From an uncultured Nitrospiraceae bacterium (GTDB lineage: Bacteria > Nitrospirota > Thermodesulfovibrionia > Thermodesulfovibrionales > Dissulfurispiraceae), in the NCBI GenBank assembly GCA_963705105.1, contig CAVPIW010000014.1, positions 160,001 to 224,000 on the forward strand: a stretch of DNA of 64,000 nt, given 5' to 3'. Position 1 is the first letter of the stretch; each line of letters begins with the position of its first letter. Position numbers and translations under genes: made by a program. The notes under the pieces are model-generated. The model was not told the origin of the DNA and did no database searches. It saw only the letters and a program-made list of their open reading frames with translations. Shown here in pieces: positions 1 through 64,000 of this stretch.

Positions 1-1159
1 CGAGATCGCCCGTATGGTGCCACCCGTTGCGGAACGTGTAGGCATTGTCATCGGGAAGGTTCCAATAGCCCTGAAAGACCATGGGGCCCCGCAACACGAT
101 CTCTCCCGTCTGCCCGTCAGGAACGGGTTGGTCATCATCGTCGACGAGGCGCAGGTCCCCGAGCTGGATGGTCCGGCCCGCGGCGCCGGGTTTGTCATTG
201 TAGGCGCCGACGGTGGCGAGGCAGGATGTCTCGGTCTGCCCGAACATGCAATAGAAGGTCCCCCCGGAAACGTCCTGGTATCTCTCGATGGTTTGCGGCA
301 CGTCGATCCCTATGACGGCCCTGAGCGAGCGGATGCTCTGCCCTGTTTTCTCCTGCTGATCGAGGATGTTGGAAAGGATGGGCGTGAAGTCGAAGAGGAA
401 CGACGCCTTCTTTTCCCCGATGAGGCTCACCGCCCTGGCGGCGTCGAACCTGCTCATGTTCACATTGAGCGCCCCGGCGTGAAAGGCGCTGGTGGCCGTC
501 AGCAGCCCCGCGACGTGAAAAATGGGGAGCAGGTTGAGATGGACGTCCTCAGGCATGATTTTCAGATAATATTTGAAGTGCATGTTCGCACAGAGCACGT
601 TCCCATGGCTGAGCAGGGCGCCTCTCGGCCTCCCGGCGACAGCGGCTGTATGAATAATCACAAAGCCATCAGTCGACGACACTTCGGGCCGTTCGAAGAC
701 GCCGTCGTTCGTCATCAATGTGTCGAAACCGGCAAAACCGTCAGATCCCTCCCTGAGGCTGCAGAAGGTCTTCACCGTCGTCAACTGCCCCCTGCATTCC
801 CGCATCGTCCCGTGGTATTCGGGATCGACAAAGACGCCGGCCGGTTCGCAATCGTTCAGGTTGAAGGCCATTTCATGGGCCGACAACCTCCAGTTCACCG
901 GCAGCATGATGGCGCCGACAGCCGATGACGCCCCGTAGAGGAGGAAGAATTCCAGGCTGTTCTTGCCCAGGACGCCAATCCGGTCCCCCTGGCGGATGCC
1001 GATCTTCTGAAGGCCGCAGGCGAGGCGGTCGACTTGCTCCTTGTACTGCCCAAAAGTGAGTTCGCGGCCGTCGTCTGCCTCGAACCATGCGGGCCTGTCC
1101 CTGTGGATAACAGCGTTCCTGCTGATGATATCGTAAAACGTCAGATCATAGAGTCCCAT
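1..1159 (-). CDS. AMP-binding acyl-CoA synthetase / long-chain fatty acid-CoA ligase (3' end outside window; not in ORF track)
   Basis: Manual translation from ATG at 1159: MGLYDLTFYDIISRNA...GDRIGVLGKNSLEF...AIMLPVNWRL...IIHTAAVAGRPRGALLSHGN (variant AMP-binding loop). GAGGT RBS upstream. Confidence 0.85.
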   Translation of the reverse strand, partial: MGLYDLTFYDIISRNAVIHRDRPAWFEADDGRELTFGQYKEQVDRLACGLQKIGIRQGDRIGVLGKNSLEFFLLYGASSAVGAIMLPVNWRLSAHEMAFNLNDCEPAGVFVDPEYHGTMRECRGQLTTVKTFCSLREGSDGFAGFDTLMTNDGVFERPEVSSTDGFVIIHTAAVAGRPRGALLSHGNVLCANMHFKYYLKIMPEDVHLNLLPIFHVAGLLTATSAFHAGALNVNMSRFDAARAVSLIGEKKASFLFDFTPILSNILDQQEKTGQSIRSLRAVIGIDVPQTIERYQDVSGGTFYCMFGQTETSCLATVGAYNDKPGAAGRTIQLGDLRLVDDDDQPVPDGQTGEIVLRGPMVFQGYWNLPDDNAYTFRNGWHHTGDL

Positions 1160-1174
1160 GGATCAACCTCGCTT

Positions 1175-1377
1175 TACCTTATCGTTGCATGCGCTTTCCG
1201 GAAAGGAGGGGTGTATGTGCCGAAAACCTTGCTGCGGCGACACCTTAACCGTCACAGAGGACGGTGGTTCAAGCTGATGTCTGAAAAAGTGAGCCCTTTA
1301 CTGACACTCACACTGTCACTGACACTGTCTTTCAGAGGCGCTTCGCCCCTCCTTTCCATGCAAACGAACACGGTTTA
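1175..1377 (+). repeat. Modular MITE-like repeat, copy 1
   Basis: TACCTTATCGTTGCA..GGAAAGGAGGGG..CCGAAAACCTTGCTGCGGCGACACC..CTGACACTCACACTGTCACTGACACTG..GCGCTTCGCCCC, shared with other copies. Confidence 0.85.
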
Positions 1378-3801
<2,424 letters not shown>

Positions 3802-4014
3802 TCACCGTTCACAATTCAAGGTTCGAGGTTCACTCACACAAAGCGAATAAGTCATATGAGACCTATTTATATGTCATATAGGACCTATTATTATATCACT
3901 ATTGACCGTTTTCTGACGGATGGGCCTTCTGCGGCAGTATACGCGTGCCGGGGCAGAGCATTCAGGCATGCCGCAACGAGAGATCTTTTCCTGCGGCCGG
4001 AGCCGGTCAGTCCC

Positions 4015-5127
4015 TCACAGCCTCATCGGCATGATGAGGCACCTGTAATCGTCCCTCCCCTCCTCGGTGAGAATCGTCGAGCTGAGGGGATCGTTGAGCC
4101 GGAGCATGACGTTGTCGGCGCTCATGACATTCAGGGCATCGAGGATGTACCGGGCGTTGAAGGCGATCGTCATCGGCTCCGCACCATAGGACACGGCAAT
4201 TTCATCCTTCGCTTCTCCCATGTCCGGGTGCGATGCCGCTATGGTCATTGAATCAGCCGCAATGTCGACCCTGACAGCGTTGCTCCGCTCCCTGCTCATG
4301 ACGGAAACCCTGCGGAGAGACTTGGAGAGAACATTCCGGTCAACGGTGAGGATCTTGTCGCAGCTCTGGGGAATGACCTGTTCGTAATTCGGATAAATTC
4401 CCTCGATAAGCCGGGCCAGGAAAGACAGGTCCTTCACCCGAAAGAGGACGTGGTTGACTCCGACGGACATCTCGACAGCCGACGAATCGTCCGGCAGGAA
4501 CCTCCTCAGCTCGGCGGCGGTCCTCCGGGAGATGATGAGCTTTCGTTCGCCCTGCACGGTCATCTTTGAAAATTTGCCGGCCTCTCTCTCGATCAGCGCC
4601 AGTCTGTGGCCGTCCGTTCCCACGACGCACAGGACGCCTTCGGGCCTGAAGTGGAAGAGCAGACCGTTTAACACATATCTCGTGTCCGATTCTCCCGCCG
4701 CGTAGAGGGTACGTTCGATGATGTCGAGCAGTTCCGACGATGGAAGAGTCAGCTCCTCGGGGTTATCGATCACCGGCCAGACGGGGTACTCGTCGGCATT
4801 GAGGCAGGCAAGGCGGAAGAAGCTCTTTCCGCTCTGCACGCGCAGCCAGTTGCCGTCCTCCGATTCCAGAGCGACGTCGTCTTCCATTTCCCGGACGATC
4901 TCAAAAAGCTTGCGTGCAGGTATGCAGAGGTTGCCTCCTTCGCCGACGGAGAGTTCAATGGGCTCCCTGAAGGCCGTCTCAAGGTCCGTCGCGGTGATCG
5001 ACGACCCGTCCGGGGAGGCCGCAAGAAGGAAATGGCTCAAAATAGGCATGGTGTTTTTCTTCTCGACGATATTCTGTATATCAGAGAGTTTCCTCTGCAA
5101 TTCTTCCCTGCCGACAGTCGCTTTCAT
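4015..5127 (-). CDS. dnaN: DNA polymerase III beta clamp
   Basis: ATDLE, TDGHRLA, C-terminal LIMPMRL; lies between dnaA and gyrB. Confidence 0.97.
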   Translation of the reverse strand: MKATVGREELQRKLSDIQNIVEKKNTMPILSHFLLAASPDGSSITATDLETAFREPIELSVGEGGNLCIPARKLFEIVREMEDDVALESEDGNWLRVQSGKSFFRLACLNADEYPVWPVIDNPEELTLPSSELLDIIERTLYAAGESDTRYVLNGLLFHFRPEGVLCVVGTDGHRLALIEREAGKFSKMTVQGERKLIISRRTAAELRRFLPDDSSAVEMSVGVNHVLFRVKDLSFLARLIEGIYPNYEQVIPQSCDKILTVDRNVLSKSLRRVSVMSRERSNAVRVDIAADSMTIAASHPDMGEAKDEIAVSYGAEPMTIAFNARYILDALNVMSADNVMLRLNDPLSSTILTEEGRDDYRCLIMPMRL

Positions 5128-5139
5128 GTTGTCCTCCGC

Positions 5140-6474
5140 TTAGATCCCTTTGATGCGGCCTATGATAACCTCTATGACCCTGTTGAGGTTGTCGTCTCTG
5201 CTCCTCTTGTCCTCTATCTGCTTGCAGGCATAAATGACCGTTGCGTGGTCCTTGCCTCCGAAACCGGCCCCGATTTCACTGAGCGACAGCTGCGTGAGCT
5301 GCTTCGTTATGTACATCGCCACCTGGCGGGCATTCGCAATCTCCTTTGTCCTTTTCTTCGTCTTCAGATCGAGAAACCTGATACCGTAATACTCACTGAT
5401 GACTTTCTGTATATAGTCGACAGTGATCGCCTTCTCCTCCTCAGAGATCACGTCCTTCAGCACATTTTTTGTCATGCTGATATCGATGGGCTGGCCTGTA
5501 AGGGACGCATGAGCGCCAAGCTTAATGAGGCACCCCTCCAGTTCCCGGATGTTCGATTTTACTTTTTTTGCAATAAAATAGGCGACGTCTTCGGGTATCT
5601 TCAGTCCCTCCATGTCCGCCTTCTTATAGATAATCGCCACCTTGGTCTCTATCTCCGGTGGCTGAATATCGGCGATGAGACCCATGCTGAACCTCGACCG
5701 CAGCCTGTCCGTTATATCGGATATTTCCAGCGGCGCCCTGTCGCTTGATATGACGATCTGGCGCTGCTTTTCATAGAGAGCGTTGAAGGTGTGGAAAAAT
5801 TCCTCCTGCGTCGTCGTTTTTCCGGCGATGAACTGTATGTCATCAACGAGAAGGATATCGGCATTCCGGTATTTGTCCTTGAATTCGGCCATCCTTTCAT
5901 GGCGGATGGCCGAGATGACCTCGTTGGTGAACTGCTCCGCAGAGATATAGTAAGCCGTGATGTCCGGGCTTCTGTCAACGATTGTGTTGCCGATGGCATT
6001 CATGATGTGTGTCTTGCCGAGGCCGACGCCTCCGTATATGAAAAGGGGATTATAGGCGGACCCGGGATTTTCACAGACTCTCTTGGCGGCGGCATGCACG
6101 AACTGGTTGGAAGGTCCCACCACGAAGGTATCGAACGTATACTTAGGGTTGAGGAATATCCCTCTCGTCGCCAGCTTCGTCCTTCTGTTTTCGAGTCTTG
6201 AATCGAGTCTCCTCAGTACGATATCCTCTTTGCCGGAAATCTTGTACTTTACGGTCACAGGATTTCCGACGATACCTTCCAGGGTCTCTCCGATGATGTT
6301 CGGATAGTAATCCTCTATCCATTCTTTAAAAAACCTGTTCGGAATCTCTATGGTAGCGACCCGTTCCTTCAGGTTCAGAAACTTCATCGGCTTGAACCAG
6401 AGCTCAAAGAGGCGCTCTCCGACTTTTTCGGCTATCCGCGGCAGACTCTTTTCCCAGATATCGTCACTGACCAA
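5140..6474 (-). CDS. dnaA: Chromosomal replication initiator DnaA
   Basis: NPKYTFDTFVVG, YNPLFIYGGVGLGKTH, DDIQF, QEEFFHTFN, GGKDHATV; TTG start. Confidence 0.98.
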   Translation of the reverse strand: MVSDDIWEKSLPRIAEKVGERLFELWFKPMKFLNLKERVATIEIPNRFFKEWIEDYYPNIIGETLEGIVGNPVTVKYKISGKEDIVLRRLDSRLENRRTKLATRGIFLNPKYTFDTFVVGPSNQFVHAAAKRVCENPGSAYNPLFIYGGVGLGKTHIMNAIGNTIVDRSPDITAYYISAEQFTNEVISAIRHERMAEFKDKYRNADILLVDDIQFIAGKTTTQEEFFHTFNALYEKQRQIVISSDRAPLEISDITDRLRSRFSMGLIADIQPPEIETKVAIIYKKADMEGLKIPEDVAYFIAKKVKSNIRELEGCLIKLGAHASLTGQPIDISMTKNVLKDVISEEEKAITVDYIQKVISEYYGIRFLDLKTKKRTKEIANARQVAMYITKQLTQLSLSEIGAGFGGKDHATVIYACKQIEDKRSRDDNLNRVIEVIIGRIKGI

Positions 6475-6879
6475 AACTATTTTCTCCGTGAAGAGGACGG
6501 GTGTTTCGGATGATTTTTTACTCTATTTGTGAACAAGTTACTAACAATTGTTAATAACCTCGTCTCCGTTTCCAGCACATTATAGCCTATCGGTGAAGAG
6601 GAGGGCAAATAACATGTGAAGTATTTTTTAAGTCCTCCCCGAATGCCCCGGCGCGTACTCCACCATAATAGAAAGTCATTCTTCCTACCCTCATAACTAA
6701 TTGTTTATTTTATTAATTTTAAGATTTCAAACAATTGAACAGCGCCTACTAACTCGACTATCTTTTTATTACTAAAAGATAATAGTAGAGACTCTTTCAA
6801 AAATGAATCGGTACATAAAATATAGCCGCAAACCGGAGTGTACGTGTTTCTTTTTTTATGCGACGATTATGAGCCGCTT
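6475..6879. other. Probable replication origin (oriC)
   Basis: AT-rich intergenic region next to dnaA. Degenerate DnaA-box-like 9-mers at 6528-6536, 6538-6546 and 6549-6557; box-GC spacer-trio-like tract at 6725-6765. Confidence 0.65.
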
Positions 6880-8011
6880 TTACTCCTGCCCGGAATGAAC
6901 ATGCCTCATGCTTTTTACGGATCTCAGGTATCCCTCGATGAAGACGTCTATGTCTCCATCGAGGACGGCATCGACATTACCGACCTCGATGCCGGTCCTG
7001 TGGTCCTTGACGAGACGGTAGGGTTGCAACACATAGGAGCGGATCTGGTTACCCCAGGAAATGTCCTTCTTGTCACCGGCGAAGTCCTCCATCTTCTTCT
7101 CTCTTTCCTTCTGCTGCAGATCGTAGAGCCTGGATCTCAGGATCTTCATCGCCATCTCCCTGTTTCTGTGCTGGGAGCGTTCGCTTTGGCAGGCGACGAT
7201 GATGCCGGAAGGCATATGGGTGATTCTGACGGCCGATGATACCTTATTGACGTGCTGGCCCCCCGCTCCGGACGAACGGAAGGTATCGAGCTTGATATCC
7301 TCATCCCTGATGTCGATGGCGCCGTCCTCTGCAATTTCAGGATAGACGAGGACTGCGGAGAATGAGGTATGCCGTCTCTTGTTCGCATCGAAGGGAGAAA
7401 TCCTCACGAGGCGATGGATGCCTGCTTCGGTCTTCATATAGCCATAGGCATAGGGACCCTCGATGGAAAAGGTGACGGACTTGATCCCCGCTTCCTCGGC
7501 CATCTGGAGATCCATGACCTCGGACTTGAAGCCGCGCCGTTCACACCACTTCAGATACATCTTCATGAGCATCTCGGCCCAGTCCATACTCTCGATGCCG
7601 CCTGCACCGGGATGGATCATGACGATGGCGTTGTTTCTGTCCACATCTCCCGAGAGGAGCAGCCTGAGTTCGATATCATCGAGATAATTGCGAAGTCCCG
7701 TCAGTTCGCGATTGATCTCTTCGAAGAAGATTTCACCTTCATCTTCATTGAGAATGGAGAGGGATTCATCGAGATATGTGACCTTCTCGGAGGCAAAATC
7801 GAGGGGGATGATAAGATCCTGGATGGAGGATTTCTTTTTTTGAAGGTCTCTCAGTTTTTCGGCCGATGACCAGACGTCTTCTTTGGAAAGGTCATCGTCG
7901 ATTCGTGACAGCTCGGCTTTGAGTCCGTCGATATCAAAGATAACCTCTGAGAGAGAGAACGCGTTCCTTGAGTTCCGCCAGCGAATCCTTCAATTCATTC
8001 TGAAGAAGCAT
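6880..8011 (-). CDS. prfB: Peptide chain release factor 2, with +1 programmed frameshift
   Basis: ATG at 8011 (MLLQNELK...RGYL), then AGAGGT TAT CTT TGA T (CTTTGA at 7939-7934). The +1 frame continues DIDGLKAEL... into the SPF and GGQ motifs. Confidence 0.95.
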
Positions 8012-8013
8012 TT

Positions 8014-9606
8014 TTAACCTCCTGACGGGGCTTTCCACTGTCTGCTTCCCATGATCATGAACAACGAGCAGAGAATACAGAAATAGGAGAAGATGTCCCC
8101 GTATTTTGTGTAAACAGTAAGAGTTGTATTCGTATGTATCTCCCCGGAGAGAAAAGTCCTCTCAAAGAGACCGATCGTTTTTACAATCCTGCCGCGGCTG
8201 TCGATGAAACCGGAAATGCCCGAATTTGCCGCCCTCACGACAGGCTTTCTGTTTTCCACGGCCCTGAAGACGGCCATGCTGAAATGCTGATAAGGTCCAT
8301 TGGTCCGTCCGAACCAGGCGTCGTTCGTCACGGTGACGATGAAGTCCCCTCCGTGGGGATAGGACTTGCGGACCAGTCCCGGGAAAATGATTTCATAGCA
8401 AATATGAACGCCGAAGCTGCCAAAGGGTGTTATTGCTCTTGTATGGCTTTCTCCCGGAACATAGTCACCGATTCCGTACACGAGCTTGTCGATGAAGAAG
8501 AGGAGCGACCGGAGCGGGACATATTCACCAAACGGCACTAAGTGAATTTTATCATATATATACGATACTTTTCCATCCCGAGTCAGGAGCACGGCGCTGT
8601 TGGTGAAGGTGCTCTTCCTGTCGACGGAGGTGTCGTCACCCTTCGGCCTGCTTTCCAGTATGCTCCCGAAGAGAAGGTATGCATTCATCTGACGCTGGAA
8701 GGCCAGGAAGTCTTCCGTCGGTTTGCGGTCGGCCATAAAGATGAAGGGAAGAGCCGTTTCAGGCCAGATGACGAGATGGGGAGTGTCATTCCTGACGGCT
8801 GTCCTGGTCAGATCGAGATACACGGAAAGGACCTGTTTCTGGTAGGAGGGGTTCCACTTCATGTCCTGCTCAATGTTGCCCTGGATGAGAGAGACTTTCA
8901 CAGTCGTGCCCGGCTGTTCATCCATCAGCCTCGCCATCCCGTACGCAAGGGACAGGAGCAGTACGGCAGCGAGGACAGCGAAGCCTGAAAGAGTGGGAAG
9001 ACGGGAAAAGAGGGGCCGGTCCTCCATTCTCCTCCGGAGAAGAAAGGCGTCGGCGATAGCCCCGCTGAAAGAGACGATGAGGAAGGAGATGCCATAAATG
9101 CCCGTTATATCGGCAATTTGGATCATGGGGAGAAAGGCATGCTGGCTGTATCCCAGGCTTGACCAGGGGAAACCCGTAAATGCATAGGACCGGACGAATT
9201 CGAGGGTCGTCCAGAAAGCGGGCGCAACGATGAGGGCCGGCAGGTTCGTCCGTGCGATCGTCTGTGAAAACAGCAGGGAGAAGACGGCCGTGTATACACT
9301 CAGACACAGGCACAGCAACAGGACGATGACGAGGCTCGGTATGAAAGGGATGGAGCCGTAATGGTGGATGGAATGATAGATCCAGTATGTGGTCGAGAAG
9401 AAATAGACGATGCCGAAGATAAATCCCGACGACAGGGCCTGTCGTTTTTCCGCCCCGTAGAGGGAGACGAGAAGGGGAACGAGCGAAACCCAGGCCAGGG
9501 GGTAAAGATCGATCGTCGGGAAGGACAGAAAAAGGAGCAGGCCCGACAGGAGCGCCGGCCAGAAGGACAGAAAAAAATCGGTTATATATGTATATATTTT
9601 ATTCAA
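8014..9606 (-). CDS. lnt: Apolipoprotein N-acyltransferase
   Basis: Multiple TM segments; GFPW..LGYSQ, IWPETA, KIHLVPFGEYVP, ICYEIIF, TNDAWFG. Confidence 0.95.
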   Translation of the reverse strand: MNKIYTYITDFFLSFWPALLSGLLLFLSFPTIDLYPLAWVSLVPLLVSLYGAEKRQALSSGFIFGIVYFFSTTYWIYHSIHHYGSIPFIPSLVIVLLLCLCLSVYTAVFSLLFSQTIARTNLPALIVAPAFWTTLEFVRSYAFTGFPWSSLGYSQHAFLPMIQIADITGIYGISFLIVSFSGAIADAFLLRRRMEDRPLFSRLPTLSGFAVLAAVLLLSLAYGMARLMDEQPGTTVKVSLIQGNIEQDMKWNPSYQKQVLSVYLDLTRTAVRNDTPHLVIWPETALPFIFMADRKPTEDFLAFQRQMNAYLLFGSILESRPKGDDTSVDRKSTFTNSAVLLTRDGKVSYIYDKIHLVPFGEYVPLRSLLFFIDKLVYGIGDYVPGESHTRAITPFGSFGVHICYEIIFPGLVRKSYPHGGDFIVTVTNDAWFGRTNGPYQHFSMAVFRAVENRKPVVRAANSGISGFIDSRGRIVKTIGLFERTFLSGEIHTNTTLTVYTKYGDIFSYFCILCSLFMIMGSRQWKAPSGG

Positions 9607-9655
9607 GCAACAATGCGTATTGCAGGGTCTGCTCCCCGAGCAGTCCGCTTCCTCT

Positions 9656-9692
9656 ATGCCCGGTCCTTCGGGGAACGGCCCCTACACGATTC
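9656..9692. repeat. Free-standing GTAG-type REP-like hairpin
   Basis: GGTCCTTCGGGGAACGGCCCCTACACGATT, same unit as 33126-33150 and 35476-35500. Confidence 0.6.
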
Positions 9693-9897
9693 TATCCCGT
9701 GTAGTATCTTTAGAGTGTACTATAGCAATATGGATACCATACCGTCGATCACATCACAACAGGAACAGGTCCTGAAAGATGCTTTCCGGGGCCTTTACAA
9801 AGCTATGGTAAGTGTGTCACCGGCTCAACGCTATGTCTGTCTTTTCAGACAATGGCAGAACGAATAATGCCGGGAAATATGTTATCATAAATCAGCT

Positions 9898-12353
<2,456 letters not shown>

Positions 12354-12388
12354 GAAGGGACCGGTCATTCATCAGAGGCAAGGAGAAG

Positions 12389-12946
12389 ATGGAGAAGAGA
12401 AAAAGAATCGTCTTTCTCGGTGATTCACTGACGGAGTGGTTTGATTGGATCGGATATTTCCCCGAATACGAGGTGCTCAATCTCGGCGTGTCAGGGGAGC
12501 GGGTCGAGGAGCTTCTCGATCGTCTCGACAGGATCCACGCGCGCATCGATGAGCCGGATATCCTGTTCATCATGACGGGCATCAACAACATCGCCATGGA
12601 TGACTATGAGATAACCGGCTACTACCGGGCCGTCATCGAGCGCCTCACGTCGTGGTACCCGCGGACGATGATCGTGATCCAGAGCCTTCTGCCCGTTGAT
12701 CTGCACTGGATAGACAACGGCATCATCAACGGCCTAAACCTGTCCCTTCAGGGCATCGCCGACGCCTTCAGGACGGAATACCTGAATGTTTACAGTCATT
12801 TCGTCAACCAGGAGGGCCGCCTCATCCCCGCGTATCTCCTCGATGACGGCGTTCATATCAGCGACGAGGGATACAGGGTCTGGGCAAGCGTTGTGGCGGC
12901 CTATCTCGCCGCCCTGAGGGAGCGTCCTGAGTGCCCGCCGGCGTAA
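12389..12946 (+). CDS. SGNH/GDSL hydrolase
   Basis: FLGDSLT, GIN N, DGVH blocks. Confidence 0.85.
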   Translation: MEKRKRIVFLGDSLTEWFDWIGYFPEYEVLNLGVSGERVEELLDRLDRIHARIDEPDILFIMTGINNIAMDDYEITGYYRAVIERLTSWYPRTMIVIQSLLPVDLHWIDNGIINGLNLSLQGIADAFRTEYLNVYSHFVNQEGRLIPAYLLDDGVHISDEGYRVWASVVAAYLAALRERPECPPA

Positions 12947-12950
12947 CAGC

Positions 12951-13118
12951 CGTTGTCTCCGGGAAGGCAGATATGGTTCAAAGCCTTTCAACCTTTGCCT
13001 TCCCATGCAGACCATTTCAGGACAACGGCTGAAAAAAGGGAGAACCTTTTTGCTGACACGCGCACTGTCACTGACACTGTTTTCAAGAGCGCTTCGCCCC
13101 GTCTTTTCATTCAGGGTA
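12951..13118 (+). repeat. Modular MITE-like repeat, degenerate copy 2
   Basis: CTGACACGCGCACTGTCACTGACACTG..GCGCTTCGCCCCGTCTTTTCATTCAGGGTA. Confidence 0.75.
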
Positions 13119-13136
13119 TAATAAGACAATGACTCA

Positions 13137-15200
13137 ATGATTCTCTGGGGAGGGAACGTGATTGCTGTCATTCTTGCTGTTGTTCTGATGCTCATTTCCG
13201 CTTTGCCCGTTTTTTGCCAGTCCCACCGGCCGGCAATGAAGGAGGGTGTACACCCCCGTGTCCACGGGATGCTCTCCCGTCTTGAACGGGAAACGCTTAC
13301 GAAGGGGCCTTTCCACGGGGACATGTTCGCCCGGCAGCGGGGCATGCGGACGGCGGGACAGGACAACGTGACGGTGTTCCTCTATGCCGATCCGGGCCTG
13401 TCGGCCGAATCGATCGACAGGGCGGGCCTGCGTCTCCACGGCGCCGAGGTGATCAAGAGCTCCGGCAATGTGATGAAAGCGAGAGTGCCGGCCGGGAAGA
13501 TCACCGCCATAGCGGAAACCGTCGGGGGGGTATCGTTCGTCGGCCTTCCTGACAGTCAATATACAGAGGCGATTTCGAGCGAGGGTGTCGGTCTGACCGG
13601 AGCGGACGGGTATCGCGCCACGGGCTCTGACGGAGCCGGTGTGAAAGTCTGTGTCATCGATGTGGGGTTCTCCGGCCTGGCCGACGCAATCCAGGCAGGT
13701 GAGTTTCCGAACCGGATCTTTGCCTACGATTGCTCCGGAACGGCCTGTTCATCCCGGGCCCCCCAGGAGATCTTTGCCGATACGACACGCCACGGCACGG
13801 CCGTGGCCGAAATCATCAGCGATATGGCGCCGGGCGCCGATCTCTATCTCATCAAGACCGATGACTCCATTGACCTCGTCGATGCGAAGGATCTCTGCAT
13901 TTCCCAGGGCGGCCGGATCGTGAATCACTCGGCATCTTTCCGGAACGTCAACTTCCTCGGCGGAGAGTGCTACAACAGGAACCCCGTCTGCACCGTCGAT
14001 GATGCCTTCTCCAGGGGCGTTCTCTGGGTGAACGCCGCCGGCAACTATGGCCAGAGCCACTACACGGCTGTATTCTCCGATACCGACGGAGACGGCCTGC
14101 ATAATGTGACGGGTGGAAGCAACTGCATCGGATTTTTTGCAGGAGCATTCACGGAGGTGGACGTCTTTGTCGCCTGGGACGGCTGGCCGGTGACGGACCA
14201 GGACTATGACCTGTACCTGCTGGACAGCTCCGGCAACGCAATCGATGCGAGCCTGGGCATCCAGACGGGCATCCAGCCCCCGACGGAGGAGCTCTTCAGC
14301 ATTGTGCCGCGCACGGGTTTTTATTGCATCGCCATCGATAAATATTCAGCAAACAGGAATCACTCGTTCATGGTCGTGACGCCCGGCATAGACCTGTCGC
14401 CGAATGTGCCGCAGACCAGCCTCGGCTCTCCTGCCGACGCCCGGGGTGCGCTGTCCGTGGGCGCTCTCTCCGTCTCCGCCTGGACGACGGGGCCCGTCGC
14501 CGGCTACAGCTCTCAGGGACCGACCCGTGACGGGAGGCTGAAACCGGAAATCGTCGCGCCGACGTCGGTGTCGACCTTTTCTTTCGGATCGGAACCCTTT
14601 GCCGGGACAAGCTCCTCGGCGCCGTACGTGGCGGGAGCCGCGGCGCTCATTCTCTCCGGAAACCCCGGCTATACGGCCGCCCAGTTGAGGGAGGCCCTTC
14701 TCGCATCAGCCCTGGACATGGATTTGCCGGGTCAGGACAACATATCCGGCTACGGACGGCTGAATTTGCAGCCGGTCTTGCCTGTCCCTCTCGGACAAAA
14801 GAGATTGCCGTACGCACCGGAGGTCCAACCTGTGAACAATACCGTACCGGAACAGGCGAAACCCCTGTCGGTCGGCGCAGTGGCGCAGGCGGGGGCGACG
14901 CTGAATCTGCGCATAAGCTTCCTGCCCTTCACGGGGGCGGTCGATATATACGTGGCTCTTTTTGCTCCGGCCGTGTCCCCGGACCTCTTTCTCATCCATC
15001 CCGATCTTCTGCCCCGGCCCGCCTCGCAGGGAGTGGTGCCATGGAGGGCGGGCACAAGAGGACCCGTCAATGAGTCTCTGTACGGGGACATCGCTGTCAG
15101 GAGCCTGCCGCCGGGAAGGTATGAGGTGCTTGTGGCCGTGACTCCCGCCGGTAAGACGGACAGCTATGTCCTGTGGGATACTTTCTTTGATGTCCCCTGA
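13137..15200 (+). CDS. Secreted S8 (subtilisin-like) serine peptidase
   Basis: Signal-like N-terminus; VIDVG, HGTAVA, AAGN, GTSSSAP catalytic motifs. Confidence 0.9.
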   Translation: MILWGGNVIAVILAVVLMLISALPVFCQSHRPAMKEGVHPRVHGMLSRLERETLTKGPFHGDMFARQRGMRTAGQDNVTVFLYADPGLSAESIDRAGLRLHGAEVIKSSGNVMKARVPAGKITAIAETVGGVSFVGLPDSQYTEAISSEGVGLTGADGYRATGSDGAGVKVCVIDVGFSGLADAIQAGEFPNRIFAYDCSGTACSSRAPQEIFADTTRHGTAVAEIISDMAPGADLYLIKTDDSIDLVDAKDLCISQGGRIVNHSASFRNVNFLGGECYNRNPVCTVDDAFSRGVLWVNAAGNYGQSHYTAVFSDTDGDGLHNVTGGSNCIGFFAGAFTEVDVFVAWDGWPVTDQDYDLYLLDSSGNAIDASLGIQTGIQPPTEELFSIVPRTGFYCIAIDKYSANRNHSFMVVTPGIDLSPNVPQTSLGSPADARGALSVGALSVSAWTTGPVAGYSSQGPTRDGRLKPEIVAPTSVSTFSFGSEPFAGTSSSAPYVAGAAALILSGNPGYTAAQLREALLASALDMDLPGQDNISGYGRLNLQPVLPVPLGQKRLPYAPEVQPVNNTVPEQAKPLSVGAVAQAGATLNLRISFLPFTGAVDIYVALFAPAVSPDLFLIHPDLLPRPASQGVVPWRAGTRGPVNESLYGDIAVRSLPPGRYEVLVAVTPAGKTDSYVLWDTFFDVP

Positions 15201-15201
15201 C

Positions 15202-16026
15202 TCATAGGGCGATCTCCAGGCCTTCCCTCGCCATGCATGCGTTCGGAAAGAGCCTCTGGCATTCCTTCTCCACGCCCATCAGGAAAACATCGTCATGCTC
15301 CGAGTCGTGGTGGAAGAGGGCCAGCGTTTTTACCCGGGCTGCCAGGGCCACTTCAATGGCCTGCTCCCAGCTGCTGTGCCCCCAGCCTCTTTTTTTCTTC
15401 AGCTCTTCGGGAGTGTACTGGGCGTCATGGATGAGCAGGTCGGCGTCCTGCGCGAGAGACACGACGTTTGCATCGATGCCGTCGCTGTGCTCCACATCCG
15501 TGCAATAGACCAGCGACTTGCCTGCCTCGGTGATGCGGTAGCCGTAGGCGCCGCCGGGGTGGTTGTGCCGTGACGTCCTGATGGTGACGCCTGCCGGCGT
15601 CCTGAACTCGTTTATGTCCGGCTGCCAGAAGGTCAGGCGCGCGCCCATCTCGTTCAACTGCACGGGAAAGTAGTCCTGCTGCATCTGGGCTGCGAAGATG
15701 CTCTCCAGGTTGGCGGTTTTTCTGTCTTTGCCGCAGATCGCTATCGTGAAGTGCCGTGAGGGATCATAGGCGGGCTTGAAGAAGGGGAACCCCTGGATGT
15801 GGTCCCAGTGGGTGTGGGACAGGCCGATAAAAATGTTGTCATATTGCTCAATCGAGCGGGCTGCGAAATCGTTGCCGAGCCTTCGTATCCCCGTGCCGGC
15901 GTCGAGGACACCGATTCTGCCGTTTCCGAAGGTGACGAGGAGGCAGGGCGTGTTGCCCCCGAACCGGGAGAATTCCGGCTCGGCCACGGGAATGGAGCCT
16001 CTGGTGCCGTAGAAGGTGACTTTCAA
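15202..16026 (-). CDS. MBL-fold metallohydrolase (possible cyclic-nucleotide phosphodiesterase)
   Basis: GTRGSIP, GGNTPC, DAGTG, HTHWDHIQG, WGHS; last gene of the cyclase operon. Confidence 0.8.
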   Translation of the reverse strand: MKVTFYGTRGSIPVAEPEFSRFGGNTPCLLVTFGNGRIGVLDAGTGIRRLGNDFAARSIEQYDNIFIGLSHTHWDHIQGFPFFKPAYDPSRHFTIAICGKDRKTANLESIFAAQMQQDYFPVQLNEMGARLTFWQPDINEFRTPAGVTIRTSRHNHPGGAYGYRITEAGKSLVYCTDVEHSDGIDANVVSLAQDADLLIHDAQYTPEELKKKRGWGHSSWEQAIEVALAARVKTLALFHHDSEHDDVFLMGVEKECQRLFPNACMAREGLEIAL

Positions 16027-16050
16027 CCGCGCCGTCCCCGGTTCACCTGT

Positions 16051-16899
16051 TTACCGCAAATACCGTTTGAACCTCTCCGTCCTCTTCTGTAAAAAAGCGG
16101 GGTCGGGCTGCACCGCCGGCATGGCGTTCCGGACCGTATCGATCCTCTCGGCGGTACCCGGATGGGTGGCGGTGATGCCCCCGGATGCCTGCGGCCGTGT
16201 GCGCAGTCTCTCCAGATAGGTGCTGAGGGCACGTGGATCGTACCCCGACCGCGCGAGGATCACGAGGGCCGTCTCGTCGGCGCTCTTTTCCTGTCCTCTT
16301 CCGTAGCCGTTCACCACGATGGTCTTGAACACGTCGTCGACGGAGCCCTCGAAGAGGTTCACAAGCGTAGAAATCTGCCCCGGCGCGTAGGACCGGACAG
16401 CCTCCTTGCCGACAATGGAGGCCACCTCCGTCCAGCGCGAACTCTGGATGGCGGCGACGCCGTCACGATGGTTGACATGGGCGACCTCGTGCGCGAGGAC
16501 CGCAGCAAGCTCGTCCTCGTTCGCGACCGTCGAAATGAGGCCCCTCGTGATGAAGATGGACCCTCCCGGCGCGGCAAAGGCATTGGGCTCCCGGGAGTCG
16601 AGCACAGCGAAATGATACCCGCCGTGGGTCAGGGGTTTGTCGGAGTTGAGGGCGACGGTCATGCCGACAAGGTTCACATATTCCGTCAGGGCCGTGTTGT
16701 TTGAGAGGGGGTAGGTGGAGAGGATCCGGGCAGCGACGGCGCGGCCCACGTAGTATTCCTCTTCGTCCGATATGGGACGTGCCGCTTTCGCGGTACTCGA
16801 CGCGAGGGTGGTGAGGGTGCTGACGTCAGGCATGCCGACGGTCTTGCATCCGGCGACCAGCACGGCAAAGACGGCGATGTACGCAAGATAACGTTTCAT
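16051..16899 (-). CDS. M48-family metallopeptidase lipoprotein
   Basis: Start reassigned to MKRYLAY... (overlaps the upstream TGA); lipobox LVAGC; NAFAAPGG, HEVAH, THP. Confidence 0.85.
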   Translation of the reverse strand: MKRYLAYIAVFAVLVAGCKTVGMPDVSTLTTLASSTAKAARPISDEEEYYVGRAVAARILSTYPLSNNTALTEYVNLVGMTVALNSDKPLTHGGYHFAVLDSREPNAFAAPGGSIFITRGLISTVANEDELAAVLAHEVAHVNHRDGVAAIQSSRWTEVASIVGKEAVRSYAPGQISTLVNLFEGSVDDVFKTIVVNGYGRGQEKSADETALVILARSGYDPRALSTYLERLRTRPQASGGITATHPGTAERIDTVRNAMPAVQPDPAFLQKRTERFKRYLR

Positions 16900-17366
16900 C
16901 AGGGCTGCTTCAGTCCCCCGTCCTGCATGAACTCCCAGAGACTCCTGTCGGATACGCGGTAGCGCTCCACACCGTCGACGGCGCGGTAGTTCAGGCTGCT
17001 GTGCTGCCTTCTGTAGGACGCCTCGACCTCGGGAGTGAAGCCCTTGCCGGCCAGCGCCACCTCTTCCTGCGAGGCGCCTCCCGCCCGCGTGCCCGATACG
17101 CCGGAGACGGAATAGGACCGGGTTTCGAGGGCGCTCCTGTGCAGGCACCCCCGGGTCTTTCCGAATGAGACTTTGACCCAGTCGCCCTCTCTCGAAATGA
17201 TGGTCACGCTGTCATTGTACTGGAGTTTCGCCACGGAAGGAGCAAGGAACCGGCACTGTTCACGGAGGGCCGCCTCCTTCAGGACGATCCTCGCCGTCTC
17301 CGCATGGGCGGGCACAAGGGAGAACAGAACAATGCAAAGGGCGGAGAGGGGAATAAGGAGGTTCAT
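16899..17366 (-). CDS. Exported SH3-like domain protein
   Basis: Signal peptide (AHA), REGDWVKV SH3-like segment, EEVALAGKGF motif. Confidence 0.65.
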   Translation of the reverse strand: MNLLIPLSALCIVLFSLVPAHAETARIVLKEAALREQCRFLAPSVAKLQYNDSVTIISREGDWVKVSFGKTRGCLHRSALETRSYSVSGVSGTRAGGASQEEVALAGKGFTPEVEASYRRQHSSLNYRAVDGVERYRVSDRSLWEFMQDGGLKQP

Positions 17367-19501
17367 TTTTCCGTCATTTTAACGGTTTTCCAGTCCTCTG
17401 TCAAGGCGGGCTGCCGCAGGAGATCGCCGCAGCGCTTCAGATAAAATGCCGCCGCCCCGTCATCGGGAAATCTGCGAGACAGGTCTTCGAACAACGGCAG
17501 CGCCTCGGGCAACCGGCCCTCCTGAAACAGGGCCATCGCCCTGTTGAACTCATCCACTGCACCTCTTATGTCATCGGTTGTCTCACCGGCATTCCCGACG
17601 AGCTCGAAGATGCGGAGAGGTATGGCCTTTCCCTTTACTTCGATCATGCCGAGCTCTCTCGCAAGGAAGCGGTCTCCTGTCCTGCCGAGGGTCTCTTCGC
17701 TCACGATGATCTTCGTGTGAAACAGCTTGTTCGCCGACTCGAGGCGCGAGGACACATTCACGGGGTCGCCGACGACCGTATAGTCGAAGATCCTGCTGCT
17801 GCCGAGGTTCCCGACGATCACGTCCCCCGAGTGGATGCCGATCCGCACCGATATGGACGGCAATCCTCCTGCGGTGAACCGCCCGTTGATCTCCCCGAGG
17901 GCGGTGATGCACCCCAGCGCCGCCGAACAGGCGCCCGCTTCATCACCGTCCGTCCTGAGCGGCGCCCCCCAGAAGGCCATGATGGAATCACCGATATACT
18001 TGTCAATGACGCCTCCCTCGGCGATGATCATTTCCGTGAACGTGTCCAGCACGGTATGGAGCAGGGAAGCCGTTTCTTCGGCGGTGAGCCGTTCCGCCAT
18101 AGATGTAAAACCGGCGATATCGACGAAGAAGACCGTCACGAAGCGTTTCTGGCCTCCGGGCTTTATGATCTCGGGATGCCTGAGCACGTGGCGCACGATT
18201 TTGTCATCCATGTACTGGGAGAAGACCCGCCTGATAAAGCGCCGCTCCTTCGCCTCCGTGGCATAGCTGTATGCGCCGGCGATGCCGAAGCTCATGACGA
18301 GGGAGACGGCCGGGGGGATGGCGAGCAGATAGTATCCGTAGCTGAACGCGGTGGCAGGCACGGCGATGACGACTGCTGAAGCGACAAGCAGCATGATGCC
18401 CTGGGCGATAAACGAATGGTATCTCATGACGAAGGACGTGACGACAGCGCAGATCAGGATCACAAAAAACACCGCGTACCCTGTGCTTAGGGGATGAATG
18501 AAGTTCCTGTTCACGATGTTCTCGAACGTCGTTGCGTGAATCTCCACGCCCGTCGAAAGGGGGGACACCGGCGTGGGCTTCAGGTCGAACAGGCCTGCCG
18601 CGGTAAAGCCGAGGAAGACGTGCTTGCCCCTGAAATGCCCTTTGGTGATAGCGGGCCGTCGCGAAGCTGCAGCGTCGGCATGGGCTTTCAGGATGTCGGC
18701 GGCCGGCATGGAGGGGAAGGGCTCGCCGGCATATCTCAGGAGAAGTCTCCCGTTGCCGAGGGGGATCTTCCTTTCTCCGCTGAAGATCTCCCCCTCCTTT
18801 ACCGTGACGACGCCCTTGCGCATCAGGTGGGGAAGGACGAAGTGGCCCAGCGTGAACCGGTCGACCGGGAAGAGGAGAGGGACGGCTCTGTATACCCCGT
18901 CACCGTCGGGCCGGATCATGACGTTTCCCGCACCTGTGACCGCCGGTCTCAGGAGCTGCAGTGGAAGAACCGCCGACCTGAACGCAGATCCGTGCGGGTT
19001 TCCCTGTGCTACCGCATGCTTCTCAAGGAAGGCCCTTTCTCCGGCATCGAGGCCTTCCCTTTTGTCGGTGAGGGCGATGGGAAGATAGACGTTCGCCGAG
19101 TCTTTCATCGCCGCGGCGAGGATGACGTCGTCCTCGTTTCCGTATGACGAGGGCTCCAGGAAAAGGACGTCGATGAAGACCGCCTCGGCCTCGGAGAGGT
19201 ACTCGATGATTGCCGCGTAAACTTGTCTCGGCCAGGGCCAGGGAATGCCTTCGCTGTTCAGGCTGTCGAGGCTCGCCTGGTCGACCTTCACTATGATGAC
19301 CGATCCTGTTGACAGCCCGGGATTGAACGTTCGCGACAGGAGGTCATAGGCCTTGAGCTCGAAACCCGTGAAGAGGCCCGATGTCGCGACGGCGAGAGAG
19401 AGCACGGAGGAGAGGAAAGCGAACAGGACGATAAGCCGCCATCGCCTGACCATGCCGGGCGCCGTTCCTTCCCCGGCGCCCTTCTCAGGGTGACCCCTCA
19501 T
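17363..19501 (-). CDS. CHASE2-domain adenylate/guanylate cyclase
   Basis: WPWPR CHASE2 motif, three TMs, DIAGFT, DKYIGD, YTVVGDPVNVSSRLE, VKGK; start could be 19453. Confidence 0.92.
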   Translation of the reverse strand: MRGHPEKGAGEGTAPGMVRRWRLIVLFAFLSSVLSLAVATSGLFTGFELKAYDLLSRTFNPGLSTGSVIIVKVDQASLDSLNSEGIPWPWPRQVYAAIIEYLSEAEAVFIDVLFLEPSSYGNEDDVILAAAMKDSANVYLPIALTDKREGLDAGERAFLEKHAVAQGNPHGSAFRSAVLPLQLLRPAVTGAGNVMIRPDGDGVYRAVPLLFPVDRFTLGHFVLPHLMRKGVVTVKEGEIFSGERKIPLGNGRLLLRYAGEPFPSMPAADILKAHADAAASRRPAITKGHFRGKHVFLGFTAAGLFDLKPTPVSPLSTGVEIHATTFENIVNRNFIHPLSTGYAVFFVILICAVVTSFVMRYHSFIAQGIMLLVASAVVIAVPATAFSYGYYLLAIPPAVSLVMSFGIAGAYSYATEAKERRFIRRVFSQYMDDKIVRHVLRHPEIIKPGGQKRFVTVFFVDIAGFTSMAERLTAEETASLLHTVLDTFTEMIIAEGGVIDKYIGDSIMAFWGAPLRTDGDEAGACSAALGCITALGEINGRFTAGGLPSISVRIGIHSGDVIVGNLGSSRIFDYTVVGDPVNVSSRLESANKLFHTKIIVSEETLGRTGDRFLARELGMIEVKGKAIPLRIFELVGNAGETTDDIRGAVDEFNRAMALFQEGRLPEALPLFEDLSRRFPDDGAAAFYLKRCGDLLRQPALTEDWKTVKMTEK

Positions 19502-19853
19502 GCCCGTTCCCGATCATGGTCTCGTCTGCTGCTGTCACCTGCAGATTTAACCACAAAGCACGGGGCTTCTGCAAAGGGGACGACAACGCTGCAAGGGCGA
19601 CAGGGAAAAGGCACGGCTCAGATGCCGCCACTGCAGTCATCCGTTGCCCGTCGGCAGCCTGAGCAAGGCCGGAGTCAACAATTTCCGTGGCAATCGAAAG
19701 AAGCATCGGGAATGACCTGTCCGGATCAACTGTGATACAATCGAATCGACAATACGGGCGGGGGCCTGTGCTATGTTCACACTGTGTCGCCACCCCCGGA
19801 GTGTGGTGCCTGAAGGAGAGCGCTCATGGATAACGGCGTTTCATCGGAGTGAC

Positions 19854-20462
19854 ATGAAATTCAGGGGCATACATCATCTCGCCATGGTGACCGGGGACAT
19901 GGACAGGACGATCAGGTTCTGGAGGGACCTCCTGGGGATGAGGCTCGTGGCCGGCATGGGAAAGACCGGTTACCGGCAGTATTTCTTCGAACTTTCAGGG
20001 GGAACCCTTTTGGGGTTCTATGAATGGACAGGCGCGGAGCCGGTCCCCGAGAAGGAAGCGGGTCAGGCGATGAAGGGACCCATCGTGTTCGACCATCTCT
20101 GTATGGAAGTCGAGAGCGAGGATGCTCTCTGGGACCTGAAGGAGAGGCTCGATGCCGGCGACATCTGGGTGTCGGAAGTGATCGATCACGGGTTCATCCA
20201 TTCCATCTTTACCTTCGACCCCAACGGCATCGCTCTCGAGTTCAGTTGCGCAGTGGCCGGCTATGACTTCCGGCGGCACCCCGTCATGATCGACCGGGAG
20301 CCCTCGGAGATCACCAAAGAAGGTCCCGAGCCCCAACAGGACGTCTGGCCGGAACCGACGGCGCGGACGCCCCGGGCGGAACGCAGGATGTATCCGGGAG
20401 ACCTCAGAAAGCTGATCGCATCATGGCCTGCATCCGGAAATCCCGAAGACACACCGAAATAG
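19854..20462 (+). CDS. VOC/glyoxalase family protein
   Basis: GIHHLA..DMDRTIRFW..LLGM, DHL, DPNGIALE; start after GGAG. Confidence 0.85.
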   Translation: MKFRGIHHLAMVTGDMDRTIRFWRDLLGMRLVAGMGKTGYRQYFFELSGGTLLGFYEWTGAEPVPEKEAGQAMKGPIVFDHLCMEVESEDALWDLKERLDAGDIWVSEVIDHGFIHSIFTFDPNGIALEFSCAVAGYDFRRHPVMIDREPSEITKEGPEPQQDVWPEPTARTPRAERRMYPGDLRKLIASWPASGNPEDTPK

Positions 20463-20557
20463 GGAAAAATTCCCCTTTAAAGGGAAAGCATCCTGCCCAT
20501 CATTGTAACGGCAATCTCACGCAAAGCCGCAAAGCACGCAAAGAAAAACAGAGACTC

Positions 20558-20773
20558 TACCTTAACGTTGCATACGATCCTCGGAAAAGCGGGGTGTGTG
20601 CGCCGAAAACCTTGATGCGGCGACACCTTAACCGTCACAGAAGACAACCCTTCAAGCCAATGGTCGATCACACAGACAGTGGAATCCTCAAAGACAAACC
20701 TGACGAGGCTCATCGTCGCCTTCAGCAAGGCTTTGAGGCGCTTCGCCCCGCCTTTTCATGCAACAGAACGGTC
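20558..20773 (+). repeat. Modular MITE-like repeat, copy 3
   Basis: Close match to 21653-21869. Confidence 0.9.
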
Positions 20774-20995
20774 TATATTGTGTTGTGCTTCTGTAATCTG
20801 TAATATCCCATGCATTTCATTCCATCATTCCGCCTTTCTTGGCGACCATGGCGTCTTTGCGCGAGAATCGGTCTTTCATTGATTTCTCCCTCGCCGCCTT
20901 CCCCGGGGGTCTTTTCATAAAAGGTGGTCCGGCGATCAACAAATTCCCTCCATCACGCAACTCCCGAGTTAGGAATTTCGACTGTTTTTTTCACC

Positions 20996-21011
20996 TGGCA
21001 CCAAAGCTGCA
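20996..21011 (+). promoter_or_regulatory. Sigma-54 -24/-12 promoter
   Basis: TGGCACCAAAGCTGCA, GG-N10-GC spacing, 38 nt before the ATG at 21050. Confidence 0.6.
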
Positions 21012-21015
21012 TCCC

Positions 21016-21031
21016 TGTGATCAGAGTCACA
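21016..21031. promoter_or_regulatory. CRP-family binding site
   Basis: Exact TGTGA-N6-TCACA. Confidence 0.6.
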
Positions 21032-21049
21032 CGATCGGAGGTGCCGAAC

Positions 21050-21610
21050 ATGAAAAGCGATATTTGGATAACAGAGCGAATTGCCCGGGAGAGCATCGGA
21101 AAACGGGATATCTCCCACATGAAACGCATGGTGATGGAGGGTTTTACCGACGAAGAGATTCTCAGGTCGCTGCGGAGGAGGATGGTGGCGAACTCGAAAT
21201 CCCTGCAGACCTATATCCGCCAGGAAAAAATCCTTGGCCTGATGCTCAAGCTCTCCTTCAGGGTTCACTGGGCGCTCATCCTGCCGGTGATCGAGAAATG
21301 GCTGGAAGAAAAGGAGTCTGTCGTGGGCTGGTCCGAATCAAAGCACGACGACAGGATCGCGGGTAAGGCGCGGCAATTGCGCGAAATGCTGTCCGGTAAG
21401 GACAACGGCATGGTGAGCAGGAAGTATTTCAGCTCGGGCAAGGTGACCGATGAGACAATGGAGATCATCGAAGAGGTCGCAGAAATGCTCCTGAACGAAC
21501 TCGAAGGCGGCGAAAAGGAAAGGGCCTCCAGAGACGGTGCGGCCGGGTCGCAGCATGAACCCTCGCGCAATGCCCTTCAGGCGACGGAAATGGAGCCCGT
21601 GATCGTCTGA
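21050..21610 (+). CDS. Hypothetical protein
   Basis: GGAGG RBS and ATG; 186 aa, apparently helical; no motif recognised. Confidence 0.7.
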   Translation: MKSDIWITERIARESIGKRDISHMKRMVMEGFTDEEILRSLRRRMVANSKSLQTYIRQEKILGLMLKLSFRVHWALILPVIEKWLEEKESVVGWSESKHDDRIAGKARQLREMLSGKDNGMVSRKYFSSGKVTDETMEIIEEVAEMLLNELEGGEKERASRDGAAGSQHEPSRNALQATEMEPVIV

Positions 21611-21652
21611 GCAGTGGCCGGACTTGTCCGGACAGGTCTTTTCATGCGAATA

Positions 21653-21869
21653 TACCTTATCGGTGCAATACACTTCCGGGAAAGGCGGGGCGTATGCGCC
21701 GAAAACCTTGCTGCGGCGACACCATAACTCTCACGGAAGACAACCTTTCAAACCAATGGTCGACCACACAAAGAGTGGAATCCTGAAAGACAAACCTGAC
21801 GAGGCTTATCGTCGCCTTCAGCAAGGCTTTGAGGCGCTTCGCCACGCCTTTCTATGCAACTACAGGGTA
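21653..21869 (+). repeat. Modular MITE-like repeat, copy 4 (TA-flanked)
   Basis: TA|TACCTTATCGGTGCA ... TGCAACTACAGGGTA|TA. Confidence 0.9.
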
Positions 21870-21901
21870 TATTCTTTAACCATATCGACAAGGAGAATTC
21901 C

Positions 21902-23233
21902 ATGGAAAACCTGATGGACAAGATAGCGCACCTTGAGGAAACCCACAACCGGATTGATCCGGAGCTTGTAAAACGGAAGAACATCAAGCTGGGTCTCCGG
22001 AACGCCGACGGCACCGGTGTCGTCGTCGGCATCACAAGCAAGGGACAGGTCCTCGGATACGAGAAGGACGACTCAGGAGAGGTCAGGGCCGTACCGGGCA
22101 AGCTCCTTTACTGCGGCTATGATCTCGAGGACCTCGTCGCGCACGCTGATACGGAATGGCGGTATGGCTTCGAAGAGGTGGCTTATTTGCTCCTGACCGG
22201 GGAACTGCCGAATGCGGACGATCTGGTCAGTTTCACAAGGGCGCTCTCGGATCGGCGGGCCCTCCCCCAGGAGCTCAAGAAGGTCCTCCGGTTCAACTCG
22301 AAGAACGATGACCAGATGTGCGCTCTCCACACGGCTGTCTCGTCGCTTCACAAATTCGACGCCAATCCCCGCACGACCGACATACGCGACGTGACGAGGC
22401 AGTGCATCGGTCTCATCGCCAAGATCCCCGCCATCATCGCCTATAATCACCTCGTCTGCCGCTCCTGGCGGGGAACGCGGTCGTCCTTCCTGGAGCCTGA
22501 ATCGGGCATGACGACGGCCCAGAGCTTCCTCACGATGCTTCACTGCCGCGCCCCGTCCGACAAAATCGCCCATGCCTTCGACATCGCCCTGATGCTTCAC
22601 GCCGAGCACGGAGGCGGGAACAATTCGACCTTCACCGTCAGGACGGTGTCATCGAGCCTGACGGACACCTATATGGCGATCTGCGCGGGGATCGCATCCC
22701 TTGCAGGACATCTCCACGGAGGCGCCAATGAGGCCGTCATGAACATGATGGACCACATGAAACGGGACCTGAGGGACTGGGAGGATGACGACGAGATCTC
22801 GGCCTACCTCGGCGGGCTCCTTGACGGTCGCCACGGCGACCGGTCCGGCAAGATCTACGGCATGGGCCACGCTGTCTACACCATCTCCGACCCCCGCGTC
22901 GACATCCTCAGGAAAAAGGCCGCTCCCTTCGCCGAGGAGGCGGAAAGGACGGATGAACTCCGGCTCTTCGAAAGAGTGGCGAGACTCGCTCCCCCGATCA
23001 TCCGGGAGAGAAAAAGTAAGATCGTCTGCCCGAACGTCGATTTCTTCTCGGGCTTTCTTTACGATATGCTCGACATCCCCCAGGAACTCTTCACTCCCAT
23101 CTTTGCCATGTCCCGTGTCGTCGGTTGGTCCGCGCACCGGATCGAAGAGATCATCCAGGGCAGGCTCATCCGCCCTGCCTATGTCTCAACCCGGGAAGGC
23201 ATCAGACCGTACGTTCCCCTGGAATCGCGATGA
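21902..23233 (+). CDS. gltA: Citrate synthase
   Basis: GLRNADGTGV, HAEHGGGNNSTF, HGGANE, GMGHAVY, PNVDF; AGGAG RBS. Confidence 0.9.
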   Translation: MENLMDKIAHLEETHNRIDPELVKRKNIKLGLRNADGTGVVVGITSKGQVLGYEKDDSGEVRAVPGKLLYCGYDLEDLVAHADTEWRYGFEEVAYLLLTGELPNADDLVSFTRALSDRRALPQELKKVLRFNSKNDDQMCALHTAVSSLHKFDANPRTTDIRDVTRQCIGLIAKIPAIIAYNHLVCRSWRGTRSSFLEPESGMTTAQSFLTMLHCRAPSDKIAHAFDIALMLHAEHGGGNNSTFTVRTVSSSLTDTYMAICAGIASLAGHLHGGANEAVMNMMDHMKRDLRDWEDDDEISAYLGGLLDGRHGDRSGKIYGMGHAVYTISDPRVDILRKKAAPFAEEAERTDELRLFERVARLAPPIIRERKSKIVCPNVDFFSGFLYDMLDIPQELFTPIFAMSRVVGWSAHRIEEIIQGRLIRPAYVSTREGIRPYVPLESR

Positions 23234-23239
23234 AGAGGG

Positions 23240-23273
23240 AGCGCGGGCCGGTGCTGCACCGACCCGCGCTTTC
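23240..23273. terminator. Hairpin between convergent genes
   Basis: AGCGCGGG.CGGTGC T GCACCG.CCCGCGCT stem. Confidence 0.6.
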
Positions 23274-24044
23274 TTACTCGGAAGCGGTAAAACTTGTCGT
23301 CCCCAAACCGCTGTTGCTGTTGGAAGGGTCATAGGTGTAGACGGCCACCTCGTAAGCGCCCGGCTCCGAAATGTCGACGGTCCCCGCAAAGTCACTCACT
23401 GAACCGTCATAAACGAGGGGTACCTCGCGATACGCCTTGCCGTCTTTCCTGATCAGCGCTTTGATCTCATACCTGTTCGAGTCCCATATGCCGCCCGGCA
23501 TAAGAGGACACCCTCACATCATGACGATGTGCGCTTTTATTCCGACACTGGCTTTTCCGTTTCTGAGCACGACCCGGGAGCCCTCCGCAGGGGCGGTCAC
23601 ATCGACGGCGAAGCCCGGCAGTTCGAGAAGCACCCCGTCACCGCCGGTCAGGTGTTTTCCGGGGATGACCCACTGGGTGACGCTGACGCTGTTTGCAGTC
23701 TTCAGCACCGAGAGCGGACCGAAGGCCTTGATTTCGACCTTCGTCGGAACGGATATGTCGATAGTGGCGGAAAATTTCGCCGAGTCGGGGGTTGAAAGCG
23801 AGACTCCCCGTTTCGGGTTCATGATACGGTCGAGATCGCCCGTGCTGCCCGTGGTGACACCTTCCGCAAGCACTTTCCGCGTCGCGGTGTCCGTTATCGT
23901 CACCTGCGCGCCATTCATGCTTGTCCCGAGGAACTTGGCGTCTTTCGTCTTGACACGGACCGTTATTTCCGTTGGAACGGCGGCAGCCCTGCCGGCTATG
24001 ACCATGCATACCAGGAATGCCGCAAGAAGCACCATGAATCGCAT
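23274..24044 (-). CDS. Exported protein, probable selenoprotein (MM-U-GCP)
   Basis: Two track ORFs lie in one frame, separated only by TGA at 23516-23514, with a hairpin right after; AAGGAGG RBS; signal peptide. Confidence 0.8.
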
Positions 24045-24077
24045 GTCTGACCTCCTTCGTGTCGTTTTTACCTTGTT

Positions 24078-24273
24078 CACCGTATCGTTGCTATACGGCC
24101 TCCGGCAAGGCGGGGCGAAGCACTCTGAAAAACAGTGTCAGTGACAGTGTGAGTGTCAGGATAAGGTTCACCTCTATTGACCGTCGGCCTGACATGATCC
24201 TCAGGGGATGATTAAGGTGTCGCCGCATCAAGGTTTTCCGCGCATTCACCCCAGCCCCGCCTTTCCCGGGAAT
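24078..24273 (-). repeat. Modular MITE-like repeat, copy 5
   Basis: AAGGCGGGGCGAAGC..CAGTGTCAGTGACAGTGTGAGTGTCAG..GGTGTCGCCGCATCAAGGTTTT..CCCCGCCTTTCCCGG. Confidence 0.85.
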
Positions 24274-24420
24274 GAAGGCCTACTGTACTGTAGCATAAAA
24301 CGGCGGCTCGGAACGTCTCAGGGTCTTATGGCAGGTATCACTCAACCCGCGACAGCATTTCGACGATAAAGAGATAACCCATCATCTTTTCAGGGAACTG
24401 AGAGCAGAGACAGGAGTCCC

Positions 24421-26673
24421 GTGGACCTGAAAGGCATCATCGACACGATCGTCGAACTCGGCATGTGCCGGAAGTATCTCCGGATGTACCCGTCCGGTCA
24501 TGAGCAGGTAAAGCAGTCCGTCAGTCGGGCCCATCAGGTGCTCCAGCGCAGCATGGGCAGGCATCAGCAGCTCCGGATCGGTGTCATCGGAGAAACGTTC
24601 CTCCTCGGCACATATCTCTTCGACCCGAAGAATGCCCTTTGCCGGCAGCTCGCCCTGGCCCTGAAAAACCACGGGATCACGATGGTGACCTTTCTCAGGG
24701 GAGTGGGGCGGGACGACCTCCTGCAGTTCCTTCATCTTGTCGCGCGTGACGCCGACACGCTCTCTACCCAGGGGGGCATCGTCGCGGCGGCATCGAAAGC
24801 GGGCATCCGGAGGGTCCGTCTCAGCACCGTCGATTACAGCAAGTTCGCACTGACAGAGGAGCATTTGCCGGAAGAAGGAAAGGAGAGTCCCGGTGAGCAC
24901 TCTCTCTGGCAGGATTTTGTCGTCCACCTTTCCTGGGGAACCCTGGCGAAACCTGGTGAAGGGACCGATGCCGAACAGGCGGGACAGGTCCTTCCCTCGG
25001 CCCTCGCCAAGGCACTGAACGACAACCGCCTGGACGTTGCGACGGCGAGGCGGGTCTATGAGGAGACCCTCCAGTCCCATATGAATACCATCGGTCCGGG
25101 AGCCGTCAGCGCTCCTGTCTCCCGTGACATCGCCCAGCTCGACGTTCTCTTCAGGGAACTCAATCCGAAGCTCAAGGCCCAGTTCCTCGACATCACACTC
25201 GATTGTTGCGGCCTTCAGGCCGAGTCATCCCTTGCAGAGGCCCTCCTGAGCGGACTGTCTTACAGCCACGTCATCGAGATGATGAGACAGGCGAACGCGC
25301 AGGGAAAGGAGCTGTCTCCGAGCCTGATGCATCTTGTCCGCAAGGTTGCGAACATCCGGAACATGTCGAACCTGTGTGAGCCTCCTCCCGAGGACATCCC
25401 GGCGCTGAGCGCGGGATCGACCGTCGACGAGAACGGGTTAAAGAAACTGTTTGAGCCCGAGGAATACGAAAAATACGTACCCACCGACTATGACGCGCTG
25501 CTCGGAGACCTGAGCGAGAGTCAGGCATCCGGCGAAGGGGAGACGTCAGGGGAATTCGTCCTTGATGATTATCTCACATCTCTCGATGAGCCTGCGCTGA
25601 GCTGCCAGATCTCCCGCCTGCTTCTGGCCTTCATGTCCATGAACATCGGTGCCGGCGAGTATGGTGTGTATGCCGGCAAGCTCGTCGTTCTCGCGGAGAC
25701 CCTGCTGGATGCGGGCAAGTTCGACCTCCTTGCCGAGATCGTCGACAGCCTTGAGAGGGATGCGAGGCTGAATATCGATCCCGGGATCCGCTCTGTGGCA
25801 GCTGAGACGCGTGAACGGTTCCGGGACCCCCATTTCGCATCGCAGGCCGTCTCTTCTTTCCTCTACCAGGTTGCTGACGGCGACAGGGACGGGCAGGATT
25901 TCCTCATCGCCCTCGGTCCGGTCGTCGTTCCTGATGCCGTGAATTACTATGCCCGGCCGGAGCGCTCCGACGCCGAGCAGGCGGCTCTGTTGCCCGTCCT
26001 TGCGGCACATCGCCGGGAAGCGGCCATCGAGGCGCTTGACCGGATCCGTGATCCGAGACCCGAATTCGTCCGACACCTGCTGTCCCTCCTGCGGTTGCTC
26101 GATTACCGGGAAGCGGCACAGCAGCTGAGGACCTTTATCTCACATCCGAGCCTCGACGTCCGTATGGAGGCGCTTGAGACGCTGCTGGCCTTCCGGGATC
26201 CGATGGCGATCGTTTTCCTGAGAAGAGCGCTTCACTCCCCAAGAGCTGACGTCTCGTCAAAAGCAGTCTCTCTTTCGGGGAAATACAAGGTGGCTGACAT
26301 AGTTCCTGATCTCATTGAGATTATTAAGCCCCGCATTCTCTTTCCCTCCGATTTCAGCCGCTATGAGGAGGTGATCATCGCCCTCGGGCGAATCGGTGAT
26401 CCCCAGGCGATTCCTGTGCTCGAAAAGATAGCGAAGGCGACATGGACATTCGCCTCGGAACAGCTTGAGCAGCTGAAGGTCGTTTTGTTTAAGTCCCTCG
26501 ATGCCTATCCCTATGAGGACCTGGAGGACCTCCTGAACATCGGACTGCGCGCCCCTGATGAGCACATCCGCGCCGCCAGCCGGTGGGTTGTCATGTGCGG
26601 TCAGAGGCGGTCAGGAGCACAAGTGAGCGGGGAAACACCGGGGAAGCAACAGGAAAGGGACGGCGCGAGGTAG
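24421..26673 (+). CDS. HEAT-repeat protein
   Basis: N-terminal MYPSGH motif; C-terminal HEAT-like repeats (VRMEALETL, ALGRIGDPQAIPVL). Confidence 0.75.
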   Translation: MDLKGIIDTIVELGMCRKYLRMYPSGHEQVKQSVSRAHQVLQRSMGRHQQLRIGVIGETFLLGTYLFDPKNALCRQLALALKNHGITMVTFLRGVGRDDLLQFLHLVARDADTLSTQGGIVAAASKAGIRRVRLSTVDYSKFALTEEHLPEEGKESPGEHSLWQDFVVHLSWGTLAKPGEGTDAEQAGQVLPSALAKALNDNRLDVATARRVYEETLQSHMNTIGPGAVSAPVSRDIAQLDVLFRELNPKLKAQFLDITLDCCGLQAESSLAEALLSGLSYSHVIEMMRQANAQGKELSPSLMHLVRKVANIRNMSNLCEPPPEDIPALSAGSTVDENGLKKLFEPEEYEKYVPTDYDALLGDLSESQASGEGETSGEFVLDDYLTSLDEPALSCQISRLLLAFMSMNIGAGEYGVYAGKLVVLAETLLDAGKFDLLAEIVDSLERDARLNIDPGIRSVAAETRERFRDPHFASQAVSSFLYQVADGDRDGQDFLIALGPVVVPDAVNYYARPERSDAEQAALLPVLAAHRREAAIEALDRIRDPRPEFVRHLLSLLRLLDYREAAQQLRTFISHPSLDVRMEALETLLAFRDPMAIVFLRRALHSPRADVSSKAVSLSGKYKVADIVPDLIEIIKPRILFPSDFSRYEEVIIALGRIGDPQAIPVLEKIAKATWTFASEQLEQLKVVLFKSLDAYPYEDLEDLLNIGLRAPDEHIRAASRWVVMCGQRRSGAQVSGETPGKQQERDGAR

Positions 26674-26675
26674 CG

Positions 26676-27818
26676 ATGGAAGAGTTGATCTACAAAGACG
26701 ACCTGCTCAGGCTGGTTGCATATATGACGACGGCAGTCAGAAGCATCCGGCAGTACTCGCCGGGTCATCCCCTCACACAGCGATCCCTGAACACGGCATG
26801 CCAGCACCTGGCGGACCTGATCCGGGCGCGGAGGGAAATCACCTGTCTCATTATTGACGACGATCTTGTCATCGACGGCCGGCCGCTCCGGTCGAACCCT
26901 TCAGCCGAACAATTCATGAAGCTCCTGAAGGAAAGGGACCTCCAGAGGATCACGTTCCTTAAAGGCATGAAGGAAGAAGATCTCTCATCACTCCTGTTCT
27001 GTCTCGCCACAGGTGCCGATGTGACGGGCAAGACCGGAGATGCCATCAAGATCGGCAAGGTCATTGTTCCTGTCGACCAGGACACAATTGAAAAAACCGA
27101 AGATGAAGGGACGGGCAGTGATCGCACGGAAACCATCATCCAGGCCAGAGATGCCATGATTGACGAACTCAAATGTCTGTATGCCGATGCGAAGCGCATG
27201 AAGAGGATCGACATGAGCCGGATCGACAGTATGATCAGGATATTCGCCGCCGGCATGGCGCGGGGGCTCAATCCCATTTCCCTCCTGATATCACTCAAGT
27301 CTGCCGATGAGTATACCTTTACGCACGTCATCAATGTCTGCATCCTCACTATGAGCCAGGCCGAAACCCTTGGATTCAAGGGGGATTATCTCTATAGCAT
27401 CGGCATCGCATCGCTCCTCCATGATGTGGGCAAGCTCTTCGTCCCTGATGAAATCATGAAAAAGCCGGGGGGACTCACGCAGGAAGAGCGCAGGATCGTC
27501 GAGACCCACACGATCAACGGCGCCCGGTACATCCTCCAGTTGAGCAACATTCCGAAACTGGCGGTCCTCGGCGCACTGGAACATCACATCAGGTTTGATG
27601 GAACGGGATATCCGCTGATGAAGCAGCGCTGGCAGCCGAATGTCGTGAGCCAGATGATCGCCGTCTCCGATGTTTTCGACGCCCTTCGGAGCCGGCGCTG
27701 CTACTCGGAACCGAAGCCGCAGGAATTGATCCTCAAGATCCTGAACGACGAGAAAGGGACGGCCTTCCATCCCCATATGGTGGATAATTTCCTCAGAATG
27801 ATATCCCGGCGTCAGTAA
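26676..27818 (+). CDS. HD-GYP domain phosphodiesterase
   Basis: YTFTH, LHDVGK, HHIRFDGTGYP, DVFDAL. Confidence 0.9.
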   Translation: MEELIYKDDLLRLVAYMTTAVRSIRQYSPGHPLTQRSLNTACQHLADLIRARREITCLIIDDDLVIDGRPLRSNPSAEQFMKLLKERDLQRITFLKGMKEEDLSSLLFCLATGADVTGKTGDAIKIGKVIVPVDQDTIEKTEDEGTGSDRTETIIQARDAMIDELKCLYADAKRMKRIDMSRIDSMIRIFAAGMARGLNPISLLISLKSADEYTFTHVINVCILTMSQAETLGFKGDYLYSIGIASLLHDVGKLFVPDEIMKKPGGLTQEERRIVETHTINGARYILQLSNIPKLAVLGALEHHIRFDGTGYPLMKQRWQPNVVSQMIAVSDVFDALRSRRCYSEPKPQELILKILNDEKGTAFHPHMVDNFLRMISRRQ

Positions 27819-27881
27819 AGACAATTAAGTCATTGAGTAAAAAGGAAATTATTAACCCGGCACTTGAATACTTATAACAGC

Positions 27882-27966
27882 GTCATTGCCGCAACCCCGC
27901 ACTTGATGCAGGGGGGTCGGCAATCCTTCTGAAAATGGAAGGGATTCCGGACAAGCCGGAATGACA
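27882..27966. repeat. GTCATT..AATGAC palindromic REP-like element
   Basis: GTCATTGCCGCAACCCCGCAC..GATTCCGGACAAGCCGGAATGACA; inverted relative at 44732-44818. Confidence 0.7.
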
Positions 27967-28063
27967 GAGCGTAGGATGGTTCATCTGTTTGATTGCCATG
28001 GTAATAAGTTGACTGAGTTGAATACGTACACCATCGCCCCGCCTTTTCCTGCGACGGCAGGGG

Positions 28064-30101
28064 TTACTCTCCGGGTGAATCCGCCTCTTTCCTGTCGGGG
28101 ATTGTAAAGTAGAAGACCGTTCCCCTGTCCGGCCCGGGCTCCGCCCAGATGCGGCCGCCATGGCGTTCGACGATCTTCTTGCATGTGGCAAGGCCGATCC
28201 CCGTCCCGGGATATTTGTCCTTGTGGGCCCTGTGAAAGATGTCGAAAATATGTTCGCCCTGCTCCGAAGGGATACCTATGCCGTTGTCGCGGACCGAGAA
28301 GGTCCATTCGCCGTCTCCCCGTGCGGCGGAAATATGGACGCGGGGAGGATCGTCATCGACGAATTTTATGGCGTTGGCGACGAGATTCTGGAAGAGCTGC
28401 GCGAGCTGGACATCGTCCGCCTCGACTGCAGGGAGGGCGTCGCGGGTGATGACGGCACGGCTCTGCTCAATGGATATTTTCAGGTTGGAGAGGACGCGGT
28501 CCAGGACCTCGTCGCATGCCGTCTGCCGGAAGGGCTTCGCCTGGGTGCCCACGCGGGAGAAGGCGAGGAGCTCGCTGATGAGCGTCTGCATCTGGTTTGC
28601 CCGCTGCAGGGTGTCGGCGATCAGGTCTTTCGATTCCGCATCGGCCTGCCCGCGGAGCTGCCGTTCGATGAGTTTCAGGTCCATCGCCATGACGAGGAGA
28701 GGCTCCTTCAGGTCGTGGGAGGCGACATAGGCGAAATTCTCCAGGTCCGTATTCGACCGTTTCAGCTCCGCCACTGCCTTCTCCAGCTTTTCTTCGGCCT
28801 TCACGCGTTCGCCGATTTCGTCACGGAGGGCGCTGTTCGCGGCCTTCAGGTCTTCGGTGTACCGCGCGAGGTTGCGGGCCATCTCATTGAAGCTGGCGGC
28901 GACGAAGGTCATTTCGTCCTTTGAGTCGACAGAGACGTCGATGGCGAGGTCACCCTTGCCGATCCGGTCCGATGCATCGACGAGGGTGGAGAGGGCTTTT
29001 CGGACGGACAGGTAGTTTCCGATGAAAAGATAGAGCGGCACGCAGAGCGAAAGGAAGGCGAAGAGCGCGATGGCATTCCGCCGCAGCGCGAGGCGAGCCT
29101 GTCTCTCCTTCAGAAGGGTGCTGACCGCGTCCAGGAGCGCCTCGTGAAGTATGAAACCGGCGTTTATCGCGTCGGTGAAGACATTATAAAAATCGGCGGA
29201 ACCGATCGTCAGCGTCGGTGCCGACAGGATGTCCCGGTCGAGGATTTCCCTGGCCCTGCGGAATTTTCCTTCCGTCTCCCTGAAAGGAGCCGTCAACACG
29301 TTTGCGAAAGTCCGGCCTGACTCGATAGGCCTTTTCGAGGTTCCCCTTGACCTCTTCCAGTGATGACGTGCTCAGTCCCGTTAATATGGTCAGCTGAGCC
29401 CTCTCATGGATGGCGAGGCGTTTCGGGACGAGCGCGCCTGTCCCGATGCCCCTGATCTGCCCGGCATATTCGAGGGCCTGCGGAAGTTCGTGAAGGGCGG
29501 CGTCGACGAGATAGACCGTGTCGATGTGCGGATCGGTGGTCAGGCCCGAAATGTCGCCGATGTGCACGGCAAGGGACATGGTGCTCCTGATGAGTTCAGT
29601 GTGGCTGTTGAAGCTCTGCTTCTCGTTCATCGAAGGAAAATCAGCGATTAGATCTATCCAGCCGGTTCGCAAACGGGTCCATTCCTCACCGGTCCCCAGT
29701 TTTGCTCCAACGTTCCTGTCGAGGGAGTCGAGGGCGGAGATCTCTCTTTCGATACCCCGTTGCTTGTCGGCGATCTGTTCCCTCAGGGTGTCATCGCCGC
29801 TGAGGTAAGCCTTCGCCAGCGCGCGGTGCTGCTGGACGTTCTGCAGGAATTTCATCAGGGTCCCCGTGTACTCTATCCCCAGCCTCTGCCGCCCGGCGGC
29901 GGTCAGATCTTCGTTCGTCTCGGTCATGAAAAGGGCCATGAAAAGAGCCAGGGGGATTGCGACGACAAAGGCCATGAGGAGCATCTTCCGCGGGTAGCTC
30001 AGACGGTCCATGACGGTGACGGCCGGACGGAAGAGTGTCCCGGCTATACTCCCACCTATCACAGAGGGCTCCTTCCGATTGTTCTCTTTATCGTCAGTCA
30101 T
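28064..30101 (-). pseudogene. Membrane sensor histidine kinase (HAMP-HisKA-HATPase) split by a single-base frameshift
   Basis: The N-terminal ORF (TM plus periplasmic sensor) and C-terminal ORF (SHDLKEP, NLVANAIKF, DNGIGI, GTGIGL) join if one base of the run at 29307-29309 is removed. Confidence 0.75.
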
Positions 30102-30106
30102 CAGCG

Positions 30107-31499
30107 CTACCCGACAACGTCGAGGCTTCTCACACGGAGAGGCACGCCGAGGTCTTCGGTGATCCTGCGACATGCCGCAACATCGACACCGTCAGCATCG
30201 ACGACCGTCGCCTGGACGTCCGGTATATACGTCTTTCGCTTCCCTGATGAAGCGCAGGACCTCATCATAGGCGCCCGTGAAAGAGGGTTTGCAGATGCGG
30301 TCGTACGTTTCGGCGTCCTGCGCGTTCAAGCTTACCGAGACGGCGTCGACGAGCCCCTGCAGCTCGGGCAGGATATTGCGCTTATGGATGACCGCTCCGT
30401 GACCGTTCGTGTTGATCCTCACGGCGCCGCCCCGGTTCTTGACCCACGCAGCGACCTCTTTCACCGTTTCGAGCCGCAGCAGGGGTTCGCCGAGTCCGCA
30501 GAAGACCACCTGGCGGTACCGTCCCGGGTCCCCGACGGCGGCCTTGAGCTCATCGGCGCTCGGGTCCCTCCTCAACCGGAGATTGTGTCCCTTGACATAG
30601 TCACTGTAAAACCTCACGCAGAATCCGCAGGCGTTCGTGCACCGGTTCGTCACGTTTAAATAGAGGGAATCCCTGATTTGATAGGCGATTTCGCTCTCCG
30701 GCATTCCGCCGATACCGAAGAGGTTTTTTGCGTTAAGGGTAGTGATCCTGTCAAGGTCGTCGGGTGATATCCCTCTCAGCTCCGCGATGCGGCGGGCGGT
30801 GTGAACGATATAGGCCGGTTCATTCCGCTTTCCCCTCAGCGGGTCGGGGGTGAGATAGGGTGCGTCCGTCTCGATGAGGAGAAAGTCGTCGGGGATCATT
30901 TTCACCAGGTCCCTGAGCCGGGAGGCATTCTTATACGTCACAGGCCCCGCGATGGAAATGAGGAGGCCCCTGTCCATCAGCCTCTTCGCCATATCAGGGT
31001 CCCCGGAGTAACAGTGCATGACTCCCCTGGTGACGCCGGACTGCTCCACAATGGCGAGGGTGTCCTCACGGGCCTCCCTGCTGTGGATCACCACGGCCAG
31101 GCCGGTCTCCACCGCGTAGGCGAGCTGTCGTGCGAAGACCTCCCGCTGGACTTCCCGCGGCGAGTGATCATAATGATAGTCGAGGCCGATCTCTCCGAGG
31201 GCGACGACTTTCGGTGGAGGCCCGGCGTCTTCCGTGCAGCCGGCGTCGTTTCCCGTCGTCCACTCCCTGATCTGCCTGAAGATGTCGTCATTGAAGTCCT
31301 TTGCATCGTGGGGGTGGATGCCGACGGCGGCGTACACAAAATCGTAGCGGCGCGATAATTCGACGGCGCCCCGGCATCCCTCAAAATCCGATCCGATGGT
31401 TATGACGGCCTCCAGTCCGGCCTCGCGGGCCCTCCTGATCACATCGTCACGGTCCCTGTCAAAGGCCTCCATCTCAAGGTGGCAGTGTGAATCGATCAT
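30107..31499 (-). CDS. tatD: TatD nuclease fused to a TatD-associated radical SAM domain; frameshift near the C-terminus
   Basis: IDSHCHL, GEIGLDY, ETDAPYL, then CTNACGFC. Plausible tail YIPDVQATVV...LRVRSLDVVG* lies in another frame after 30234-30236. Confidence 0.85.
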
Positions 31500-31540
31500 G
31501 CCTCTTTCCTTAACCTCAACCTCATCAACGCCCTGCGATT

Positions 31541-32887
31541 CTAAGCCCGCCACCGGGCGATGTAGGCATCGACGTTGAATTTCGAGCGGCATCCGCCGTC
31601 ACTCATGTATCTCACCTTTCCGAAGACGGGTCGCCTCGGCCAGGCCCTGTCATGGACGCCCCCTATGCTCCAGGCAATCCCCGCATACCCGTTGGGGTCC
31701 CTGCCGTCGAGCTCATACCGGTCGTTGAGACGGATGGCAATGTCCATCGCCTGCTCTGGCGACGCGGTCCACTGAAGAATCTTTTTCGCCCAGTACATCC
31801 GCATGTACCCGTGCATCTTTCCGCGTCGCACCATCTCCCTCTGGGCCGCGTTCCAGAGCTCATCGTGCGTGGCTGCCGCTTCGAACTGCTCCGCCGAATA
31901 GATGTATTCCCTCTGCGTATGGCGTTCCCCGTCGAGGCTCTTCCGCGCCCATTCGGGGAATCCTTCGAAAGAATCGTAGTGCGCGTTATAGAAACAGAAG
32001 TTGTCCGAAAGCTCCCTTCGGACGACAAGTTCCTCAAGAAAGGCATCCCGTGAGTCCCTGCGCACGTCGGCCTTCAGCACATCGAGGGCCACTCGCTGGC
32101 ACGAGAGGTGACCGAAATGGAGGTACGGAGAGAGGTCCGATTGGCCGTCGCCTGTCGGGTCGTTCCGCAGGTCGTGGTAGCGGTCGAGGCGCTTCTGAAT
32201 GAACACTTTCAGGGCCCTTCCGGCAGGATCTTCCCCGGGTTCCAGCCAGGTAACTTCGGGCACGGACCGGTCGGCCTCAGTCTTGCCGAAAACAGCGTCC
32301 CAATCGTTCGCTGTTTGAGGTACGTCCGACGCATGGGGGTGTTTCCGGACACGCGGCATGTCATGAAGGAACGACGGGAGCGCCTTCCTGATCTTCGGAC
32401 GGATGGTGTAAGCGGCATATTCCTGCTTTTGCGAAGCCGCTCTGCAGGGAACGATGTTGTGGGCATCGACTTCATACATAGGGATCGTGATCGTCCGGGC
32501 GACGGATTCCTTCCACTGTCGTTTGACGCGGAGCGGATCGAAATCGGTGACAAGGGCGCCGGCGCCTGCCTCCGCCAGAAACGCCGGGAGCTCTTCTGCA
32601 GGATCGCCCCTGAGAAGGCGGAAGGCTATGTTGAGGCTCGCCAGTCGTTCCTCAACCTGCCGCAGTCCCCTGAACATGAATGCATACTGGCGATAGGCAG
32701 CGTTCAGGAAGAGGGGGACGAGGCAGAAGACGACGACGAGCGGGACTTTCAGCCCGACGGCGAGGTCCTGACCGTGGAGGAGCGCCCAATTGTCGCCCAC
32801 CCTCTGGTCGCGGCTCATCCAGTAGACCACCGGTCCCCTTGCGGGAGACCCTTGTCTGAGTATGGCTGCCCTTCGTTCGTCTACCAT
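31541..32887 (-). CDS. phr: Class II CPD photolyase
   Basis: YWMSRDQR, DAHNIVP, LSPYLHFG, RRELSDNF, MHGYMRMYWAKK, DGRDPNG. Confidence 0.93.
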   Translation of the reverse strand: MVDERRAAILRQGSPARGPVVYWMSRDQRVGDNWALLHGQDLAVGLKVPLVVVFCLVPLFLNAAYRQYAFMFRGLRQVEERLASLNIAFRLLRGDPAEELPAFLAEAGAGALVTDFDPLRVKRQWKESVARTITIPMYEVDAHNIVPCRAASQKQEYAAYTIRPKIRKALPSFLHDMPRVRKHPHASDVPQTANDWDAVFGKTEADRSVPEVTWLEPGEDPAGRALKVFIQKRLDRYHDLRNDPTGDGQSDLSPYLHFGHLSCQRVALDVLKADVRRDSRDAFLEELVVRRELSDNFCFYNAHYDSFEGFPEWARKSLDGERHTQREYIYSAEQFEAAATHDELWNAAQREMVRRGKMHGYMRMYWAKKILQWTASPEQAMDIAIRLNDRYELDGRDPNGYAGIAWSIGGVHDRAWPRRPVFGKVRYMSDGGCRSKFNVDAYIARWRA

Positions 32888-33002
32888 GACACATTCATAA
32901 TACCACGGGTATCAGGGAGGCGACAAAAAGCAGCAGGGATTGTAGCTTGCGGGAAAGAAACATTATCCGCTACAATGGCTTCATTACCCCGGGGCATGTA
33001 TT

Positions 33003-33281
33003 TACCCTATAGCTGCATTGAAAGGCGGGGCGAAGCGCTCTGAAATACAGTGTCAGTGACAGTGTGAGTGTCAGCAAAAAGTTCACCTTTTTCAGCCGTC
33101 GGCCTGAAATAGCTTCATCGATGTCGGGCCGTTCGGGGAACGGCCCCTACAGGATTCCGCTGTCTGTGTCATCGACCATTGGCATGCAGTTCATCTTTCG
33201 TTTTGATACAGGTGTCGCCGCAGCAAGGTTGTCAGCGCATACACCCCGCCTTTCCCGGGAGTGTATTGCAACGATAAGGTT
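33003..33281 (-). repeat. Modular MITE-like repeat, copy 6 (with internal GTAG hairpin)
   Basis: TACCCTATAGCTGCA..GAAAGGCGGGGCGAAGC ... CCCCGCCTTTCCCGG..TGCAACGATAAGGT. Confidence 0.9.
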
Positions 33282-33299
33282 TACGACAGGAGGACGATC

Positions 33300-33785
33300 G
33301 TGAAATTCACCCATTTCGACGAGGAGGGGAAGGCAAGGATGGTCGACGTCTCCGCAAAACCTGCGACGCTCCGCGATGCTGTCGCCTCCGGCAGGATCGT
33401 CATGAAGCCGGAGACGCTAAGGATGATCGGAGAGGGACAGGTCGCCAAGGGCGACGTCCTCGGCGTGGCCCGCCTTGCCGGCATCATGGCGGCGAAGCGG
33501 ACGGGAGACCTCATCCCCCTGTGCCACCCCCTGCCGGTCACCTCTATTACGATCGAGTTCGCACTCGACGAAGCCGCCAGTGCCGTCGATATCAAGTCAA
33601 CGGTGAAAACAGTGGGACAGACCGGCGTCGAGATGGAGGCACTCGTCGCTGCATCGGTCGCAGCCCTCACGATCTACGACATGTGCAAGGCCGCTGACAG
33701 GGAAATGGTCATCTCCGACATCAAGCTCCTCAGGAAAAGCGGCGGCAAGAGCGGGGTCTTTGTCCGGAGCGACACAAAGAGCTGA
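33300..33785 (+). CDS. moaC: Cyclic pyranopterin monophosphate synthase
   Basis: [41 protein letters not shown]. Confidence 0.96.
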
Positions 33786-33804
33786 CCGGCACGGTCACCT
33801 TCCG

Positions 33805-35394
33805 ATGCCCCAGGCGTCACCCTCTGTCCTTCTCATCAATCCTCCCGTCACAAAGCCCTGTGAGCCGCCTGCGGGCATGGCGAAGCTCTCGGCTGCTCTC
33901 AGGGGATACGGTATCGCTCACCGCATCATTGATGCCAATGTCGGGGGGCTCCTCTGTTTGTTGGCGCGACCTCTGCCTTCCGGCAGGGGAGACGACGCGT
34001 GGACGAAAAGGTCTGTTCGCAACGTTGAGCACAACCTTTCGCTTCTGAGGGACTTCTCCCTGTATGGGCACAGGGACCGTTACATGAGGGCTGTGAAGGA
34101 CATCGGGAGGGTCCTTGCCCGCGCATCTCCTCCCGGCATTGGCGTGGGGATCGCGAATTACGAGCAGAATGATCTCTCGCCCCTGAGGAGCGCCGATCTC
34201 ATCGCCGCCTCGGAACGTCCGGAGAGGAATCCCTTCTATCCCTACTTCAGGTCGCAAATCGAGGAGGTCTTCCACGATTTCACACCGACGGCCGCCGGCA
34301 TTTCCCTGAACTTTCTCAGCCAGGCCATCCCTGCCTTTTCCCTGATCGGCGCCCTGCGCCGCGCCTGCCCGGGACTCACGGTGATTGTGGGCGGGGGTCT
34401 TGTCACATCATGGCTGAGCAACCCCCGGTGGACAAACCCTTTTCGGGGCCTCATCGATCACCTCGTCGCCGGTCCCGGTGAGCACCGCCTTGCGGCGCTG
34501 CTCGGGATGACTCCCCGCCCTGAGGAAAGATGGTGCCCGGATTACTCGTCACTGCATGACAACGGGTATCTCGCCCCGGGGTTTGTTGTCCCCTACAGCG
34601 CCTCGGCGGGCTGTTACTGGAGAAAGTGCCGTTTTTGTCCCGAGACATCCGAGGCAAATCCCTACGCGCCGGTCCCTGCCGGTCAGGTGATGGAGGACCT
34701 GAAGAAACTTGCGGAGAAGACTTCCCCCGTCCTCATCCATTTTCTCGACAACGCCATGAGTCCAGCGCTCCTCCGTGCCCTCGCCGCAGGGGGACCGGGT
34801 ATTCCCTGGTACGGGTTCTGCCGTATCGATTCGGGACTGGTGGATCCTGATTTGTGCATGGCCCTCAGGGAGTCCGGTTGCGTCATGCTCAAACTCGGGA
34901 TAGAGTCGGGGGATCAGGGGGTGCTTAATGCCCTGGGAAAGGGGATCACCGCGGAGACGGCATCGCGTGTATTGAAAAATCTCAAGAGGGCAGGCATTGC
35001 AACATATGTCTATCTCCTGTTCGGCACGCCGGCGGAGTCGGAGGAGGCGGCCCGGAACACTCTTGCATTCACGGTCCGCCACTGCGACAGCATCGACTTT
35101 CTCAACCTGGCCATTTTCAACATGCCTGTCTGCGGAGATGAGGCCGAGGAGATGGAGACGAGGAACTTTTATGAAGGGGACCTGTCACTCTACAGGGAAT
35201 TTACCCATCCGCTGGGATGGAACAGGAGGCGCGTCAGGGCCTTCCTCGACAGGGAATTCAGGAGACACCCGGCGATATCGCCGATCCTGATGAATGATCC
35301 CCCGTTCTTTACCTCGAACCATGCCCCCTTCTTCGTCATGCAGCGCCAGACATACCCTTGCAGTTGCATAGAGAGGCGTGGCGAAACGCTCTGA
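33805..35394 (+). CDS. Radical SAM protein (B12-binding class-like)
   Basis: LLINPP, GCYWRKCRFC, GIESG, YLLFGTP. Confidence 0.85.
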   Translation: MPQASPSVLLINPPVTKPCEPPAGMAKLSAALRGYGIAHRIIDANVGGLLCLLARPLPSGRGDDAWTKRSVRNVEHNLSLLRDFSLYGHRDRYMRAVKDIGRVLARASPPGIGVGIANYEQNDLSPLRSADLIAASERPERNPFYPYFRSQIEEVFHDFTPTAAGISLNFLSQAIPAFSLIGALRRACPGLTVIVGGGLVTSWLSNPRWTNPFRGLIDHLVAGPGEHRLAALLGMTPRPEERWCPDYSSLHDNGYLAPGFVVPYSASAGCYWRKCRFCPETSEANPYAPVPAGQVMEDLKKLAEKTSPVLIHFLDNAMSPALLRALAAGGPGIPWYGFCRIDSGLVDPDLCMALRESGCVMLKLGIESGDQGVLNALGKGITAETASRVLKNLKRAGIATYVYLLFGTPAESEEAARNTLAFTVRHCDSIDFLNLAIFNMPVCGDEAEEMETRNFYEGDLSLYREFTHPLGWNRRRVRAFLDREFRRHPAISPILMNDPPFFTSNHAPFFVMQRQTYPCSCIERRGETL

Positions 35395-35722
35395 AAACCA
35401 GTGTCAGTGACAGTGTGAGTGTCAGTACAAAGGTCACCTTTTTTGCCGTCGGCCTGAAACAGCTTCATCGATGCCGGGCCATTCGGGGAATGGCCCCTAC
35501 ACGATTTCATCCTTTGTGTGGTCGACCATTGGTTTGAAAGGTTGTCTTCTGTGAGAGTTATGGTGTCGCCGCAGCAAGGTTTTCGGCGCTTCACCCCGCC
35601 TTTCCGGAGAGCGTATTACGCGATATGCGTATCCCCGCGTGTCGGTGTTCCCGCCCGGGGTTCGTGGCGTGATGGTGATACACCCCGCCTTTCCGGAAAT
35701 CACATGCAGTGTATTCAGTATA
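35353..35722 (-). repeat. Modular MITE-like repeat, copy 7 (longest, duplicated end module)
   Basis: Contains the TGACAC-track, GTAG-hairpin and CCAATGGTCGA modules; CACCCCGCCTTTCCGG occurs twice. Confidence 0.9.
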
Positions 35723-35956
35723 CTTTCTTGCACCCCTGCCTCTGCGGCTTTCGCCGTCGACTCCCGCCGCCATGAACATTACCCGTGAATTTTGCTTCAG
35801 AAACCAAACCCTATCCTCCCTTTCGAGGTCTCACTGTAAGTCGTTATTTGGACAGGGTATTGATTCATATGCCATGACGGAAGGCGGGCGAAGGGTAACT
35901 TAGTCAGATTAATTACTTAATGACTCAGTGACTTCATGACTTTGTGCCTTGGTGAC

Positions 35957-37336
35957 TTATTCCAGGCTGACTGACGCGGGGGGCTCTGACGAAATATTCA
36001 GCTCCTTGATCATCTTCCAGAGGGTCACCCTGCTGATGCCGAGGTAGTTCGCCGTAAGGGTCCTGTTCCAGTTGTGTTTTCTCAGGGCGGCGAGAAGGCA
36101 TTCGCGGCGGTCTGCATCCGCCCCGGGGATGCCCTTGCGGTTCCTGGCCTCGACGATGTAATCGGGGAGGTCCGCCAGGCCGATCACGTCTTCCCTGCAC
36201 GATATGGCGGCGAACTCCAGTGCGTTGATGAGCTGCCGGACGTTCCCCGGCCAGTGGTATGCCTCGATCGCCTCGACCGCCTCCGGCGTGACACGCTGAA
36301 TGGTCCGGCTGTTCACCAGGTTGATGCGCCGCAGGATGTGCGAAATAATGAGCGGCAGGTCCTCCTTCCGCTCCCTCAGGGCGGGAGTACGGATAGGTAT
36401 GACATTGATCCGGTAGTAGAGGTCCTCCCGGAACTGGCCCTTCTCGACCAGCTCATGGAGGTCTTTGTTCGTGGCGGTGACAAGGCGGATGTTAACATGG
36501 ATGGGCCTGTGATCGCCGACTCGCTCGATCTCCCTCTCCTGGATGACCCGTAAAAGCTTGACCTGCATGGGTTGGGACATGTCACCGATTTCATCGAGGA
36601 AGATGCTCCCGTTGTTCGCAGCTTCGAATCGCCCCTCACGGTCCTTGACGGCGCCGGTGAATGCGCCCCTGACGTGTCCGAAGAGCTCGCTCTCGAGGAG
36701 GAATTCATTGAGCGCCGCACAGTTGACCTTGATGTAGGGACCCTTGTTCCGCCGGCTCAGCTTGTGGATCGCGAGTGCCACGAGCTCCTTGCCCGTGCCG
36801 CTCTCGCCGGAGATGATCACCGGGGCTTCACTCCGCGCGGCGTTCTGGATCTGTTCATAGAGGCTCATCATGACGGGGCTCTTCCCGTCAAGCCCCATGA
36901 ATCCCTGTTCGTGCTTGAGCTCGTGCCGCAGTTCCTCGATCTCGAGATCTTTCATGTACAGAGAGGTGACATCAGTCATCGCCTCGACGGCGCCGACGAC
37001 CTCACCGGAAGGGTCTTTCAGGACAATGGCGTTTTTCAGCAGATGGACAACGCGTCCCTCTTTCGACCGGATGTGACATTTCTTTTTCGAGACCGATCCC
37101 AATTCGAAAAGCGGGCATTTCTTGTCCTTGCCCGATTCCCCGTGAAAGACGCAGGTATCGGTATCAAGAATGGTGCAGGGTTTCCCGATGACCTCATCCA
37201 CGCAGTACCCGGTAATCTCCTCGGCGGCCTTGTTGAAGAAGAGGATGGTCCCGTCCTTGTCGACGACCATGATGCCGCTGGTCATCGTCCTGAGGACGCT
37301 CATGAGAAAGCCTGGATCGGAGAAGAATTCTTGCAT
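35957..37336 (-). CDS. PAS-domain sigma-54-dependent transcriptional activator (Fis HTH)
   Basis: GESGTGKE, ESELFGH, GAFTGA, FLDEIGD, WPGNVRQL, LGISRVTLW. Confidence 0.95.
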   Translation of the reverse strand: MQEFFSDPGFLMSVLRTMTSGIMVVDKDGTILFFNKAAEEITGYCVDEVIGKPCTILDTDTCVFHGESGKDKKCPLFELGSVSKKKCHIRSKEGRVVHLLKNAIVLKDPSGEVVGAVEAMTDVTSLYMKDLEIEELRHELKHEQGFMGLDGKSPVMMSLYEQIQNAARSEAPVIISGESGTGKELVALAIHKLSRRNKGPYIKVNCAALNEFLLESELFGHVRGAFTGAVKDREGRFEAANNGSIFLDEIGDMSQPMQVKLLRVIQEREIERVGDHRPIHVNIRLVTATNKDLHELVEKGQFREDLYYRINVIPIRTPALRERKEDLPLIISHILRRINLVNSRTIQRVTPEAVEAIEAYHWPGNVRQLINALEFAAISCREDVIGLADLPDYIVEARNRKGIPGADADRRECLLAALRKHNWNRTLTANYLGISRVTLWKMIKELNISSEPPASVSLE

Positions 37337-37534
37337 ATATTTGTGTTAAAGACGTTGTTGACTTTGAACAGTATTTAACATTATTATTAACAGATTGGTC
37401 AAGAGGGCGGTAAAATCTATTGCGTTTGAATGGTTTTATTGCTTGCATGAATCCTGCAAATGATGAGAAATCTGAATAGGGTGACCCGCCCTTGGCGGGA
37501 AAAAATATATACATCGTTCGTGCAAGGAGGCAGT

Positions 37535-38884
37535 ATGAAGGGAAAGCACAGAGGGACCTTCCTGGCACTGGCGGTGCTTGCGGCGGCCCTGCTGCTCGTC
37601 TCGACGACGGGATTGGCGCAGCAGAAGCCGAAGATCCTCAAGCCCTGCTCTCAGTGCCACAAGGCGGATGAGAAAGTCCTGCGCGGTCTGCTCGGCAACG
37701 TTTCACAGAAGGCCGAGACATTCTCGATCAACGCAGGCGGCGTCTGGAACGTCAAGTTCGATGACACCACGAAGATCGTCGGGTGGGCGGGGGAGCTCCA
37801 CAAGATCCCCAAGGAGAAGGAGATTGCCGTAACCTACGTTGAGCGTGAAGGCGCCGTTTATGCTTCAGTCGTCTCGGTGAAGCAGCCTGCCAAGATCGCG
37901 CCGGAGAAAATGCTGACCGTCGAGCAGATGGCCGATATCGTCGAGAAGGGCGACGCCGTCATCGTCGACTCGCGCCCCGCTCCCCGGTTTTACGAGGGGG
38001 CGCTCCCCGGCGCCATCAACATCTATGACGCCGAATTCGACAAGCATATCGACAAGCTGCCGCAGGACAAGAACAAGCTCATCGTTTTCTACTGCGCGGG
38101 ACCTACCTGAAGGCTGAGCCCCTCCTCTGCCAGTAAGGCGGAGAAACTCGGCTACACGAACGTCAGGATCTTCCATGACGGCATACCTGCCTGGAAGAAG
38201 TCCGGCAAGCTCACGATCGAGTGCGTCCAGTGTCTCGTCGAGCGCGTGAAGCTCGACATCCCGACGATTATTGTGGACCTGAGGTCCCCGGGCGATGCGA
38301 AGAAGGAGCATATCCCCGGCGCCGTCAGTGTCCCTATGACGGACATCAGCTCGGCCTACGAGCGTTTCCCCAAGGACAAGAGGGCGCCCATCGTCCTCTA
38401 TTCGCACGACACCAGGTCGGCCGTCCAGGCCTTCGAGGTCATCAGCATCTGGGGCGGATTCACGAACATCACCGTCCTGCAGGGCGGGTTCCCCGAGTGG
38501 AAGAAGCTGGGAGGCAAGGTCGCATCGGGAGACCTGCCGACGAAGATCGTCTATGAGCCCAAGCCGAGGCCCGGAGAGATCGGGATAGAAGAGTTCAAGA
38601 AGATCGCCGAGACGAGACCTGCGGACAAATTCATCCTCGACGTGAGAGACTCCGAGGAGGCCGAGGCGGGCATGCTCGTGGGCGCGAAGAACATCCCGAC
38701 CCAGGACATCCCGAAGAAAATAGGCGAGTTCCCCAAGGACAAGGAGATCGTCATCCATTGCACCACGGGGGTGAGGGCCGAGCTTGCCTACCACTCCCTG
38801 AAAGATGCAGGGTACAAGTCCCGGTTTCTAAACGCGATCGTCAAGATCGACCCGGCCGGCAGATACGAGATAACAAAGGAGTAA
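37535..38884 (+). CDS. Exported multi-rhodanese protein with a CxxCH motif, probable selenoprotein
   Basis: AGGAGG RBS, signal peptide, CSQCH, three rhodanese-like domains. In-frame TGA at 38108-38110 in FYCAGPT-U-RLSP, followed by a hairpin. Confidence 0.85.
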
Positions 38885-38888
38885 GACA

Positions 38889-40244
38889 TCAGAAGGGCGA
38901 CCAGCTCGGCCTGGTCGCCCTCACATTCCTCGGCGTCACCCTCTTCTGACCCTCCCCGTTGACCACCATGACATAGATCCCCTTGGCTCCGTCCCTGTCG
39001 GACGTGAAGGCTATAAACCTGCCGTCAGGGGAGAAGGTGGGGTCCTCGTTGTTGCCCCGGTCGGTCAGGCGGGCGACACCGCTTCCGTCGGGTTTCATGA
39101 CGTAAATCTGCTTTCTCCCGCCGATGAGACTCACATAAGCGATGCGGTCGCCTTTCGGGGACCAGACGGGCGACGTGTTATTTGACCCTTCGAAGGTGAG
39201 CCGCTTGATCATCTCGCCGTTCCTGTCGGCGCTGTAAATCTGGGGGCTGCCGGAACGGTTCGAGGCGAAGAGGATCGTCCTGCCGTCGGGTGACACGGCC
39301 GGTGACACATCGATCCACGGAGATGAGATGATGTTTCTCCCCTTCATGCTCGTTGCATCGCCGATGTAGATGCCGTGCCTGCCATCCTTGGAGGATGTGA
39401 AAACGAATTCCCTGCCGTCGGGGAAAAAGTTCCCCGACATGTTCAGCCCCTGGAGAATGACGAGCTCCCGTTCTTTCAGCGTACCCAGGTCAAGCACGTA
39501 GATGTTCCAGCGCCGGTTCCGCTCCGCAGCATAGAGGAGACGCGACCCGTCGGGTGACCACCGGGGCGTCAGCATGATGCCTCCCGTCAGGCCGATGCCC
39601 TGGCTGCGGTGACCGTCCCAGTCCATGAGGGCGATCTCTTTTTTCGCTCCCCGCTCAGTCACATAGGCCATGCGGGTCCTGAAGACGCCCTGCCGTCCCG
39701 TGAGGAGTTTGTAGATATCATTCGCGACGGAGTGGCCGATGGTCCTCTGTGCCTCCGCCGACCCGGAATACTCTTTCTTCAGCACCTCCCGCTGCTCGGA
39801 CACGTCGAAGGCCGAAACGACGACGGTAAGACCCTTTCCGCGCGCCACCGTCCCCTTGACGACGAGGTCGACGCCGAGGCCGCGCCACCGGTCTGCCAGG
39901 AAAGGCTGATCGGGCCGCTCGATCTGAGCCGCGTCGTCAATACACTCGAAGAGTCCCGTCATGGTGAGGTCATCCCTGACGACTGTCGAAATCTCCCTTC
40001 CGTTCGTAAATGGCTGGATCGCAATGGGGAGTTTTCTGACACCGGGAGAGGTGATATCGAGGTAGACCTTACCTTGAGCCTCACAGGGTGGGGGCACAAG
40101 GGCCAGACTCAAAACTGCGATCAGCATGCAGACCGTAAGGATCAGGCGGAGCCGGCCCGCGTTCAGGGTAATCGTGCATGGAAGGGCGGGGCGAAGCACT
40201 CCGAAAACACTGGCCGGGTTCAGTATTCCTGACGGGGTTGTCAT
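38889..40244 (-). CDS. tolB: Tol-Pal beta-propeller protein TolB
   Basis: Repeated PxWSPDG (PD40) units downstream of tolQRA; start uncertain (40244 or 40127). Confidence 0.9.
   Translation of the reverse strand: MTTPSGILNPASVFGVLRPALPCTITLNAGRLRLILTVCMLIAVLSLALVPPPCEAQGKVYLDITSPGVRKLPIAIQPFTNGREISTVVRDDLTMTGLFECIDDAAQIERPDQPFLADRWRGLGVDLVVKGTVARGKGLTVVVSAFDVSEQREVLKKEYSGSAEAQRTIGHSVANDIYKLLTGRQGVFRTRMAYVTERGAKKEIALMDWDGHRSQGIGLTGGIMLTPRWSPDGSRLLYAAERNRRWNIYVLDLGTLKERELVILQGLNMSGNFFPDGREFVFTSSKDGRHGIYIGDATSMKGRNIISSPWIDVSPAVSPDGRTILFASNRSGSPQIYSADRNGEMIKRLTFEGSNNTSPVWSPKGDRIAYVSLIGGRKQIYVMKPDGSGVARLTDRGNNEDPTFSPDGRFIAFTSDRDGAKGIYVMVVNGEGQKRVTPRNVRATRPSWSPF
40170..40215 (-). repeat. Half copy of the modular repeat at the tolB 5' end
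   Basis: TGCATGGAAGGGCGGGGCGAAGCACTCCGAAAACACTG. Confidence 0.65.
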
Positions 40245-40972
40245 GGCCTGAACCTCACGCCGATCTCCATGTCGGCAGGAGGAGGGGGCAGGGGGCTTGC
40301 CTTCTGGATGGCCCGCAGGACGGACCGGTCAAAGAGGCTGTTCCCGGAGCCTTTTTCGATCTTGTCGATCGTCACCTTTCCGTCCCGTGCGATCCGGATC
40401 GCGACTACCGCTTCGAGGTCCCTTTCGGATCCCTCCGGGAAGATCCACTGCTTTCTGATTTTCTCGACGACCATGGCGTAATAGGTCCCTCCTCCGGACT
40501 GGGCGCCCGATCCGCCGGACGTCCCTGCCCTGTCCGTCTTCGGGGCCGCGGCTGCCGTTTCCCTGCGCGCCGCCGACCCGCCCGAGGACACATCGACGGT
40601 CTTCCGCAAAGCGGCAAGTTTCTCGATTTTCTTTTTGGCCTGGAGCGCCGCGATCCTGTCGGCTACCCGGCCGTCGTCCTCTTTCTTCGTCGCTTCTTTT
40701 TTCACCGCCGGCGCCTGGGGCTGCACCGCTTTTTCACGCTCTACCGTTTTCTTCTGCTCAGGACGCTCTTCCCGCCGGGCCTGCTCCCTCACTGCGGGGC
40801 CGCCGCCGGCGGGGCGGGAGGAGACGGTCGGGCTGTCGACGAGAGAGACGATGTAGGGCATGGGAGGCGGCTTTCCCCGGGAAAGGAGCATGATCAGGAT
40901 GGCGGAGAGAAAGAGGACGGCATGGAGGGCGAGGGAGTAGGGGAGGTAATTGGAGAGGCCCCGCTTCGTCAT
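40241..40972 (-). CDS. tolA: TolA/TonB C-terminal domain protein
   Basis: TM with SxxLH, charged linker, SGNSLFDRSVLRAI..ASPLP; operon position. Confidence 0.8.
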   Translation of the reverse strand: MTKRGLSNYLPYSLALHAVLFLSAILIMLLSRGKPPPMPYIVSLVDSPTVSSRPAGGGPAVREQARREERPEQKKTVEREKAVQPQAPAVKKEATKKEDDGRVADRIAALQAKKKIEKLAALRKTVDVSSGGSAARRETAAAAPKTDRAGTSGGSGAQSGGGTYYAMVVEKIRKQWIFPEGSERDLEAVVAIRIARDGKVTIDKIEKGSGNSLFDRSVLRAIQKASPLPPPPADMEIGVRFRP

Positions 40973-41370
40973 TGCAGGGACATCTTCGGTTCCGTGACGA
41001 GCCCCAGTTTTTCGATCCCTGCCTCCTTGATCTCTCCCATCACCTCGGCGATGAGACCGTAGGGAACATCACGATCGGCTTTGAGGAAGACGTTCGGATT
41101 CTGCTTGCTCGCCGCGGACAGCCGTTTCACCAACTGCTGCGTCGAAACGGGATTGTCGTTCAGGAAGATAGCCCCCCCTTTCCTGATCACGACGGTGATC
41201 CGTTCTTCCGTGGGCATGTCCTTGCCTTTGGCCTTCGGCAGGTTGACGTCGACGCCCTGCTGAAGGAGAGGCGCCGTGACCATGAAGATGATGAGGAGCA
41301 CGAGCATGACGTCGACGAGAGGGGTGACGTTGATCTCGGACATGGCCGTTCTCTGTCTGGCGACTTTCAT
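40969..41370 (-). CDS. tolR: TolR
   Basis: EINVTPLVDVMLVLLIIFMVTAP. Confidence 0.92.
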   Translation of the reverse strand: MKVARQRTAMSEINVTPLVDVMLVLLIIFMVTAPLLQQGVDVNLPKAKGKDMPTEERITVVIRKGGAIFLNDNPVSTQQLVKRLSAASKQNPNVFLKADRDVPYGLIAEVMGEIKEAGIEKLGLVTEPKMSLQ

Positions 41371-41377
41371 GGCGTCT

Positions 41378-41505
41378 CCGCAGTGTGTGTGTGAGTGTCA
41401 GTGTCAGTGAAAGGCCTGACTGTCAAACCCCGGCAAGGATTCGGCAACCGCCGCGATGCCACCTTCGCCCCGCCTTTTCGGGCGGTATCTATAACAGTCA
41501 GTGTC
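41378..41505. repeat. Degenerate modular-repeat copy between tolQ and tolR
   Basis: GTGTGAGTGTCAGTGTCAGTG and CTTCGCCCCGCCTTTTC modules. Confidence 0.6.
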
Positions 41506-42130
41506 ATTTCTCTTTCAGGATGTAATCGACGAGCTCCTCGGAAAAGTCGTCCATATCGATGATCATCCTGTTCGCTCTGCTGAGGAAATAGTTGTAGGCG
41601 ACGACGGCCGGGATGGCAGCGGCGAGGCCGACGGCCGTCGCGATGAGGGCCTCGGCGATGCCGGGGGCGACGACGGCGAGCGATGCCGATCCGGCGCTCC
41701 CGATGCCGCGGAATGAGTTCATGATGCCCCAGACCGTCCCGAAGAGGCCGATGAAGGGCGTCGTCGATCCTGTCGTGGCGAGGAAGTTGAGGTATTTTTC
41801 GAGCTTCGCCGACTCGAGGGCCGCATACCGTCTGAGCATGCGCTTGAGCTCGTCGCGGTCGATGTAGGTCTTTTCGGCATACACGGACCGGAAGAGGTTC
41901 GACAGGGGGCTGACGGCATACTTTTTCGACGCAGAAAAGAGATCCTTCGGGTCTCTCGTCGAGTTGTAGATCCGGAGGAAATGCTCGGTCTCCTTGTCGG
42001 ATCCCTGAAAGTGGCGCCATTTCTGGAAAATGATCGCCCAGGACACGATGGAGAAGAAAAGAAGGCATATCAGGACGGCCTTGACGACGTAGCCGGCCTG
42101 CAGAATGAGTTGTAACGCCGATTGTTCCAT
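41504..42130 (-). CDS. tolQ: TolQ
   Basis: TPFIGLFGTVWGIM, VAPGIAEALIATA; AGGAGG RBS before ATG at 42130. Confidence 0.93.
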   Translation of the reverse strand: MEQSALQLILQAGYVVKAVLICLLFFSIVSWAIIFQKWRHFQGSDKETEHFLRIYNSTRDPKDLFSASKKYAVSPLSNLFRSVYAEKTYIDRDELKRMLRRYAALESAKLEKYLNFLATTGSTTPFIGLFGTVWGIMNSFRGIGSAGSASLAVVAPGIAEALIATAVGLAAAIPAVVAYNYFLSRANRMIIDMDDFSEELVDYILKEK

Positions 42131-42232
42131 AGACCTCCTAAATCTTCTCACTTTATCCAATATCTTTTTAAAATGTCAAATTGTCGCATCATTTCAGTTG
42201 CTTTTTTCCCCAATGCTGCGGTAATGTGCAGT

Positions 42233-43222
42233 ATGGGTTACACGGACATCGTCCACGGTTTCAGGGGCAAGAGAATCCTGATTATAGGCGATCTCATCCT
42301 CGACCGGTACATCTACGGAAAGGTGCGCCGGATCTCTCCGGAGGCGCCCGTGCCGGTCGTCGAGGTGACGGGGGAGTCCTTTCTCCTCGGCGGCGCCGCC
42401 AATGTGGCGAACAACATCGTGGCCCTCGGCGGCAGGGTCTCTCTTGCCGGTGTCGTTGGGAGGGACACGGCCGGGACTGTCTTCCGGGAACTGCTGCAGG
42501 AAAAGGGGATCGAGGTGTCAGGCATCATAGAAGACAAGCGCCATACGACGGTCAAGACAAGGATCCTCGCCCACAACCAGCAGGTCGTCCGGTTCGACCG
42601 GGAAGACACGAAGAGGGTCGAGGGAAAGAACCTCTCCCGGCTCCTCGATTACCTCCGCGAGGCAGTTCCCGCCCACGATGCCGTGATCGTCTCGGATTAC
42701 AAGAAAGGCGTCATTTCGTCGATGCTCATCAAGTCCCTCGTCCGGTTCTCCGCCGTCAACGGGACCTTCATCGCCGTCGATCCCAAGGTGGGCCATTTCC
42801 ATTTCTACAAAAACGTCTCCCTCATCACGCCGAATACCCTCGAGGCCTCCCAGGGCGCGGGTGTCGAGATCCGCGACGAGAAGAGCCTCCTGAAGGCCGG
42901 TCGGACCCTGCTGACCCGGCTTCACTGCCGGTCCATCCTCGTCACGAGAGGCGAGGACGGTATGAGCCTCTTCACTCGCGGAGATGCCTCACGGGGAACT
43001 GAGGTCATTCACATCCCGACGGCGGCGAAAAAGGTCTTCGATGTGACCGGTGCAGGCGACACCGTCATTGCCACCTTCACCCTTGCCCATGCTGCCGGGG
43101 CCTCACTTGAAGAGGCCGCCGTCATCGCCAACCACTCAGCCGGCATCGTCGTCGGCGAGGTGGGCACCGCCGTTTCGACGCCGGGGCAACTGCTGAAATC
43201 CCTGGTCAGGGCGGGTGAATAG
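42233..43222 (+). CDS. rfaE1: D-glycero-beta-D-manno-heptose-7-phosphate kinase (stand-alone HldE kinase domain)
   Basis: RISPEAPVPV, GGAANVA, SDYKKG, DVTGAGDT. Confidence 0.92.
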   Translation: MGYTDIVHGFRGKRILIIGDLILDRYIYGKVRRISPEAPVPVVEVTGESFLLGGAANVANNIVALGGRVSLAGVVGRDTAGTVFRELLQEKGIEVSGIIEDKRHTTVKTRILAHNQQVVRFDREDTKRVEGKNLSRLLDYLREAVPAHDAVIVSDYKKGVISSMLIKSLVRFSAVNGTFIAVDPKVGHFHFYKNVSLITPNTLEASQGAGVEIRDEKSLLKAGRTLLTRLHCRSILVTRGEDGMSLFTRGDASRGTEVIHIPTAAKKVFDVTGAGDTVIATFTLAHAAGASLEEAAVIANHSAGIVVGEVGTAVSTPGQLLKSLVRAGE

Positions 43223-43227
43223 GGGGC

Positions 43228-44232
43228 ATGGCGAAGGCGATCGCCCTTTACTCGGGAGGCCTCGACAGCATCCTTGCCATCCTGACCGTCCTGAAACAGG
43301 GCGTGAGCGTCTCGGCCCTGACTTTTCTGACCCGCATCGGCTGCGGCGTCTCCGCTGAAGGACCGGCCTCCCGGGGGCTCCACGAAAAGGCGAAGGATCA
43401 CGGGTTCTCCCTCCAACTCAGGGACCTCTCGGACAAATTCCTGGACATCGTGAAGCGGCCCAAACACGGCTACGGCAAGAACATGAACCCCTGCCTCGAC
43501 TGCAAGATCCTCATGCTCAGGGAGGCGAAGGAGGAAATGACGGCGCAGGGCGCCGACTTCGTCGTCACCGGCGAGGTGCTCTGGCAGAGGCCCATGAGCC
43601 AGCGCCGCGACACCTTTCCGGTCATCGACCGCGAAGCGGGCCTCGATGGACTCATCCTCCGGCCCCTGAGCGCGAAGCTCCTGAAGCCGACGATCCCGGA
43701 AGAACGGGGACTCATCGATAGGGAAAAACTGCACGGGTTCTCCGGCAGGGGAAGGAAGCCCCAGATGGCCCTTGCCGCGGATTTCGGCCTCACCGACTAC
43801 CCGCAGCCGGCAGGCGGATGCCTCCTGACGGACCCGATCTACTCTGCCCGACTGAGAGACCTCCTCGGCAGAAACCCGGCGGCGACCATGACGGACCTGG
43901 CCCTCCTCAGGACGGGCCGCCACTTCAGGGTGTCCGGTGACACAGAGATCCTGGTAGGAAGGGATGAGCGTGACAACGATGCGCTCATGGGGCTGGCCGG
44001 GGCATCGGACTACGTGCTGAGCGTCGACGGGTTCGGGAGCCCGGCAACGCTCGTCCGGGGCGCTGTCACGGACGACGTCCTCATGCTCGCCGCCTCAATC
44101 TGCGCGAGGTATTCCGACGCGAAAGGACTGCCCACCGTTGCCGTGACGGTGCAGCAGGGAGGACACACGCGCGTTGTCACTGTTGCGCCCATCAGGGACA
44201 TCGACCTCGACGCCTACCGCCCGCAGCATTGA
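43228..44232 (+). CDS. PP-loop ThiI/MnmA-like tRNA thiolation family protein
   Basis: SGGLDS, NPCLDCK, QRPMSQ, PAGGCLLT. Confidence 0.75.
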   Translation: MAKAIALYSGGLDSILAILTVLKQGVSVSALTFLTRIGCGVSAEGPASRGLHEKAKDHGFSLQLRDLSDKFLDIVKRPKHGYGKNMNPCLDCKILMLREAKEEMTAQGADFVVTGEVLWQRPMSQRRDTFPVIDREAGLDGLILRPLSAKLLKPTIPEERGLIDREKLHGFSGRGRKPQMALAADFGLTDYPQPAGGCLLTDPIYSARLRDLLGRNPAATMTDLALLRTGRHFRVSGDTEILVGRDERDNDALMGLAGASDYVLSVDGFGSPATLVRGAVTDDVLMLAASICARYSDAKGLPTVAVTVQQGGHTRVVTVAPIRDIDLDAYRPQH

Positions 44233-44243
44233 ACCTGCCTGTA

Positions 44244-44636
44244 TCACAGCTTGCACGCGTACTTCCTGCACCTGAGAGGCCGTTGTTGATGAATCGAACA
44301 CATATACGTCGTCCGGTTCAGGTGGGGGCAATAGCCGTCCTCGTCGCGGGCGATATAATAGGGGCGCAGGGGATTATGCCTGACGTGGCCCCTGCGTACC
44401 TCTTCCTGCGTGAGGGCGAAGACATAGGTGCAGCAGAGGGCCCGACACCATTCGAGCTTTGACAGGCAGTCGACGTAGGCCTCCGGCTCCGTTTCGTCTT
44501 CGAGACCATAGACAATCCCGTCGATCAGCACCATCCGCTCCAGGGCGATCTCGAAAAGCCTCGCCTTCTCGGCCTCGGACAGGTCCGTCGTCGCGGCCCT
44601 GACGGGGCACTCCTCACTTTTCTTGTCTTCAGGCAT
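44244..44636 (-). CDS. YkgJ-like cysteine-cluster protein
   Basis: C..CRALCC, GYCPHL, CSIHQQRPLRC. Confidence 0.75.
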   Translation of the reverse strand: MPEDKKSEECPVRAATTDLSEAEKARLFEIALERMVLIDGIVYGLEDETEPEAYVDCLSKLEWCRALCCTYVFALTQEEVRRGHVRHNPLRPYYIARDEDGYCPHLNRTTYMCSIHQQRPLRCRKYACKL

Positions 44637-44731
44637 ACATTGTTTTTACCATATTTTGACGGTCCTGTCGACCATTGCGGCATCGACAAGGCTGCAGCAT
44701 ATGGTTGTCCTCCGACATTCTCAGGCTGTTC

Positions 44732-44818
44732 TGTCATTCCGGCTCGTCCGGAATCGTTCTTTTATTTCAGAAGGATTTCCGACGGCTCCGCAGCAAGTGC
44801 GGGCTTGCGGGAATGACA
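44732..44818. repeat. GTCATT..AATGAC palindromic REP-like element
   Basis: TGTCATTCCGGCTCGTCCGGAATC..GCGGGCTTGCGGGAATGACA. Confidence 0.7.
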
Positions 44819-44948
44819 ACCTGTGTGGTCACCCCGTGACGCCTTAACAGGGCTCCGTTCAGGTCGTCGTTTCGATGGTCGATAACAATACATCCGTCAA
44901 GAAAGAGATCGGGGGGGAATATATCGGGCCCCGGTGAGGTGAGAAGAC

Positions 44949-45356
44949 ATGAAGGACCAGAGAGCGCATACAAGAATCCGGACTCAGGGCACGGTGATGC
45001 TGAAGCCGGCGATCGATTCGCCCACGGTCACGCGAGCCGCCCTTGTTGACATGAGTTACAAGGGAATGGCCGTTTCGTGCCGGGAGATGATCGAAAAGGG
45101 ACGAATCGTTTTCATTACCCTGGCAAATGTGGCGCCTCTGAAAGGGTGGCTGTTCATCGGCACCGGTGAGGTTGTTGCAGTCAATGCCACGAAGAGAGGG
45201 GCCTCGGACGTCTACCGGATCTCCTTCAAGTTTGTGGACGTCCAGGCAGGCCTCGTCCAGCGCGTGATCCAGGGTATCCTGAGGCACAGGATTCTTCAGA
45301 CGAGGAAAAAGGCTGTAACTGCGGCGGCCGGGAAAGGTGGCAGCGTCCGCTTCTGA
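44949..45356 (+). CDS. PilZ domain protein
   Basis: QRAHTR (RxxxR) and DMSYKG (DxSxxG). Confidence 0.8.
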   Translation: MKDQRAHTRIRTQGTVMLKPAIDSPTVTRAALVDMSYKGMAVSCREMIEKGRIVFITLANVAPLKGWLFIGTGEVVAVNATKRGASDVYRISFKFVDVQAGLVQRVIQGILRHRILQTRKKAVTAAAGKGGSVRF

Positions 45357-45366
45357 GGCGGAGAGG

Positions 45367-46206
45367 CTATAGCCTCACGGGCACACTGCGGGTCTTCAGG
45401 TACTCCTTTGCTTCCCGGACGGTGTATTCCCGATAGTGGAAAATGGACGCGGCGAGAGCGGCATCGGCCTTCCCGGCGGTGAGGCCCTCGTAGAGGTGTT
45501 CGAGATTGCCGACGCCCCCTGAAGCGATGACAGGAATCGTGACCGTTTCGGCAATCGTTTTTGTTAATTCAATATCGTAGCCGTCCCTGGTGCCGTCCCG
45601 GTCCATGCTCGTCAAAAGGATCTCGCCGGCGCCGAGCTCCTCCATCCTCCGTGCCCACGCAACTGCATTTATGCGCTTCATGACGCGGCCGCCGTGCGTC
45701 GAGATCGCCCAGGTCATCCCTGAAACGGGTCCCGCCAGGCAGACATCCCTCAGTGCTTCGTCGGCATACCACGGTTCGTCCGGGCCGTATGTGAGGCCTT
45801 CAGCGATCCGTTTGGCATCGATGGCGACGACGATGCACTGGCTGCCGAATCTCTCGGCGGCGCGGCTGACGAAGAAGGGGTCTTTCACCGCCGTCGTGTT
45901 GATCGACACCTTGTCGCAGCCCGCATTGAGGAGGTCCCTGATGTCGTCGGTGCTCTTGATCCCTCCGCCGACGGTCAGGGGCATGAAAACGTCCGTGGCA
46001 GTCCTCTCGACGACGTCGAGGATGATTTTCCGCTTCTCATGGGAGGCCGTGATATCGAGGAAGACGAGCTCATCGGCGCCCTGCTCGTCGTAAAAAATCG
46101 CATTGTCGACAGGGTCTCCGGCGTCGCGCAGATTGACGAAGCTCACGCCCTTGACGACACGCCCGTCCTTCACGTCAAGACAGGGGATGATCCTCTTGGC
46201 AAGCAT
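45367..46206 (-). CDS. hisF: Imidazole glycerol phosphate synthase cyclase subunit
   Basis: [31 protein letters not shown]. Confidence 0.97.
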
Positions 46207-46935
46207 CTATCCCGTTCCTCCCGACGCCAGGCCTATCGCCTCGGCGAGGTCGATGGCGCCCGAATAGAGGGCCTTGCCGGTGATGGCGCCCCAGAGACCG
46301 TCGATCTCCGTCAACCTGCGGATGTCGTCGAGGGAGGAGACGCCTCCCGAGGCGATCACGGGGATCGAGACGGCTTTTACCATCTCCCTCGTCTGTTCAA
46401 TGTTCGGACCGGTCATCATGCCGTCTCTCGCCACGTCGGTATAGATGATGCCGGCGACACCCCCGCCCTCCATCGTCACGGCCAGTTCCGTCGCCTTCAC
46501 ACCTGTTGTTTCCACCCATCCCTTGACGGCGACGAAACCGTTCTTCGCGTCGATGCCGGCGATGATCCTGCCGGGATGGGAAGAGCAGGCCCGTTTCACG
46601 AGGTCCGGGTTTTCGACGGCGATCGTGCCGAGGATGACCCTGTCGACGCCGAGGGCGATGAGCTGATCGATCGTCTCCATGTCCCGGATGCCGCCCCCCA
46701 CCTCGATCGTCATTCTGACGGCCTGCCGTATGGATCGTATGCTGTCGAAATTTTTCTGCCTGCCCGTGAAGGCGCCGTCGAGGTCGACGATGTGGAGGAG
46801 ACCGGCGCCGGCTGACTCCCATTTTAGCGCCGTCGCGACGGGATCGTCGGAATAGACGGTGGCGTCCTCCTTCCTCCCCTGGAGGAGGCGGACACAGAGG
46901 CCGTCTTTTAAATCTATTGCAGGAATCACATACAT
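46207..46935 (-). CDS. hisA: ProFAR isomerase
   Basis: [34 protein letters not shown]. Confidence 0.95.
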
Positions 46936-46975
46936 CGCTATAATATAACAGAAAGCCGTGCCGGATTGCCGAAAC

Positions 46976-47716
46976 ATGAGAAAGCACATACCCCTTATTC
47001 TTGTCGCCTTCCTGCTTTGCCCTCTGGCCGCCTCCGCTTTTTCCATTCCGGAAAAGCTGAGCTTCGATCTCCAGTGGACGGGGATCAGCGCGGGAAAAGC
47101 GGAGCTGGAGGTGAGGGAAAACGGCAAGCAGATCCAGCTCATCTCGAAGGCCACGTCAGCGGAATGGATATCCTATCTGTACCCGGTGAACGATCTCATC
47201 GTCAGTTCCCTCAGGAAAGAGAACGCCAGGGGGAAACCAGCCAACTTCGTCGGCTCTCCGCAGAACTACAGGGCCCAGGTGCGGGAGGGGAGGCACCGCC
47301 GCGACAAGGAGTTCATCTTTGACCAGGAAGGAAAGCGGGTCACATATATTAATCATGTTGCCGGCGAGCGCAGGGACTTTCCCATCGGCGGCCTGACCTT
47401 CGATCCCCTGTCGAGTTTCTTTTACCTGAGAACCATGCCGCTGGAGACGGGCAAGTCCGTCTATATCAACCTCTTCGACAACAAGAAGGTCTATCCCCTC
47501 GAGGTCAAGGTGCTGAAGCGCGAGACGATCGAGACGAAGCTCGGCGCCTTCAGGACCATTGTCGTCAAGCCGATCCTGAAGTCAGAGGGCATCTTTTCCC
47601 GCAGGGGGGATATCCTCATCTGGCTGACGGACGACGAAAAGAGGCTCCCCGTGCAGGTCAAGACAAGAATCGCCGTCGGGTCGGTCAAGGCGACCCTCGT
47701 GGGAGGCACCTACTGA
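46976..47716 (+). CDS. DUF3108-like exported protein
   Basis: Signal peptide; [31 protein letters not shown]. Confidence 0.7.
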
Positions 47717-48474
47717 TCCCCGCTTCCGTCGTCATCGTCACGAAAAACGAGGAGAGGAACATCGGCGATGCCCTCGAGAGCGTCGGGAACTTCGCTGAGG
47801 TCGTCGTTATCGACGACTTCAGCGCCGATGGGACCGTCGAGATCGCCCGGCGGTACACCGACAAAATACACCAAGTCAGGTGGCAGGGCTACGCGAAGCA
47901 GAAACAGACAGGCATCGACATGGCGACCCTTCCCTGGGTCCTCGTCCTCGACGCCGACGAGAGGGTGACCGGTGCGCTGAAAGACGAGATCGCGGGAGCC
48001 ATCGACAGAGCGGAGTGCGCGGGATACTACATCGCGAGGAAGAATTACTTCCTCGGCACGTGGATCAGGCACGGCGGATGGTGGCCCGACTACACGCTCC
48101 GGTTCTTCAGGAAGGACGCAGGCCGCATGGAGCAGCGGGAGGTCCACGAAAAGATCGTCGTGACGGGGAAGGTGGGGCATTTCAGGAATCCCATGACTCA
48201 CATCACCTACCGGACCCTGGCGGAGTATGTGCGGAAAATGGACCGCTATGCCTCCCTCTCCGCCCGGGAACTCCGGGACAACGGAAAAAACTTTTCGCCC
48301 TCTTCGCTCATACTGAACCCCCTTGCGACCTTCTTCCGCATGTATCTCCTGCAGCAGGGGTTCCGCGACGGCTTCCCGGGCTTCGTCCTCGCCGGCCTGT
48401 ACGGTTTTTACGCCTACCTCAAATATCTCAAGCTGTGGGAAATGGAGAGGGATCAGGGATCGAAAACTGAATGA
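47713..48474 (+). CDS. Glycosyltransferase family 2 (LPS/LOS beta-glucosyltransferase-like), probable CTG start
   Basis: Frame open from CTG at 47713: SVVIVTKNEE, DDFSADGT, LDADE, GGWWPD, GFRDG. Confidence 0.85.
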   Translation: MIPASVVIVTKNEERNIGDALESVGNFAEVVVIDDFSADGTVEIARRYTDKIHQVRWQGYAKQKQTGIDMATLPWVLVLDADERVTGALKDEIAGAIDRAECAGYYIARKNYFLGTWIRHGGWWPDYTLRFFRKDAGRMEQREVHEKIVVTGKVGHFRNPMTHITYRTLAEYVRKMDRYASLSARELRDNGKNFSPSSLILNPLATFFRMYLLQQGFRDGFPGFVLAGLYGFYAYLKYLKLWEMERDQGSKTE

Positions 48475-48497
48475 CCGAAGTCACATTCAGCAAGACT

Positions 48498-49679
48498 TTA
48501 AAGGCCAAGATCCATAACGGGCAAATCGATAAAATCACGGCAGATGGTAGTGGTCCCCTGATCGCTCCAGGCGGCCAAACGTCGGCCTGCCCAGTAGGGT
48601 CGTACGTCACTCTTGCCTACCCGAAATTCCAACTGATTGCCGCTGGTACACGCTGACGAGGAGCTGAAGCTTCCGTTTCCGGCGCCCGGCATGAAGTAGT
48701 TGATGTCGCTCCTTCCGTCCAGTATCCTCACCAGGATATGCATGTCGGCGCCGAACTTGTACCCGAACGTTGGGTCCAACGGTCCGTTCAAGACATAACG
48801 CACATAGACAAAACTGCTGTCCTGGGCCAGATAGACTTCCCTGATATCCCGACCGGCAACATTGCCGCAGTCAGGGCCGTCGGTGTCGAGATAGACCCTG
48901 TCCCGGTCGGTCCAGTCATTGAAATTGCAGTCGATTGAAATCGTCTTCCGCTTCACCAGAAAGATCGCGCATTCCGGAACGTTCCCCAGAAGAGAAAAGG
49001 ACGTGTCTTCATTGAAGACCATTTCCATTGTGTCCCCGTCCCGCGTACTCCACCATGCCCCCACGAAGCCTACGCCCCGGCCGCTCGTTCTGTTGAAGGT
49101 ACGCTGGTCACCATCCTCATCCACCAGGAGGGTAAATGCAGATGATGTCAATGAAACCACGGGAAGCTCGATGACGCCCAAAGGCGGACCCCCGCAATCC
49201 GCGAGGTTCGTGCTACGCGTGTCCAGTCGCAGGACCCCTGATGTCTCATTGTAGGAGTATGATCCGTTTGAGAAACGGCGCAGGTCGAATTGCTTCAGAT
49301 CAAGCAGGACCGGGCCTGACGGGACCAGCGCAAGGTCAAGCCAGTAACGGGTTCCGGTCAGGTCAAAACAGGGCAGGCGAAGGCTGTTACGAAGAAAGTC
49401 GAAGGTTGCACATTCGGAAACGTTCCCCGATGCGTTGTCGACACCGAACGCTTTGATCTCGAATGTCACCGAGTCAGACGGAACAAGTCCCAGGTCCAGC
49501 CAGTATGAGGCGTGGTCAAAGCTGAAGCACGGCACATGTATTGTGCCGGTGTTTGCATTAAAGGATGCACACTGGTCGGCTCGGGCGCCCGATGGCGTGA
49601 CCAGGAACACAAAGAGAGCAGTCATGAAGAAGAACAAAAAGCCTTTGATTATCCCTGAAAGAAAACCGGTTCTTTTCAT
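48498..49679 (-). CDS. Exported protein with two Cys-containing N-terminal repeats
   Basis: Signal peptide; two CA(S/T)F..PCF..YWLDL units; GGAGG RBS. Confidence 0.75.
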   Translation of the reverse strand: MKRTGFLSGIIKGFLFFFMTALFVFLVTPSGARADQCASFNANTGTIHVPCFSFDHASYWLDLGLVPSDSVTFEIKAFGVDNASGNVSECATFDFLRNSLRLPCFDLTGTRYWLDLALVPSGPVLLDLKQFDLRRFSNGSYSYNETSGVLRLDTRSTNLADCGGPPLGVIELPVVSLTSSAFTLLVDEDGDQRTFNRTSGRGVGFVGAWWSTRDGDTMEMVFNEDTSFSLLGNVPECAIFLVKRKTISIDCNFNDWTDRDRVYLDTDGPDCGNVAGRDIREVYLAQDSSFVYVRYVLNGPLDPTFGYKFGADMHILVRILDGRSDINYFMPGAGNGSFSSSSACTSGNQLEFRVGKSDVRPYWAGRRLAAWSDQGTTTICRDFIDLPVMDLGL

Positions 49680-49907
49680 ACGTCCCTCCATTTCTCTCAC
49701 TGTCACCGCAGTGCAGCGATGAATACCTGCCCGTAGTCCGGGAGCATGTTAGCATGCAAACCGGTTGAGTGTCAAAGGAAAAGGATCAGGGGATATAAAG
49801 GGATCGATCCGCAATTCAGGGAATGATAAGCAAAAGATACGAGGATTCCGAAATGTGGCTCTTGCCCGGCGGCACGTGGGACAAAAAAGACATGGCCGAA
49901 TTCAAAG

Positions 49908-50013
49908 CCGCGACGGCTTCCCTGGATTCATCCTCGCCGGCCTGTACGGTTTTTACGCCTACCTCAAATATCTCAAGCTGTGGGAAATGGAGAGGGATCA
50001 GGGGACAGACGGC
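49908..50013 (+). repeat. Second copy of the GT2 gene 3' end
   Basis: 73 nt identical to 48386-48458. Confidence 0.95.
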
Positions 50014-50072
50014 GACAGCCGGTAGCCGTCTGTCCTGGATATCCGGCTGCCGCCATCCAAATAAGATGCGCC

Positions 50073-50840
50073 TTACTTTTTCTGCCTGATGACGTCCTGC
50101 GCCTTCTGATAGCTCTCTATAAGGGCTTCGTAGTTTGGCGCCACCGTTGCATACAGCTTTGCGAGTTCAGCCGCTTCGGGCCGGTTCCAGGTCCGGTGAA
50201 TTTCACTGAGCACCGCGTTGGTGCTGGTCGGGATGACACCGGCCTGGGTGAAGCGGGCAAGGGTCGTTCTCGAAACCATCTCGCTCGGGTCGCCGGAAGC
50301 ATCGATCACGGCGTAGACCCTGAAGCCCTCCGCCTTCGCGTCCAGCGCCGGGAACATGACGCAGACGCTCGTCCAGACGCCGGACATGATCAGGGTCTTC
50401 TTGCCGGTTGCGCGGACCGCCCTGACGAAATCCTCGTTTTCCCACGCGTTCACTTCACCCTTGCGGGCCACGTAGACCGCATGCGGGGCGAACTGGTGAA
50501 TCTCGGGCATGAGAGGACCGTTCGGACCATTCGGCTCCGAGGCGGTCGTGATGACGGGAATCTTCAGCAAAGTCGCCAGCTTCGCCAGCACGATAGTGTT
50601 GGTCCGCAGTTCGGCCACGCTGATGTCCTTTACCGTCTGGAACAGACCTGATTGATGGTCGAGAAAGAGCATCACCGAATCCGCGGGGTCGAGGAGGGGC
50701 TTCACAGAGCCCTTTGCTGCCACGGGGACCGTCTGCTGAGCGGTCGCAGGACCGGCGTGGATCACAAATACTGCGACTGAGAACAAGATAAGAACAAACA
50801 ACATCATACCTGCAATTCTTGATACCCGAAGCGATTTCAT
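50073..50840 (-). CDS. YcaC-like isochorismatase-family hydrolase with signal peptide
   Basis: LDHQSGL, GPNGPL, NAW, GVWTSVCV..PAL, DASG. Confidence 0.88.
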   Translation of the reverse strand: MKSLRVSRIAGMMLFVLILFSVAVFVIHAGPATAQQTVPVAAKGSVKPLLDPADSVMLFLDHQSGLFQTVKDISVAELRTNTIVLAKLATLLKIPVITTASEPNGPNGPLMPEIHQFAPHAVYVARKGEVNAWENEDFVRAVRATGKKTLIMSGVWTSVCVMFPALDAKAEGFRVYAVIDASGDPSEMVSRTTLARFTQAGVIPTSTNAVLSEIHRTWNRPEAAELAKLYATVAPNYEALIESYQKAQDVIRQKK

Positions 50841-51076
50841 AACTGTCTCCTTTCTTTCTGCTGAGGTGTCTCTGAAACCCCATCCCCTAATCGAAGTATA
50901 TCAGACTTTTATGCGTTGTCAATCCGGCCGCATGGACTGACATGGCTCCACCTCACATGCACGAAAAGGCGCATACACCAGGCCTTTCATGAGTGCGCAT
51001 TGCAAAGATAAGGTCTATTGACAGGCCGGGTCATTCATGATAGGTTTAGAAAAACGGCAACGGCGGAGAGTGCACA

Positions 51077-51433
51077 ATGGCTTCATTTGCAGACGGGGTC
51101 CGTCTTTTCAACGAGAGACGATTCAGGGAGGCCCATGACGCATGGGAAGGTCTGTGGAAGCCGCTTCCGCCCTCACTGAAAAAGGACTTTCTCAAGGGCC
51201 TGATCCTCGTCGCTGTGGGTTTTCTCCATTACCAGCGGCATGAGTATCGCGGGACTCACAAGGCTCTCCCAAGGGCCATATTCCTGATGGAGCAGTCGAA
51301 AGAAGAGGCTCCCGGAATCGACGTAGATAGTCTGATTCGCCTGGTCAAGCAGTTCTATTCGGCTTTTTCGGCTGACGAGGGATCACAGTCTGACGATGAC
51401 TTCCCCTGCATCACCATGTCTCCCGGCAATTGA
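51077..51433 (+). CDS. DUF309 domain protein
   Basis: GVRLFN..F.EAHDAWE.LW, KGLI. Confidence 0.8.
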   Translation: MASFADGVRLFNERRFREAHDAWEGLWKPLPPSLKKDFLKGLILVAVGFLHYQRHEYRGTHKALPRAIFLMEQSKEEAPGIDVDSLIRLVKQFYSAFSADEGSQSDDDFPCITMSPGN

Positions 51434-51435
51434 CT

Positions 51436-51534
51436 CTACCGCCCATGCCACCCAACACGTTGTGCAATGCAATTTTAAAGTGACAACTTAATTTTGCATT
51501 ATGGGGGCGGGCCTGCAAGCGATGTGGAATTTCT
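51436..51534 (+). repeat. Direct repeat A (about 95 bp, internal AT-rich palindrome)
   Basis: Partner at 52959-53049; last 30 nt identical. Confidence 0.9.
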
Positions 51535-52586
51535 CAGCGCGGCGGCACCGTGAACCAGCCGCCTACCTTGGGGAGCAGAAACCGCTCCCGGTCGATCCCC
51601 TTGGCCTGCAGGGCTTCCGAAAGGGCCTGGCGTGGAGCGGCATAGGCTTCGTCGGCCATGGCAAAGACTTCGTGCTGGGTCCCCATGGCGTAGCCCTCCC
51701 CAAGGTCGAGGTAGGTTTGCACCGCCTCGGCGGGGGTCATGTGGGCATACTGCATGAACCACCGCGGCTCGTAGGCCCCAACCGGCAACAGACTGAACCG
51801 AGGGGGTCCATACCTGGCCACGAACTGCTCGGACAAGGCTTTCGCATAGCCGGCATCCGCCAGGAAGTAGATGGGACCACCCGGGGCCTCGACCACAAAA
51901 GCACCCCACAGTGCTTCACGCCGGTCAAAGAGGCCGCGGGCCGACCAGTGCTGCATCGGTTCGAGCGTAAAACGCACCAGGCGGTTCAGCTCAAAGCTTT
52001 CCCCCCAATCCAGCGTCTTGACCCGCATTCCGGGGATGGCCCGGAGCATGGTGGCATCGTTGCCCAGAGGGGCCAGCACCAGAGGGTTGAAAGCCCTGAA
52101 CAGGCGCTCGAGAGTCGGCAGGTCCAGGTGATCGTAGTGGTTGTGACTCACCAGCACCACGTCGATGGGGGGAAGATCTTCGAACCGAACACCGGGGGCG
52201 GAGACCCGCTTCGGTCCGGCAAAGCTCAGCGGGCTGGCCCGCTCCGACCACATCGGGTCGGTGAGAATGTTCAAACCCTGGGTTTGCAGCAGCACGGTGG
52301 CGTGCCCAATATAGGTCACCCGGAGGGTGTCGTCGGGAACCCTCACTGGAGGTGTTGAGGTGGTAACCGGTACGGACTCGGGCCACGGGCCGCGATCGGC
52401 CGTCAGGCGCCACTTGAGGAAGTCCCCGAAGCGGTCGGCCATTGGCGCCCAATGGTTGTCGAACTTCCGGCCGTCGAAGTGGGCGGTCACCGGTCCGCGG
52501 TAATAGCTGTTGCCGCATCCGGCAAAGAGCAGGACAACCAGCAGACAGAGAAACGATTGTGCCACCTTCGGCAAGAGCCGTTGCAT
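51534..52586 (-). CDS. MBL-fold hydrolase (RomA/NAPE-PLD-like) lipoprotein, integron-cassette-like
   Basis: Lipobox FAGC; IGHATVL, TDP, SHNHYDHLD, HWSAR, GAYEPRW; GTTGAGC core just before the ATG. Confidence 0.88.
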   Translation of the reverse strand: MQRLLPKVAQSFLCLLVVLLFAGCGNSYYRGPVTAHFDGRKFDNHWAPMADRFGDFLKWRLTADRGPWPESVPVTTSTPPVRVPDDTLRVTYIGHATVLLQTQGLNILTDPMWSERASPLSFAGPKRVSAPGVRFEDLPPIDVVLVSHNHYDHLDLPTLERLFRAFNPLVLAPLGNDATMLRAIPGMRVKTLDWGESFELNRLVRFTLEPMQHWSARGLFDRREALWGAFVVEAPGGPIYFLADAGYAKALSEQFVARYGPPRFSLLPVGAYEPRWFMQYAHMTPAEAVQTYLDLGEGYAMGTQHEVFAMADEAYAAPRQALSEALQAKGIDRERFLLPKVGGWFTVPPR

Positions 52587-52597
52587 ATTCAACCTTC

Positions 52598-52686
52598 GCT
52601 CAACGTCGCACGTCAGCCGCCGCCGAGGGCCAATTGCCCGAGGGAACCGCAAGCGACGCTTGCGGCGGGCGGCCGCAAGTGCTGGT
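52598..52686 (-). mobile_element. Integron attC site, cut at its R'' end by an intron
   Basis: Imperfect palindrome of about 90 nt ending in GTTGAGC (GTTRRRY), 11 nt before the cassette ATG. Confidence 0.7.
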
Positions 52687-52790
52687 GTACGCCCGGCATG
52701 GGCGTGAGCTTGTGGGGTGAAAGTCCCCTGTACGAGAACCTGAAAATGTTCATATTAATGGATGCTATCACAAGTACGAGCCGAAGGCAA
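52687..52790 (+). ncRNA. 5' fragment of a group IIC (attC-type) intron
   Basis: GTACGCCCGGCATGGGCGTG..GGGGTGAAAGTCCCC..CGAAGGCAAG resembles class C intron 5' ends; no RT ORF follows. Confidence 0.7.
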
Positions 52791-52958
52791 GAGCCTGCCC
52801 CGGACCTGATCCGGGGAGCAGAAAACGCATACAAGGCTCAGTCCCCGGGATAGAAGAGGGTAGGTCAAGTCTACACACTGTACATCTATTTACGTAAATG
52901 CCACGCCAGATAGGAATCCAACAGCCGGCGCCCTTTATCAGATGAACCCATACATGCA

Positions 52959-53049
52959 CTACTGCCCATACCACCAGACACGTGTACAATGCAAAATTAA
53001 ACTTAAATTTGCATTGTGAGGGCGGGCCTGCAAGCGATGTGGAATTTCT
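52959..53049 (+). repeat. Direct repeat B
   Basis: CAATGCAAAATTAAACTTAAATTTGCATTG palindrome plus GGGCGGGCCTGCAAGCGATGTGGAATTTCT. Confidence 0.9.
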
Positions 53050-53211
53050 TGCCGGTTTTGAACCGGACTGTCGCCTGTGGATCATTGATAAAGTGACAAA
53101 TTAAGACATACGTTCATCTGTATTCGTCTTTACGCCGTTTCAATCGTGAGGAATTTGATGACACGCTCTTTCTCATCAAGTGTGCAATGTGTAGACCTGA
53201 CCTGCATCTTC

Positions 53212-53328
53212 CAGCAGGGGTTCCGCGACGGCTTCCCTGGATTCATCCTTGCCGGCCTTTACAGTTTTTACGCCTACCTCAAGTACCTCAAGCTGTGGGA
53301 GATGGAGCGGAGTCAGGGAACAGACGGC
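53212..53328 (+). repeat. Third, more diverged copy of the GT2 gene 3' end
   Basis: Encodes QQGFRDGFPGFILAGLYSFYAYLKYLKLWEME; differences mostly synonymous. Confidence 0.93.
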
Positions 53329-53643
53329 ACTCCTGCAGTGAGTCTGTCTTCTAACGAGAACGAACCGCCTGAGCTGGTTGTCGGCAATCTTTACACTGCC
53401 CGATAGACAGCCAAGTCCGTCTCACCGCTTCGATCCGCATGGTTTGCCTCATTAGTTCTTTTCTTGTCAATAAGATGCACTGCCGGGCGAGCCTGATATT
53501 CCGCGTCCAAAGACTTCGAAATGTCACAACCTGTGTAAAGTATCCCGAAACGCGCGATTTCATCTGCCGAATGGAGGTTTTTTCTAACATCCTGAAAAGA
53601 AACAATTTTCTCATCAGAACACAAAGATTGGCAGATATCAATT

Positions 53644-53725
53644 TGTCGGTAAAATTTACATTGTGCACCCTGAGAAAATTATTTCATTATAATTAAATGA
53701 CTTACAAGTAGGCACCATTCTTGCG
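53644..53725 (+). promoter_or_regulatory. Enhancer (TGT-N11-ACA) plus sigma-54 promoter of a PEP-CTERM gene
   Basis: TGTCGGTAAAATTTACA at 53644; AGGCACCATTCTTGCG (GG-N10-GC) at 53710. Confidence 0.75.
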
Positions 53726-53778
53726 TTACCTAATTGTGGGTGAATTGTCACTAAAATCAAGAAAGAAGGAGGTGAATT

Positions 53779-54393
53779 ATGAAGAAGCTATTTGTCTCAG
53801 TCATATGCTTGGCGCTCGTCGGTCTTGGCATGGCTGCCACGGCCGCAGCGTTCTCGTACAACATGGGCGCCGATTCGTATGTCGACGTGACCCAAACAGG
53901 AGACCCTGGCCTCGTGATGTGGGCCGATGTAAACCCCCTTGACGATATCAGTTTTGACCTGGGTGTTAACCAATCTTTCACGTTCTACTTCGCTCAAATC
54001 GGGACGAGTGAGGGGTCGATCAATCGGGACGACACTGCCCAGAGGCCAGTTGTGGCGTATCTGGACTTTGACATTCCCAACATTATCGGAAGTGTCGGCG
54101 GGACGTCAGCGGGTTACACAATAGGTCTTGCTGGTTTCATTCAGGGCTGGAATCTGATTTGGAACGATCCCGTAACGGTGATTTTCGGAAGTACGGGGAG
54201 GTTTGCAATCGACCTTAGCGACGCCAGTTACAGTGCGGGATTTTGGCTGGGGCCGGACGGCAGCGACTGTGTCACTGCGACAATCACACATCTTGCTGAC
54301 CCTGCGGCGGTTCCTGAGCCCACCACGTTGCTCCTGCTCGGTGCCGGCCTTACAGGTCTCGCCATGACACGCAGAAGGATGAAGAGGAACTGA
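53779..54393 (+). CDS. PEP-CTERM sorting domain protein
   Basis: Signal peptide; VPEPTTLLLLGAGLTGLAMTRRR. Confidence 0.93.
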   Translation: MKKLFVSVICLALVGLGMAATAAAFSYNMGADSYVDVTQTGDPGLVMWADVNPLDDISFDLGVNQSFTFYFAQIGTSEGSINRDDTAQRPVVAYLDFDIPNIIGSVGGTSAGYTIGLAGFIQGWNLIWNDPVTVIFGSTGRFAIDLSDASYSAGFWLGPDGSDCVTATITHLADPAAVPEPTTLLLLGAGLTGLAMTRRRMKRN

Positions 54394-54423
54394 AGCAGAA
54401 GCTCGTCACAGGCTTTTTTCAGA

Positions 54424-54455
54424 AAGGCAGGCCTCAAGCCTGCCTTTTCTTTTTC
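54424..54455 (+). terminator. Rho-independent terminator
   Basis: AAGGCAGGC CTCAA GCCTGCCTT followed by a T-rich tail. Confidence 0.8.
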
Positions 54456-54677
54456 TATCGTGACAGCTTAGATCCAACGTGGCGGATGCTCTGGACTTCT
54501 TAACGCTGACAATATCGAATGAGGCTCACATAAGTTCTCGTCCTTAATGCTATAGAATGCTGAATTCCAATTTGTAACCCCTTCTCTCTGTAATGCTTAT
54601 CCCTTTGTCGAAAAACTTTACAGGTCGAATCCCTGAAATCTCACTGCCAATCACAGAGCGCAGGGGGTCAGCCCTTG

Positions 54678-56295
54678 ACGGGCTGTTGCCCAAAATGAGT
54701 TTTTAGAGCATCGAGTTCAAACATAACCCGTAGACATCACTTCTTCCGTGATATTGCTCGGAGGCAGTCACGGTGTCCATAATATGCCGCAATGACGGCC
54801 ACAATCAGAGACCGGATCGCCTTCGTACGGGCAGTTTCCACTGCCAGTGCTCTTGCTGCCGCCATTCTTTTAGGTTTAGCGGCTTTGGTGATCAGTACCT
54901 GGATGTTCTGAATCGCACAGGTCAGATACTCCTGTATCCGCATTCGCCACAGTCCCCGCCACCTCGCCTGATCAAACCCGTATCGTGTCCCCCTCGCAAA
55001 AGAACGCTCCATCAAGTGCTGCCTGGTTCGTATGTCCCGTCTCGCTTTGGCAGTCCGGCTTCCTTCAAGCATTGTATCAAGATCATCCTGCCGCAGATGT
55101 CTCTTGATCGTCCGGCCAGACACGTTCTTCGTGCATCTCTCCCTCAACAAGCACGCCGCACAGACTTTCCGGGCAGCGCTATAATCCCGGCTCTGTCGAC
55201 TCACATGCAGCGATTTGGGTTTCAGGACTGCCCCGGCAGGGCACTGGTACGTATCCGGTTCAGGGTCATACCGAAAGCTCTCCTCAGAAAACTGACACTC
55301 TCTCTCGGTCCGCCTCAGCGCACTGTCCCGTAATGCAGGGATATGGGCCTGAATCCCCCGATCATGACACGCAAGAAAGTTGTCGATCGTTCCGTACTTG
55401 CTGTCCGCAACAACAGTCTGTACCTCAACGCCCGTCGTCCCCTGGTGGGCTGCCAGTAACGGAAGCATCCGATGCGCTTCATTCACATCCCCAGGGGTCG
55501 CTTCGGTCGCCGTGATGATTTCGTTCTGTCCCTCAACCACACGATGAACCTGGTAGGTCAGCTTCGCCTTGCCACGGTTGACGATCGCCGCATCAGGGTC
55601 CGTGCTGGAGATATACCGGCTGTTCTTCCTTTCGTCTGCCCCTGACCAATCCGTGCTTTGCTGACTGTCTTCAAGTCGGGCTTCCAGCTTCTTGTAATTC
55701 TCCTTCAATTGGCCCTTCAGGCTCCTGGTGTCAATGACGGCGTTGTTTGATGCATTGGCATCCACGAGGCTGGAGTCCACAAAGATCTTGCTGCCGTCCA
55801 CAAGCCCCGCCTCCACACATTGGCCGACGACTCTCTCGAAAAATCCCCTGAACACCTCAACTCCCCACCGCTTCCGGGCTTTCGACAATACGCTGTGATC
55901 AGGCACCTCCCAGTTCAGGTCATACCCTAAGAACCACAGCCAATCCAATCGTTCCGGAACCGTTTCCATCAACTCCCGCTCGGATCGTACGTTGTACAGC
56001 ACAAGCAGAAGCATCAGCTTCAGTATGACAGGGGGAGGAACAGAGACGTTCCCGTTGTTCCCGTAAAGTTTCTTGACTTCCGCGTACACAAAATTGAAGT
56101 CAATGTGCTCTGTGATCTTTCTTAACGGATGGTCTTTCCGTATTCTCTTGTCCAGGTTGATGCCGACATAAAACAGGCTTCCCTGATACTCCTGCTGCAC
56201 TCCCATCATCGCTCGTTTTCCTCCATGCTCCGGGGTATACAGCATCATACCATGGGTCCTCAGGGCCTTCAAGACTTATTTGGGCAACAGCCCGT
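54678..56295 (-). mobile_element. IS1182-family insertion sequence
   Basis: Perfect 17-bp inverted repeats ACGGGCTGTTGCCCAAA / TTTGGGCAACAGCCCGT around a transposase. Confidence 0.88.
54737..56209 (-). CDS. IS1182-family DDE transposase
   Basis: MMG..LFY, HPLRKI, SERELM, PDHSVLS, VDSS, TDPDA, ADSKYG, CPAG, ERSFA. Confidence 0.9.
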   Translation of the reverse strand: MMGVQQEYQGSLFYVGINLDKRIRKDHPLRKITEHIDFNFVYAEVKKLYGNNGNVSVPPPVILKLMLLLVLYNVRSERELMETVPERLDWLWFLGYDLNWEVPDHSVLSKARKRWGVEVFRGFFERVVGQCVEAGLVDGSKIFVDSSLVDANASNNAVIDTRSLKGQLKENYKKLEARLEDSQQSTDWSGADERKNSRYISSTDPDAAIVNRGKAKLTYQVHRVVEGQNEIITATEATPGDVNEAHRMLPLLAAHQGTTGVEVQTVVADSKYGTIDNFLACHDRGIQAHIPALRDSALRRTERECQFSEESFRYDPEPDTYQCPAGAVLKPKSLHVSRQSRDYSAARKVCAACLLRERCTKNVSGRTIKRHLRQDDLDTMLEGSRTAKARRDIRTRQHLMERSFARGTRYGFDQARWRGLWRMRIQEYLTCAIQNIQVLITKAAKPKRMAAARALAVETARTKAIRSLIVAVIAAYYGHRDCLRAISRKK

Positions 56296-56328
56296 TGATC
56301 CTTGACGTTAGGCCGCACCCTTGCAATC

Positions 56329-57182
56329 TGTCAATGGTCATCGAAAAGTGTACCAGTTTGGGGCCTTCCTCAGGGTTGATACTGTGAGAGGGACCTGGCC
56401 GTCGCCGGTCAAGATGGTCCTCTCAGAAGCCCCAGGATAGATGATCTCGGGGCGGTCCATACCGTGGCAGTCTGTCATGCGCCGTTGTTTCTCTCCTTGA
56501 AGTCTTTCACACGGTAGCTGTTGCCTTTGATGTTGATCACCCGACAGTGATGCAGTAGCCGGTCAAGGATCGCTGAAGCGATCACCGGGTCGCCGAAGAG
56601 TTCTTCCCACTCCGAGAAGCTCTTGTTCGAGGTGATCACGGTGCTGGCCCGCTCGTATCGGCGGCAGATGAACTGGAAAACCAGATGAGCCTCCTGCCGG
56701 GTGATCGGCATATAGCCCACCTCATCCACGACGACCAGGGCGCTTCTGTCGTATCCTCGTCCTCTCGATGCGCTCTCGGCATTCTGCTTGAGCTTGCCGA
56801 TCAGTTCGGCCATGGTGGTGAAGTAGATGCTGATGCCGGAGTAGCATGCCTTGATGGCCAAAGCGGTAGCCAGATGGGTCTTTCCCACTCCCGGAGGGCC
56901 GAGGAAGATGACGTTTTCCTTGCGGCCAACGAAGTCAAGGTCGAAGAGGTGCATGACCGATCTCTTGTCCAGGGTTTCGTGGAAGGAGAAGTCGTACTGT
57001 TCGATCGTCTTGTCGGAGGAAAGCCCGGCGATCTTCAAGGAAGTCCTGACCCGGCGCTCTTCCTTCGCCGTCACCTCTTCCTGCAAAAGCCGGTCGAGGA
57101 AGGCGAGGTATGTCTCACTGCTGTCTTGCGCCTGATCGGCCACGATCTGCAGCATGTCCTGAATACGGGTCAGTCGAAGCCG
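56329..57182 (-). mobile_element. IS21-family remnant (terminal IR plus 5'-truncated istB; istA absent)
   Basis: TGTCAATGGTCATCGAAAAGTGTACCA end at 56329, next to the istB 3' end. Confidence 0.75.
56475..57182 (-). pseudogene. istB: IstB ATPase, 5'-truncated
   Basis: GPPGVGKTHLA, DEVGY, TSN, AILDRLLHH, GNSYR; N-terminus replaced by unrelated sequence. Confidence 0.8.
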
Positions 57183-57269
57183 GGTCTTCAGGCTGACTAT
57201 GAGCTTCGGGTCGCCCGGACTATGATCGGTCCTGAAGTCGAGAAAAGGGTCCAGCGCCACGTGGCATAG
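57183..57269 (+). pseudogene. C-terminal remnant of a HigA-like antitoxin
   Basis: GLQADYELRVARTMIGPEVEKRVQRHVA* resembles the HigA tail (LQxxYDL). Confidence 0.5.
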
Positions 57270-57430
57270 CACGATTATGTCATGCGGTCATGCAGGCTCA
57301 GGCAGAGAGGGAGGATAGTCAGGGTTGCCGAGAAGATAGCATTATTCTATACGACAAAGAGCGACCCTTTCTAAGACCACATTATGCTACAATGTAGTTA
57401 CAAAGATGTAAGAATGGCAGGAGGTGTTTT

Positions 57431-57706
57431 ATGGGGCAGACATCGGTCAACATTCGTGAGCTAAAAAGCCGTCTGAGCCATTATCTCAGGCTGACCAAGG
57501 CAGGGGAATCGGTCGTGATCACCGAGCGCGGCACCCCGATCGGCCGCATTGTGCCGATGGCCGCTCCGATAGAGCAACGGATAGAGGCTATGACACAGGC
57601 AGGCCTGGCGCTCTGGAACAGGAAAAAACTTAAATCTATTCCGCCCGTAGTCAAGGTGCGTGGTAAACGTACGGTGGCCTCTCTGTTGATCGAGGACCGC
57701 GAGTGA
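57431..57706 (+). CDS. Phd/YefM-family antitoxin
   Basis: VNIRELKSRLSHYL..GESVVITERGTPIGRIVP. Confidence 0.9.
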   Translation: MGQTSVNIRELKSRLSHYLRLTKAGESVVITERGTPIGRIVPMAAPIEQRIEAMTQAGLALWNRKKLKSIPPVVKVRGKRTVASLLIEDRE

Positions 57707-58140
57707 TCGTCTATCTGGACGCGAGTGCCCTCGTTAAGCGGTATGTCTCCGAGGCCGGCTCCAGGGAGGTCAATGATTTAATTGCCGAGGCTCCTGTGGT
57801 TGGCACCGCTGCAATCAGTCATGCCGAGGTTTCTTCGGCCCTGGCAAAGGCTGCCAGAATGGGGCTGCTTTCACGGGAGGATGCAGCTTCCGCCCTTCAG
57901 GTTTTCAACGCGGAATGGGAAAGTCTGGTCCGGCTTCAGATGACAGAGGTCCTCATTTCCCATGCTGCAATGATGGCGTGGGAGCACGGCCTGCGGGGAT
58001 ACGACTCGGTGCATCTTGCGGCGGCGGTCTTCTGGCAGGATATGCTTGGAGAAGAGGTTTTGCTTGCCACCTATGACCGTCAACTTTGGGACACGGCAAA
58101 GACAATCGGCCTGATGGCGTGGCCCGAATCGCTTAAATGA
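57703..58140 (+). CDS. vapC: VapC/PIN-domain toxin
   Basis: YLDASALVK, LRGYDSVHLA, TYD; GTGA overlap with the antitoxin. Confidence 0.9.
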   Translation: MIVYLDASALVKRYVSEAGSREVNDLIAEAPVVGTAAISHAEVSSALAKAARMGLLSREDAASALQVFNAEWESLVRLQMTEVLISHAAMMAWEHGLRGYDSVHLAAAVFWQDMLGEEVLLATYDRQLWDTAKTIGLMAWPESLK

Positions 58141-58568
58141 GCATCAGCAGGGAGATACGGTCTGGCGCTCTTTACGTACGACGCACATTTCAGGTATGAA
58201 CGGTCTCCTGTTGCGGGAACTTCCCGTCAGTGAGCCCGTTCTCTGTGACGCTGAAGGGTTAAAAACAATAAGCAAGACCCCGAAGGAGTACCCACTGCAT
58301 TCCAATTTGTAACCCCTTCTCTCTGTAATGATTTAGACAAAATGATCCTTATCCCTTTGTCGAAAAACTTTACAGGTTTATTACATTTAATACCCCGCAG
58401 TCTCTGCTGCGGGAACCTTGCGTCGTCGGGGTGCAGGGCGTCGGAGCGAAGCGAGTTTAGTTTATTGAATCCCTGAAATGTCATTGTCATTCACAGCGCG
58501 TGCGCGAATCCCTCTGAAAGAGCGATCCAAAAGGTCAACTCTCTGATTAAAGGGTGGCATATCGTTTT

Positions 58569-58662
58569 TGTCGAAAAATTTTACAGAAGGGCAAAACAAA
58601 AGCATCAAACACATAATTACTATTAATTATCAACACTTTACTATGTTGGCACGAACTTTGTT
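58569..58662 (+). promoter_or_regulatory. Enhancer, IHF site and sigma-54-like promoter of the second PEP-CTERM gene
   Basis: TGTCGAAAAATTTTACA at 58569; TATCAACACTTTA at 58628; TGGCACGAACTTTGTT at 58647 (-12 GT variant). Confidence 0.7.
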
Positions 58663-58723
58663 AAAAAACGTGGGGCCTTGTGCCCGCTTTTGCACGATAG
58701 CGTCATTTTTAAAGGGGGCTCTC

Positions 58724-59392
58724 ATGACAAAGATAGTTGCTGTGATATCGACTCTTTTTCTTATAGTTATAGTCGCAGGATTTATTCAGGTTGCCCAGGC
58801 TGAGCTGATGAATGGGGACTTCAGTATGGGATCGAATGGATTGGATGGCTGGACAACTGACGGGGATGTGAGTGTACCTGCAGGCGAAGCACGTTTGAGT
58901 GATGCTGTGGCTTCTTACAGCCTCTTATACCAAGGCGTTGCGTTAACGCCTGGCTCGTATACTTTGGAGTTTGACTTCAAGCACAATCTCTCGCCCGAAC
59001 CATATATTGAGAACGACTTTTCTTTTCTCGACACCTTCTTCGCATCAATCTATTTCATTGATATTTTGTCCAATTTTGACCTCGACACTCCGGGATACGA
59101 CGGCGCAACTGCCCTCTTTGACATGGATTCAACGGGTCCATTTAACATCAATGGATTAATCAGCACAAGCAGCAACTGGTCCCATTTTTCTCTGACTTTC
59201 CAAAATATGCATGCATACGCAATCCCGACTTTTGAATTGTTTAACCTGAACAATAATTCCAGCGATAGCACTGTTTATATCGACAACGTCACCATCACTA
59301 CGGCCGCCGTTCCTGAGCCGTCGACGCTGCTCCTTCTGGGCGGCGGACTGCTTGGACTCGTGGGAATGGGGCTGAGAAGGTTCATGCAGTAG
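58724..59392 (+). CDS. PEP-CTERM sorting domain protein
   Basis: Signal peptide (AQA), NGDF..GW, IDNV, VPEPSTLLLLGGGLLGL..RR. Confidence 0.92.
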   Translation: MTKIVAVISTLFLIVIVAGFIQVAQAELMNGDFSMGSNGLDGWTTDGDVSVPAGEARLSDAVASYSLLYQGVALTPGSYTLEFDFKHNLSPEPYIENDFSFLDTFFASIYFIDILSNFDLDTPGYDGATALFDMDSTGPFNINGLISTSSNWSHFSLTFQNMHAYAIPTFELFNLNNNSSDSTVYIDNVTITTAAVPEPSTLLLLGGGLLGLVGMGLRRFMQ

Positions 59393-59599
59393 CGAGAACG
59401 GATCAATCTTTTTTTGAAGTTGAAGGGGAATGACGGAAATCGTATAGCATTTGCACAGATGAATACAGAAAGAAATCGAACATGAGCCGGTCAAGATGAT
59501 ATTGCCACACAGCAGTGTCATGATGGCCGGCTGTTCGTTTTCATGCCCGAGTGGGTCCCCGGTAATATCGTGTCTTTGAAATAGCAAGGAGGAATTGCC

Positions 59600-62500
59600 A
59601 TGGTGGTCATCGACGGCGTCAGGAGGGGGTTGTTATCCCTCACTCCAGTTCTGCTAATTCTGCTGAGTCTCATCATCGCCTCGCCGCCGTGTCATGGTCA
59701 GACCCTTTCGGATCTCAGCGGTTCCGTCACCGTCACGACAGCCAACGAGCGGTCTACCCTCGACAGGGTCACGCGGAAGATCACGAGCACCGCCGACGTG
59801 ACGATCAGGAACACGTCAAGCCAGGCCGTCTCCGGTCCCCTGCACGCGGTGATCACCATCAACAGCTCCCAGGCGAGCCAGGTGACCATGCCGTCTCCCG
59901 CCCTCGGGGGACACACCAGTCCGCCTTACAACAAATACTACTACGACCTCACATCGAAACTGACGAACAACATCCTGGCGCCCAACGGGGCCGTGACGTT
60001 TCAGGTCAAGTTCGTCAGGCCAAGCACGGTTACCTTTACATATACGGTAAAGGCATACGGAGTCCTGCAGGCGGCGAACGTGCCTCCCACTGCCAATGCC
60101 GGATCGAACCAGACGATTACTCTGCTGCCCGGACAACTGTCGGTAAACTTTACACTTGATGGTAGTCAGTCAAGAGACCAAGACGGAACGATTGCATCCT
60201 TCAGATGGACAGGCACTCCTGACCCGGCGGATGCGCAGATGCCGACGGTCCAGCTTTCCGCCGGGACTTACATCTTCACCCTCGTAGTGACGGACAATAA
60301 CGGGGCATCGAGCAACCCGGCAACAGTGACGATAACCGTTTTGCCACCTCCCAATCAGGCGCCCGTTGCAAATGCGGGTTCTGACCGGACGATCACCCTC
60401 CAGCCGGGACAACTGTCGGTAAACTTTACACTTGATGGTAGTCAGTCAAGAGACCAAGACGGAACGATTGCATCCTTCAGATGGACGGGCACTCCGGACC
60501 CTGCCGATGTCGCACAGCCGACAGTTGCACTGGGACAAGGTACTCATACCTTCACTCTCGTTGTGACAGACGACAAGAATGCGACGAGCCAGCCCGCCAC
60601 GGTCACAATCACCGTGCGGCCTGCCCAGCCTCCGCAGCTCTCGGTCAACCCTCTTTCGTATATTGTCAACCAGGGCCAATCCCTCACGATCAACGTCTCG
60701 GCTGTCGACCCCAACGGAGAGCTGGTCACCCTTTCCGCATTCCCGGCTTTAAAGAACGCGGCCTTTTCAGGTACCCCGGGAGTCTCGGCGAACGGCGTCT
60801 TCGCGTTTACACCGGATGCAGGCCAGTCGGGCATCCATATGGTGAGCTTCAAGGCGACGGACCCCACGGGTCTGAGCGATACGAAGACAGTTGAGATCAG
60901 CGTGAGCAAGGTGAACCATGGCCCGGTGCTGATGCTCCAGGCGAGCGCAACGGTCGACGAGGGAGCAATAATCGCTATCCCCGTGAAAGCGACCGATCCT
61001 GACGGAGACATCGTGACGCTAACGGCATCCGGCCTGCCCGCAAATGCCCTGTTCATCCCCTCAACAGGGACGATCACCTTTGCGCCCGACTATACCCAGG
61101 CCGGTACCGTCGTCATATCGGTAACGGCGAGCGACGGAGTGCTTTCCGACACCAAATCGGTGCAGGTAACGGTGAATAATGTGCCCACCGGGAGCGCCGG
61201 CCAAGGTGGGCTGGTACTCACTGTGGACCCTGTAGAAAGCCCCTCTTTCCTGACCACCCAGAGGATTACGGGAAGTGTGAATGCTCCGACCCAACCCCCG
61301 ACCCCCCGGCTCAAATCGGCCCTGATAACCTCTTTGGTTCCGGCCGTCGCAGAGCAAGGGACAACTCTGAATGTCCTTCTAACCGGGAACGCGGGAGACT
61401 ACCCAACTCATTTCACAAATGGGGTCAGCAAGGCGGATTTCGGCGCAGGCATCACGGTAACGTCTCTCAGTGTGACCGGTCCCGGTCAGGCGACCGCCGT
61501 GATATCGATTGATCCAAACGCCGCCGAAGGGCCCCGCTCGATCAGCGTCGTCACGGGAGCCGAAACGGCGGTTTCCGTTCTGGCCTTCAACGTGATGAAA
61601 GGAAAGACCAGAATGACCGGAAGGATCGTTGATGCGGAGACAGGACAGGCCATCCCGGGGGCGACGGTCACTGTCAAGGGATCGACCATAACAGCCGTAA
61701 CGGATGGAAACGGCTATTTCATCCTGGAAAATGCTCCTGCGGGTCAACAGGTGCTTTTGGTGTACGCCACGGACCACCAGCTGATCGAGATGCCTATCTC
61801 GGCCGGGACAGGGTCGGCGCAGGACCTGGGCAACATAAAGACAGAGTCCACCGTTTTCAACCCCAACGCGCCTTCTTCGGCTTCCATCGGAAGCCTCCTC
61901 CACAGAGGTATCAACAATGAAACAAGGATCAAATCCCCCGAAGAGGCCAGGCAACTGGTGAAGGACGCTGTTTTGTCGGTCGGAGGGGAGGATATCGGCT
62001 TGCTGGATGACTATGGGAATCAGGAGAACCCGAATATCCCGGGGAAGCCCTTTATGAGCCTTGGGAAAGATGCCATTGAAACGCTGGCCATGCGTACCCT
62101 GTCAGGGGAGTCAAGGAGTCTCGGAGAGTTGCTCCATTCTTTTACGGTCTTGTGGCAGTGGCAGAACGGTCCTCCGAAACTGAAGCAATGGATCCAGGGG
62201 ATTCAGAATGTCGTTAATCGAGCCTGGAACAACCCCAACGATCCCCAAAACGCCCTCTTTATCCTTCTTTTTAACCCGGGGGGGAGTCTGGCTTCGACTC
62301 CTCCGCAGATCGTTCCGGACCTCAGACTGAACGCGCTGCAGGCCCATTTGGCGGAACTGACGCTGCTTCTTTCCGCCACCAGGACAGTGGATCCCAAAGT
62401 GATTCACGACCAGGTGGTCGCGAAATATCCGGAACTGGCATGGTCCTTTGATTTAAGGAGGGCATCGGTTCCCATGTTGGCCCAGTCGGGGGGGGAACCG

Positions 62501-64000
62501 CCTTCACTGACACCCGTGGCCAGGGCGGAAAGAACCAGTTATTCCGGGCAGTCCGGCAAGAAGATTCTGCTCAGAGCCGAGGATGTGGGCTACAGTCCGG
62601 TGGGGCTGACTTACTCCTGGACCGTGCTGGAGAAGCCCGCAGGCAGCACGTCAGCGTCTCTTCTGGAAAACGATGACCAGAAGATCTGTTATTTCACCGG
62701 GGATTCACGCGGGGACTACGTCATCAGACTGGTTGTCCGGGCCGGGGATAAGGTAAGCGCCCCGTTCGATTTCAGGGTGAACGTGGACGACCCCTGCATC
62801 TGGGGTGAGGAGAGAAGCTGGAAGAACGCTGATGCCTCGTGGAATAGCGTGCTCTGCAATTTTGCCAATCAGGTTCCACTTACCTATGCCCAGCAGATCC
62901 CGGCAACCCTTTTTGCGAACTTTCTGGAAGGAACGACGCCGCTCGATACCTTCGATGCCAAACTGAAAGCAGCAGACAATCTGAAGACATTTCTTGATCT
63001 CAATGATTTCAAGGCGTCGCAATCGAAGATCACTGCGGCCAGCGTTTACAGCCAGCACTATCCGGATATTCTCAAGGAGGCAAACAGCAATACGACCAAG
63101 TTCTCCGCCTTTAAGACGTTTGCTGTGAATCAATTGGTGGAAGGCATGAGAGGCTTTGTGGAGGGTCAGATTTCCCAGGTGGCAAAAGACCTCATGTACG
63201 GCATCCTCGACAAGATGATCGACAAATACATCGACAGCCTCCGCCCGGCGTCTCCTTTCATTAGAAAGACGGAAGTCGTTGACATAGAAGGGATCAACAG
63301 GAAAGGGGTACTGGTCACTTTCGAAAGGTCCCCCGGCGACCGAGGGGAGTCTGAGGGCGGAACGTGGCATTTCTATTACATGCTCTGGAGATATTCGGCA
63401 AACGAGATGACCCGGCTGTTTATTGGAAAGGAGGGGAAATTGCCCGGTCCCCTTGCCAGTCCTGACAACAAAGACGTCCTGACGTACCTGGATCCCAGTC
63501 CTCCGGAGGGACAGTGTGCCTACTACGTTCAGGCGCGGCGAATCATGGGGGGACCGGTCATCAACGAAGAGTGGAATGAGGGCCAATTCTTCGTCGAGTT
63601 TATGCTCAACACCGTTCAGCCCCCTTACGCTAACGTATACACCCATGTGAAGACATTCTCTGACAAGGTGCTCTATTTCTACAAGGCCCTGAAGCTTCAG
63701 GACAGCGATCTGAGCGAACCCGCAAGACTCTATGTGCCAAAGGCCCTGGAAACCCCTCCGCCGCCGGTGAGCCTTGCTTCGACCAAAGAATTCGGCCCTT
63801 ACAACGGCGATGTGCTCATCAGCATGCCCATCTTTAACAGCCTCTTCAGGTTGAGGGGAACAAGGATGGAATACCTGCTTTCATGCGGATTCAAGGACCC
63901 TTACCAGGTGGGCCTGGCCACGGATTTTCACGGCAATATCTATTCCGATAATTCCGCAAGCGATGCCATGTTCGGGGGAAGGATCTTTCGGTGGAAGCCC
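59600..64000 (+). CDS. Very large exported protein with PKD, cadherin/Ig-like and carboxypeptidase-regulatory-like domains (runs off window; not in ORF track)
   Basis: AAGGAGG plus ATG at 59600; frame read open to 64000 (>1460 aa); PTANAG..LDGSQS.D.DG..F.W twice, ATDPDGD, GRIVDAETGQAIPGATV. Confidence 0.88.
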   Translation, partial: MVVIDGVRRGLLSLTPVLLILLSLIIASPPCHGQTLSDLSGSVTVTTANERSTLDRVTRKITSTADVTIRNTSSQAVSGPLHAVITINSSQASQVTMPSPALGGHTSPPYNKYYYDLTSKLTNNILAPNGAVTFQVKFVRPSTVTFTYTVKAYGVLQAANVPPTANAGSNQTITLLPGQLSVNFTLDGSQSRDQDGTIASFRWTGTPDPADAQMPTVQLSAGTYIFTLVVTDNNGASSNPATVTITVLPPPNQAPVANAGSDRTITLQPGQLSVNFTLDGSQSRDQDGTIASFRWTGTPDPADVAQPTVALGQGTHTFTLVVTDDKNATSQPATVTITVRPAQPPQLSVNPLSYIVNQGQSLTINVSAVDPNGELVTLSAFPALKNAAFSGTPGVSANGVFAFTPDAGQSGIHMVSFKATDPTGLSDTKTVEISVSKVNHGPVLMLQASATVDEGAIIAIPVKATDPDGDIVTLTASGLPANALFIPSTGTITFAPDYTQAGTVVISVTASDGVLSDTKSVQVTVNNVPTGSAGQGGLVLTVDPVESPSFLTTQRITGSVNAPTQPPTPRLKSALITSLVPAVAEQGTTLNVLLTGNAGDYPTHFTNGVSKADFGAGITVTSLSVTGPGQATAVISIDPNAAEGPRSISVVTGAETAVSVLAFNVMKGKTRMTGRIVDAETGQAIPGATVTVKGSTITAVTDGNGYFILENAPAGQQVLLVYATDHQLIEMPISAGTGSAQDLGNIKTESTVFNPNAPSSASIGSLLHRGINNETRIKSPEEARQLVKDAVLSVGGEDIGLLDDYGNQENPNIPGKPFMSLGKDAIETLAMRTLSGESRSLGELLHSFTVLWQWQNGPPKLKQWIQGIQNVVNRAWNNPNDPQNALFILLFNPGGSLASTPPQIVPDLRLNALQAHLAELTLLLSATRTVDPKVIHDQVVAKYPELAWSFDLRRASVPMLAQSGGEPPSLTPVARAERTSYSGQSGKKILLRAEDVGYSPVGLTYSWTVLEKPAGSTSASLLENDDQKICYFTGDSRGDYVIRLVVRAGDKVSAPFDFRVNVDDPCIWGEERSWKNADASWNSVLCNFANQVPLTYAQQIPATLFANFLEGTTPLDTFDAKLKAADNLKTFLDLNDFKASQSKITAASVYSQHYPDILKEANSNTTKFSAFKTFAVNQLVEGMRGFVEGQISQVAKDLMYGILDKMIDKYIDSLRPASPFIRKTEVVDIEGINRKGVLVTFERSPGDRGESEGGTWHFYYMLWRYSANEMTRLFIGKEGKLPGPLASPDNKDVLTYLDPSPPEGQCAYYVQARRIMGGPVINEEWNEGQFFVEFMLNTVQPPYANVYTHVKTFSDKVLYFYKALKLQDSDLSEPARLYVPKALETPPPPVSLASTKEFGPYNGDVLISMPIFNSLFRLRGTRMEYLLSCGFKDPYQVGLATDFHGNIYSDNSASDAMFGGRIFRWKP

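Follow-up and report, generated by a model that had tools for sequence, protein, structure and literature searches.

The window analysed here is a stretch of 64,000 nucleotides, within which positions 37535-38884 of the forward strand form a single frame of 449 codons with one internal stop, the TGA at 38108-38110. The original prediction had proposed that two open reading frames, 37460..38110 and 38246..38884, belong to one frame interrupted by this TGA alone, inside the stretch FYCAGPT*RLSPSSA, and both the list of open reading frames and the translation bear this out. Read through from ATG 37535, the product has 449 residues, with U192 lying within C187-A-G-P-T-U192. The features of the locus are as follows.

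35957..37336, minus strand: divergent sigma-54-dependent activator (open reading frame context)
37485..37499, plus strand: leader hairpin (or palindrome) of 6 bp and a 3-nt loop, covarying in Sec-form relatives (leader comparison)
37524..37530, plus strand: Shine-Dalgarno sequence AAGGAGG ahead of ATG 37535 (sequence)
37535..38884, plus strand: whole gene, 449 aa, predicted Sec at 192 (translation; full-length Cys homologs of 437-497 aa)
37535..37618, plus strand: predicted general-secretion signal peptide (by eye; helix in the AlphaFold model)
37646..37660, plus strand: CSQCH c-type heme attachment motif, C38/C41/H42 (invariant in an 86-sequence alignment)
37676..37879, plus strand: OB-fold beta barrel, approximately residues 48-115, CusF/DUF5666-like (model, fold searches)
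37910..38206, plus strand: rhodanese domain 1 with the C187-x4-U192 loop, C187 codon 38093-38095 (Pfam 128-222, homologs)
38108..38110, plus strand: TGA predicted to be read as selenocysteine (homolog column, relatives' codons, Sec machinery)
38112..38153, plus strand: SECIS-like hairpin, its conserved part being the inner stem 38125-38143 with loop G 38133 (fold, covariation)
38210..38530, plus strand: rhodanese domain 2, loop YSHDT lacking Cys (homolog alignment, structure)
38222..38233, plus strand: CVQC (230-233), a clade-specific CxxC opening domain 2 (locus comparison)
38570..38881, plus strand: rhodanese domain 3 with C409 in a CTTGVR loop, codon 38759-38761 (C409 in 89 of 89 homologs)

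The in-frame TGA and its flanking elements

The TGA is no sequencing error, because a TGA at the same codon occurs independently in 26 of 29 related-genome loci; with the present locus counted, the 30 loci of this set comprise 27 with TGA and three with TGC. A contig from run X1, which is possibly the source of this DNA, spans 37300-38941 with zero differences, and TGC or TGT, named in the original prediction as contrary evidence, was found in none of the contigs listed. Three short, near-identical contigs from RNA run X15 lie on the gene; one of them crosses the TGA, by six bases only, and they are not proof of transcription. A homolog search listed 120 proteins, 89 of which, having at least 400 aa, were taken as full-length, and the alignment that the original prediction had proposed as a check places Cys opposite U192 in 88 of these, with C187 and C409 present in all 89. 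Across 80 GTDB loci, a set that overlaps the 30-locus set in several genomes, the codon is TGA in 25 cases, TGC in 49 and TGT in six, with no other codon observed. The genome itself carries tRNA-Sec together with selA, selB and selD scoring above cut-off, which is the machinery whose presence had likewise been put forward for checking; its selD itself contains a TGA, and a search of 61 genomes of the order recovered selA in 59. In a quick tree built from 83 rows after masking the Sec/Cys column, six changes between Sec and Cys were counted, at least three of them forced, and Cys forms are nested among Sec forms; the nearest named relatives belong to the Thermodesulfovibrionales (Nitrospirota).

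Taken as a prediction from these comparisons, TGA 38108 is almost certainly decoded as selenocysteine. The alternative, a genuine stop codon in a split gene or a pseudogene, is extremely improbable. Public gene callers do list the two halves apart (25 of the 120 matches are 256-aa fragments starting directly after the UGA, and 25 of 146 representatives terminate at Cys-x4), but a stop would cut domain 1 inside its active loop, such that the first rhodanese domain is complete only upon read-through, as originally argued; moreover, both halves are open and conserved, and over the 110 locus records the UGA column is solely TGA, TGC or TGT, never TAA or TAG. Fragments of 256 aa are what is expected when gene callers stop at the TGA.

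In the bacterial SECIS model a stem-loop lies shortly 3′ of the UGA and has a G early in its apical loop. The two-stem hairpin of the original prediction matches the minimum-energy fold, with an outer stem 38112-38118/38147-38153, an inner stem 38125-38131/38137-38143 and a loop AGUAA (38132-38136) that begins 21 nt past the UGA, so that a SECIS-type stem-loop with an early apical-loop G is located directly 3′ of this codon. Depending on the span folded, z ranges from -1.4 to -2.7, with 17, 2 and 4 of 200 shuffles equally good; taken alone, the fold is only modestly better than chance, and the case for the hairpin rests on conservation. Pairing over the 27 TGA loci reaches 94% in the inner stem and 76% in the outer one; 13 changes in the inner helix are two-sided, and one of 500 shuffles scored as high. 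Among the 80 GTDB loci, TGA forms keep 6.8 of the 7 inner-stem pairs and Cys forms 4.6, and a loop G is present at 23 of 25 TGA loci against 12 of 55 Cys loci. This conservation is partly owed to protein sequence and to descent, and L031 and L035, Cys forms that are close to Sec forms, retain the stem.

Ahead of the gene, the leader contains CCCGCC-CTT-GGCGGG, in which invariant G-C and C-G pairs surround a freely covarying pair. A hairpin of 6 bp and 3 nt, 23-37 nt upstream, was found in 12 of the 45 distinct leaders of Sec forms as against two of 53 Cys-form leaders, shuffled leaders giving a mean of 0.7 and a maximum of four, for a pattern that was set after the data had been seen. These 12 leaders display 94% pairing, a value that leans high because the rows were picked for pairing, together with 11 two-sided changes and a middle pair that takes five forms. 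The strict pattern occurs once in the organism's own genome, at this gene, and an RNA stabiliser, a regulatory element or a DNA operator are candidate readings of it. An Rfam search over 37250-38950 gave nothing credible, with one match of 21 bits against a 40-bit cut-off. A canonical sigma-54 promoter of correct spacing was not found in the window; in six close relatives a sigma-54 site was recognised by pattern or by eye.

Domain architecture and relation to known proteins

The AlphaFold model of the whole chain (pLDDT 89.9) comprises a signal helix, a beta domain and three rhodanese domains. The signal peptide has a basic start and a hydrophobic helix at 7-25, with the twin Arg absent, and on these features the protein is likely exported to the periplasm. 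The CSQCH motif of the original prediction is indeed present, at C38, C41 and H42, and is invariant across the 86 aligned sequences; among 236 proteins having the Cys pair, 223 have CxxCH, eight CxxxxCH and five another residue, the His following the second Cys in 231. The CxxCH is placed on a short five-residue helix in front of the OB barrel. Modelled alone, the N-terminal domain reaches pLDDT 96, and in fold searches it matches CusF (Foldseek, E 5e-4, TM 0.60), Atlas DUF5666 (TM 0.68) and generic OB folds (VIA-align, with middling Z values of up to 7.3). No cytochrome fold was among the matches listed for this domain, which does not thereby exclude a cytochrome, and the protein has no cytochrome Pfam match above noise. 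A conserved sixth heme ligand, either Met or a second His, was not found inside the N-terminal domain; M380, elsewhere in the chain, is near-invariant in the closer set and absent from 23 of the 80 wider loci. An exported protein with a conserved CxxCH is here encoded in a genome that has maturation genes, in the form of two cytochrome c assembly genes (PF01578). Exported CxxCH motifs in cells with heme-attachment genes are normally ligated, and the CxxxxCH spacing is known from c3 cytochromes. The CxxCH therefore probably binds one c heme, a prediction drawn from the sequence. When complexes of the N-terminal domain and each of the three rhodanese domains of the Cys homolog P0006 were predicted, heme being included, the values were 0.00, 0.62 and 0.00, which give no answer either way.

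Three Pfam stretches confirm the further rhodanese domains that had been predicted, with the qualification that a loop Cys is found in domains 1 and 3 only. The six-residue loop of domain 1 has Cys in first place and Sec in last; at the loop Cys position of domain 2 there is Ser here and Asp in 74 of the 89 homologs. The CVQC linker was also predicted correctly at 230-233, but is confined to the closest clade (eight of 30 and seven of 80 loci, all of them Sec forms with identity of at least 63%) and lies outside the family core. A sequence search found no solved structure for the family, and no NCBIfam model scores above cut-off for the protein.

Predicted selenium-containing rhodaneses of this kind have already been catalogued. 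The table in a 2026 review (PMC13188914) gives five rhodanese selenoprotein forms, form 1 being UxxS, WP_010941598.1, for which it cites Zhang and Gladyshev 2005, and the supplement of PMC2825233 contains Geobacter sulfurreducens GSU0930 as 'sulfur transferase, putative, selenocysteine-containing'; the list of eight G. sulfurreducens selenoproteins in PMC1794560 includes no rhodanese. Like form 1, the present protein has PF00581 and a U-x-x-S motif (URLS). A full-length CxxCH family member, P0126, is GAB4297419.1, named 'sulfur transferase selenocysteine-containing protein', and the family-level genome set for Geobacter sp. OR-1 includes a TGA form (L123). Matched by motif, name and annotation, the protein likely belongs to the form 1/GSU0930 family, and we infer that WP_010941598.1 and GSU0930 are one protein of the same architecture. 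Neither the form 1 nor the GSU0930 entry mentions a heme motif, an OB domain, a location or a function. Hence the precedent of Sec-containing rhodaneses invoked in the original prediction holds in that the protein probably falls in an already listed predicted family, whilst its architecture appeared in none of the studies found by full-text search, although subscription papers or supplements may hold one. The same literature searches found no bench study of this protein and, in main texts, no mention of GSU0930.

Several characterised proteins share parts of this arrangement. Sud of Wolinella succinogenes (PDB 1qxn) has in common the periplasmic rhodanese fold (Z 11.2) and the link to polysulfide reductase; it is, however, a 30-kDa homodimer of a single-domain, 137-residue chain lacking heme motif, OB domain and Sec, unlike the three rhodanese domains and OB domain found here, and the comparison is offered only as a claim that the two may work alike, drawn from gene context. 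We take the Cys-led loop of Sud to end in Arg, as does the domain 3 loop, and on this assumption liken the C409 loop to a CxxxxR loop of Sud. MccSep/ExtKL resembles the protein as predicted here in being periplasmic, in combining c heme, Cys and Sec for polysulfide chemistry and in being common in Thermodesulfovibrionia, but has five hemes and forms a tetramer on an unrelated scaffold, in contrast to one CxxCH with rhodanese domains here. ExtH (GSU2940), compared by its description in PMC5877670, is a rhodanese-like protein of about 49 kDa that has a porin and a small exported protein as neighbours; it is called a lipoprotein and is not described there as a selenoprotein, and the neighbours in our window are not ext genes. 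The rhodanese selenoprotein TsoB (NF045694, UxxxxU) shares the x4 spacing but is a DsbD fusion, and the present protein scores 57.7 bits against its cut-off of 805; for the single-domain rhodanese_LYCAU (NF041203), also a selenoprotein, it scores 85.6 bits against 115, and the motif is C-x4-U rather than CxU. The best structural and profile matches are the tandem rhodanese proteins PA2603-like 1yt8, YnjE and EanB, which nevertheless have 15-19% identity, another arrangement (whole-chain rmsd approximately 19-23 Å) and neither CxxCH-OB domain nor Sec.

Gene neighbourhood and sulfur respiration

In the window the gene is solitary, with the divergent sigma-54 activator on one side and a convergent tolB-like gene on the other; such an activator is found in the flank of eight of 25 Sec-form loci. 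The convergent gene is part of a tolB-tolA-tolR-tolQ-like operon at 38889-42160 (minus strand; names assigned by eye), which is adjacent in L054 too.

Around the Cys forms, a PsrA/PhsA-like gene flanks 30 of 55 loci and an Fe-S subunit 29 of 55 (within up to 6 kb), the best NCBIfam match of the PsrA-like neighbour being PhsA. In Geobacteraceae the order is a DUF3373 protein (an outer-membrane candidate), a 107-aa exported protein, the rhodanese gene, and PsrA-like, NrfD-like and Fe-S genes, joined sometimes by an octaheme cytochrome; Betaproteobacteria have another order, with the psr-type genes upstream of the rhodanese gene. No psr-type gene is present at 24 of the 55 Cys loci, several of them on short contigs, and none at nine Holophagaceae Cys-form loci. 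A PsrA-like match is seen in the flanks of two of 25 Sec-form loci only; in L036, 5 nt separate the end of the TGA form from a downstream gene for a twin-Arg (Tat-exported) PsrA-like protein.

MccSep is a demonstrated polysulfide reductase, the electron donor of which is given as unidentified in PMC13510729. An MccSep gene was found in the flanks of none of the 80 loci, and the organism's own genome, in which dsrA is also present, encodes an MccSep/ExtKL tandem (G000:C6:765276-766541 and 766951-768114) with five CxxCH and one TGA in each gene. MccSep occurs in 25 of 31 related genomes with the TGA form, five of which (G002, G013, G020, G033 and G049) were counted with the TGA position unchecked, and in 11 of the 29 genomes without that form (Fisher p 0.0013, tallied by hand and overstated, as kin are not independent). 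Three of the six TGA-form genomes that lack MccSep have a close PsrA and the other three have neither, and among five genomes with only Cys forms none has MccSep or a close PsrA. The best PsrA match of the organism's own genome has no twin-Arg signal and sits with TauE genes. Overall, the gene context points to polysulfide handling. As a separate observation, G000:C7:122532-124601 encodes a PhsA-like molybdoenzyme without twin-Arg signal beside split TauE genes and a sigma-54 regulator, and many relatives have similar genes.

Small exported proteins with a terminal Cys recur in these genomes. The 107-aa neighbour in Geobacteraceae operons (e.g. L078:5544-5864), which lies upstream of the rhodanese gene and mostly directly so, ends in KTAGC at 17 of 17 loci and has no Pfam or NCBIfam family above cut-off; it is a candidate for a periplasmic carrier of sulfur whose arm is tipped with Cys. 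When the profile of the N-terminal domain was compared with these KKTAGC proteins, the probability was 21% over 21 columns, and hmmsearch returned nothing inside threshold. One family member, P0258, carries a fused C-terminal KKKKAKAAGGGC arm, and a fused GGGC tail is seen in one of 205 full-length members. ExtJ is present in 37 of 61 genomes; that of the organism itself (above cut-off) ends in Cys and adjoins a YeeE-type transporter gene. Three predicted exported proteins of the same genome, at G000:C6:151938-152261, C5:324735-325232 and C6:596835-597425, have a Lys-rich tail ending in EGC, and are ExtJ, a one-CxxCH cytochrome and a probable lipoprotein.

Proposed role and alternatives

Considered together, these features make it rather likely that the protein is a periplasmic CxxCH-OB-triple-rhodanese selenoprotein that takes sulfane sulfur from polysulfide and hands it to a reductase. 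We accordingly lean towards an exported, Sud-like carrier for polysulfide respiration, with two active rhodanese sites, a Cys-Sec pair and one heme, as the best reading. In such a mechanism, all the chemical steps of which we infer, the inner hairpin would be read by SelB with insertion of Sec, and the protein would be exported unfolded and receive its heme from the genome's own cytochrome c maturation system. C409, C187 or both would take sulfane sulfur from polysulfide to form a persulfide, which U192, closing the six-residue loop of C187, could then attack or resolve, the cycle running via a C187-U192 selenenyl-sulfide; the heme might give or buffer electrons for this pair. The sulfur would pass to PsrABC if the genome has that operon, or in genomes like this one to MccSep, with the small Cys-tailed periplasmic carriers as possible intermediates in its delivery to the reductase. 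Sud itself may enhance Psr activity (PMC4288042).

A more active role can be envisaged for the heme. Tentatively, the protein could be a one-heme selenoenzyme in which an OB-barrel c heme is wired to Cys-x4-Sec, reducing polysulfide or feeding MccSep/PsrABC with both sulfur and electrons, and the small Cys-ended periplasmic carriers (KKTAGC/ExtJ-type tails) would then be its partners. It is unlikely that the protein acts in its own right as a small reductase of polysulfide or persulfide, equivalent to MccSep but with one heme and built on a rhodanese scaffold. In that case C409 would load sulfur, C187/U192 would free sulfide and the heme would feed electrons from the periplasmic cytochrome pool. 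The invariant heme motif, the Cys-x4-Sec pair and a second active Cys all in one chain would suit this, as would the mostly solitary Sec-form genes with their own regulator and the fact that MccSep cleaves polysulfide using heme, Cys and Sec (PMC13510729), but the dedicated reductase encoded nearby at 30 of the 55 Cys loci points to a helper rather than a duplicate, and the reaction needs two electrons where one heme gives one.

The opposite possibility, that CxxCH forms a structural disulfide or holds a metal in a plain Sud-like sulfur carrier without electron transfer, appears improbable. It draws on the position of the motif, on a five-residue helix before an OB barrel and not in a cytochrome fold, on the want of a cytochrome Pfam match above noise and on relatives that lack the motif (L093, L100 and L126), rhodanese loops being kept in relatives of this type; set against it are the 231 of 236 proteins in which His follows the second Cys, the CxxxxCH spacing included, and the usual ligation of exported CxxCH motifs wherever heme-attachment genes are present. 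Traffic or reduction of selenium oxyanions (selenite/tellurite), as discussed for the Geobacter ext cluster, is likewise improbable as the role of the protein. That cluster is implicated in selenite reduction and pairs ExtH with a porin, ExtJ and MccSep (PMC5877670), and Geobacteraceae operons similarly pair our protein with the DUF3373 outer-membrane candidate and a small Cys-tailed protein; yet the neighbours are Psr/Phs-type and octaheme genes, an ExtH-type model is absent from the 19 NCBIfam families matched, and Sec in a protein does not mean a selenium substrate.

If the carrier reading is correct, this widespread protein is a candidate for the polysulfide-delivery step in Nitrospirota, Desulfobacterota and Betaproteobacteria, a step which to our knowledge is known mainly from Sud in Wolinella. 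The Sec assignment is by itself ordinary; what this analysis adds is the connection with psr operons and with MccSep, a candidate partner with a Cys tail and the covarying 5′ leader hairpin. Should the OB barrel indeed carry a c heme, it would be an unusual cytochrome domain. Gene callers split the protein in two wherever it is of Sec form. The natural Cys forms ease expression, and the probable ortholog GSU0930 sits in a genetically tractable organism.

Further rhodanese genes were noted. Two others in the same genome contain an in-frame TGA, at G000:C6:833301-833537 (VTY*ASG) and C12:101776-102024 (LYCA*P), and fit other listed Sec-rhodanese motifs, and G000:C10:173440-177592 holds at least two more with CxxxxC loops (CNGVKC and CGFTKC). 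Around distant Geobacteraceae paralogs (about 30% identity), whose loops are without Cys, no ext cluster was seen. Paralogs with the same OB and three-rhodanese layout in which CxxCH is absent occur at L126:5905-7206 and in L136-L140; one, beside an octaheme cytochrome, retains the Cys loops, and others have lost the Cys. Finally, the organism's genome includes tRNA arrays of 23 genes at G000:C4:10181-12340 and of five genes at C3:4215-4664, the GC content of C3 being 67% against about 57%; these contigs are possibly foreign, or a mobile tRNA array.
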